From a virus (lineage: Duplodnaviria; Caudoviricetes): a stretch of 39,365 nt of DNA. Where the stretch lies: IMG/VR virus record IMGVR_UViG_3300048861_000032, positions 1 through 39,365 of that record; one strand, given 5' to 3'. Below, piece by piece: positions 1-39,365 of the stretch. The notes below the pieces were generated by a model. The model was not told where the DNA came from, did no database searches, and saw only the letters and a list, made by a program, of their open reading frames with translations. The position numbers and the translations under genes are program-made. Each line of letters starts with the position of its first letter. Within the stretch, counting starts at the first letter, position 1.

Positions 1-77
1 AGCCCGTTTCCGCGCCAAGAATAACGCGAGTAACGATAGTAACGCGTTACATGGCGTTACGGAGCGTGACGAGCGTG
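1..77. repeat. 77-bp direct terminal repeat, left copy (circular assembly overlap)
   Basis: 1-77 is identical to 39239-39315. 77 is a common assembler k-mer size, and an ORF reads through the join. Confidence 0.95.
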
Positions 78-613
78 ACCCCCCCAATGATATATATTCT
101 AACCCCCCGGTTCCCCCATCAGCTAAAGCTGATTGCCCCCCGGTTTCTGAAAAAGTCGTTGAGGCTTGGAACGACCTCGCCGCTCGGCACCCGGCGCTAA
201 GCCAAGCCAGGGCTCTCACGCCGCAGCGCCGGAAGCATCTGGCGGCTCGGATCAAGGAACACGGCGAGGCTGCGGTTTTCGAGGCAATCGCCAACGTCGG
301 GGTCAGCGACTGGCATTCCGGCCGCAAGGGCGACTGGCACGCTGACCTCGGTTGGGTGCTGAAAAGCCCGGAGAATTTCCAGAAGCTGCTGGAAATCACC
401 CCTGCCAAGCCGGTCCATTCTGCGCCGAAATCCGCCAACGACGACGAGGTTTTCCGCCTGTTCCAGCTCCAGCAGCGTGGGGAGATCAGCGAGGACGAGT
501 TCATTCGCCGCCGCGCCGAGATCCAGAACCGCCCTCGTCGCCCCTCGACCGGGCGGACTGGAGCGCAGATCGGCGATCTCGTCGGCCGCATCGCGCAGCA
601 AAGTGCCCACTGA
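2..613 (+). CDS. Phage replication initiator (lambda O-like), C-terminal part; gene begins at GTG 39099 and crosses the circular junction (~250 aa)
   Basis: Frame is open from position 2 to TGA 613 and continuous with 39099-39238. It contains a 'VVEAWN...RRKHLAARIKEHG...WHADLGWVLKSPENFQKLLE' initiator-like C-terminal domain and internal iterons. It lies at the end of the early right operon. Confidence 0.75.
   Translation, partial: ARFRAKNNASNDSNALHGVTERDERDPPNDIYSNPPVPPSAKADCPPVSEKVVEAWNDLAARHPALSQARALTPQRRKHLAARIKEHGEAAVFEAIANVGVSDWHSGRKGDWHADLGWVLKSPENFQKLLEITPAKPVHSAPKSANDDEVFRLFQLQQRGEISEDEFIRRRAEIQNRPRRPSTGRTGAQIGDLVGRIAQQSAH
22..133. promoter_or_regulatory. Putative replication origin (iterons plus AT-rich tract) inside the initiator gene
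   Basis: TAACG at 22, 31 and 40; GCGT(T/G)AC at 44, 54, 64 and 73; central palindrome GTAACGCGTTAC 39-50; AT-rich aatgatatatattctaa 86-102; inverted repeat ATCAGCT-AA-AGCTGAT 118-133. Confidence 0.65.
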
Positions 614-678
614 TGACCCCGACACCCCAGCAAGGAGCCCACCACCATGCCCCGTGCCGGCGTCCTAAAAGGTAACTT

Positions 679-792
679 ATGGCTCACGCACTCGTCATCG
701 CGCTCAAGATCCTCGGCGGGCTCGCCGCCTGGATCATTCTCGACCTCGCTGTGGTGCTGCTCATCAAGCGGTTCGTGAAGCCGCTTGAGTGA
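679..792 (+). CDS. Small membrane protein (37 aa, MAHALVIALKILGGLAAWIILDLAVVLLIKRFVKPLE)
   Basis: Hand-translated ORF with a single hydrophobic segment and an upstream AAAAGGT RBS-like sequence. Confidence 0.55.
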   Translation: MAHALVIALKILGGLAAWIILDLAVVLLIKRFVKPLE

Positions 793-840
793 CACGAACG
801 CAGCAGCAACCAGCCCAGCACCAGTGAACGGAGACAGGAG

Positions 841-1440
841 ATGGCAAGAGCCAAGTCAGGAAGAAAGCGCAAGGCCGGCCCCCGTCATCCGGGCGGCCAA
901 CTCATCCAACGGGTAGCAGCTAACGACCGCGTACAGTCGCTTAGAGAGAGGTTCGCTGTGTTCGATGGAGGCAAGAAGCAGCCCGACCAGATCTATGACC
1001 CGATCGGACGGGCATGGGCGGCCGGCCTGCTGGAGAGCGGGACGATCGATCCGGTAATTCTCCGCGACATTGCTCGCACCTACGCCCGGCTGTACTGGTC
1101 GCACTGGCCCGCTAGCTCGGGCATCGCCCAATATGGCGAGATGATTGGCCGAGGCTCTGTCTCGGGCCCGTCAAACGACACCGCACGCAACGAAGCGTGG
1201 TTCAGCCGCCTCGATAACGCGCTGAGATCCAAGGGCCGTAAAGCAACAGATGCGGTGCATGCCCTGTGCGTGAACAGCTATCACCTCCCCGACGAGGAGA
1301 ATGATCCTCAGTGGCTCATGCGCCTGCTCGATGAGGCGCATGCCAAGGAGCGCCGAACAGTCCAGGGACGCGCGCCATGCGCACAGGACCGCGGGATGAT
1401 GCTCCTCGCTATCGAGGGGCTTCTAGCGATGGTGTCTTGA
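841..1440 (+). CDS. Putative late-gene transcription regulator (Q-like position; resembles the alphaproteobacterial DUF6456-type proteins)
   Basis: Strong AGGAG RBS, basic N-terminus (GRKRKAGPRHPGG), last early gene before a promoter/terminator pair and the terminase genes. Confidence 0.5.
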   Translation: MARAKSGRKRKAGPRHPGGQLIQRVAANDRVQSLRERFAVFDGGKKQPDQIYDPIGRAWAAGLLESGTIDPVILRDIARTYARLYWSHWPASSGIAQYGEMIGRGSVSGPSNDTARNEAWFSRLDNALRSKGRKATDAVHALCVNSYHLPDEENDPQWLMRLLDEAHAKERRTVQGRAPCAQDRGMMLLAIEGLLAMVS

Positions 1441-1465
1441 CACGGGTAGCAAGGGCGGTCATGGT
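1437..1465 (+). promoter_or_regulatory. Putative late promoter (pR'-like)
   Basis: TTGACA at 1437-1442, a 17-nt spacer, then a weak -10 (CATGGT). Confidence 0.5.
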
Positions 1466-1493
1466 TCACGTAATAGTAGATGGGAATGGTTCG

Positions 1494-1525
1494 CCCGGTG
1501 GCTAACGCTGCCGGGTTTTTTGTTT
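1494..1525 (+). terminator. Rho-independent terminator (tR'-like) ahead of the late operon
   Basis: CCCGGTGGC-taac-GCTGCCGGG hairpin followed by TTTTTTGTTT. Confidence 0.8.
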
Positions 1526-1536
1526 GGAGGCGCCCG

Positions 1537-1740
1537 ATGGGAAGGCCGGTCGCACGACGACTGCTCCCAGACGGCTTTCTAGATCGTCTGTCCATCCTCG
1601 CCCATGAACTGGAGATCGCCGCAAACGATCTTCACGAGGCGAGACACGACCCGCGCGACCCATCCATTTCCCACATTGGCAGGATAGATGGAGCGCGCTG
1701 CATGAAGCGCATCGCGGCCGAGCTAAGGAAGATCAAGTGA
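1537..1740 (+). CDS. Hypothetical protein (67 aa)
   Basis: GGAGG RBS at 1526-1530; its stop overlaps the TerS start (GTGA). Confidence 0.6.
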   Translation: MGRPVARRLLPDGFLDRLSILAHELEIAANDLHEARHDPRDPSISHIGRIDGARCMKRIAAELRKIK

Positions 1741-2285
1741 GCGAGGGCGCTGGCCGTCCGGGCCTATTCACGCAGGACATAGCGGACGCCATCTGTGTCC
1801 GTCTTGCTGATGGGGAGAGCCTGCGCTCAATCTGCCTCGATGAGGCTATGCCGGCTAAATCCACAGTGCTGCTGTGGCTGACCAAGCCGGAATACAGCGC
1901 ATTCTTGGACCAGTACACCCGCGCGCGGGAAGTTCAGGCTGACAGCCTGGTCGATGAGATACCGGACATCGCGGATGACGGATCGAACGACTGGATGGAG
2001 AGGCGTGACGCAGAGGGCGGTAACGTAGGCTGGCGCGAGAACGGCGAGGCCATCGGCAGGTCGCGTCTCCGCATCGATGCGCGCAAGTGGCTGGCCGGAC
2101 AGATGAAGCCGAAGGTCTACGGTGAACGTAAGAGCGTGGAACTGACCGGCAAGGACGGCGGCCCGATCCAGACGGAGCAGGTTGCGAATGACGCAGATGC
2201 TTTCCGCCGCAGACTGCTTTCGGGCGCTATCGCCGGAACAGCAGCAAGCGGAACTGGAGAAGCTGACACCGGAAGCGCAGGCTGA
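1737..2285 (+). CDS. terS: Terminase small subunit (Sf6 gp1-like)
   Basis: 'FTQDIADAICVRLADGESLRSIC...MP...TVLLWL', 'RLRIDARKW' and 'ELTGKDGGPI' motifs; directly upstream of TerL. Confidence 0.92.
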   Translation: MSEGAGRPGLFTQDIADAICVRLADGESLRSICLDEAMPAKSTVLLWLTKPEYSAFLDQYTRAREVQADSLVDEIPDIADDGSNDWMERRDAEGGNVGWRENGEAIGRSRLRIDARKWLAGQMKPKVYGERKSVELTGKDGGPIQTEQVANDADAFRRRLLSGAIAGTAASGTGEADTGSAG

Positions 2286-3549
2286 ACTTCTTTATGACTG
2301 GCAGTTCTGGTCTCGGCCCGACCAGGTCGCGCCAGAGGGTGATTGGGGCAACTGGCTGATCCTGGCCGGCCGTGGCTGGGGCAAGACGCGCTGCGGTTCG
2401 GAATGGACGCGCAAGGTTGCCACGGAGAATCCTGGCTGCCGGATCGCACTGGTGGGCCTGACCGCCGCTGATGCGCGTGACGTGATCGTGGAGGGTGAAA
2501 GCGGCATCGTCTCGGTTCACCCCGAGGCAGAGCGCCCGCTCTATGAGCCATCGAAGCGGCGCATCACATGGCCGAACGGCAGTATGGCGACGTGCTACAA
2601 TGCGAGCGAGCCCGACCAGCTTCGCGGCCCGCAGCATCATTTTGCGTGGGTCGACGAGCTGGCGAAGTTCCCCGCCGCACAGGAATTGTGGGATCAGTTG
2701 GCGTTCGGTCTCAGGCTCGGCACTCGCCCTCAGGTGGTGGTGACTACAACGCCGAGACCAATCCCAATCATCAAGCGCCTGATGGAAGATCGCCGCACGA
2801 TCGTTACGCGTGGGCGGACGCTCGACAATGTGAGCAATCTGGCTCCCGGCTCGGTGGAGGCGATGATGGATCGCTACGCCGGGACGAGGTTGGGTCGGCA
2901 GGAGCTGGACGGAGAGATCCTAGACGACGTTCCGGGCGCGCTCTGGACGCGTGAGATGCTGGACAGGACACGGGCCGCCGAAGCGCCTGAGATGTCGCGG
3001 GTTGTGGTCGCGATCGATCCGAGCGGCACGAACGGTTCAGACGAAGGCGATGATGTTGGCATCGTGGTTGCTGGGCGTGGCGTTGACGGGCGCGGCTATG
3101 TGCTGGCGGACCGCACTTGCAAACTCTCGCCCGATGGGTGGGCGCGTATGGCGATCACCGCTTTCTATGAGTTCAAGGCTGACCGTATCGTGGCCGAGCG
3201 AAATTTCGGCGGCGCGATGGTGGAGGCCATCATCCGGGCTTCCGATCGCTCGGTGCCGTACAAGGAAGTGGTGGCGTCACGCGGCAAGGCGGTCCGCGCC
3301 GAGCCCATCAGCGCGCTCTACGAGCAGGGCCGGGTCAGCCACGTCGGTTCGCAGCCCGAGCTTGAAGACGAAATGATGCTGATGACGGCTGGCGGCTTCA
3401 TGGGCGAAGACTCACCCAACCGCGTAGACGCACTAGTCTGGGCACTGACTGAGGCCATGCTCGGCTACATGCCGGGCAGGCCGGACGTGCAATTGAACGT
3501 CGGAAAGAAACCGAACCTGCAACTTCGACCAGGAGGCTGGATGCGCTAA
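2197..3549 (+). CDS. terL: Terminase large subunit
   Basis: Walker A 'AGRGWGKTR', 'LRGPQHHFAWVDE' Walker B, 'TTTPRP' motif C, RNase H-like 'VVAIDP' and 'SPNRVDALVW'. Confidence 0.96.
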   Translation: MLSAADCFRALSPEQQQAELEKLTPEAQAELLYDWQFWSRPDQVAPEGDWGNWLILAGRGWGKTRCGSEWTRKVATENPGCRIALVGLTAADARDVIVEGESGIVSVHPEAERPLYEPSKRRITWPNGSMATCYNASEPDQLRGPQHHFAWVDELAKFPAAQELWDQLAFGLRLGTRPQVVVTTTPRPIPIIKRLMEDRRTIVTRGRTLDNVSNLAPGSVEAMMDRYAGTRLGRQELDGEILDDVPGALWTREMLDRTRAAEAPEMSRVVVAIDPSGTNGSDEGDDVGIVVAGRGVDGRGYVLADRTCKLSPDGWARMAITAFYEFKADRIVAERNFGGAMVEAIIRASDRSVPYKEVVASRGKAVRAEPISALYEQGRVSHVGSQPELEDEMMLMTAGGFMGEDSPNRVDALVWALTEAMLGYMPGRPDVQLNVGKKPNLQLRPGGWMR

Positions 3550-5681
3550 TGGCGAAGAAAGAGTCCGGGATCGATCCCATCCTCCTCGAGGCGCGCAAAC
3601 GCTTCAAACGCTGCGAGGATTGGGAGGCCGAGGCTCGTCGACGCTTCAAGGCTGACATCAAATTCGCCAACGCCGATTCCGACAACGGTTGGCAGTGGGA
3701 AGACGATATCCGATCGTCGCGCAATCTCGACAACCGCCCGTGCCTGACGATCAACAAGACCCGCCAGCATAACCTGCAGGTCATCAACGATGCCAAGCAG
3801 AACAAGCCGAGCGTCACGATCCGCCCGGTGGGTGATGGAGCGACGTACAAGGCCGCGCAGGTGTTCGAGGGCGTGGTGCGGCACATCGAGTATATCTCGG
3901 GCGGAGAGGTCGTCTATGACACGGCCACAACCTTCCAGGTGCAGGGCGGCATCGGCTATTGGCGCGTCGTCACCGACTATGCCGAGGGCGATACGCTCGA
4001 TCAGGAGATCTTCCTGCGCCGCGTGAAAGACCCGCTGACGATCTACCTCGATCCCGACATCCGCGAGCTTGACGGCTCGGATGCCCGGTTCGGCTTCGTG
4101 TTCGACGACATCGACAAGGACGACTGGCACGCCCAGCACCCGCACTTCAAGGATGTGGGCGACCTTCCAACGATCGGGGCCGGCGACGACTGGCTGAACC
4201 AGAAGAAGATCCGCATCGCCGAATATTTCCGCGTCGTCGAGAAGTCAGACCAGCTTCTGAGCTACGTCGACGACCAGGGGCAGCGCCAGACCGCGCGGGC
4301 GAGCAAGCTTCCGCCCGAGGTCATCGTCGAGCTGCTGAAGGACGAGACGACCCGCACGCGCGAGGTCACCGACCGCAAGATCGAGTGGTACAAGATCGCC
4401 GGCGACAAGATTGTCGAGAAGGGCACCTGGCTCGGCAAGTACATCCCGATCGTCCGCGTCATAGGCGAAGAGACGGTCATCGACGGGAGGCTCGATCGCA
4501 AGGGCCACACCCGCGCGATGAAGGACTCTCAGCGGCAGTACAACTACTGGACCAGCGCAGCTGCTGAGTTCGTCGCGCTGCAGGGTAAGAGCCCGTTTGT
4601 CGGCTCGGCTCGCGCGATCGAGGGGCTCGAGAGCTACTGGGAAACAGCCAACACCGAAAACTATTCGATGTTGCCGTACAATGACATCGACGAAGCGGGC
4701 CAGCCGATCGCACGTCCCGAGCGTTCAGCGCCTCCGGTCATGGCGCCGGCCTACATCTCGGGCATGCAGGTTGCGCGGCAGGAGCTGATGGAGGTCTCTG
4801 GCCAGTATCAGGCCGAGATGGGCGCCCCTAGCAATGAGCGTTCCGGCAAGGCTATTCAGGAGCGCCAGCGTCAGGGCGACAACGCGACCTATCATTTCAT
4901 CGACGGTCTCGCGATTGCCATCCGCTTTACCGGCAAGATACTGATCGACCTGATTCCGAAGATCTACGACACGCCGCGCGTCGTCCGCATTCTGGCCGAG
5001 GACGGCACGGCGCAGGTGGTGCAGCTCGATCCCAGCGCCAAGCAATCATATCAGCCGACACAGCAGCCGGGCGACCCGCAGGACCAGAAGGACCAGCAGG
5101 ACGAGATGGCCGCCATTCAGGCCATCTTTAACCCCAATGTGGGGCGTTACGACGTCCAAGCTGACATCGGGCCGGATTACGGCACGCAGCGTCAGGAGAC
5201 ATTCAACGCGGTGAGCCAGATCCTCCAGGCAGACAATGGCCTGATGCCTGTGATCGGCGACATCATGTTCAAGGCCGCTGACTTCCCGATGGCCGATGAG
5301 ATTGCGGAGCGCATGCATCGCATGGTGCCGGCACAGGCGCTTGGCGGGCCAAACCCCGAGGTGGTCCAGCTCCAGCAGCAGCTTGGGCAGATGCAGCACG
5401 CGCTGCAGGGCATGACCGAGGCACTGGGCGATGCGAAGAAGGATCAGGAAGCCAAGCTCTCGAAGGCTGATACCGACAAGTACCGCGCCGAGACGGATCG
5501 CTTGGGTCTCGCCGTGGATGTCGACCCGCTCGCGCTCGTTCCGGTCATTCGGGCGACCGTCATGGAGGCCCTTGCGGACATGCTGAAGAGCAACAGCATC
5601 GTCCCGCAGATGCCCGAAGGAACGCCTGTGGTCGGGTCGCAGACGCGGCTTCCCGAACCCACCCAAGCAGAAGCCGCATAG
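3549..5681 (+). CDS. Portal protein (P22 gp1-like)
   Basis: 710 aa after TerL, with 'RPCLTINK', 'MKDSQRQYNYW', 'SNERSGKAIQERQRQG' and 'LIPKIYDTPRVVRILAEDG' motifs typical of P22-like portals. Confidence 0.93.
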   Translation: MAKKESGIDPILLEARKRFKRCEDWEAEARRRFKADIKFANADSDNGWQWEDDIRSSRNLDNRPCLTINKTRQHNLQVINDAKQNKPSVTIRPVGDGATYKAAQVFEGVVRHIEYISGGEVVYDTATTFQVQGGIGYWRVVTDYAEGDTLDQEIFLRRVKDPLTIYLDPDIRELDGSDARFGFVFDDIDKDDWHAQHPHFKDVGDLPTIGAGDDWLNQKKIRIAEYFRVVEKSDQLLSYVDDQGQRQTARASKLPPEVIVELLKDETTRTREVTDRKIEWYKIAGDKIVEKGTWLGKYIPIVRVIGEETVIDGRLDRKGHTRAMKDSQRQYNYWTSAAAEFVALQGKSPFVGSARAIEGLESYWETANTENYSMLPYNDIDEAGQPIARPERSAPPVMAPAYISGMQVARQELMEVSGQYQAEMGAPSNERSGKAIQERQRQGDNATYHFIDGLAIAIRFTGKILIDLIPKIYDTPRVVRILAEDGTAQVVQLDPSAKQSYQPTQQPGDPQDQKDQQDEMAAIQAIFNPNVGRYDVQADIGPDYGTQRQETFNAVSQILQADNGLMPVIGDIMFKAADFPMADEIAERMHRMVPAQALGGPNPEVVQLQQQLGQMQHALQGMTEALGDAKKDQEAKLSKADTDKYRAETDRLGLAVDVDPLALVPVIRATVMEALADMLKSNSIVPQMPEGTPVVGSQTRLPEPTQAEAA

Positions 5682-5691
5682 GAGACACGAC

Positions 5692-6072
5692 ATGGCCTAC
5701 ACTGGTGTTGCAACCGACAATCCGACGCTTCAGTCCGTCACGATGCGTGGCCCGTTCTTCGCCAACGCGGTGACGGGCTACACCGCGCTTGCCGGTGGTG
5801 GTCAGGCTGGAGCGGTTCCGATGACGGGCGACATCAATGTCGTCACGACCGTTGGCACCGCCGCAGACAGCGTGCTCCTGCCTCCGGCCGCTGCCGGCCG
5901 CGAGATCACGGTCACCAATGCCGCGGCGGCGAACAGCATGAACGTCTTCCCGTTCTCGGGCGACAAGATCAACGCGCTGTCGGCCAACGCTGCCTTTGCG
6001 GTTGCTGCCGGCAAGACCTGCACCTTTCTCTCTGCAGTTGCCGGACAGTGGTACGCGCTGCTGAGCGCCTAA
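5692..6072 (+). CDS. Small Ala/Thr/Gly-rich virion protein, possibly a head decoration or fibre protein
   Basis: AGGAG RBS; beta-rich composition; between portal and scaffold. Confidence 0.55.
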   Translation: MAYTGVATDNPTLQSVTMRGPFFANAVTGYTALAGGGQAGAVPMTGDINVVTTVGTAADSVLLPPAAAGREITVTNAAAANSMNVFPFSGDKINALSANAAFAVAAGKTCTFLSAVAGQWYALLSA

Positions 6073-6144
6073 CCCTATTCCCCCGCATCGGGGGTAATGC
6101 CTGACCGCTTGGCGAATAGCGGGCACAATCACTTGGGACACCCC

Positions 6145-6855
6145 ATGCAAGACGGTGAACTGGAGGTCACACAGGGCCTGCCGGAAGGCGAAACTGTGGT
6201 CGAAACGCCCGCGATTGAGAACGCTCCCGCGACGGGCACGGAGCAGGCACCCGAACAGCCGGTCGAAGAAGATCCGAAGCCCAGGCACAAGCCTTGGTTT
6301 CAGGAGCGGATCGATCAGGTCACGCGGGAGAAGTATGAGGAAAAGAGGCGCGCAGATGCGCTAGAGGCGACGCTCGCGGAGATCCGCAAGGCCGACCCTG
6401 ACAAGCCCATCCAGGCGGGCGAAATCGACCGTCTCGCGGCCGCAAGGGTCGACGAGATGCTCAAGGCCCGCCAGTTCGACGACAAGTGCAACGAGGTATA
6501 TTCTTCGGGCAAAACCGAGTTTCAGGATTTTGACGACACGATCGCCAATTTCCGGATGCTCGGCGGTCTGCCGGTTCCCGTTCTGGAAGCCGTCAACCAG
6601 CTGCCCGATGCGCACAAGGTCCTCTACGCGCTTGGTCAGGACATGGATGAGGCGGCACGCATCCTGAGCCTTGCCCCCGTACCCATGGCAGTTGCCCTCG
6701 CAAAGCTCTCGATGAGCCCGGCGAAGGCGAAGCCTGTCAGCAATGCACCACCTCCCATTCGTACGATCGACGCATCTCCACGGGGCGAGAAGTCGCCTGA
6801 GGACATGACGACGGCCGAGTGGATCAAGTGGCGCGAGGACTCTCTGAAGTCCTGA
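6145..6855 (+). CDS. Scaffolding protein
   Basis: Acidic N-terminus, coiled coil 'FQERIDQVTREKYEEKRRA', C-terminal 'VSNAPPPI...EDMTTAEWIKWRE'; immediately upstream of the coat gene. Confidence 0.85.
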   Translation: MQDGELEVTQGLPEGETVVETPAIENAPATGTEQAPEQPVEEDPKPRHKPWFQERIDQVTREKYEEKRRADALEATLAEIRKADPDKPIQAGEIDRLAAARVDEMLKARQFDDKCNEVYSSGKTEFQDFDDTIANFRMLGGLPVPVLEAVNQLPDAHKVLYALGQDMDEAARILSLAPVPMAVALAKLSMSPAKAKPVSNAPPPIRTIDASPRGEKSPEDMTTAEWIKWREDSLKS

Positions 6856-6927
6856 TCCGTACCACCCGAATGGAACGTCGGATGACGTGCCGTTCCCCGC
6901 GCCCGCAAGGGCCTGATGGAGCTTTTC

Positions 6928-8127
6928 ATGGCCAATACGATCCTGACCATCAACCAGATCACGCGCGAAGCCGTGCGTCTCTGGAAGAACTCGAACGCCT
7001 TCCTGCAGAACATCGATCGCCAGTATGACGACGAGTTCGCCAAGTCGGGCGCCAAGATCGGTTCGTCGCTGCGCATTCGCCTGCCCAACGACTTCACCGT
7101 TCGTACCGGCGCCGCCGCTTCGCCGCAGGATACGACCGAGCAGAACACCACGCTCACCGTGGCGACGCAGAAGGGCGTGGACGTTCAGTTCTCGTCCGCC
7201 GAGCGCGCGCTCTCGCTGGATGACTATTCCAAGCGCATCCTCGCCCCTGCAATCAACAACCTCGCCGGCGCGGTCGCGGCCGACATCATCTCGGGTGCAG
7301 AGGCGATCCCGAATTTCGTCAACAAGGTCGACGGCTCGGGCAACACCATCACCCCCGATGTCACGACCTGGCTCAATGCCGGCGCGCTCCTGGACTCGCT
7401 GTCTGCCCCCAAGGCTGACCGCAAGATCATGATCGATCCGTTCACGCAGGCGCGCACGGTGGGCTCGCTCGCCGGCCTGCTGAACCCGCAGGGCGCGCTG
7501 TCCAAGCAGTACGCAACCGGCTCGATGACCAGCGCGCTCGGCTACGACTGGATGATGGACCAGACGGTCGGAAAGCACACCACGGGTGCTTACGGCACGC
7601 TGGGCAACATCTCGGGCGCCGGCCAGACCGGCTCGACCATCACTGTGACGGCGCTGAACGGTCCGCTCAAGAAGGGTGACATCATCACCCTGCCGGGCTC
7701 CAACTCGGTCAACCGCATCACCAAGGGTGATAACGGCGTACTGGCGCAGTTCACGGTGACGGCGGACGTGGCGGCCTCGGCTACCTCGATCCCGATCTAT
7801 CCGGCGATCGTGGTTGCTCCCGCAGCCTATGCGACCGTGACAGCCTCGCCCACCAACGGGCAGCCGATCAAGGTCGTCAACAAGGCGTCCGAGGTCTACC
7901 GCAAGAACTTCGCGTTCCTGCCGCAGGCCGCTACGATGGTGACGGCGGATCTCGAACTGCCGCGCGGCGTGCACGAAGCTGCTCGGGAAACGTTCGACGG
8001 CACCAGCCTCCGCATGGTGACCGCCTACAACGTCTCGACCGACCAGTTCATCACCCGTCTCGATATTCTGTACGGATATCAGTGGGTGCGGCCGGAATGG
8101 GCCGTGGTCGTCGCGGACGCTCTCTGA
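6928..8127 (+). CDS. Major capsid protein (P22 gp5 family)
   Basis: 'MANTILTINQITREA', 'KIGSSLRIRLP', 'LSLDDYSKRILAPA' and 'TRLDILYG' motifs; GGAG RBS at 6918-6921. Confidence 0.95.
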   Translation: MANTILTINQITREAVRLWKNSNAFLQNIDRQYDDEFAKSGAKIGSSLRIRLPNDFTVRTGAAASPQDTTEQNTTLTVATQKGVDVQFSSAERALSLDDYSKRILAPAINNLAGAVAADIISGAEAIPNFVNKVDGSGNTITPDVTTWLNAGALLDSLSAPKADRKIMIDPFTQARTVGSLAGLLNPQGALSKQYATGSMTSALGYDWMMDQTVGKHTTGAYGTLGNISGAGQTGSTITVTALNGPLKKGDIITLPGSNSVNRITKGDNGVLAQFTVTADVAASATSIPIYPAIVVAPAAYATVTASPTNGQPIKVVNKASEVYRKNFAFLPQAATMVTADLELPRGVHEAARETFDGTSLRMVTAYNVSTDQFITRLDILYGYQWVRPEWAVVVADAL

Positions 8128-8133
8128 CCCCAT

Positions 8134-8166
8134 AGGGCGCGGCTTTCGGGTCGCGCCCTTCTTTCT
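8134..8166 (+). terminator. Rho-independent terminator after the coat gene
   Basis: AGGGCGCGGC-TTTCGG-GTCGCGCCCT hairpin followed by TCTTTCT. Confidence 0.8.
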
Positions 8167-8180
8167 GACGGAGGGCCAGC

Positions 8181-8462
8181 ATGGCAACCGACCGCTTCGC
8201 GAAATCGCAGGGGCCTTGGCCTACGGAATATCTGGATGACCCGTCGAGCTCGGCTGTCGCGGTCACGCCGTCCGATGCCACCCCGCTCACGGCAATCCCC
8301 AAGATGCTCTTCGTGGGCGTGTCGGGCGACATCACCATGACCCTGGCCCATGACAGCGCGAGCGTTCTGTTCAAGGCGGTTCCGGTGGGCATTCTCCGCG
8401 TTCGGCCGGGACAGGTCTTCGCCACGGGCACGACCGCGACCAACATCCTGGCGCTGTACTGA
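8181..8462 (+). CDS. Head spike base-like protein (resembles RcGTA Rcc01079 family)
   Basis: 'AVTPSD...LFVGVSGDITMTL...VLFKAVPVG-ILRVRPGQVFATGTTATNILAL' matches the family pattern as recalled. Confidence 0.7.
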   Translation: MATDRFAKSQGPWPTEYLDDPSSSAVAVTPSDATPLTAIPKMLFVGVSGDITMTLAHDSASVLFKAVPVGILRVRPGQVFATGTTATNILALY

Positions 8463-8466
8463 TCCC

Positions 8467-9189
8467 ATGACCCCGCGCGACATCATCAACCTCGCCGCGA
8501 AGAACGCTGGCGCGCTGGCGCAGGGGCAGACCCTGCCTCAGGGGCAGGCAAACGACATCTTCACGATGCTGAATGCGATGATCGGGCAATGGGCGGCCAA
8601 GCGCTGGCTGATCTATCACCTCGTCAATTCGACGCTGACGGCCACAGGGGCAGTTTCCTACACTGTTGGCCCCACGGGCGCCTTCAACGTCTCAGCGCGC
8701 CCCACGGGGCTTGAGGCTGCGTTTGTGAGCCAGAACCTTGGCACGCCCCAGCAGATCGACACGCCGCTTGAAATCCTCCAGTCCCGCGAGGACTATAACC
8801 GCATCGCGATGAAGCAGCTTGTCTCGCTGCCCTATTATATCTTCTACGACGCCGGCTTCCCGCTCGGCACGGTCTATCCGTGGCCCGCTCCCAATGCGGG
8901 GATCTATGGGCTGACCCTGACCTTCAAGATGCCGCTGACGGCGTTTACGGGCCTGTCGCAGGACATCAATCTTCCTGCCGAATATCAGGAAGCGCTGATC
9001 TACAATCTCGCGGCGCGGCTCCGTCCCTTCTTCCAGCTTGAGCCTGATGGGGCCATCATCGGTCTCGCCAAGGCCGCGCTGGGTACGATCCGAGCAGCAA
9101 ACACGCAGATTCCCCGGCTCCAGATGCCTATCGGGATGAGCCGTGGCGCTCGCTACAACGTGTACAGCGACCAAGGCGGCGGCTCATGA
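8467..9189 (+). CDS. Head-to-tail adaptor (P22 gp4-like)
   Basis: 'TPRDIINLA...LNAMIGQW...LPAEYQEALIYNLAARL' motifs and synteny. Confidence 0.8.
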   Translation: MTPRDIINLAAKNAGALAQGQTLPQGQANDIFTMLNAMIGQWAAKRWLIYHLVNSTLTATGAVSYTVGPTGAFNVSARPTGLEAAFVSQNLGTPQQIDTPLEILQSREDYNRIAMKQLVSLPYYIFYDAGFPLGTVYPWPAPNAGIYGLTLTFKMPLTAFTGLSQDINLPAEYQEALIYNLAARLRPFFQLEPDGAIIGLAKAALGTIRAANTQIPRLQMPIGMSRGARYNVYSDQGGGS

Positions 9190-10607
9190 GGGTTGACCTC
9201 TCGACGGGCGCCTATGTCGCCCGCTCCATCGTCGCGAACGATCAGCGTTGCGTTAACCTGTTTCTCGAAGAGACGCCGGGCAGCGGCCCGTTTCCGACGA
9301 CACATTATCCGGCGCCGGGGCTCAGGCTGCTCTCCACGTCCGCAACAGGCGGCTGGAGGTGCCTGTTCAGCTCAAGGACGACCGGCCAGCTGTACGGAGT
9401 TTCGGGCAATACGGCCTATTTGGTCGGCAAGGACTGGAGCCTGACCGCGCTCGGCACGGTGCCAGGAAGCGGCATCGTATCGATGGCCGATAACGGATTC
9501 TCGATCTTTGTCGTAAACGGGACAAGCCAGGGCTGGCAGATCGACCTGACCACCAATGTCATGGCGGAGATTACCGATCCCGCCTTTTACGGCGCCAAGC
9601 GCGTCGACCAGTGCGATACATTTTTCGTATTCGACCGGCCGAACACGAACAATTATTACATTTCGCTGACCCAATCGACGAGTTTTGACCCTCTCGACAT
9701 CGCGGCCAAGGCGAGCAGCCCGGATCACCTCCAAGTTCCGATCGTCATGCACGACGAAATATGGCTGATCGGACGCCTGTCGACCGAGGTTCATTACAAT
9801 ACCGGCGCGGCAGATTTCACCTTTGGGAAAATGCAGGGCGTGTTCATTGAGCACGGCACGATTGCTCCATACTCGGTCTGCAAATTTGATCTCTCGGTGT
9901 ACTGGCTGTCGCAGAACGAGGCCGGGGACCTGATCGTCATGCGCGGCAGCAATTATGCCGCGCAGCGCATCTCGACCCACGCCATCGAGGCCGAGTTCGG
10001 GAAATATGGCGACGTTTCGGACGCCATCGGCTTCTGCTTCCAGATGGGCGGTCACGCTTTCTACCAGCTCACCTTCCCGGACGCCGACAAGACATGGGTG
10101 TATGATCAGGCGACCGAGCAATGGCACGAGCGCGAATGGCTGGATGATGATGGAACCCCACATCGCCATCGCGCCAATTGTGCGGCGTTCGCCTACGGGC
10201 TGAACGTCTGCGGGGATTGGGAGAACGGCAACCTCTACGCCTTCGACCTCGACACCTACACCGACAACGGCGCCCCGATCGCCTACATCCGCACCTTCCC
10301 GCACCTGGTGAATGACGGCAACAGGGTCTCCTACACGCGGTTCGTTGCAGACATGGAGGTCGGCACGCTTCCGGGATCAGAAACGGATGATCCGCCGATG
10401 GTGTCGCTTAGATGGAGTGACGACCGAGGCGCAACGTTTGGTGATCCTGTGCTGATGCCGCTCGGGTCAGCTGGTCAATATGACACATCCATTCAGTGGT
10501 GGCAGCTAGGCATGGCGCGCGACAGGGTGTTTGAACTGTCGTGGTCCGTTCCCACGAAGACGGCGCTCAATGGTGCATGGCTCGATGTGAAGGGTCATCG
10601 CACATGA
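9186..10607 (+). CDS. Tail hub/nozzle (P22 gp10-like DNA stabilization protein)
   Basis: 473 aa with 'RISTHAIE', 'GHAFYQLTFP', 'LRWSDDRGATF' and 'LGMARDRVFEL' motifs. Confidence 0.88.
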   Translation: MRVDLSTGAYVARSIVANDQRCVNLFLEETPGSGPFPTTHYPAPGLRLLSTSATGGWRCLFSSRTTGQLYGVSGNTAYLVGKDWSLTALGTVPGSGIVSMADNGFSIFVVNGTSQGWQIDLTTNVMAEITDPAFYGAKRVDQCDTFFVFDRPNTNNYYISLTQSTSFDPLDIAAKASSPDHLQVPIVMHDEIWLIGRLSTEVHYNTGAADFTFGKMQGVFIEHGTIAPYSVCKFDLSVYWLSQNEAGDLIVMRGSNYAAQRISTHAIEAEFGKYGDVSDAIGFCFQMGGHAFYQLTFPDADKTWVYDQATEQWHEREWLDDDGTPHRHRANCAAFAYGLNVCGDWENGNLYAFDLDTYTDNGAPIAYIRTFPHLVNDGNRVSYTRFVADMEVGTLPGSETDDPPMVSLRWSDDRGATFGDPVLMPLGSAGQYDTSIQWWQLGMARDRVFELSWSVPTKTALNGAWLDVKGHRT

Positions 10608-10903
10608 CGGCGCCGCCGATCGCCCCCTATTTCCCGTTCCCGATCGCAGATGCGCAGGGCCGGGCGACGCAGCAGTTCCAGAACTATTGGAAGACGTCGA
10701 TCGATCAAGCGGTCGCTGCGGCCCTCGCAGCCCAGCAAGCGCAGGGCACGGCGGATACGGCAGTCACCAATGCGGCGACCGCGCAGGAAACAGCCGACAC
10801 GCTGGAGCAATTGATTTTATCCGACCCCGGATCCCGGGACGAGACAGAGAAGCTTCGCCGAGAGGTCAGCGACCTCCAGACACTGCTCTGCGCAAGAAGG
10901 TAG
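10604..10903 (+). CDS. Putative tail needle shaft (P22 gp26-like position)
   Basis: Ala/Gln/Thr heptad-like coiled coil; follows gp10. Confidence 0.5.
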   Translation: MTAPPIAPYFPFPIADAQGRATQQFQNYWKTSIDQAVAAALAAQQAQGTADTAVTNAATAQETADTLEQLILSDPGSRDETEKLRREVSDLQTLLCARR

Positions 10904-10906
10904 ATC

Positions 10907-11248
10907 ATGGCCCTTACATTCACGCAATTGTTCGCACCAACAGTCCTCGCGGCTGCTGCGGCGGCGATCTACACCTGCCCCGCATCCCCCACCACCACGG
11001 TCCTGAAGAATGGCCGGGTGCGCTTTACTAACACGTCGGCAACAGCTGTAACGGTGACGGCTTATGCCGTTCCCAATGCCGGCGCAGCGGGCCCCGGGAA
11101 CTGTTTCCTGAACGCCGAGAGTATCGCTGCAAACGCCCATATGGATGTCGACATCCCCACTCTGGCGGCGGGTGACGCATTCCAGGCGTTCGCCTCGGCC
11201 GCCACGTCCATCACGGCCAGCGAGATCGGCGGGGTGCTATTCTCCTGA
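10907..11248 (+). CDS. Hypothetical virion protein (possible needle knob)
   Basis: 113-aa beta-rich ORF in the same frame as the upstream gene. Confidence 0.55.
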   Translation: MALTFTQLFAPTVLAAAAAAIYTCPASPTTTVLKNGRVRFTNTSATAVTVTAYAVPNAGAAGPGNCFLNAESIAANAHMDVDIPTLAAGDAFQAFASAATSITASEIGGVLFS

Positions 11249-12309
11249 TGAGCTTCGTCGGCCTCGCCCTCCCCAGATCGCGGACGGCATGGCTCTCGAA
11301 ATTCCTGACCTGTGGTGAATGGTCGTGCGGGCATGAGGAATTGCGCCACATGCGCAGCCTCGACGATGTGCGGTCATGGCTGTCCCAGCCCAATACCGGG
11401 ACGATCGAGACGGCAGCTGCGGGCTCATGGCGCCTGCTGCCCAAGATGGCCCCTGACACAAAGGTCCTCGTGATCCGCCGCCCTGTCGGCGAGGTCGTCG
11501 AGAGCATGATGGCGCTGCCGGGCATTGGGTTTGATCGTGAAGCGCTGACAAAGGGGCTTACGGCGTTTGACCGGAAGCTCGACCAGATCGAAGCCCGGCT
11601 CCCGTGCCTGTCGGTGAATTTCGAGGACCTGGAGCGGGAAGAGGCCTGCGCGAGGGTGTTTGAATATTGCCTGCCCTACCAGCACGATCCCGCGCATTGG
11701 GCGCGACTGGCAAACGTCAATATTCAGGTCGATATGCGGGCGCTGGTCAAATATGTGACCGCGTTCCGCCCGCAGATGGACAAGCTGGCATCGATCGCCA
11801 AGCATCGGATGCTGACCGATCTCGCTACCCGCGAGCCCGTGCTGCCGGATGGCATCACGATCCAGACCGAGGGCTTCGAAACGTGGCTGCGTGACGCGCG
11901 CGGCCTGTTTGACGAGCATCTGGTTCAGGTCGGGGAGGCGCCGGGCGACTGGAGCGCCAAGAACATCCCGCTGATGCGGGTGCTGAACGACCATGGTTTG
12001 ATGCAGGTGACTACTGCCCGCTGCAACGGCCGGATGTTCGGCTATCTGATGACGCTGATCTCGCCGTCCCTCACCTCGGAAAAGGTGACGAGCGCCACGA
12101 ACACCACCTTCTTTGCCTCAAAGGATGTTCCGGGTCTGGGCATGAAGCTTCAGCGCGCCGCAATCCGGTCGCTCAAGGAGCGCGGCGTCGACGAGGTGTT
12201 CATGCAGGCGGGCGTGAGGGGTTCTGGCCCCCGTATCGACGCGATTTATCGCCGTTTAGGCGCGGAAGACAACGGGCAGGTCTTTCGTCTGGCATTGTCG
12301 GAGGTTTAG
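11248..12309 (+). CDS. Sulfotransferase-like/P-loop domain fused to a GNAT acetyltransferase-like domain
   Basis: N-terminal 'LALPRSRTAWL', 'CGHE', 'VIRRPVGEVVESM' and 'VNFEDL'; C-terminal 'TARCNGRMFGY...FFASKDVPGLGMKLQRAAIRSLKERGV...IYRRLG'. Confidence 0.65.
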   Translation: MSFVGLALPRSRTAWLSKFLTCGEWSCGHEELRHMRSLDDVRSWLSQPNTGTIETAAAGSWRLLPKMAPDTKVLVIRRPVGEVVESMMALPGIGFDREALTKGLTAFDRKLDQIEARLPCLSVNFEDLEREEACARVFEYCLPYQHDPAHWARLANVNIQVDMRALVKYVTAFRPQMDKLASIAKHRMLTDLATREPVLPDGITIQTEGFETWLRDARGLFDEHLVQVGEAPGDWSAKNIPLMRVLNDHGLMQVTTARCNGRMFGYLMTLISPSLTSEKVTSATNTTFFASKDVPGLGMKLQRAAIRSLKERGVDEVFMQAGVRGSGPRIDAIYRRLGAEDNGQVFRLALSEV

Positions 12310-12969
12310 ATGGGAATTGCAGGCGCTATCGTTGGCGGCGCCGTCATCGGCGGTGTCGGAACGGCAATCGGAGCTAGTAGCGCTGCGCATGCGCAGGAGA
12401 ACGCGGCCGACAAGGCGAGCGCCACCCAGCTCCAGATGTACAACCAGACCCGTTCTGATCTGGCGCCCTATCAGGCGTTCGGCCAGCAGGGCGGCAACCA
12501 GCTGATGGCCCGGCTGGGCGATCTGACCCAGCCATTCTCGATGACGCAGGCGCAGCTGGAGCAAACGCCGGGCTACCAGTTCAACCTGTCGCAGGGTCTG
12601 AAGGCCACCAACAACGCGCTGGGCGCCCGTGGGCTGCTCAACTCAGGCGCGGTGATGAAGGGCGCGGCGAGCTACGCAACGGGGCTCGCTGATTCCACGT
12701 ATCAGAACCAGTTCAACATGGATCAGGCGCAAAAGACCAACGCCTATAACAAGCTGCTCGGGGTGACGCAGCTTGGCGAGAATGCGGCTGCCCAGACTGG
12801 CGCCTACGGCACACAAACCGCGCAGCAGATCGGCCAGAACACGATCGGCGCAGGCAATGCGGCGGCAGCGTCCTACAACGCGATGGGCTCCGCCGTTGGC
12901 AATATCGGTAACAGCATCGGCAATGCCGCCCTGATCAACAAATATGGCGCTGGGATCTTCGGAGCATAA
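12310..12969 (+). CDS. DNA ejection/pilot protein (P22 gp7-like)
   Basis: Gly/Ala hydrophobic N-terminus, 'TRSDLAPY', 'QTPGYQF' and 'ARGLLNSGA' motifs; Gln-rich. Confidence 0.8.
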   Translation: MGIAGAIVGGAVIGGVGTAIGASSAAHAQENAADKASATQLQMYNQTRSDLAPYQAFGQQGGNQLMARLGDLTQPFSMTQAQLEQTPGYQFNLSQGLKATNNALGARGLLNSGAVMKGAASYATGLADSTYQNQFNMDQAQKTNAYNKLLGVTQLGENAAAQTGAYGTQTAQQIGQNTIGAGNAAAASYNAMGSAVGNIGNSIGNAALINKYGAGIFGA

Positions 12970-12970
12970 G

Positions 12971-14383
12971 ATGGCTGTAGACACATCCACCTATCCCACC
13001 GCCGCATCGATGGCGGCGCAGCAGCAGGCCAACAACCCGCTGACCATGCTGTCGTCGCTGGCGGAGCTCCGCGGCCGCACGCAGCAGAACCAGCTTGTCG
13101 CCCGGACGATGGCGGCCAAACAGGCTGCCGGACAGGCTGTGCAGGCTGCGACCGGGTCCGATGGCGTCATTGACACCAATGCTGCGGGTTTGGCGATCGC
13201 CCACAACCCGGATGCGGCGCTCACCGCGCCCGAGGCGCTTGCGGATTTGCAGGCCCAGCGGCAGGCGCAGGTCGCCGAACATACGGCGCGCGTCGATCTC
13301 GCACTTAAGCAAAATGGCTTCATGACAAACTCGCTCGGGGCCTTGGCGGATAAGCCGGGCGTGACGAGCAAGGATGTTGCGTCGCTGGCCGGGACCCTTG
13401 TGGCGAACGGCATCCTCGATCCGAAGATGGCCGCTACCGAGCTTTCGGCGATGCCGGCTGATGAAACCCAGATCCCCGCGTATCTGCGGACGCTGCAGCT
13501 TCGCTCGCAGCAGGCCGCGCAACAGATCCTCGATTATCATCAGATGGGTCTGGCGAACCTTGGCGCGACGCAGGAGACGGTCAACACAGCACCCCTCGCC
13601 GCCCCGACCACGTTGACCAACACACTGTCGCCCGGCGAGGCGGCTTCGCCCGTCACGGGGCCTGTCAGCCCCACCGGCGCGCCGACGACGACCCCCCTCG
13701 GGCAGCGTGCGGGTATGGGAACGATCGCCACTGGCATGGCTCCCGCTGCGCAGGCTGCAGCTACTACGGCGGGCTCCGGCACCGCTCAGCAGGCGCTTGC
13801 TTTCGAGCAGGCGGCTCGCGGCACCGTGGACATGCATGCAGCCCTCGCCAACATGTCGGGCGATCTCTCGAAGATGCCGAGCTCCGGGCCGGGCTCCGAG
13901 GGGCGCAACCGCGCCATGTCGGCGATCAACGGATTCATGGGCCAGTTTGGCCCATTCGATGCCGAGAAGGTCGCCGCGCAGGAGGGCTTCGGCAAGATGG
14001 CGGCGCAGGTAGTCGCTCGCCAGCGGCAGCAGATGGGCCTTTCGGGCACCGACCAGCAGCTTTCCATGATCGAGCACGCTTCGCCAGGAAGCCAGTTGTC
14101 CAAGCTCGGCAACGAAGGACAGATCTCGGTCATCAAGGGCAACAACGATGCCTTGCAGGCCGAGGCGCAGGCCTGGGAGCGCTACAAGCAGAGCGGCAAG
14201 GGCTCGGAGACATTCAATCAGTTCACCACGACGTGGAACAAGCACGTCGATCCTCTGGCATTCCAGTATCAGTACATGAGCCAGGAGCAGAAGAAGGCGC
14301 TGGTCGGCGCCATGTCGGCCGCGGAGAAGGACAAGTTCGCACAGAGCCTGTCCTTCGCCCGCCATAACGGTCTGGTGAAATGA
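12971..14383 (+). CDS. DNA ejection protein (P22 gp20-like position)
   Basis: Ala/Gln-rich helical protein between the gp7-like and gp16-like genes. Confidence 0.7.
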   Translation: MAVDTSTYPTAASMAAQQQANNPLTMLSSLAELRGRTQQNQLVARTMAAKQAAGQAVQAATGSDGVIDTNAAGLAIAHNPDAALTAPEALADLQAQRQAQVAEHTARVDLALKQNGFMTNSLGALADKPGVTSKDVASLAGTLVANGILDPKMAATELSAMPADETQIPAYLRTLQLRSQQAAQQILDYHQMGLANLGATQETVNTAPLAAPTTLTNTLSPGEAASPVTGPVSPTGAPTTTPLGQRAGMGTIATGMAPAAQAAATTAGSGTAQQALAFEQAARGTVDMHAALANMSGDLSKMPSSGPGSEGRNRAMSAINGFMGQFGPFDAEKVAAQEGFGKMAAQVVARQRQQMGLSGTDQQLSMIEHASPGSQLSKLGNEGQISVIKGNNDALQAEAQAWERYKQSGKGSETFNQFTTTWNKHVDPLAFQYQYMSQEQKKALVGAMSAAEKDKFAQSLSFARHNGLVK

Positions 14384-17274
14384 CCGATTACACCGATCTA
14401 CTGTCGGCGGCAGAGCAGAAATATGGGCTGCCTTCTGGCATCCTTCAGGGTCAGGCGGTCGTCGAGAGCGGCGGCGACCCCAATGCCAAGTCCCGCAAGG
14501 GCGCGCTCGGCCTCATGCAGTTCACGCCCGCGACCGCCAAGGCCTACGGGGTCGATCCGACCGACCCCGCCTCGTCGATCGATGGCGCCGCGCGGTTCAT
14601 GGCAGACAACCTCAAGGCATCCAAGGGCAACGTTACGGAGGCCCTGCGTCTCTATCAGGGCGGTCCGAACCGGTCCGGCTGGGGCAAGGAAAACGCCGCA
14701 TATGCGGGAAAGGTGCTGAACTCTATGCCCGGAGATAGCGGCGATCTGGCAGCGATGGGCTTTAGCGCGCCTACCTCTGCGCCCAAGGTAACGGCTGACG
14801 ATCATGTCGACCTGAGCGCCTCGGGGATGAGTGCGCCCGCCGATTATGCGGACACCCGCAAGGAGCTCGATGGGCTCAGCTCTGGCGCCTCCACGGGAGA
14901 TACCGTCACCGACCCCAAGACGGGTAATAAGGTTCCAGCAGTCGACCCGTCCACCAAGGGCGCTTTCTTCGGATGGGGCGAGACCGACGACGGCCATCGT
15001 TATCCGATGTACGGGCCGCCCGGCGAGACGCCCGGCAAGCCCTCCGACAGCATCCTCACCAACCTTGGCCATGGCTTCCGCCAGGGGATCGAGGATATTG
15101 GAGAGGCCGGTTCGCACTTAGCGAAGTGGGTGAACAGCAAGGTTCCCGCACTTGCAGCGCTTGACGCGAAGACCGGGTTAGAGCCGGACAATCTGCTGAC
15201 CCGCTACGCAACCGACAGGTCGGTTTACGACCAAACTGCGGGCAAGACGTTATCGGGGGGGCTCGCCCGCCTCGGGGGTAATATCGTTGGTACGGCCCCC
15301 CTCCTCATGGGCGGAGAGGCGCTGCTCGGTTCTGGGTTGACCGCTGCGGGCGCTCCCGCAGTCGCGGATTTCGTGGGCGGCACGGCGGGGCGTGCTATTG
15401 CGGCTAACCCGCTCACGGGTGCGGCGGCGGTTCCACGCAATCTCCTGCTGCGTGCGGGTTCCCTCATCACGCGCGGCACCGTCACTGGCGCGGGCGGAGC
15501 GGCACTCACGGGGCAGAGCCCGCTGACCGGCGCCGAGGCCGGCGCGGTTCTGGCGCCTGCAGCGAGTGTCGCAGGCGCCGGCGCGAACAAGCTCTTCCAG
15601 GCTGCAAAGCCCGTACTGTCCTCTGCGGTTGACCTCGGCTCGCGCGCGCTCGGCCGGGTCGATCCTGAGGACCTGGCGGCTCAACGTGTCACCCAGCGCA
15701 TCCAGCAGGACATCAACGCTGGCGGACCAACCGCGCAGGACATGCTTGACATGCACGCGCAGAACCCGGGCAAGCCGCTAACGCTGATGGACCTTGGCGG
15801 CGAAAACCTGACATCGTATGCCGGGCGCATGGCGCGGGCTCCGGGCGAGAGTCGCGGGATCATCACCAACACGCTGAACGGGCGCGACAAGGACGCAGGC
15901 CAGCGCGTCGCGAGCGATATTCGCAGCGCGATCAGCGACGGCGGATCATCGCATGACACCACGCAGGCACTAGTCGAGCAGCGCGCAGCAGCCGCCAAAC
16001 CTCTCTATGAAGAGGCATATTCGCAGCCGCCAGTGTCCAGCCCGAAGCTCGATTCAATTCTCGGGACCCCAGCCGGGAAGGGCGCGCTTGCTCGCGCCTA
16101 CACGATCGCCGCCAATGAGGGGCGCAACCCGGTCGAAATGGGCTTTGTCCACAACGCAGATGGATCGGTGTCGCTGAACCCCACGCCAGTTGGCGCCATG
16201 GACAGACTGCAGGCGGCGCGCGAGGGTTACGACAGCGCGGCGGCCGACCTGGAGCGCGCCACCCGTAAGGCCTCCGGTGGGGGCTCTGCAAGTGGGGTGG
16301 CGCCGGCCCGCGATGCGGTGGCTAAGACGAGTGCCGAACTAGACGCAGCCAAGGCTAATATGGCTGCGCAGCCGCAGGGCGGTTCGCCGGTCAGGCAGAA
16401 TGGCTATTCCACGCAGACACTCGACTATGTGAAGCGCGGGCTTGACGACCAGATCGAGCAATACCGCGACAAGACGACTGGCATCCTCCACCTCGACGAG
16501 GCTGGACGCGCGATCAATGGCGTCAAGAACGACCTGTTGAACGAGATGGACCGGGTAAACCCATCCTATAAGTCTGCGAGGGCGGCCTATTCTGGCCCGT
16601 CGACCAGCATGGATGCGCTCAACCGTGGGCGCCAGATTCTCAACCAGCGCCCGGAGGCGAACCGCGATTTCCTCGCCAACCTGAGCGACGGCGATAAGGA
16701 GTTCTTCAAGCAAGGAGCGGCCGATGCGCTGCTGGAAAAGATCGCCCGCACATCCGCAGGAGGCGATGAGACCAAGCGCATTATCGGCAATGACTATGTG
16801 CGGCAGCAGCTCCGTCCGCTGTTCAAGAGCGACGGCGACTTCAGCAAATTCATTGGCAACATCAAGGCTGAAGCGCGGATGTTTGCCACGCGGCAGGCGG
16901 TTCTGGGCAATTCAGCGACGGCCGGCCGCGTCGCGGAGGATTCTTCTCCTCAGATGCAGGCGGCGCTGTCGGGGTTCAATATGGCGAAAAGCGCCGCTGT
17001 TGGGCACGCGCCCGGTGTCGTGACGCACGGCTTCAACATGCTGCGGGCAATGGCTGACCGCCGCGACCCGGCAACCAACGCGGCGGTTGCCAATCTGCTT
17101 ACCCAGGGCATGGAGCCGGGGTCGAGCGGCGCTAAAATCGTGCAGGGGCTCCTTGAGCAGTCGGCTCCCGCTTCAGCGCGAGCGCCGAGTGTATTCAGTG
17201 GGTATCGTCTTCCAGCCGCGACCATCGGCGTCAACCGTCTCATCCATAACAGTAGCGCGCCCTCGGCGCGCTAA
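14380..17274 (+). CDS. Large ejection protein with N-terminal lytic transglycosylase (SLT) domain (gp16-like)
   Basis: 'AVVESGGDPNAKSRKGALGLMQFTPATAKAYG...ALRLYQGG' SLT motifs, followed by a long Gly/Ala region with hydrophobic segments. Confidence 0.85.
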   Translation: MTDYTDLLSAAEQKYGLPSGILQGQAVVESGGDPNAKSRKGALGLMQFTPATAKAYGVDPTDPASSIDGAARFMADNLKASKGNVTEALRLYQGGPNRSGWGKENAAYAGKVLNSMPGDSGDLAAMGFSAPTSAPKVTADDHVDLSASGMSAPADYADTRKELDGLSSGASTGDTVTDPKTGNKVPAVDPSTKGAFFGWGETDDGHRYPMYGPPGETPGKPSDSILTNLGHGFRQGIEDIGEAGSHLAKWVNSKVPALAALDAKTGLEPDNLLTRYATDRSVYDQTAGKTLSGGLARLGGNIVGTAPLLMGGEALLGSGLTAAGAPAVADFVGGTAGRAIAANPLTGAAAVPRNLLLRAGSLITRGTVTGAGGAALTGQSPLTGAEAGAVLAPAASVAGAGANKLFQAAKPVLSSAVDLGSRALGRVDPEDLAAQRVTQRIQQDINAGGPTAQDMLDMHAQNPGKPLTLMDLGGENLTSYAGRMARAPGESRGIITNTLNGRDKDAGQRVASDIRSAISDGGSSHDTTQALVEQRAAAAKPLYEEAYSQPPVSSPKLDSILGTPAGKGALARAYTIAANEGRNPVEMGFVHNADGSVSLNPTPVGAMDRLQAAREGYDSAAADLERATRKASGGGSASGVAPARDAVAKTSAELDAAKANMAAQPQGGSPVRQNGYSTQTLDYVKRGLDDQIEQYRDKTTGILHLDEAGRAINGVKNDLLNEMDRVNPSYKSARAAYSGPSTSMDALNRGRQILNQRPEANRDFLANLSDGDKEFFKQGAADALLEKIARTSAGGDETKRIIGNDYVRQQLRPLFKSDGDFSKFIGNIKAEARMFATRQAVLGNSATAGRVAEDSSPQMQAALSGFNMAKSAAVGHAPGVVTHGFNMLRAMADRRDPATNAAVANLLTQGMEPGSSGAKIVQGLLEQSAPASARAPSVFSGYRLPAATIGVNRLIHNSSAPSAR

Positions 17275-17445
17275 CCGCCGCTTGGTGCCTCGAATGATGC
17301 GGCCTCCAGCGTAGACGCTGAAATAGAACCAGTACCACATCCTATTGCTCAAGCGCGCCCGGAAGCCCTGCGTCAGGACGCCAATAACACGCCCCAACAT
17401 AAGTATCCCGACCCAAGACAGACCAGCTTCCGTCTGAGGGCTCAC
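17173..17445 (-). CDS. Small putative membrane protein
   Basis: GAGGAGG RBS before GTG 17445; GTGA overlap with the upstream ORF's stop; aromatic and hydrophobic segments. The 3' end overlaps the ejection gene by ~100 nt. Confidence 0.45.
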   Translation of the reverse strand: MSPQTEAGLSWVGILMLGRVIGVLTQGFRARLSNRMWYWFYFSVYAGGRIIRGTKRRLARRGRATVMDETVDADGRGWKTIPTEYTRRSR

Positions 17446-17642
17446 GAGTGCCTCCTCGGAGCATGGAAGATCCACGCCAGAAATCCGAACGGCGCGAAGA
17501 ATATCCCGGCTGTCACAAGCCCTCCGTGGAGGGATCTCGATACCTGTTCTGGGTCAGTGGACGCGGTGTCCGGCAGGTACATCCACAAGAACCCCAGAAG
17601 CGCGGCGACAAGGCCGGTCCGTAGCATAATCCGCGTGAACAA
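17442..17642 (-). CDS. Small two-TM membrane protein (superinfection-exclusion candidate)
   Basis: GGGAGG RBS 8 nt before TTG 17642 (alternative ATG 17627); two hydrophobic helices flank a polar loop. Confidence 0.55.
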   Translation of the reverse strand: MFTRIMLRTGLVAALLGFLWMYLPDTASTDPEQVSRSLHGGLVTAGIFFAPFGFLAWIFHAPRRHS

Positions 17643-17705
17643 ATCCGCCGCCTCCCAATAGGGCGCGAATTCTGCGCCAGATCCCGTGAAAAATCCACCG
17701 CATCC

Positions 17706-17729
17706 AGCCGCCCCTGAGCGGCTTTTTTT
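17706..17729 (+). terminator. Rho-independent terminator upstream of the tailspike
   Basis: AGCCGC-ccctga-GCGGCT followed by TTTTTT. Confidence 0.75.
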
Positions 17730-17749
17730 ATGTCTCGAAAGGGCACAAA

Positions 17750-20581
17750 ATGGCCGTTGTCGTCCCCTATGGTAAGCAGCAGTTTCTTGATGCAGCCGGG
17801 ACCTCTCTCGCGCTTGGAAGCGTGGCCTTCTACGTCCCCGGCACGACAACGCCCAAGGACACCTGGCAGGATTCCGCGCAGACCACGCTAAACGCCAACC
17901 CCGTTCCGCTGGATGCTTCTGGAACTGCCATCATCTTCGGGTCAGGTGACTATCGCCAGATCGTTTCCGACGCGAACGGCAACACCATTTGGGATCGCGT
18001 GGTTCACGCTGATGACACCCCCGTCGTCGGCCTATTCACATCTGCGTCGTCCCTAAAAATCCCGACTACCATCAATATCGTCCAGACCAGCGGCTACTCC
18101 ACCGTCGGCATCGGCGCGGCTCTCTACGCGGCCACGACCAACACTGGCACAACCCCCTACCGCTTCCAGACCGCGAACGGGCGGTGGTTCGAGATCGTCG
18201 CGCAGAACGGCCGTCTGCACGTTGATGCGTTCGGAGCAAAGGGGGACTGCCCGGATTTCACCAATGTAACTGACCAGGGCGTAATCGCTGTAGGCCTCGC
18301 CGCGGCGACGAACGATGTCGCTGCTTTTGTAGCAGCCGCGCAACGGGCTCAGGAGATCGCGTTCACCTCTCCGGGTGCGGGATGTGAGATCGTGCACGGC
18401 GGCGGCAAGTGGTATCGAATCGGCTATTCCGCCTCCAACCCGGCGATCACCCTGGCGGCCAACTGCTCCATGACACTTGTCGGCGGAGGAGGCATCCAGC
18501 TTGACCCCACGACTGCGATCGATTGGTCGACGCTCCCCGCCGCCCCCACGAACAAGGCACGTAACATCGGCTGCGTCGGCGTGGGCGACGCCTTTACCGG
18601 GCTGTTCGATCAGCCCACCGGGACCAATTTCAACGGGTTCATATTCGACAACGCCCCTGCGACCTTCACGAACAACAACATTTTCCGCGACCTCGTTTTC
18701 CGCTGCGACCTGCGCGTTAACTGGCGGGCGCTGTCTGGAACGTGGCGCCTGAACGGCATCAATTGCCATTACAGCACCAACACTCTGGTCGATAATTGCT
18801 ATTTCAAGGGGACGCCCAGCGACGGCTGCTCATTGTTTGGCGGCTTCAACCGGAAAATCCTGAACTGCAAGGCCGATTATGTCGGTCACGGCGGACAGAA
18901 CGGGACATCCAAGAACGGGGTATCCATGTATGGAACCGCGTTCAAGAACAATCCTCTACTGTCCAGCCATGATGACTTCGTCGACAACGTCGCCACGAAC
19001 TTCGGCCGAGACGCTGGGGTCGCATATGGCAACATAAAAAATGGCAGCATCAGCAATATCTATAGCACTGGAGATCAGGACCGTGCTATCGAGGGAGTTG
19101 CTGAAACGACGTTGACGCAGGCCACGTTCGGCTCTCCATTGCCGTTCGGAACGATCGTGCATGATGTGGTCCAGGATGGGCTGTTCGCTGTCGCAACGGC
19201 GACCACTAATGTAGCCATCGGTCAAACCGTTGTCACGGTATCTGATGCTTATTACATCAACAAGACGGACGTATCGACACCAAGGTATTTGCGTATCGGC
19301 GGAAATTTCTACGTCGTCAGTTCAGTTGATTACGTAAACAACACAGTGACGCTAGGCTCAGCGCTCACAACTGCGGTTTCTATCGGCGACACATTCTACA
19401 CGCTCGCCCGCTGCTCGGTCACTCCCGAAACGTCTAACCAGAGCGTGTGTGACGTTCACGATGTTATCGCGTCGAACATCGGCGCGGGGCTCAACGTATT
19501 CAGCTTCCATCAAAATAACGATGGAACTATCACGTACCGAAACATTACCCTGAAGGACTGCACGTATCTGGCGACAAATTTGGCGGCAATCTTCGCCTCC
19601 TCGGCCAATGCGTCGGCAAGCAACATCGTTCTTCTCAATAACGTCGGTTTTTCAGACGGAACGACAAATGCCTTCAACTTCCTGAACGCAGAAATCAACT
19701 CGGACATTGACGGCGCCACCATAGATGCCGGTTTCGGTCAGATTGCTAAGATCAGCAATCTTACCGGTCAGCCGTCCAACCGCATTTCCATCAGAAATGT
19801 TGTCGCGAGCGGCACAATGTCCAGCGCGTTTCAGTTGGACATCCGCTCCAATTGCACGTTGGTTGACATCGAAAATAATACTGTTGACGGAATGAATTCG
19901 AGCGCAAGCCTTGGAGCGGCGCTTGTGGTTACGTCGGCATCCTCATTCGCTGCAACCAAGATGCGCATAAGAAACAACTCATACTCTGCCATCAATCCCA
20001 TTCGTCGCACCATGTTAAGCAATAGCGCCCCTGCGGCCGGCGCGATCGGTACGCTTATCATAGACGGTAATGATTGCGGCCTGAATGCGTCGGGGCAGCT
20101 TTCCAGCTTTATTGGTGGTAGCTATCTGCCGTGGGCAAACGCCTCCTATGATAACTCAGGCGGTGCAGCGACCAACTTCTACGACGATCATAACCGTCTG
20201 CTTGGGCAACAGAAGGTGCGCGCCTCTGCCGTGCCGACCACGGGCACGTGGGGCCAAGGCGATACCATCGACAATATCGGTCCTGCGGCGGCTGGCGTGC
20301 CCGGTTGGGTTTGCACGACACCAGGCACCTTCGGGGCGATTGGTAGCGGAACGACGGCGAGCACGACGTCCGGAAGCAGGACCGCGACCTTCGCTGACAC
20401 AACCGGGCTCGTGAGCGGGTCGTTCGTCAACGTGACGGGGCTGTCCCCTTCATTGAAGCGGATATACTCGGTGAGCGGGTTGACCGTCACCTTCACGGAT
20501 AACGCCAGCGCCACGCTCACCGGCGCGGCGGTCTCAAACCAAGCGCCGGTAATGAAGGCGATGGCGAGCCTCGCCGCATGA
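17750..20581 (+). CDS. Tailspike / receptor-binding depolymerase
   Basis: N-terminal virion-anchoring domain ('QQFLDAAG...FYVPGTTTPKDTWQD...NANPVPLDASG'), 'VDAFGAKGD' pectate-lyase-like beta-helix start, Asn-rich helix rungs, C-terminal 'PTTGTWGQGD...GWVCTTPGT'. Confidence 0.88.
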   Translation: MAVVVPYGKQQFLDAAGTSLALGSVAFYVPGTTTPKDTWQDSAQTTLNANPVPLDASGTAIIFGSGDYRQIVSDANGNTIWDRVVHADDTPVVGLFTSASSLKIPTTINIVQTSGYSTVGIGAALYAATTNTGTTPYRFQTANGRWFEIVAQNGRLHVDAFGAKGDCPDFTNVTDQGVIAVGLAAATNDVAAFVAAAQRAQEIAFTSPGAGCEIVHGGGKWYRIGYSASNPAITLAANCSMTLVGGGGIQLDPTTAIDWSTLPAAPTNKARNIGCVGVGDAFTGLFDQPTGTNFNGFIFDNAPATFTNNNIFRDLVFRCDLRVNWRALSGTWRLNGINCHYSTNTLVDNCYFKGTPSDGCSLFGGFNRKILNCKADYVGHGGQNGTSKNGVSMYGTAFKNNPLLSSHDDFVDNVATNFGRDAGVAYGNIKNGSISNIYSTGDQDRAIEGVAETTLTQATFGSPLPFGTIVHDVVQDGLFAVATATTNVAIGQTVVTVSDAYYINKTDVSTPRYLRIGGNFYVVSSVDYVNNTVTLGSALTTAVSIGDTFYTLARCSVTPETSNQSVCDVHDVIASNIGAGLNVFSFHQNNDGTITYRNITLKDCTYLATNLAAIFASSANASASNIVLLNNVGFSDGTTNAFNFLNAEINSDIDGATIDAGFGQIAKISNLTGQPSNRISIRNVVASGTMSSAFQLDIRSNCTLVDIENNTVDGMNSSASLGAALVVTSASSFAATKMRIRNNSYSAINPIRRTMLSNSAPAAGAIGTLIIDGNDCGLNASGQLSSFIGGSYLPWANASYDNSGGAATNFYDDHNRLLGQQKVRASAVPTTGTWGQGDTIDNIGPAAAGVPGWVCTTPGTFGAIGSGTTASTTSGSRTATFADTTGLVSGSFVNVTGLSPSLKRIYSVSGLTVTFTDNASATLTGAAVSNQAPVMKAMASLAA

Positions 20582-20904
20582 CTGTAGACCCCACACAGAT
20601 GATCTTTGAGGAGATGCGGCTTATGCGCGCGAGCTTTGACCGGCTTGAGCGCGTGGTCGGCGAAGTCAAAGAGCATCTGGCGGGGATCACCAACGAGATC
20701 AAGCACGTCAACGAGCATCGGGAAAAGACCGACGAGCGGTTCCTGAAGCTAGAGGGGCGCGTCGATCTCCTCGACGCATGGCGCAACCAGCAAGTCGCGA
20801 AGAGCGGCCTTCTGGCGTGGCTTATAGGCTCCCCTCTCGTCGGTTGGGTCGCAACGGCTGCGGCGCTGGCGTGGAACTTCCTGAGCGGAAAGGGCCATCC
20901 ATGA
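20578..20904 (+). CDS. Coiled-coil protein with C-terminal TM helix (holin/antiholin-like)
   Basis: Heptad N-terminal region plus one C-terminal hydrophobic segment; directly upstream of the endolysin. Confidence 0.55.
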   Translation: MTVDPTQMIFEEMRLMRASFDRLERVVGEVKEHLAGITNEIKHVNEHREKTDERFLKLEGRVDLLDAWRNQQVAKSGLLAWLIGSPLVGWVATAAALAWNFLSGKGHP

Positions 20905-21356
20905 AGCATTCAACACAATGCGCCGATCTCATCCGCAAGTCGGAGGGCTGCAAGCTCTGTGCCTATCCCGACCCGGGAACGGGCGCCGAGCCCTTCACCT
21001 GTGGTTGGGGCGCTACCGGCCCCGATGTCACGCCTCGGACGGTCTGGACGCAAGCGCAGGCCGATGCGCGGCTGGAAGCCGATCTCGCCAAGGTGGATGC
21101 GCAGGTCAATGCGATGATCGGCAATGCTCCGACTACGCAAGGTCAGTTCGATGCGCTTGTGGACTTTGCGTACAACGCCGGCGCCCACAACCTGCAAACC
21201 TCCACGTTGCTCAGGAAGCACCTCGCGGGCGACCATGCCGGCGCCCAGCAACAGTTCGCGCGATGGGTCTACGCCGGCGGGAAGATCCTGCCTGGCCTCG
21301 TCAAGCGCCGGGCCTCCGAAGCCGCTCTCTATGGAGCCAAGCATGACATACCTTAG
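20901..21356 (+). CDS. Endolysin, phage lysozyme (GH24)
   Basis: 'SEGCKLCAYPDPGTG...TCGWGATG' E-D-T triad, 'QGQFDALVDFAYNAG' and 'LPGLVKRRASE'. Confidence 0.95.
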   Translation: MKHSTQCADLIRKSEGCKLCAYPDPGTGAEPFTCGWGATGPDVTPRTVWTQAQADARLEADLAKVDAQVNAMIGNAPTTQGQFDALVDFAYNAGAHNLQTSTLLRKHLAGDHAGAQQQFARWVYAGGKILPGLVKRRASEAALYGAKHDIP

Positions 21357-21507
21357 GAACCGCCTCAACGAGCGATCCACCTGGATCATGTTCGGTGCAG
21401 GCGTGACCGCCGCGTCCGCCCTCCCCTCGCCGTGGTCCTACATCTCGATGGCCGTGGCGATCGTCGGAGCCCTTGTTCCTGATGGCCCTATGAAGGATCG
21501 CCCATGA
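21343..21507 (+). CDS. Small holin-like membrane protein (54 aa)
   Basis: 'RLNERSTW' followed by two short hydrophobic segments; GGAG RBS; within the lysis cassette. Confidence 0.6.
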   Translation: MTYLRNRLNERSTWIMFGAGVTAASALPSPWSYISMAVAIVGALVPDGPMKDRP

Positions 21508-21953
21508 CCTTCCTCGCATCATGGCTGGTCGGCAAGACGATCGGCGGCTTCACCATACCGCCATGGCTGGCGAAGCTTCTGGAGCGCCTCGCGTTCGTGC
21601 TGGTCGGCCTGCTCATCCTGTGGGGCATCTACCACGAGATCCGCGTCTCCGGTGAGCGTGCGCAGCAGGACAAGGACGCGGCGGAGATTGCGAACCTCCG
21701 CACGAACGTCTCGACGCTCGAGGCGAATGTCCGAACGAAGGATACACAAATCGGACAGCAGAACGCCTCGATCGATGCGCTCAAGAAGGACGGCGATGCC
21801 AAGGCGGCTGCGGCCCTCGTGGAGCGCGACAACGCACTGAAGGCAAACAAGGCGCTGACTGACCAGTCCGCCGCGCTGTCGGCCTCTGCGGCGCGGCCTA
21901 GCGGTAAGCCCTGCGGCGTGTCGGATGCGCTCAAGTCAGCGAGGGATTTGTGA
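21504..21953 (+). CDS. Inner-membrane spanin (Rz-like)
   Basis: N-terminal TM helix, long periplasmic coiled coil and a C-terminal Cys. Confidence 0.75.
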   Translation: MTFLASWLVGKTIGGFTIPPWLAKLLERLAFVLVGLLILWGIYHEIRVSGERAQQDKDAAEIANLRTNVSTLEANVRTKDTQIGQQNASIDALKKDGDAKAAAALVERDNALKANKALTDQSAALSASAARPSGKPCGVSDALKSARDL

Positions 21954-22180
21954 TGCCCACTCGCATTCACCCGGCTGGTTGGGACCTGTGCGAGATGGCC
22001 GACGCGTCCGGAATGATCCGCGAGCGCCACGTTATCCCGTGCGAAGATTTGCGCGAGCATGATCTGACTTCGGATTGCTGGTGCCGCCCCTTCGAGGACG
22101 GCGAGATGCCCGGCCTGTGGGCGCACAACAGCATGGACCGCCGAGAACTCCTCGAAGAAGCCAAGGGTATGGTGCAATAA
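21950..22180 (+). CDS. Hypothetical Cys/His-rich protein
   Basis: 'HVIPCEDLREH...DCWCRP...HNSMDRRE'; translationally coupled on both sides. Confidence 0.65.
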   Translation: MMPTRIHPAGWDLCEMADASGMIRERHVIPCEDLREHDLTSDCWCRPFEDGEMPGLWAHNSMDRRELLEEAKGMVQ

Positions 22181-22560
22181 TGCGTGACCGCACGGAAGCC
22201 GATGACATCGTGCAAGGCGCCTACAACCGAGCATTGCTCGATCTTGTCCTGCCGCCCATGCGACGGGCTGCGAAAGACGCGGGGTATACCGTCACGGTGC
22301 ATGGGTCGCTCAACCGCGACATTGATTTGGTCGCCGTCCCGTGGCGCGAACACAATGTCTGGTCGGCCGATGCGCTGATCGACGCTCTAGTCGGCGCTAT
22401 GCGCGGGGTCGTCGGGCGCGCGCACTGCCACGACAAGAAATGGGAGCCTAAGCCCCACGGCCGCCAAGCGAAGAGTTTGCTCGCATGGTGCGGTGAGAAT
22501 AGTGCACACTTCGACCTGAGTGTCATGCCGGCAACCATCAAGCCGGATGGAGACGAGTGA
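22180..22560 (+). CDS. Hypothetical protein with a minimal nucleotidyltransferase-like motif
   Basis: 'GYTVTVHGSLNRDIDLVAVPW' plus a distal 'FDLSV'; TAATG coupling with the upstream gene. Confidence 0.55.
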   Translation: MRDRTEADDIVQGAYNRALLDLVLPPMRRAAKDAGYTVTVHGSLNRDIDLVAVPWREHNVWSADALIDALVGAMRGVVGRAHCHDKKWEPKPHGRQAKSLLAWCGENSAHFDLSVMPATIKPDGDE

Positions 22561-22832
22561 TGCGAACCCGTGCAATCTTTGCACTAGTTGGACTGCTCGC
22601 CGGCTGCGCTGCACAGACCCCTTGTGTCCCCAAGATCATCCCCGGACCGCCGGTCAAGGTCGCCGTACCCACTCGTTGTATCGACGCGGCCACGGTCCCC
22701 GCCGAGCCCGGCCCGACAACGATCTACCCCGACGATGCATCCCGCACCGCCGATGCACTCGCCTCCAAGGTCGGTGATCTTCGGGTGTGGGGCCGGTCGC
22801 TGGTAGCGATGATGGGGCCTTGCACCAAGTAG
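22560..22832 (+). CDS. Outer-membrane spanin lipoprotein (Rz1-like)
   Basis: Signal peptide with LAGC lipobox; Pro-rich mature part with additional Cys. Confidence 0.8.
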   Translation: MRTRAIFALVGLLAGCAAQTPCVPKIIPGPPVKVAVPTRCIDAATVPAEPGPTTIYPDDASRTADALASKVGDLRVWGRSLVAMMGPCTK

Positions 22833-22854
22833 CTTCTCGCGCGTTTACGCCGCC

Positions 22855-22995
22855 ATGGACACACCCAAGCCCCCATCCGAGATGACGGACGACGAGCTTC
22901 GCCGCGAATGGAACTGCATTGATTGCGATTCTGAGGATGAGGCGCGCACCGACGAGCTGGCGGCTGAGCTGGAGAAGCGCGGGTTAGATATTTGA
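22855..22995 (+). CDS. Small acidic hypothetical protein (46 aa, MDTPKPPSEMTDDELRREW...AAELEKRGLDI)
   Basis: Hand-translated ORF with natural-looking helical composition; weak RBS. Confidence 0.5.
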   Translation: MDTPKPPSEMTDDELRREWNCIDCDSEDEARTDELAAELEKRGLDI

Positions 22996-22999
22996 GAGG

Positions 23000-23032
23000 C
23001 TGCGGCGACCGACACGAAGTCAGCCGCCGCAG
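23000..23032. terminator. Hairpin between convergent genes
   Basis: CTGCGGCG...CGCCGCAG stem with an inner GAC/GTC pair; no clear U-tract. Confidence 0.4.
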
Positions 23033-23037
23033 GTTCA

Positions 23038-23223
23038 TCAGACTCCAGCGCCCAACTTACCGGTATTGATCTCCGAAATCCGGCCTTGGTTGAGATGGAG
23101 GTCCGCAGCTATATCGTGCTGGTATTCACCAGCAGCGAGACGCTTGCGCACCTCACGGATCAGATCTGGAGTGATCTTAGCCCGGTCAGGGCGGCTTGCG
23201 CGACGGCGCGGTAGTTCGTTCAT
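23038..23223 (-). CDS. Small helix-turn-helix DNA-binding protein (61 aa)
   Basis: 'KITPDLIREVRKRLAAGEYQHDIAADLHLNQGRISEINTGK' HTH pattern. Confidence 0.75.
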   Translation of the reverse strand: MNELPRRRASRPDRAKITPDLIREVRKRLAAGEYQHDIAADLHLNQGRISEINTGKLGAGV

Positions 23224-23247
23224 TTGGACGCCTTTTTGTCCGATCGA

Positions 23248-23402
23248 CCGGCTTGACGAGGAGTCCCACCTGTGGAAGAACCACAGGCCTGACGGGACGC
23301 CTCGCTCTCGCATTCCGGCCAAGGATTGTGCGAGAGTTACCCCGATCAGAAGGCCCGGTGTTAGCGCATCGGGCCTTCGTCATATCGGGATAATCAAGTC
23401 GG
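23248..23402 (+). ncRNA. Putative structured non-coding RNA (four-way junction)
   Basis: Closing stem 23248-56/23394-402 encloses three adjacent stems (23257-304, 23305-336, 23341-389). G-U pairs favour the + strand. Confidence 0.55.
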
Positions 23403-23569
23403 GACCTTGGATTGTTTCGGCGGCCGTTTCAATCTGTTCATCGCCAAATCGAGTCATCTCATCGCAGGACTCAAACGACTCGGCGTTCTCCACCTGTCCC
23501 ACGTTAACTGTTCTCGATCGGAACCGGGCGGCTTCCACCCAATCGCGCTCCCTACTCCGTGGGAATCCC

Positions 23570-23806
23570 CTACTCCTTCAGCTTCCCCTCCACGAACAGC
23601 CTGATCCTGTTTCGCGCGGCGTTCATGCTCTGGCTGCGTCCGATCGGCTCCGCGCTGTTGGCGGCTTCCCAGAAGTAAACGAGCGCATCCTTGTTGACGC
23701 GGTGCTTGTGGAGCGCGCGAAGGGCCTTGCGCACCTCTTCCAGGTCGAACGCCTTAGCGTTGTCCGCCGCGTGGTCGAGGATGGCTAGGGCTTCGGCGGG
23801 GGACAT
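23570..23806 (-). CDS. Hypothetical protein (78 aa)
   Basis: ORF MSPAEALAILDHAADN... within the leftward gene cluster next to attP. Confidence 0.55.
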   Translation of the reverse strand: MSPAEALAILDHAADNAKAFDLEEVRKALRALHKHRVNKDALVYFWEAANSAEPIGRSQSMNAARNRIRLFVEGKLKE

Positions 23807-24063
23807 GCTTCGGTCTCGGCAAGCGCTGCGTCGACCATGGCAGGCGACATCACATCCGCAAGCACGGCATCGCGGGGAAAGATCTTGTCGTACTCGGCCT
23901 CGCCCTGACGGATCATCCCCGGCGTCGGCTCGCGCATGGCGGCGAGGACGGCGCGGGCATGGTCCCGATAGTCGGACCATTTGGGACACACGCCACTGTC
24001 GGACTGGTTGAATTCCGCCAAGGCGATCGCCCGCGCCACCCGCTCGATCATGGTGTCAGTCAT
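23785..24063 (-). CDS. Hypothetical phage protein
   Basis: 'MIERVARAI...ARAVLAAMREPTPGM...AMVDAAL' pattern common in alphaproteobacterial phage early genes. Confidence 0.7.
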   Translation of the reverse strand: MTDTMIERVARAIALAEFNQSDSGVCPKWSDYRDHARAVLAAMREPTPGMIRQGEAEYDKIFPRDAVLADVMSPAMVDAALAETEACPPPKP

Positions 24064-24217
24064 CGCTGGAGACCGAGACCGAGGTGACGACAAGCGTCTT
24101 CAACTCCTGCCGCGAACGAGGCTTCCAGAATTCCCACCAGTGCCGCGTGTGCGTTTGGTGGAACGTAATGGTGTCGCCCGGCACGATAGGAGTGGGCGGC
24201 GCGCTAATCGTGATCAT
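24056..24217 (-). CDS. Hypothetical protein (53 aa)
   Basis: Hand-translated ORF MITISAPP...HWWEFWKPR...; overlaps the start of the next gene. Confidence 0.45.
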   Translation of the reverse strand: MITISAPPTPIVPGDTITFHQTHTRHWWEFWKPRSRQELKTLVVTSVSVSSDD

Positions 24218-24405
24218 CTCTCAATCCTGCCTTTCAATGGGGTGTAGTGGCAATGGGGCTGAGTGCGTGACGCCTCCGGAATGATCCCAAAAAGGCGCTC
24301 CGGTGCCGCTCCGGTGAATCCACGAGTCGAATCGGCGATGTTGCCAGCTTGTTCTCATGGTAGCAGAATCAGAAACCGCAGTTTTCCGCGCGTTTGCAAG
24401 CCATA

Positions 24406-24457
24406 CGCTGCCCTCCGAAGGCAGAGGCCACAGGTTCGAATCCTGTCGGGTGCGCCA
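24406..24457 (+). other. attP: attP core: 3' portion of tRNA-Arg(CCG)
   Basis: Anticodon arm CTGCC-CTCCGAA-GGCAG, T-arm ACAGG-TTCGAAT-CCTGT and acceptor 3' strand ending CCA; no D-arm or 5' acceptor strand; adjacent to the integrase stop. Confidence 0.92.
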
Positions 24458-24460
24458 TGA

Positions 24461-24473
24461 AATCAAGCACTTA
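24461..24473 (+). promoter_or_regulatory. IHF binding site in attP
   Basis: AATCAAGCACTTA is an exact match to WATCAANNNNTTR. Confidence 0.7.
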
Positions 24474-25722
24474 GCTCCTTCGGCACGATTCGCAGTCCGG
24501 TGTCACTCCGGTGAAACGCCCCCGGTGCCAGCTTTTCGATGTCCGCGATAATGGCGTCCGTGACCGCCAAGGCGCGGCCCAACTGGCCGGTTTCGAACAG
24601 CGCGTAGACGTCGCTGGTGGACGGCTTCATGTGCCCGAGCATGCGCTGACCCTGAACCCAATGTTCCTCGCCCAGCCGCTTGCGGGCGATGGTCGCGATC
24701 GATCGCCGGATGAGCTTCATGCCCGTCTCGCGATCCCGCGGTAGCTCAAGGTGATCCAACATCGCCTCGAACGCCTTGCGCACCGAATCGACGGGCACGA
24801 ACCAACCCGAGGCCGCATCGAGCAACGCCGCACCGCGCTCACCGATCGGAACCGCGGGACGGAACTTGCGCGTCTGCGTGCGCCCGGCCGGGTTGAGGTC
24901 GAGCACGCGGGCATTCGACAGCCATTGCCGGCGCCCTATGTCCGTCGAGACATCATGCGCGGCGTCCGGTCGGCACCACGTGATGACGCTGATTTGCAGG
25001 AAGCGCAGGAGCGCGAGTCGGTCGGGCCGCTGCTTGCCCTTGGCGTTGGGCGTCATGGCATAGCGGAACATGGCCGCCAGCGTCTTGATGTCCGCCCGAT
25101 AGGTCGGGGTGCGGCTCACCTCTTCCGGCTTCTTCGCGCTGAACGCCGCGGCGAACAGGGTGTCCTTCTTGGCGTGAGCGTGATTGACCGCGGCGGCCAG
25201 CTGGCGGACGGACGCCTCTACTGTGCCAGCGCTCCGCGGCCGCTGTCTTCCTGCCTTGGGGTCTATGATCGGAACCTTGATCGCCCACTTGCGGAAGGCG
25301 CTGATCCAATCCGCGTCGACGTCCTCGCAGGCAGTCGCCAGCTTGTCTTCCGCAATGAGATAGGCGGAGACGTGCGCCAGCCGCGGCTTGATCGACGAAT
25401 AGGACGGTGAGTCCTCGCGCGCGATCAGATAGTTCGCGATGGCGTCGGCGAGCAGATGGCGATGACCGCGGTTGATGGTCTGCCCGCAGGTGGGGCAGAC
25501 GGCCTCGCCCCGCTCGCGCTTCTGGTAGAGCCGGTCTAGTTCGCGCTCGGCGTCCGCAATGTCCGCTGTAGCCGTCGACTTGCTTCGGAAACGGCCTGCG
25601 GACTGATCATACCAGAGGATCTGGAGGAATGGCGATCGGAGGCTTCCATCCCGCTTTCGATCCCAGGCGAGCTTATATTTGCCGCGGGAGTAGAGATCAG
25701 CGTCATCGATCGTTGCTGGCAT
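24463..25722 (-). CDS. int: Tyrosine recombinase / integrase
   Basis: Catalytic set 'TWCRP' (R), 'RKFRP' (K), 'KLIRRS' (H/KxxR), 'MLGH' and 'DVYA' (Y); adjacent to attP. Confidence 0.9.
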   Translation of the reverse strand: MPATIDDADLYSRGKYKLAWDRKRDGSLRSPFLQILWYDQSAGRFRSKSTATADIADAERELDRLYQKRERGEAVCPTCGQTINRGHRHLLADAIANYLIAREDSPSYSSIKPRLAHVSAYLIAEDKLATACEDVDADWISAFRKWAIKVPIIDPKAGRQRPRSAGTVEASVRQLAAAVNHAHAKKDTLFAAAFSAKKPEEVSRTPTYRADIKTLAAMFRYAMTPNAKGKQRPDRLALLRFLQISVITWCRPDAAHDVSTDIGRRQWLSNARVLDLNPAGRTQTRKFRPAVPIGERGAALLDAASGWFVPVDSVRKAFEAMLDHLELPRDRETGMKLIRRSIATIARKRLGEEHWVQGQRMLGHMKPSTSDVYALFETGQLGRALAVTDAIIADIEKLAPGAFHRSDTGLRIVPKELSA

Positions 25723-25874
25723 TGCACTCTCTGTAGTTCCATGGCCTTGGCAGCGATAAGCTCACCAACGCCGATCGCATTCAATAGGTCTAGGTCCTCG
25801 GCCTCCAGCCGGATGCCGCGGCGCTTGTCGGTCTGGCGCGACCAGTGGCGCAAGATGTCAGGCAGTGCTGTCAT
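25536..25874 (-). CDS. Hypothetical protein overlapping the int 5' end (excisionase position)
   Basis: ATGA-coupled to the upstream gene; overlaps int by ~187 nt in another frame. Confidence 0.5.
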   Translation of the reverse strand: MTALPDILRHWSRQTDKRRGIRLEAEDLDLLNAIGVGELIAAKAMELQRVQCQQRSMTLISTPAANISSPGIESGMEASDRHSSRSSGMISPQAVSEASRRLQRTLRTPSAN

Positions 25875-26236
25875 GCAGCCCCTCCCCCCATAGCGCTGAT
25901 GGCTTCTGGCGGTGCGGGAAGCGGGCGCCAGTGGGTTGGCGGGAACGCCCAATCTCGGACCGTCTCGCCCTCCCAAATCCAAGCTTCCATTCCCGAATGG
26001 AAATAGCCGCTGCCCATCTTCCAATTCTTGTAATCGCGTGTGCTGACATCAGCCCATAGAAGCACGCCTCGCATCTTCGGCGCCGTCGCAATAGGCTGCC
26101 AGCCCTCTCCCGGCTCACAGGCGGCGGACACCAGCGCCCCAATCTCCTCATCGGTAAGCTCGGACAGGCGAACGTCTCGCTCGATCTGTGCGGCAGATTG
26201 GCGGAAGCGGGCGATCGCTTGCTGGGTTGGGGTCAT
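25871..26236 (-). CDS. DUF551-like phage protein
   Basis: 'WQPIATAPK...PTHWRPLPAPP'. Confidence 0.8.
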   Translation of the reverse strand: MTPTQQAIARFRQSAAQIERDVRLSELTDEEIGALVSAACEPGEGWQPIATAPKMRGVLLWADVSTRDYKNWKMGSGYFHSGMEAWIWEGETVRDWAFPPTHWRPLPAPPEAISAMGGGAA

Positions 26237-26514
26237 TCCACGCTCCTCAGGTGCGGCTTCCCGTCCTGCCTCGACAGGATGCGGTGCGCTATGGCCTCGT
26301 GGCGCTCGTCGTTGCGGTTGCCGATGTCGACGCCTTCTGGGGTGAGCATGCGCAGCGCGGCAGGGTCGGTCCGCGAGGTGTATTCGTAGACCCGGTCATT
26401 CGGCGCGCGCTCATCGACGATAAAAAGCCTGACCCGCTCGTCGCCGAACACGTGAAATTCGATCTCGCCGTGCTCGTCGTAATGGACGCAGACGATGCCC
26501 TCGATGTCACCCAT
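26233..26514 (-). CDS. Hypothetical protein
   Basis: AGGAG RBS; coupled within the early left operon. Confidence 0.65.
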   Translation of the reverse strand: MGDIEGIVCVHYDEHGEIEFHVFGDERVRLFIVDERAPNDRVYEYTSRTDPAALRMLTPEGVDIGNRNDERHEAIAHRILSRQDGKPHLRSVE

Positions 26515-27295
26515 TGCCGTTCTCCTGTGCGAGGGCGGCGCGAATAGCCTCCAGCGCATTGCGCAGATCGAGAGAGAGGTAATTCCTCGCGTCGTAGATC
26601 CTGACCGCGTCCTCTGCTGCAGCCCTCACCCGCTCATCCCCGGCCGGGCGGAGGACATCCGAGATGGTGCGAGCCGCGTTCATGAGCCCCAACCGCGTGA
26701 CCATGCCTACTGTCGCGCCATCGAAGTTCGAATTCGGCAGATTATCCCAATCAAGGCCGGCGCTCTTTGCTATAATGCGTGCCAGATCGGCCACATTCTC
26801 CCCACCCTCCGCCGCACTCGCAGAAGGCGCGGCGGCGAGCATGGCGCGGTGAATCCCAATAACTGCGTCCTTCACATACTGCGGCCATCCCGCAGGAGGC
26901 TTTGACCCAGCGCCGAACATTTCGGTGCATCCAGCCTCAACCATATCTTCTGTTGGCCATCCCCCAGCCACTTGCGGGACACTCGCAGAAGGCGCAGCGG
27001 CGAGAAGCGCCAGCCATGTTAGACGCATCTCGTCGTCGTCATCTTCAGTCGCGCATGTTGCGTCAAGCATGGCCTGCGTGAGAAAGCGCGGCACCAGCAC
27101 CCAATCTGCACCAGCCACTTGCGGGGCGCGGCGGTTCCATTTGCGCCAGAATGCGGTCGCCCCGCATGACGTGCATGACGCCATCGAATTGTCGCAGAGT
27201 AGTTCGTTGTATCGATACTTCGCAGTTCCTCCGCACAGAGGACACGGCAACAGCGCCACAGCCTCTCGAAGCTCGCTCTGGTTGTGGTTAGTCAT
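26507..27295 (-). CDS. Lar-family (restriction alleviation) zinc finger fused to modular Ea-type segments
   Basis: 'LLPCPLCGG...SCTSCGA...WNRRA'; internal repeated APQVAG and LAAAPSAS segments. Confidence 0.7.
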   Translation of the reverse strand: MTNHNQSELREAVALLPCPLCGGTAKYRYNELLCDNSMASCTSCGATAFWRKWNRRAPQVAGADWVLVPRFLTQAMLDATCATEDDDDEMRLTWLALLAAAPSASVPQVAGGWPTEDMVEAGCTEMFGAGSKPPAGWPQYVKDAVIGIHRAMLAAAPSASAAEGGENVADLARIIAKSAGLDWDNLPNSNFDGATVGMVTRLGLMNAARTISDVLRPAGDERVRAAAEDAVRIYDARNYLSLDLRNALEAIRAALAQENGNG

Positions 27296-27482
27296 GGGTG
27301 GTGTCCTTGGAACGAGCGGCGTCATAAGCGCCAAGCTGGCCGGCTATTGCAGGCGCGACGATCCGCATGATCCGGCGAGCCGTATTCTTGCCAGCCGGTG
27401 TGCGCAGAATGCTCTGCTCACAAATCTCTCTGATCACGGCGAGGATGTGGAAGTCGGAGAAATGCTCTTCGGGTTTAGGCAT
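27288..27482 (-). CDS. Hypothetical protein
   Basis: Coupled ORF in the early left operon; GGAGG RBS. Confidence 0.55.
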   Translation of the reverse strand: MPKPEEHFSDFHILAVIREICEQSILRTPAGKNTARRIMRIVAPAIAGQLGAYDAARSKDTTHD

Positions 27483-28291
27483 CACCCCACCTCCTTCGCC
27501 GCGAGGGCTGCTTCCATCCGTTCGCGGCGTCGAATTAAGTCTGCCAGCTCGCGCCCTTCTGCCCATGAGATATCGGCCTCTACGGCCGCAAGCTCGTAGC
27601 GGAGCGCCTCTTCCAACCGCCCCGCATCCGCCGAAGTGGCGAGGGCTGCGGGCGATGGTGAGGTGGTGAGATGGCCGGAGGCGACGGCTTTGCGGATAAT
27701 GTCCCGATAGGCATCCAACAGTCGCGCCGTATCCGCAGCGAACTGGTCATCGTTCAGGCTGGCGTTGCCCCGACGGCTGTTGTCGAGCACGTAGCGCGCC
27801 GCAAGTTCGATCTGGCTATCACCCACCCCAACCGCAGGCGCGTCACTGGCGGGCGTGAGGGCGGCGTCGATTGCCTCCAAGGCTGTCCGGGACATGCCTT
27901 CCCAATCGCTATCGCAATAGTCGCCTGCCTGCGACACATCTGCTTCAACGATGGGGCGTGCCAGCTCCAGCGCCTCCCGCATCCGCCGATAAGCCGCGTC
28001 CCAAGTGGCGAGGCGGGTGGCGTCGACCGGTGTCACGAGCAGCTTGGCGCGATCCTTGTGGCTTGAGGTGCCGCCCCAGAAATACTCGCCACTGGCCACA
28101 ACATACGCATCCGGGAGCTGGCTAACGGTCCAGCGGAGTTGATCGCCAGGGACATCGAACGGCGGTACGCAACGCATCGCGCCATATTCGGTTTTGAAGC
28201 CGAGCGTGTCCCCGAACATGAAGAGACCCGGCGGGCATTCGGCAAGCGTCACAAGCTCCACCACCACCATATTCTGTTCAGCCTTGGTCAC
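27482..28291 (-). CDS. Hypothetical modular phage protein
   Basis: GTG start overlapping the upstream stop; 'TLAECPPGLFMFGDTLGFKTEYG' domain. Confidence 0.65.
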   Translation of the reverse strand: MTKAEQNMVVVELVTLAECPPGLFMFGDTLGFKTEYGAMRCVPPFDVPGDQLRWTVSQLPDAYVVASGEYFWGGTSSHKDRAKLLVTPVDATRLATWDAAYRRMREALELARPIVEADVSQAGDYCDSDWEGMSRTALEAIDAALTPASDAPAVGVGDSQIELAARYVLDNSRRGNASLNDDQFAADTARLLDAYRDIIRKAVASGHLTTSPSPAALATSADAGRLEEALRYELAAVEADISWAEGRELADLIRRRERMEAALAAKEVG

Positions 28292-28887
28292 TTTGGGGTC
28301 TCCTGAAGGGCGGTGCGGGCAGCGACAGCAATGGCGCGCTTGAGATGCACCCAGCTTCCGTTTTCGCGCTCGGCTTCGTTCTCGATGCTTTCCAGCGCGT
28401 CGAGGTAACGCGTCGCCTTCGCGCACCAGTCGTCGCGTTGCTCTCGGGTCATGCGGGCCAGCGTGTTGTTGGCTTTGCAGAGCGACGTCAGCCTCTCCAC
28501 CTCCTCTTCAGCCGAACGCACCCGCTCCATTGCCTCACACACCAAGTTCCCGCGCTCATCGCCAACGAGTCCTCCGGGACCGGGCTGGACACATGCTCCT
28601 GCCGACAGCGCGAAGTTTTGGGCTTCTAGCTCGCGGATGCGGGAGATGAGGGCTTCCAGTACAGGCGCGTAGTGGTCACGAATGGCCTTCAGCACCTCAT
28701 CGCAGCCATCGGTGGCGCTTTCAGTCCATCCGTTTTCGTCGACCTCTCCGTCCAGGTCTTCGAAATGCGAGCAGAGCAGGATGGATATGTTGTCTCCCTC
28801 CATCCGTTCGGTGGAGATGCCGCCGAGCCGATCATGCGCTCGCGTCGCAGCGCGGATCAGGGCCTCTAGAGTGGATAGGTCGGTCAT
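28288..28887 (-). CDS. Ead/Ea22-like protein
   Basis: 'DLSTLEALIRAAT...VLEALISRIRELEA...EEEVERL' coiled-coil pattern. Confidence 0.55.
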   Translation of the reverse strand: MTDLSTLEALIRAATRAHDRLGGISTERMEGDNISILLCSHFEDLDGEVDENGWTESATDGCDEVLKAIRDHYAPVLEALISRIRELEAQNFALSAGACVQPGPGGLVGDERGNLVCEAMERVRSAEEEVERLTSLCKANNTLARMTREQRDDWCAKATRYLDALESIENEAERENGSWVHLKRAIAVAARTALQETPK

Positions 28888-29081
28888 GCGAAGAGGTCTC
28901 CTTGAGCCTGGGGAGCATGGCGCGCGGCCATCCGCTCAACCCGGCGCGTGAATGCGTTCTGGTGGCCGGCCCGGGCCATGTCAGCGAACCGCATCATCCA
29001 TACTGAGGCGCAGGCGGCGGCGACGCGCTTGGACTTGCGCTCGTAGTGCTGGGCTATGCGCTCGCGCATCTTCTCACCCAC
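28884..29081 (-). CDS. Hypothetical protein
   Basis: Coupled small ORF ending in 'QGDLFA', a beta-clamp-binding-like motif. Confidence 0.55.
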   Translation of the reverse strand: MGEKMRERIAQHYERKSKRVAAACASVWMMRFADMARAGHQNAFTRRVERMAARHAPQAQGDLFA

Positions 29082-29086
29082 GCTCT

Positions 29087-29428
29087 TTACCCTTCAGGTT
29101 CAGTTGATTTGGGGGTGTTCGCGAGTTCGAGCAGGACGTCCGCATGGCAGGGCTGATCGAGCGGGCACCAGCAAGCTAGGTTCTTGCCGCGCAGAGGCTC
29201 TATCCACCTTCCGTCGGTGATCTCCATCCATGTGTCGGCATAGTAGATGAAGCACGCAATGGCCTGCTGAACCGTGTCGCAATAGCTGGGCAGAGCGGCG
29301 CTGAATTGGCTCGGATTTGAGCCAATCGTGAAGATGTTGCCGAATGTCTTGTTCGTGCGATCGACCTTCACCGTGTTATCAGGCATCCGCCAGCCCTTGC
29401 GGCGCGACAACTGGATGCGCTTGGGCAT
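29087..29428 (-). CDS. DUF4326 family protein
   Basis: 'RIQLSRRKGWRMP...LRGKNLACWCPLDQPCHADVLLELAN'. Confidence 0.88.
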   Translation of the reverse strand: MPKRIQLSRRKGWRMPDNTVKVDRTNKTFGNIFTIGSNPSQFSAALPSYCDTVQQAIACFIYYADTWMEITDGRWIEPLRGKNLACWCPLDQPCHADVLLELANTPKSTEPEG

Positions 29429-29429
29429 C

Positions 29430-29633
29430 TCACCGACCCCCCAAAAACTGCGCCTTGCGCCTGTTATTCGCCTCCCAGATCAAATTCCCCAGATCCTCGC
29501 CAAGCTTGACGATCATCTTGCGGCGGTCGGCGGCATGCATTGGGCGCGTGCCTGCGGCACCAGGCTCTCGCCCTTCGGGCTGAGCCGCCTGCGGCGTCTC
29601 ATCGCTGCGCGCTTCGATCCTTCGCGCGATCAT
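29430..29633 (-). CDS. Hypothetical protein
   Basis: ATGA-coupled small ORF. Confidence 0.5.
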   Translation of the reverse strand: MIARRIEARSDETPQAAQPEGREPGAAGTRPMHAADRRKMIVKLGEDLGNLIWEANNRRKAQFLGGR

Positions 29634-30538
29634 GCTGGAACACCGAAGCCGGCCGCATTGCGATGGCCTCCGCCGCCGTATTTCTTGGCGATCTCGGACA
29701 CGTCCTGACGTTCATCTGCCGAACGCAGAGAATAGCCGCGCGAGTTGCCCTGATCGGAATAACAAGCAGAGAACGGGGCCTGTGGATAGCTGCCAAGCAA
29801 CGCGTGCCCGACCTCGGATGCGAACATGGGAGGACAGTTCACAGCGGGGACCCTGTGGCCACCTATATTGATGAACCGGGCCATGCTGACCAGCTCGCCC
29901 ACCTTCTGGTCATAGAAGCGCTGCATGGCATTCGCTTCGTCCATGATGCGCTGGCCGTCTCGCCCATTGTCGAGTTGCTGCGCAATCAGTTCCCAGCGCT
30001 GGAAATCGAACGGTTCAGCACGGAGCCACAGACCGAAGGGCTTGGTACGGGCATCCATGAAGCGCCAGAGGTCGCGATCTTCGATCAGGTCGATAAGGGT
30101 TGGCGCCTCGTTCTCGTGGCAGAACTCCCACGCCAGCTTGGCGCCAGACTTGGCCATGTCGAAGAGTGCCGCTATCGGCTGGCCAATATGATCGTCATTC
30201 CGACGGACGTCCTTCATGGGGTCGTCGTCGGCCCAGAACGAACCAGCCGCATCATCGATAGCCCAATCAGCAAGATCAGCCTGCGCTGACTTGTGGTGAT
30301 CGAGCACGATGATGGACCGCGCCTGCTTGCCCATCTCGCGCAGAACGTCGCGCTTATAGCTGAAGTCGACGATCAGGACGTGCAGGCCAGAGACGTCGGG
30401 AGCGGGCTCGCCATAGCTTGCCGCCTTGTAGCTGACGTCATTGCCCCACTTCATCCAACAGGCCCAAGCGGCTCCGAAGCCATCGGCGCAGTTGGCATGA
30501 TAAAGAACTATGTCAGGCTTATATTCGGCGTTCATCAT
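29630..30538 (-). CDS. DHH/DHHA1 family phosphoesterase
   Basis: 'YHANCADG', 'IVDFS', 'LDHH', 'DRDLW' and 'GGGGHRNAAGF' motifs. Confidence 0.92.
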   Translation of the reverse strand: MMNAEYKPDIVLYHANCADGFGAAWACWMKWGNDVSYKAASYGEPAPDVSGLHVLIVDFSYKRDVLREMGKQARSIIVLDHHKSAQADLADWAIDDAAGSFWADDDPMKDVRRNDDHIGQPIAALFDMAKSGAKLAWEFCHENEAPTLIDLIEDRDLWRFMDARTKPFGLWLRAEPFDFQRWELIAQQLDNGRDGQRIMDEANAMQRFYDQKVGELVSMARFINIGGHRVPAVNCPPMFASEVGHALLGSYPQAPFSACYSDQGNSRGYSLRSADERQDVSEIAKKYGGGGHRNAAGFGVPA

Positions 30539-30933
30539 GCCGCTTTCTCCTGTGCTTGGTCGCTCCACTCGACGCCATGCTCGGCACCGAAGGCGTAAAT
30601 CGCTTCGATTAGATCGCTGAACTCGGCCTTGTTCAGGCGGCTCGACTTGTATCCGAGTGGCACGACGCCAGTTCCGTCTAGGCTCGGCTCGAACGTGCAC
30701 TTGAAGCCTGCCGACGCCATAAAAAGCGCCTTCCAAACATCTGTGCTGTGGACCCGCCCACCCGGCTTAGCCCGCGCGATGTCGGACAACATTGCGTACA
30801 TCTTGGCGTTCTGGTCGCTCGTACGATTTGCCTCGCGGACGTTCAGCACGGCACCACGCGGCGCACGCTCGATCAGCGTGTGCGCGAGGCGGCGCTGATA
30901 GTCCGAGCCGAGCACGACGGTTTGGCCGGTCAT
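30535..30933 (-). CDS. ninB: NinB/Orf family recombination protein
   Basis: 'RTSDQNAKMYAMLSDIA...WKALF...SSRLNKAEFSDLIEAIYAFGAEHGVEWS'. Confidence 0.88.
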   Translation of the reverse strand: MTGQTVVLGSDYQRRLAHTLIERAPRGAVLNVREANRTSDQNAKMYAMLSDIARAKPGGRVHSTDVWKALFMASAGFKCTFEPSLDGTGVVPLGYKSSRLNKAEFSDLIEAIYAFGAEHGVEWSDQAQEKAA

Positions 30934-31268
30934 ATGCCGCGCTCCCGCATTTCCTGCTCGATCTGGTGGCGTCTCGGGCTCGCCTTGATGAACGCCGCGA
31001 TCAGGTCGCCGACGTTCTGGCCACGCCAGAAGGACGCTTCCCCTATGTTATGCTGGCGGCGGTGACAGTCAGCACAAAGGCTGACCGCGTTCCAATCATC
31101 CGGGCGTTGGCCGATGCCCGCATGGCTGCCGAGCCGCACGTGGGCGAACTCGATGGGCGCCGTTGCACCACAGGCACAGCAAGCATGGCTGCGGACAAAA
31201 GCAGCGTGGGCCTGTGACCGCCAGCGACTGGCGCGCTTCGACTTCTTAGGAATGCGCGGAGGAAGCAT
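30930..31268 (-). CDS. DUF968-like / HNH-type zinc nuclease
   Basis: 'HAAFVRSHACCACG...AHVR...DDWNAVSLCADCHRRQH'. Confidence 0.8.
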   Translation of the reverse strand: MLPPRIPKKSKRASRWRSQAHAAFVRSHACCACGATAPIEFAHVRLGSHAGIGQRPDDWNAVSLCADCHRRQHNIGEASFWRGQNVGDLIAAFIKASPRRHQIEQEMRERGI

Positions 31269-31452
31269 CTTGCAACTCCAGCTTGATGATTTCGCGGGCC
31301 ATTTCGGCGCCGTGCATGTTGCGCAGGCTGTCGTATCGCCCGCGCTTCTCGGCAGGGATCCACGCGATCGGTGACACGACCTCGCGCTTCTTGGCGCCCG
31401 CCTTGCCGTAGCGAGCGCGGCGCGTGGCCCATGCTTTGGCGAGCCGATCCAT
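31246..31452 (-). CDS. Hypothetical protein
   Basis: TGATG-coupled small basic ORF. Confidence 0.55.
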   Translation of the reverse strand: MDRLAKAWATRRARYGKAGAKKREVVSPIAWIPAEKRGRYDSLRNMHGAEMAREIIKLELQDASSAHS

Positions 31453-32342
31453 CAGCCGGCGTCCAGAATGTTCGGGACGTAGGGAGCGTCGCCATCTTCG
31501 GTGCAGCGGATGCGCGCTGCGTCAATCTCGGCACGCAGGCCGATGAAGTCCGCACCGTCACCATTCCATGCGTTCGGCAGTTCCATCTCGAACTGCGCAA
31601 GAACCTCATGCTCGCTGGCAAGGTAGGCCTCCAGCATGTCGGTGTCGGCGCAGCCGTTCAGTTCGCGGACGATCTCGCCGTATTTGAGGCGGGCTTCTGC
31701 GCGGGTCTTCATCGGTCCAGTGAGCGGTTCGCGCTTCTTGGTGGACGTGCGCTCGACGTGCTCGACCTGCTCTGGCTCGGCGGGCCGCTCCTGCGGCTCC
31801 TGACGGGCCTGCGAGGGCGCACGGTCCTGCGCCACCATGTCCTGAACCTCACCCGTCTCGTAGAGGCCGCTGGTGGCACCTGGGAACACCGTACGGACGC
31901 CCTCCGAGATGACCCGGCTGCGGAGCATCTGGCGGGGGTATTTCTTGTGCATGTCGTTGCCGCCAAGCTGGGCTTGCTGGACGCGCTTCTTGTCCCACGT
32001 GATCCGCGCCGATCCGCCAGACGGATGCGAGAACGTGGCATCGACGCACTCATCGTCGAGCTGGTGCCATTCGATCTTTCCGCCGTTGGAGAGGAAGTCG
32101 CGCAGCATCGCGTCGGCCTTCTTGGCCGGCTTGCCCTTGATGATGTGGTAGTCGCGGAACACCACGGCCGGATGCTGCCCCTCTGCCTGCGCCAACAGGC
32201 ACAGCGTCAGAACAGCATTGGGGTCTGTCGATCCGAACAGGCCGCCCTTGGCGATGGCAAGTGCCACGCGCTCAATGTCGGACATTGAGAAGGCGGGGAC
32301 TACCGGAGCATGACGCTCGAACGGGACAAGTGCAGTTGCCAT
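31452..32342 (-). CDS. Single-strand annealing protein (RecT/Redbeta-like)
   Basis: 'YHIIKGKPAKKADAM...KKYPRQMLRSRVISEGVRTVFPG...GLYETGEV'; upstream of ninB. Confidence 0.75.
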   Translation of the reverse strand: MATALVPFERHAPVVPAFSMSDIERVALAIAKGGLFGSTDPNAVLTLCLLAQAEGQHPAVVFRDYHIIKGKPAKKADAMLRDFLSNGGKIEWHQLDDECVDATFSHPSGGSARITWDKKRVQQAQLGGNDMHKKYPRQMLRSRVISEGVRTVFPGATSGLYETGEVQDMVAQDRAPSQARQEPQERPAEPEQVEHVERTSTKKREPLTGPMKTRAEARLKYGEIVRELNGCADTDMLEAYLASEHEVLAQFEMELPNAWNGDGADFIGLRAEIDAARIRCTEDGDAPYVPNILDAG

Positions 32343-32430
32343 TAGAGGTTCCTTTCAATGCGTCGTGCGAAGTCACGGCCGAACTGGCCACCAACCGCGC
32401 GAGCAAATGCGGTGAGGATGATGCGGAGGA

Positions 32431-32817
32431 TCATGCTGCGGTCTCGGCGCGAGCGCGTAGTGACGCTGCGCACAGAGCGAGCGTGGGCGTGGCAGCAAAG
32501 GAGACGAAATAATCCTCACCTTCCCGTCCGCCATAGAATTGCACCTGCCACTTCCGGCAGTCCGCACACGGTGCCGCGAATTGCATCTGCCGAAGCTTCC
32601 ATTTCTCGGGGACCAGCGTCATCGCCGCGTCGAGCGAGGCGGTGAACTCTGGGACGCGGATAGGAGAGGCATCGTGAGGGCCGCACCACCAGTCGCCATC
32701 GTCGCTGCTTACGCTGTGAGTGAACAACGACATGATGTCGGCATCTACCTCACGATCCGGCCCCGTCAGCGCTTCCACGCGAGCGGCGAGTTCGAGGATC
32801 GCGCTCATCAGATCCAC
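32431..32817 (-). CDS. Hypothetical phage protein
   Basis: 'GPDREVDADI...FTASLDAAMTLVP...ATPTLALCAASLRARA' pattern. Confidence 0.7.
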   Translation of the reverse strand: MDLMSAILELAARVEALTGPDREVDADIMSLFTHSVSSDDGDWWCGPHDASPIRVPEFTASLDAAMTLVPEKWKLRQMQFAAPCADCRKWQVQFYGGREGEDYFVSFAATPTLALCAASLRARAETAA

Positions 32818-33068
32818 CCCAGCCCGTGCGCGCCGTAGAGGAACAGGCCGGCGCAGACCGTGACCACGGCGACCAGAAGCGCGATCGGCGCCACGTCACT
32901 GCCATTCACCAGCACAGGCGCAGGTCCGGGGATCGGGGCGATGGGTTCGGGATAGTCGTACCCGCGACGCTCGTTCACGAGGCAGACGCGATGTCCGATG
33001 ATGATCCGGTCGCCGGGTTGCGGCTCGGTGCGCTTCACGAGGCCGAGCGGGGTGGTGGTGGCGGTCAT
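32808..33068 (-). CDS. Hypothetical protein with C-terminal TM helix
   Basis: GGAG RBS, ATGA coupling, hydrophobic C-terminus. Confidence 0.55.
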   Translation of the reverse strand: MTATTTPLGLVKRTEPQPGDRIIIGHRVCLVNERRGYDYPEPIAPIPGPAPVLVNGSDVAPIALLVAVVTVCAGLFLYGAHGLGWI

Positions 33069-33340
33069 GCCTGATCTCCATGTCCGACGAACGGCACGTC
33101 GATCTGCGCCCCGCAAAAGGGGCAGAAGTTGAAGAGGATGCCGTTCGGTTGAGCCCGGCACTTGACGCCGAAGAAGGTCCGGCTGGGCTCGCGCGTCTTC
33201 ATGTTGGTGTAAGCCCAGCGCGTGATGCCCTTGGCGCGGCTAAAGGCGGAGAATTGGTTCTCCACCATGCGATCCAGCGTGTCGCACGGGTCGACGAAGC
33301 GCCCCTCGCGAACGGTGCAAGTGGTCTGCGGCGCGCTCAT
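33065..33340 (-). CDS. Hypothetical zinc-ribbon protein
   Basis: 'FNFCPFCG' motif. Confidence 0.6.
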   Translation of the reverse strand: MSAPQTTCTVREGRFVDPCDTLDRMVENQFSAFSRAKGITRWAYTNMKTREPSRTFFGVKCRAQPNGILFNFCPFCGAQIDVPFVGHGDQA

Positions 33341-33651
33341 ACGAGGATAGCCTTTCCGGCGTTCAACCGAGCGCGCATCCGCCAAGGCAGTTGCTCAACA
33401 GGAATGCCCCATTCCTCCGCCTTCTGACGGTCGCGGATCTCGTCGAAGAACTCGCCGATCTGCTCGCGGCGCTGGTCGCGCTCGATGGCACCATCCTCCC
33501 ACTCGCGGGCGAACCGCTCAAAGTTGACCGGGACCGCCTCGTCAGCATCGGCCATGCAGTCCCAAGCCCGGCTCATCGCGCGGATCTCGTCCAGCATGAC
33601 TGCGGTGTTCGCCTCAGGCAGGATCGCCGGGACGTAGGGGTGGGTTGCCAT
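33337..33651 (-). CDS. Hypothetical protein
   Basis: GGAG RBS; coupled ORF. Confidence 0.6.
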   Translation of the reverse strand: MATHPYVPAILPEANTAVMLDEIRAMSRAWDCMADADEAVPVNFERFAREWEDGAIERDQRREQIGEFFDEIRDRQKAEEWGIPVEQLPWRMRARLNAGKAILV

Positions 33652-33652
33652 G

Positions 33653-33994
33653 TCAGCGCTCCGACACGCGCAGGTCATCGATCGCAGCACGGAACGAGGC
33701 CGGCGCAGCGTCATGCTCGCGGATCAGGCCGATGACCGCTTCCTTGACCTCCTTAGGGGTCCTGAGGAGCTTGCCATGACGCTTGGCTTCCTCAACCTTG
33801 AGGAGCATGCCGGCGATGGCCTGTTCGAGCGTGTCACCACGGCCCATGCAGAACGTGCCGCACACAACGTCATCGGGCTCGTAGCAATTCGCGGAGAAGC
33901 CGCTGCCACTGGTGCTGAAACTGGCGCCCTTCGGCAGACTCTTCAGCAGCGCTTCGGCTTCAGTCGTGGCATGCGAGGTCGTGGCAACAGTCAT
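33653..33994 (-). CDS. Hypothetical protein
   Basis: GGAGG RBS; operon packing. Confidence 0.65.
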   Translation of the reverse strand: MTVATTSHATTEAEALLKSLPKGASFSTSGSGFSANCYEPDDVVCGTFCMGRGDTLEQAIAGMLLKVEEAKRHGKLLRTPKEVKEAVIGLIREHDAAPASFRAAIDDLRVSER

Positions 33995-33996
33995 GA

Positions 33997-34317
33997 TTAA
34001 GCCTCCTGCTTGGTGGAGACGCGCGGCTTGAGAGCGCGCATCTGCTCGGTGAACTCGGCGTCGGCGGTGGGGAGTTTGCGGAAGCGGCCAAGGCAGAAGC
34101 CAAAGCCCGACGGCGACGGAAGGCCGACAAGCTCGGCGCCGATTCCGTCACGGCCGCCGCCAACAAGGGTCGCTACACGATAGACGCGCCCATCACTCAG
34201 GACGGTTGCTCGGCCTTGCCGTACCTGCGTCGCCAAATGAAGGTGGATGTTGGGGCAGTCGGACTGCTCGACGGGCACGCAAATCACGATGTCCCCAGCG
34301 CGGATATCGTCGGCCAT
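33997..34317 (-). CDS. Hypothetical protein
   Basis: GGGAGG RBS before MADDIRAGDIVICV. Confidence 0.6.
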   Translation of the reverse strand: MADDIRAGDIVICVPVEQSDCPNIHLHLATQVRQGRATVLSDGRVYRVATLVGGGRDGIGAELVGLPSPSGFGFCLGRFRKLPTADAEFTEQMRALKPRVSTKQEA

Positions 34318-34318
34318 C

Positions 34319-34603
34319 TCAGCGGCCCTCCCCGCGCGACTTGGCGATGGCGGCGGACCCGCGGGCATGCCTTTCCGCACAGAGAGCGTTGGCGGCCTCA
34401 AGGGCGCACTCCAACTTACGGTGACGGCTGTGCAGGAAGGTGTGGTTCCCGGGCTGGCGCTCGGCCAGCTCCCACTGCTTGCGACCGTGGCGCTTCACGA
34501 CCCAGATGTCGTTGAAGTTGTCGCGATAGCTGTCCGTCCAGCGATCGAGGTGCATCACGCCGAACTCGGCCGGCTTTTCCTCGGTGTTCATGCGGTGAAG
34601 CAT
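34319..34603 (-). CDS. Hypothetical protein
   Basis: Coupled ORF with GGAGG RBS. Confidence 0.55.
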   Translation of the reverse strand: MLHRMNTEEKPAEFGVMHLDRWTDSYRDNFNDIWVVKRHGRKQWELAERQPGNHTFLHSRHRKLECALEAANALCAERHARGSAAIAKSRGEGR

Positions 34604-34773
34604 CACGCAGCCCTCCGAGCAACCTCAACCACACGCGGGTTCGCGCCGAAGCTGAGTGAGATGGCATCCACCACGGCGCGGGCGCGCTGCGTGGCATCTG
34701 CGGCAACCGCGATCTGCGCGGTGCAGGCCGCGAGGAGTTCTCGGTCGGCGGTGGTGAATGCGTGGCGGGTCAT
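34603..34773 (-). CDS. Hypothetical protein (56 aa)
   Basis: Hand-translated ORF MTRHAFTTADRELLAAC... filling the operon gap. Confidence 0.5.
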   Translation of the reverse strand: MTRHAFTTADRELLAACTAQIAVAADATQRARAVVDAISLSFGANPRVVEVARRAA

Positions 34774-34776
34774 GGC

Positions 34777-34947
34777 TCAGTAGCCCAGAGCGATGCGCGC
34801 TTCGGCCATCGACGTGACGTGCTCGATCAGCATGCCACGCTCTTGGGTGCGACGGTTCCACGTAGGAATCCAAATCGCTACCGCATCGCCGGCCATCTCA
34901 GCTTCAAACCCGTGGGCCTGAGCGAACCTGATGATTGTCTGGCTCAT
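34777..34947 (-). CDS. Hypothetical protein, first gene of the leftward early operon
   Basis: GGGGAG RBS; just downstream of pL. Confidence 0.6.
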   Translation of the reverse strand: MSQTIIRFAQAHGFEAEMAGDAVAIWIPTWNRRTQERGMLIEHVTSMAEARIALGY

Positions 34948-34986
34948 CGCCTGCTCCCCATGCGGCACGATGCCGCTGTGGGGAGG

Positions 34987-35027
34987 ACCATACACCAGAC
35001 GTTTATAGTGTCAACAGGGCGTGTGTA
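34987..35027 (-). promoter_or_regulatory. Leftward early promoter pL with two operator-like sites
   Basis: TTGACA (35014-35009), 16-nt spacer, TATGGT (34992-34987). Operators TACACC-AGA-CGTTTA (34991-35005) and AACAGG-GCG-TGTGTA (35013-35027). Confidence 0.75.
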
Positions 35028-35083
35028 TTTTTTAGCGTCGTGTTAAGCCCTCTTCCCTAGTAGGAAATGAGGTGCTTTGAGAG

Positions 35084-35098
35084 GTTCATGTTTTGTTC
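35084..35098 (+). promoter_or_regulatory. Alphaproteobacterial LexA (SOS) box
   Basis: GTTC-ATGTTTT-GTTC is an exact GTTC-N7-GTTC, intergenic and just downstream of a TTGAGA -35-like hexamer. Confidence 0.75.
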
Positions 35099-35130
35099 TT
35101 TTCGAGAGCATCGCTTTGGAGTGGGCTGAG

Positions 35131-35364
35131 ATGCACATCGACGACATTGTTAGCTTGGCTTTAGACCGCCTCGTGATTGCCAAACGGTTTGGGCCGCCAG
35201 CCGAGAGCGCAGAGCAGGGTCGCCTTCGTCAGGTAAGGCTGCAGCAATTCGCCCAGCTTCAATCACGCCTTCTGCAATCGCAGCGGACATCTCAGGCGCT
35301 AGTCCAGCCAACTCCAGAAACCGGACTATTATCGGACTATAGTCCACCGGGCCTTGCTCACTGA
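35131..35364 (+). CDS. Putative SOS-inducible small protein (antirepressor candidate), antisense to cI
   Basis: GGAG RBS at 35118-35121, ATG 35131, 32 nt downstream of the LexA box; 77 aa. Confidence 0.4.
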   Translation: MHIDDIVSLALDRLVIAKRFGPPAESAEQGRLRQVRLQQFAQLQSRLLQSQRTSQALVQPTPETGLLSDYSPPGLAH

Positions 35365-35596
35365 AGCCGACGATATAGTCGATCGACACACCCAGCGCCT
35401 TAGCGATCCGAGCCAAGGTTTCGACGTCAGGCACGTTGCCCTTGCGGTTCAGGTAGTTGTTCAGGCGCTGCGGGGTGATCCCTACACGCCGAGCCAGCTC
35501 GGCCTGGGTGAGAGGTGAATTGGACACCAATTCGCGGAGGCGCACGGACACGTCTATCATCAGCTCGCTAGGCAATGGATCGTCGTGTATTTCCAT
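35150..35596 (-). CDS. cI: Prophage repressor (XRE-family HTH, no S24 peptidase domain)
   Basis: 'LTQAELARRVGITPQRLNNYL...PDVETLARIAKALGVSIDYIVG'; divergent from cro; alternative start at 35560. Confidence 0.85.
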   Translation of the reverse strand: MEIHDDPLPSELMIDVSVRLRELVSNSPLTQAELARRVGITPQRLNNYLNRKGNVPDVETLARIAKALGVSIDYIVGFSEQGPVDYSPIIVRFLELAGLAPEMSAAIAEGVIEAGRIAAALPDEGDPALRSRLAAQTVWQSRGGLKPS

Positions 35597-35609
35597 CCAA
35601 GGATGTGCC

Positions 35610-35638
35610 TTGCGTTGCGTACACCGCTGGTGTATGCC
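35610..35638 (+). promoter_or_regulatory. Rightward early promoter pR with a perfect palindromic operator
   Basis: TTGCGT (35610-15), 17 nt, TATGCC (35633-38); operator TACACC-GCT-GGTGTA at 35620-35634. Confidence 0.7.
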
Positions 35639-35644
35639 GAAACC

Positions 35645-35902
35645 ATGCCAAGCAAGAGAAACCCCGATAGCGCGTTTATCGATGCCATTGAACCTGCCAT
35701 TGTGGGTAGTCAGTTTGGCCTGACCCCGCAACGACTCCACATGTGGAGAGTCCGCGGCGTTCCTGCGAATTATCGCGCGGCCGTTGCTCAACTTGCGCTC
35801 ATGCGCGGTGTTGCGGTCCCTGAGTGGTTTCTAAAGCCCCGCCCGCCGAAGCGGAGCAAGGCGCGCAGTCGCGCCAAGCCGGCCCAGCAGGTGGCGGCAT
35901 GA
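35645..35902 (+). CDS. cro: Cro-like repressor
   Basis: 'VGSQFGLTPQRLHMWRVRGVP' Cro-type HTH; divergent from cI; ends in QVAA. Confidence 0.75.
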   Translation: MPSKRNPDSAFIDAIEPAIVGSQFGLTPQRLHMWRVRGVPANYRAAVAQLALMRGVAVPEWFLKPRPPKRSKARSRAKPAQQVAA

Positions 35903-36303
35903 AATATACAGTCTACGGCATCCGCCTGCGCGGAGAAGCGGAAATCCGGTACGTCGGGCAGACTGCCCGCACCCTTGAGGCGCGACTGCTCAGCCATGTC
36001 CGCGAGACATTCGGCGGAAGCCGCCCCAGGCCGATGACGTTGTGGTTGCACGATAACCTTGACCGCGTTGAGATATTCCCGGTCGGTGAGGCCCAGTCGC
36101 GAGAAGAGGCGAAACGCTTCGAGCGCGCGATCATCACCCTCTGCCTGTCGCTCAACCACAGGCTGTTCAACACTCATTGTGTCCCACCAGAGCGCAGGAT
36201 CTTGCGCAACCCCTTCCTCGCGCCGGGCACCCCCCTCCCGAGTGGCGCGCAGGCCGATGGCCCGGCGGTATCCCCCCGCCGCCGGGCCGGAGGGCCCCTC
36301 TAG
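35899..36303 (+). CDS. GIY-YIG nuclease domain protein
   Basis: 'TVYGIR...IRYVGQT...RLLSH...E...LFN' motif set. Confidence 0.8.
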   Translation: MKYTVYGIRLRGEAEIRYVGQTARTLEARLLSHVRETFGGSRPRPMTLWLHDNLDRVEIFPVGEAQSREEAKRFERAIITLCLSLNHRLFNTHCVPPERRILRNPFLAPGTPLPSGAQADGPAVSPRRRAGGPL

Positions 36304-36486
36304 ATGTCCCCCGACACCCAGCTCCTCCTGACAGGTATCGCCATCGTCCTCTTCGTCGACGGCGCTGGTCTGCTGATCGCTCGCGCTCTCGTGGACGACA
36401 TCCACGCCATCGCGATCCGCGACGCTGAGGAACGCCGTGACGCGGGCGATCAGGTCTCTGACATCTCCTTCCATACGGAGGCGTAA
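36304..36486 (+). CDS. Small membrane protein
   Basis: N-terminal hydrophobic helix; GGAGG RBS. Confidence 0.55.
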   Translation: MSPDTQLLLTGIAIVLFVDGAGLLIARALVDDIHAIAIRDAEERRDAGDQVSDISFHTEA

Positions 36487-36488
36487 TA

Positions 36489-36965
36489 ATGCCACTGTCC
36501 CCCAACGTCTTGCCGACCCCCATCGCATTGACACAAAGCGCTTTTCGGGCCGCCGTGTCCGAAACGATCGTCAAACTGCAGAACGGCAGCACAGATCAGG
36601 ACATGGCTGACCTGTGGGGCGTGTCGGCCGGGACGGTGTCAAACTGCCGCAACAAGGCGAACGACCTGTCCGCGGTGCCGCTGCTGAAGCTGGCCCGCAC
36701 GTTCGGTCCCGCAGCGCTCAACACCGTGCTCAGCATGGTCGGCGCAAAGGCCGTCCCGATCGAGCACGTCCACATCGATGTTGCGGCCATCCCCTGCAAC
36801 GTTGCGGCGACCGTGCCCACCCTGATCCGCCTTCTCGCGGACGGTGACGCCTCCGACGCCGACATTCGCCAGCTCGATCGCGAAGGCGTGATCGACTGCT
36901 TCACCACGCTCGCCGACATGCTGAACCAGCGCCGCGACGAGCTTCGACTGAGGATTGTCGCATGA
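36489..36965 (+). CDS. CII-like transcription regulator
   Basis: HTH 'DQDMADLWGVSAGTVSNCRN'; position after cro; GGAGG RBS. Confidence 0.6.
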   Translation: MPLSPNVLPTPIALTQSAFRAAVSETIVKLQNGSTDQDMADLWGVSAGTVSNCRNKANDLSAVPLLKLARTFGPAALNTVLSMVGAKAVPIEHVHIDVAAIPCNVAATVPTLIRLLADGDASDADIRQLDREGVIDCFTTLADMLNQRRDELRLRIVA

Positions 36966-37117
36966 ACATCGGGTATCTCAACATCTTCGTCTCCGGAATG
37001 CTTGCGCTAGTCGCCATCATGGAGATCCGCGCCAGCAACTGGAAGTTCATAGGCGCACCCAGCGCCCTCATCCTGCTCGGCTGGAACCTCGTCACCGCTG
37101 CGGCGATGCTGTCATGA
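36962..37117 (+). CDS. Small two-TM membrane protein (51 aa)
   Basis: Hand-translated MNIGYLNIFVSGMLALVAI...; ATGA-coupled on both sides. Confidence 0.55.
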   Translation: MNIGYLNIFVSGMLALVAIMEIRASNWKFIGAPSALILLGWNLVTAAAMLS

Positions 37118-37263
37118 GCCCGCTCTCTGCAACATCGCTCATCGTCACGCTGTCGTTCGTATCGCTTGGCTTCTGGGCCATCGCCTGCGTCCGCATGGCT
37201 GAGACCATTGGTAACGGCTTTAGCGCCATGGCCGCGAAGGTGGAGGTGGATCAGCGTGATTGA
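37114..37263 (+). CDS. Small membrane protein (49 aa)
   Basis: ATGA-coupled; one TM segment. Confidence 0.5.
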   Translation: MSPLSATSLIVTLSFVSLGFWAIACVRMAETIGNGFSAMAAKVEVDQRD

Positions 37264-37798
37264 CGCCGAGCGCCCGCACTGCCGCCAGACCGACGCGTGT
37301 CAGGCTCGTGGGAGCGGCCATTGCCGATCCTGCTCCGCCGCGGCGATCATGCTGAATCCGGTCAACCGTGAGAAGCAGCGCAAGGGCCTTCGTACCTTCT
37401 TCGAAGATCCGGAGCGGTCAGCCAATCACATTGCCGCCGCGTGCCGCAACATCGAAGAGTATCGCAGCCGCCCCGGCGTCGCAGAGTATCTGCGCACACG
37501 GATGTCCGAGGTTCACGCCAAGAGCCAGACGCCTGAAGTGCAGGCCAAGTTGCGGGCAAATGCTGCGGAGCGCGGGAGGAAGCGCACAGCAACCGTCCTT
37601 CCGTGGTGCCCGCCGGAATACCTCGACGACTATCGGCTGATGGTTCGCAAGTGCGGTCTTCTGGCTGCCGAGGCGCGGGCCATCATTGAGGACCGCATGA
37701 GGCGCGACAGCCCAGAAGCACGGGCCAAGCGCGCCATCGCCGAATTCGACCGCGCCCAGCGTGAGCGTCAGGCCCGTCAACAGAGGGAGGCCTACTAG
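37256..37798 (+). CDS. Hypothetical basic protein with an N-terminal Cys cluster
   Basis: GGAGG RBS before GTG; 'HCRQTDAC...HCRSC' followed by basic helical repeats. Confidence 0.6.
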   Translation: MIDAERPHCRQTDACQARGSGHCRSCSAAAIMLNPVNREKQRKGLRTFFEDPERSANHIAAACRNIEEYRSRPGVAEYLRTRMSEVHAKSQTPEVQAKLRANAAERGRKRTATVLPWCPPEYLDDYRLMVRKCGLLAAEARAIIEDRMRRDSPEARAKRAIAEFDRAQRERQARQQREAY

Positions 37799-38007
37799 TG
37801 TTCGCCACCATCGCAACCGTCGAAGCCGTAGCCGCGACCGCCGCTTTTGCCGCGCTCGCCGTCCGCTACCAGGAGACGCGGACCGCGCTGCGCCGTGCCA
37901 CGTGGCGCGCCGATACACTCGCTCATCTCGAAGAGCGCCGCATTGAGCGCGCCAAGCGCCGCGCCGGCATCCCCCAAAATCGCAATGAGAAGGGTCAATT
38001 CGCATGA
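37798..38007 (+). CDS. Hypothetical protein
   Basis: GGAGG RBS; C-terminal 'RNEKGQF'. Confidence 0.55.
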   Translation: MFATIATVEAVAATAAFAALAVRYQETRTALRRATWRADTLAHLEERRIERAKRRAGIPQNRNEKGQFA

Positions 38008-38240
38008 CCGACAATGTATCAGCGGCTCAGCTTCGCCAGTTCGTCGAGCGCATCGAGCGCCTGACAGAAGAGCGCAAGGGCATCTCGTCCGACATCACCG
38101 ATGTCTATACTGAGGCCTCATCGCAGGGCTTCGACAAGCCCGCGATCCGCGAGATCATCAAGCAGCGCGCCATGGACGCTCAGAAGCGTCAGGAGCGTCA
38201 GGCGATCGTCGAGACCTATCAGCTTGCGCTTGGGCTCTGA
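38004..38240 (+). CDS. gapR: GapR-like DNA-binding protein (DUF2312/UPF0335)
   Basis: 'QLRQFVERIERLTEERKGISSDITDVYTEASSQGFDKPAIREIIKQR...ETYQLALG'. Confidence 0.92.
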   Translation: MTDNVSAAQLRQFVERIERLTEERKGISSDITDVYTEASSQGFDKPAIREIIKQRAMDAQKRQERQAIVETYQLALGL

Positions 38241-38243
38241 CCC

Positions 38244-38594
38244 ATGCGCCCCCGCTTCGACGCGCGCGCACTAGGCCGCCTGAAGGCCGGCGCCATGAAC
38301 AAGACGGAGGCGGCCTACGGGTCGCTTCTGGAGGCGAGGAAGCATGCGGGCGAGGTCGCATGGTATCTGTTTGAGGGCCTGAAGTTCAGGCTCGCCGACA
38401 ACACGTTCTACACGCCGGACTATGCCGTCATGCTCACCGACGGCCAGCTTGAGGCGCACGAGGTCAAAGGCTTCTGGGCCGATGACGCTCGCGTGAAGAT
38501 CAAGGTCGCCGCCGAGCGCTTTCCGGTCCGCTTCATCGCTGTGAAGGCCCCACGCCGCAAGGGCGATGAGTGGGCTCGTGAGGTGTTCGAATGA
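38244..38594 (+). CDS. DUF1064-like PD-(D/E)xK endonuclease (possible resolvase)
   Basis: 'MNKTEAAY...FYTPDYAV...EAHEVKGFW'. Confidence 0.8.
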   Translation: MRPRFDARALGRLKAGAMNKTEAAYGSLLEARKHAGEVAWYLFEGLKFRLADNTFYTPDYAVMLTDGQLEAHEVKGFWADDARVKIKVAAERFPVRFIAVKAPRRKGDEWAREVFE

Positions 38595-38875
38595 CCCCTT
38601 TCCAATCCATGATGCAGCGCCACTTCGCGCCCAAGCCGGTGGTATCGGTGGGCCGTGAAGTGGTGGCGCGCATCTCGCGCACGACCGGTGTTGCTCCAGA
38701 GGACATTACGGGGCCAAACAAAACCCGCCGCGCTTTCCGCGCGCGCCAGTTCGTTTGCGCTATCCTGCGCAAAGAACATGGCTGGAGCTATCCGCGCATC
38801 GGCAAGCTTCTGAACCGAGATCACAGCACGATCATCTATAGCATGCGCGCATATGAGCGGAGCGTGTCGCAATGA
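38591..38875 (+). CDS. DnaA C-terminal (domain IV)-like HTH protein
   Basis: 'DITGPNKTRRAFRARQ...WSYPRIGKLLNRDHSTIIYS'. Confidence 0.85.
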   Translation: MTPFQSMMQRHFAPKPVVSVGREVVARISRTTGVAPEDITGPNKTRRAFRARQFVCAILRKEHGWSYPRIGKLLNRDHSTIIYSMRAYERSVSQ

Positions 38876-39096
38876 CCGCCCTGCCCACTGTCAAGCAGCT
38901 TGAGGCCAAGAAGCCTAACGAGTGGATGCGCAACCACGGCGGCGATTGCCCTGTGCTCGATGATGCGCGGGTGATGGTTCGCTACCGTGAGGGCAGTATC
39001 TGCGGCCCCTATCCCGCCAAGGCTCTGCGCTGGCGCCCCCGGCCCGGCGGGCTCGGACGCGACTTCGACATCGTCGCGTACAAGTTGGAGGTCTGA
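38872..39096 (+). CDS. Hypothetical phage protein
   Basis: 'HGGDCPV...VMVRYREG...LRW...DIVAYK' pattern. Confidence 0.65.
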   Translation: MTALPTVKQLEAKKPNEWMRNHGGDCPVLDDARVMVRYREGSICGPYPAKALRWRPRPGGLGRDFDIVAYKLEV

Positions 39097-39098
39097 GC

Positions 39099-39315
39099 GT
39101 GTCCATAGATCCCGCCATCTTCCGTGCGCTCGTCGAGCAAGGGGCTACGCCTGAGATGCTGCTCGCCGTGGTGGAAGCTGCGGCTGCTGTTGACGAGGCG
39201 CGCAAAGAGAAAAAGCGGGCCGGGAACGCCGAGCGCCAAGCCCGTTTCCGCGCCAAGAATAACGCGAGTAACGATAGTAACGCGTTACATGGCGTTACGG
39301 AGCGTGACGAGCGTG
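39099..39315 (+). CDS. Replication initiator, N-terminal part (continues at window start)
   Basis: GGAGG RBS, GTG 39099, 'MSIDPAIFRALVEQGATPEML...KRAGNAERQARFRAK'; in frame with 2-613. Confidence 0.75.
39239..39315. repeat. 77-bp direct terminal repeat, right copy
   Basis: Identical to 1-77. Confidence 0.95.
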
Positions 39316-39365
39316 GGGGGGGGGGGGGGGGGTTGGGTGGGGCGGCGGGGGGGGGGGCGGGGGGA
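39316..39365. other. Poly-G tail, probable sequencing artefact
   Basis: Nearly pure G run beginning exactly where the terminal repeat ends; typical of two-colour Illumina no-signal reads. Confidence 0.85.

Follow-up and report, generated by a model that had tools for sequence, protein, structure and literature searches.

The repressor gene cI of a likely temperate phage carries, on the strand opposite its C-terminal domain, a second reading frame that is preceded by a LexA-type box and conserved among related loci, and we consider it probable that this frame encodes a LexA-controlled protein antirepressor, whose binding, induction and target we infer from the organization of the locus, from its conservation and from known systems. 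The window (the whole stretch of 39,365 nucleotides that was analysed) represents a virus record of 39 kb at 87% completeness. It carries P22-like genes for portal, terminase, head and lysis functions, and its control region is lambdoid, composed of a leftward operon, cI, a cro-like gene and a CII-like gene (Table 1).

Table 1. Features of the window considered in this work, in order of position.
Feature	Position	Strand	Description
Integrase-like gene	24463..25722	-	likely divergent tyrosine integrase, 419 aa; Phage_int_SAM_5 E 0.002, below cut-off
DHH/DHHA1-type phosphoesterase-like gene	29630..30736	-	leftward operon; PF02272 E 9e-5, below cut-off
Second perfect GTTC-N7-GTTC	31590..31604	-	inside RecT-like gene; GC-rich spacer
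First gene of leftward early operon	34777..34968	-	no family assigned
Leftward early promoter	34987..35014	-	TTGACA-16-TATGGT, PL-like; from promoter scan
OL1	34991..35005		operator-like; between -35 and -10 of leftward promoter; matches the 15-bp palindrome at OR
OL2	35013..35027		operator-like; palindrome match
Near-palindrome	35049..35072		with TTYCCTA element; could be a promoter element, a protein site or a hairpin of the cI mRNA
LexA-box motif GTTC-N7-GTTC	35084..35098	+	32 nt 5' of antisense ATG
GGAG	35118..35121	+	RBS-like motif, 9 nt 5' of antisense ATG
Antisense ORF	35131..35364	+	77 aa/codons; ATG at 35131, stop ends at 35364; candidate antirepressor
Overlap of cI and antisense ORF	35150..35364		215 of 234 nt; 92% of ORF inside cI
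cI	35150..35596	-	148-aa repressor; XRE HTH and three-helix C-terminal domain
OR	35620..35634		15-bp palindromic operator-like site between cI and cro
cro-like gene	35645..35902	+	divergent from cI; opens rightward operon; phrog_8008 DNA-binding protein, E 1e-4
GIY-YIG-like gene	35899..36303	+	E 1e-4, at Pfam cut-off
GapR-like gene	38004..38240	+	DNA-binding protein; PF10073 E 8e-28; rightward early operon

The integrase-like product is 64% identical to that of a gene annotated as hypothetical in L277, a prophage of Sphingomonas parapaucimobilis (NZ_CP155750.1), and shows by eye a C-terminal R..LGH..Y pattern that we take to be the tyrosine integrase motif. PF00589, PHROGs and a PDB sequence search gave no match for this product, and a tyrosine integrase passes the Pfam cut-off in all four related virus records searched. 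The host is likely a Sphingomonas-type alphaproteobacterium, since the window contains a GapR-like gene and this Sphingomonas integrase-like gene, and since a relative of its CI (P0015, 56% identity) is named from Ca. Sphingomonas colombiensis. The GapR-like gene is also present in L277 (as DUF2312). The GIY-YIG-like gene, an unusual insert, directly follows cro and precedes the CII-like gene.

Lambda-type CI repressors carry a C-terminal S24 peptidase domain that is beta-rich and has a Ser-Lys dyad. The CI of the window differs from such self-cleaving repressors in that its C-terminal part, of ~70 residues, is predicted to be all-helical. The preliminary description of this DNA had proposed a repressor of at most 148 aa with an XRE HTH and without S24, and the Pfam scan agrees with it, giving HTH families only, at about residues 18-77; the XRE HTH is placed at about residues 16-76. 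The AlphaFold model (mean pLDDT 89.9) is entirely helical, without strands, and its C-terminal helices span residues 86-96, 101-120 and 127-141; look-alikes of this domain were weak and helical only. The earlier reading would have been refuted by a cryptic RecA-cleavage domain in CI, and none was found by Pfam, in the AlphaFold model or in the relatives, the gene ending at residue 148; the same Pfam scan detects S24 in the repressor of L277. A profile search for full-length relatives provided 60 proteins for alignment, and none of the 25 Pfam families examined, of 28 matched by these proteins, is S24. Among annotated phages and plasmids no relatives were found, the matches being HTH-only. Many of the CI relatives in databases (P0003, P0008, P0015, P0016 and others) are annotated with 50-110 surplus residues at the N-terminus, and this extension corresponds to the reverse strand of cro, which is open in the window too (35791-35597).

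Loci with DNA were collected by CI sequence only, the box and the antisense ORF having played no part in their selection. Screening of 153 loci and the window with an HMM of the C-terminal domain retained 16 ORFs, which correspond to eight distinct loci; L157 was added from a later search (one new locus of four) and one further search added none of four, giving nine distinct loci in total. Other pattern matches (L001, L004-L007 and L011-L015 among them) were dropped as HTH-only or chance. A genome scan returned two loci, neither of which passed the C-terminal HMM, and a blind sample of 121 genomes from the class of G002 gave no matches and is uninformative. Of two sequencing runs considered, one may be the origin of the DNA itself and the other covers just two short pieces away from the module; neither was taken as evidence. 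Pairwise CI identity across the nine loci is 34-57%, with the exception of L008 and L009 (97%). Since the nine-taxon tree is mostly without resolution (one of six inner branches supported), we claim no order of events.

The box, the GGAG motif, the 77-codon antisense ORF and the 215-nt overlap of the preliminary description were all recovered where it had placed them, and the remaining two antisense frames are broken by stops within the overlap. The same antisense frame is open in all nine loci, over 65-83 codons, with a start codon 13-34 nt past the cI stop and an end at the same codon in eight of them (L157 stops 12 codons early), and purine-rich stretches lie 5' of the matching starts in the relatives. 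Conservation of box, start and open frame in related phages, which had been suggested as a check on the proposal, thus proved positive in 9/9 loci, the box being perfect in seven and carrying one mismatch in the other two (L002 and L017).

In the available text of the sources, GTTCN7GTTC is the published LexA motif of Caulobacter (PMC12700426), and GTTC/GAAC motif groups are described for LexA (PMC6473078). When the window is judged alone, the box is weak evidence and within chance, with two perfect boxes against 0.77 expected and 19 of 100 shuffles reaching two. The second of these boxes was treated as a chance match, and further perfect boxes elsewhere in the five records searched have GC-rich spacers and occur in near the chance number. 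Across the relatives, the perfect box lies no more than 155 nt from the cI stop in the seven loci that have it, with differing spacers, and base-shuffled flanks give a probability of 0.002-0.005 per locus; judged by these counts, its recurrence is not due to chance. The box stands about 20-40 nt 5' of the antisense start in 8/9 loci. L016, where the box is further out, has a second site with one mismatch, and its two LexA-type boxes are in mixed orientation, 95 and 137 nt past the cI stop, while the two boxes of L157 are in opposite orientation, at 56 and 132 nt.

A promoter-like arrangement facing into cI (T[TA]TCCT-17/18-TAnnnT) was found in five of the nine loci, with the box on or just past the -10. 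The sigma-70 scan of the window called only the leftward promoter and no promoter on the + strand; the upstream element of the window is spaced as in L008 and L009, but its -10-like hexamer is poor, and L002 likewise shows no recognisable antisense -10. Besides, a T[TA]TCCTAC element precedes the box by 8-25 nt in the window, L008, L009, L010, L017, L002 and L157; it fits a -35 in five loci and is part of a palindrome in only three of the seven (the window, L008 and L010). The palindrome of the window was rejected as a terminator, for it folds as a hairpin but has no U-run. A scan for the TTTCCTACA element together with a box returned 115 loci, none with a CI-like gene, and these were discarded as chance matches.

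On the other side, TTGAC followed by an operator-like site occurs at the equivalent place in eight of the nine loci, L002 being the exception, and an OR-like site is found 469-487 nt before the cI stop in all nine. In L002, the first 300 nt or so 3' of cI are devoid of both a leftward promoter and an operator-like site, and this region seems to contain an insertion. CTXphi is known for co-repression by RstR plus LexA, and it might be supposed that LexA and CI jointly repress the leftward early promoter here, the antisense ORF being outside the switch. We regard this as very unlikely. The distance from the end of the box to the leftward -35 is indeed 69-70 nt in the window, L008, L009 and L016, and the window is without a clear + strand -10, but the distance varies between 84 and 146 nt in L017, L019, L010 and L157, and in L002 a promoter of this kind is missing from the vicinity, whereas the spacing of the box to the antisense start is kept in nearly all loci. 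Moreover, co-repression leaves both the selection on the antisense frame and the release of the rightward operon unexplained.

The coding constraint on the antisense frame suggests that it is translated. In this geometry the wobble base of cI falls on the second position of the antisense codon and stops arise often, and in the control the frame was open in only six of 76 windows of 68 codons from the other large genes of the phage. Over the last 68 cI codons, the eight loci of the first screen contain a single stop, which is the L010 ORF's own end, against 13.1 expected, and their HTH part contains 33 against 25.1. With a composition-matched null in which the observed codons of eight loci (L009 was left out as a near-duplicate) were redealt within each region, the last 40 columns gave an antisense BLOSUM similarity of 0.88 against -0.01+-0.09 (z 10.1, 0/1000) and no stops against 8.1+-2.0, while z was 1.2 for the HTH control and 1.3 for the antisense tail (last third). 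A null based on phage codon usage gave, for the same 40 columns, z 4.4 for antisense similarity and z 10.6 for hydrophobic content, with z 0.3 in the HTH part; a null with uniform codon usage was uninformative, as all regions exceed it. These loci share ancestry, and multiplied probabilities overstate their independence.

Codon choice within cI points in the same direction. Codons ending in A, which make up 8% phage-wide, rise to 27% in this region and are invariant at positions that encode Leu on the antisense strand; at one cI Glu opposite an antisense Leu, GAA is used in 9/9 loci, its phage-wide share being 0.29. The antisense codons outside cI keep an acidic-then-hydrophobic pattern in eight of the nine loci. 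In the last 58 residues of the 60 CI relatives known as proteins only, the stop-forcing dipeptide F-[IMTNK] is absent against 3.7 expected (HTH part, 12 against 10.0), and the stop-favoring I-[IMTNK] occurs once against 15.3 expected, a dipeptide that is also somewhat depleted in the HTH part (34 against 52.5); this depletion suggests that the overlap is family-wide. Altogether, these comparisons indicate that the antisense frame is conserved and under amino-acid-level selection over the last 40 cI codons, and that the last third of the antisense protein carries no signal of such selection.

These results bear on two other explanations. That box and ORF arose by chance, as a side effect of CI conservation and codon bias, is barely credible: the box of the window is within chance when taken alone and the ORF has no database homologue, but this frame is usually interrupted by stops, cI follows the null in its HTH half and the boxes recur with different spacers. 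The preliminary description had left undecided whether an encoded protein, antisense RNA or transcriptional collision inactivates cI. Of these options, an encoded protein is now favored, since the conservation of the antisense amino acids exceeds the constraint imposed by CI. Silencing of cI by the convergent transcript itself, through antisense pairing or polymerase collision, with a secondary ORF that serves, for example, to stabilise the transcript via translation, is in our opinion improbable. A promoter does face cI, the transcript would be complementary to at least 215 nt of cI mRNA and an open frame could by itself be enough for coupling to translation; against this, selection acts on specific amino acids and goes beyond the absence of stops, blocked synthesis would presumably clear existing repressor by dilution only, and, in the available text on AimX of Bacillus phages, RNA effects were tested and were small (bioRxiv 10.1101/2025.11.23.689978).

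The antisense ORF likely encodes a small two-helix protein, with helices predicted at residues 3-19 and 27-56 (pLDDT about 76-85) and followed by a variable tail of low confidence. No homologue was found in Pfam, PHROGs, protein, profile, language-model-feature and BFVD fold searches, in which short helical proteins are easily missed, and the family had no match among 5.8 billion called proteins. Mimicry of the CI C-terminal domain by the antisense protein was not detected either (profile comparison probability 0.2%).

We propose that CI, formed by the HTH and a helical C-terminal domain without a self-cleaving peptidase, would keep both early promoters off by binding OR, OL1 and OL2, as their positions and palindromes suggest. 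Because this CI cannot cleave itself, induction needs a trigger. In the SOS response, RecA filaments trigger LexA cleavage after DNA damage. LexA, presumably bound to the box motif, would cover the promoter that faces the 3' end of cI, and its cleavage upon damage would allow the antisense protein of 65-83 aa, for which selection is observed and translation is presumed, to be made. By analogy with AimX/AimC and SinI/SinR, the antisense helices would then bind the C-terminal domain of CI, block oligomerisation and free the operators, and the convergent transcript may add to this by interfering in cis to some degree. The two antisense helices and the final helices of CI are encoded by the same base pairs, and the pair is therefore inseparable by recombination. 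A broader form of this proposal, which we advance tentatively and hold to be possible rather than probable, is that both strands encode one interface, the antisense helices binding the very domain whose codons they share, so that each mutation alters both sides, and that this is a family-wide induction mechanism of Sphingomonas-type phages, probably overprinted from a LexA-controlled convergent promoter after loss of the CI peptidase and invisible to gene callers.

The antisense ORF could also encode a real SOS-induced protein with a target other than CI, such as a host factor, repair or exclusion, CI being inactivated otherwise, for example by a host protease or a distant antirepressor. The prophage L277 is relevant here, as its region 7342-8562 encodes an S24-bearing CI and, convergent with it, a 140-aa HIRAN protein. 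The HIRAN gene shares 47 nt with cI, and a perfect LexA-type box lies 42 nt upstream of it. The window resembles L277 in the lambdoid layout, in the integrase-like gene and in that a perfect LexA-type box precedes a gene which converges on cI and overlaps it, and differs from L277 in that the L277 CI carries S24 and in the extent of the overlap, which in L277 is only those 47 nt. L277 thus indicates that a LexA-boxed convergent slot exists without need of an antirepressor and can hold apparently unrelated SOS cargo, here beside a cleavable CI; no report on an SOS-controlled HIRAN gene in an immunity region was found in the literature searched. The additional perfect boxes in the five records and the unlikeness of the antisense protein to known antirepressors are also compatible with cargo. 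However, the CI of the window needs some inducer, only the cI-linked box is found repeatedly in a constant position, the others having GC-rich spacers and occurring in near the chance number, and cargo would have no reason to remain within the part of cI for the C-terminal domain while CI itself diverges to 34-57% identity. Overall, a target other than CI appears unlikely, and a LexA-controlled promoter pointing into cI, as in L277, may be the origin of the overprinted gene.

The logic of an antirepressor under LexA control is already known. According to the available text of the sources, such antirepressors act on the non-cleavable repressors of coliphage 186 (Tum), N15 (AntC) and the Gifsy phages (GfoA/GftA) (PMC3121763) and are also covered by a general statement (PMC9437464). 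The window shares with these systems, as far as they are described there, a non-cleavable repressor and a small gene with a LexA-box motif at its promoter; in the Gifsy phages, the genes of the antirepressors are not part of the immunity region, and non-cognate repressors can be among their targets (PMC3121763), whereas the candidate antirepressor gene of the window is nested inside cI. Searches found no homology of the antisense protein to Tum, AntC or the Gifsy antirepressors.

The closest parallel in organization is the AimX-AimC-AimL system of extended arbitrium phages (phi106, phiW23, BMBtp14). As described in the accessible portions of a recent preprint (bioRxiv 10.1101/2025.11.23.689978), AimX of Bacillus phage phi106 is a LexA-boxed 29-aa ORF, convergent with aimC and overlapping it by 30 bp, which acts as a protein that binds AimC and prevents its oligomerisation and was modelled on the AimC C-terminal domain; other AimX ORFs are said there to overlap aimC "sometimes". 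On that account, both systems combine a short RecA-unresponsive XRE repressor with a helical C-terminal domain, a convergent small helical ORF and a divergent cro-like gene, and the window resembles the phi106 family in having a LexA site, here as a motif only, just 5' of the small ORF. In contrast to extended arbitrium, the window is without aimR/aimP and has upstream an oppositely oriented early operon with its promoter, and it is distinguished from the Bacillus AimX systems, as described in the same text, by the alphaproteobacterial LexA motif and by an overlap that covers almost the whole ORF. In the structural comparison, AimC (9iaq) ranks first for the N-terminal domain of CI, level with other XRE domains (Z 12.1, rmsd 1.7, 71 aligned), and the match spans residues 13-84 of the CI model only; no match in sequence or in the C-terminal domain was found between the window pair and AimX/AimC. 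The earlier view that the arrangement is unlike the textbook cases is thus sustained for the near-complete nesting and not for the rest, since AimX and aimC are already LexA-boxed, convergent and overlapping.

Overlapping genes have been noted elsewhere in phages. In Rhizobium phage 16-3, immX is reportedly a case of overlapping genes in a phage immunity region. Overlapping coding on opposite strands is described for olg1/gene 10 of Pseudomonas phage Fc02 (PMC9936078); in the accessible accounts, both 16-3 immX and Fc02 are linked to repressor or exclusion functions, and neither is presented as a pair of repressor and antirepressor or as being under LexA control; the available parts of two further papers that were checked describe other things (PMC10460002; PMC12908700). 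The literature searched, largely without subscription papers, contained neither an antirepressor almost wholly antisense-nested in its repressor gene nor this phage family. The near-complete dual coding is the new part of the present finding.

Antisense overlaps of such depth in bacteria and phages are debated with regard to their functionality. Here, selection is measurable against an internal control, namely the HTH part of cI. If the binding surface is the shared segment, the pair would be a small, naturally occurring example in which to study how genes arise by overprinting and how two partners co-evolve under one sequence. If the proposed switch is true, repressor and antirepressor would be inseparable and the latter probably specific, unlike the cross-acting Gifsy antirepressors. 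An antirepressor that seems to be absent can lie antisense to cI and so be overlooked in annotation, and the arrangement offers a possible answer to the question of how DNA damage is sensed by alphaproteobacterial prophages whose repressors are non-cleavable.
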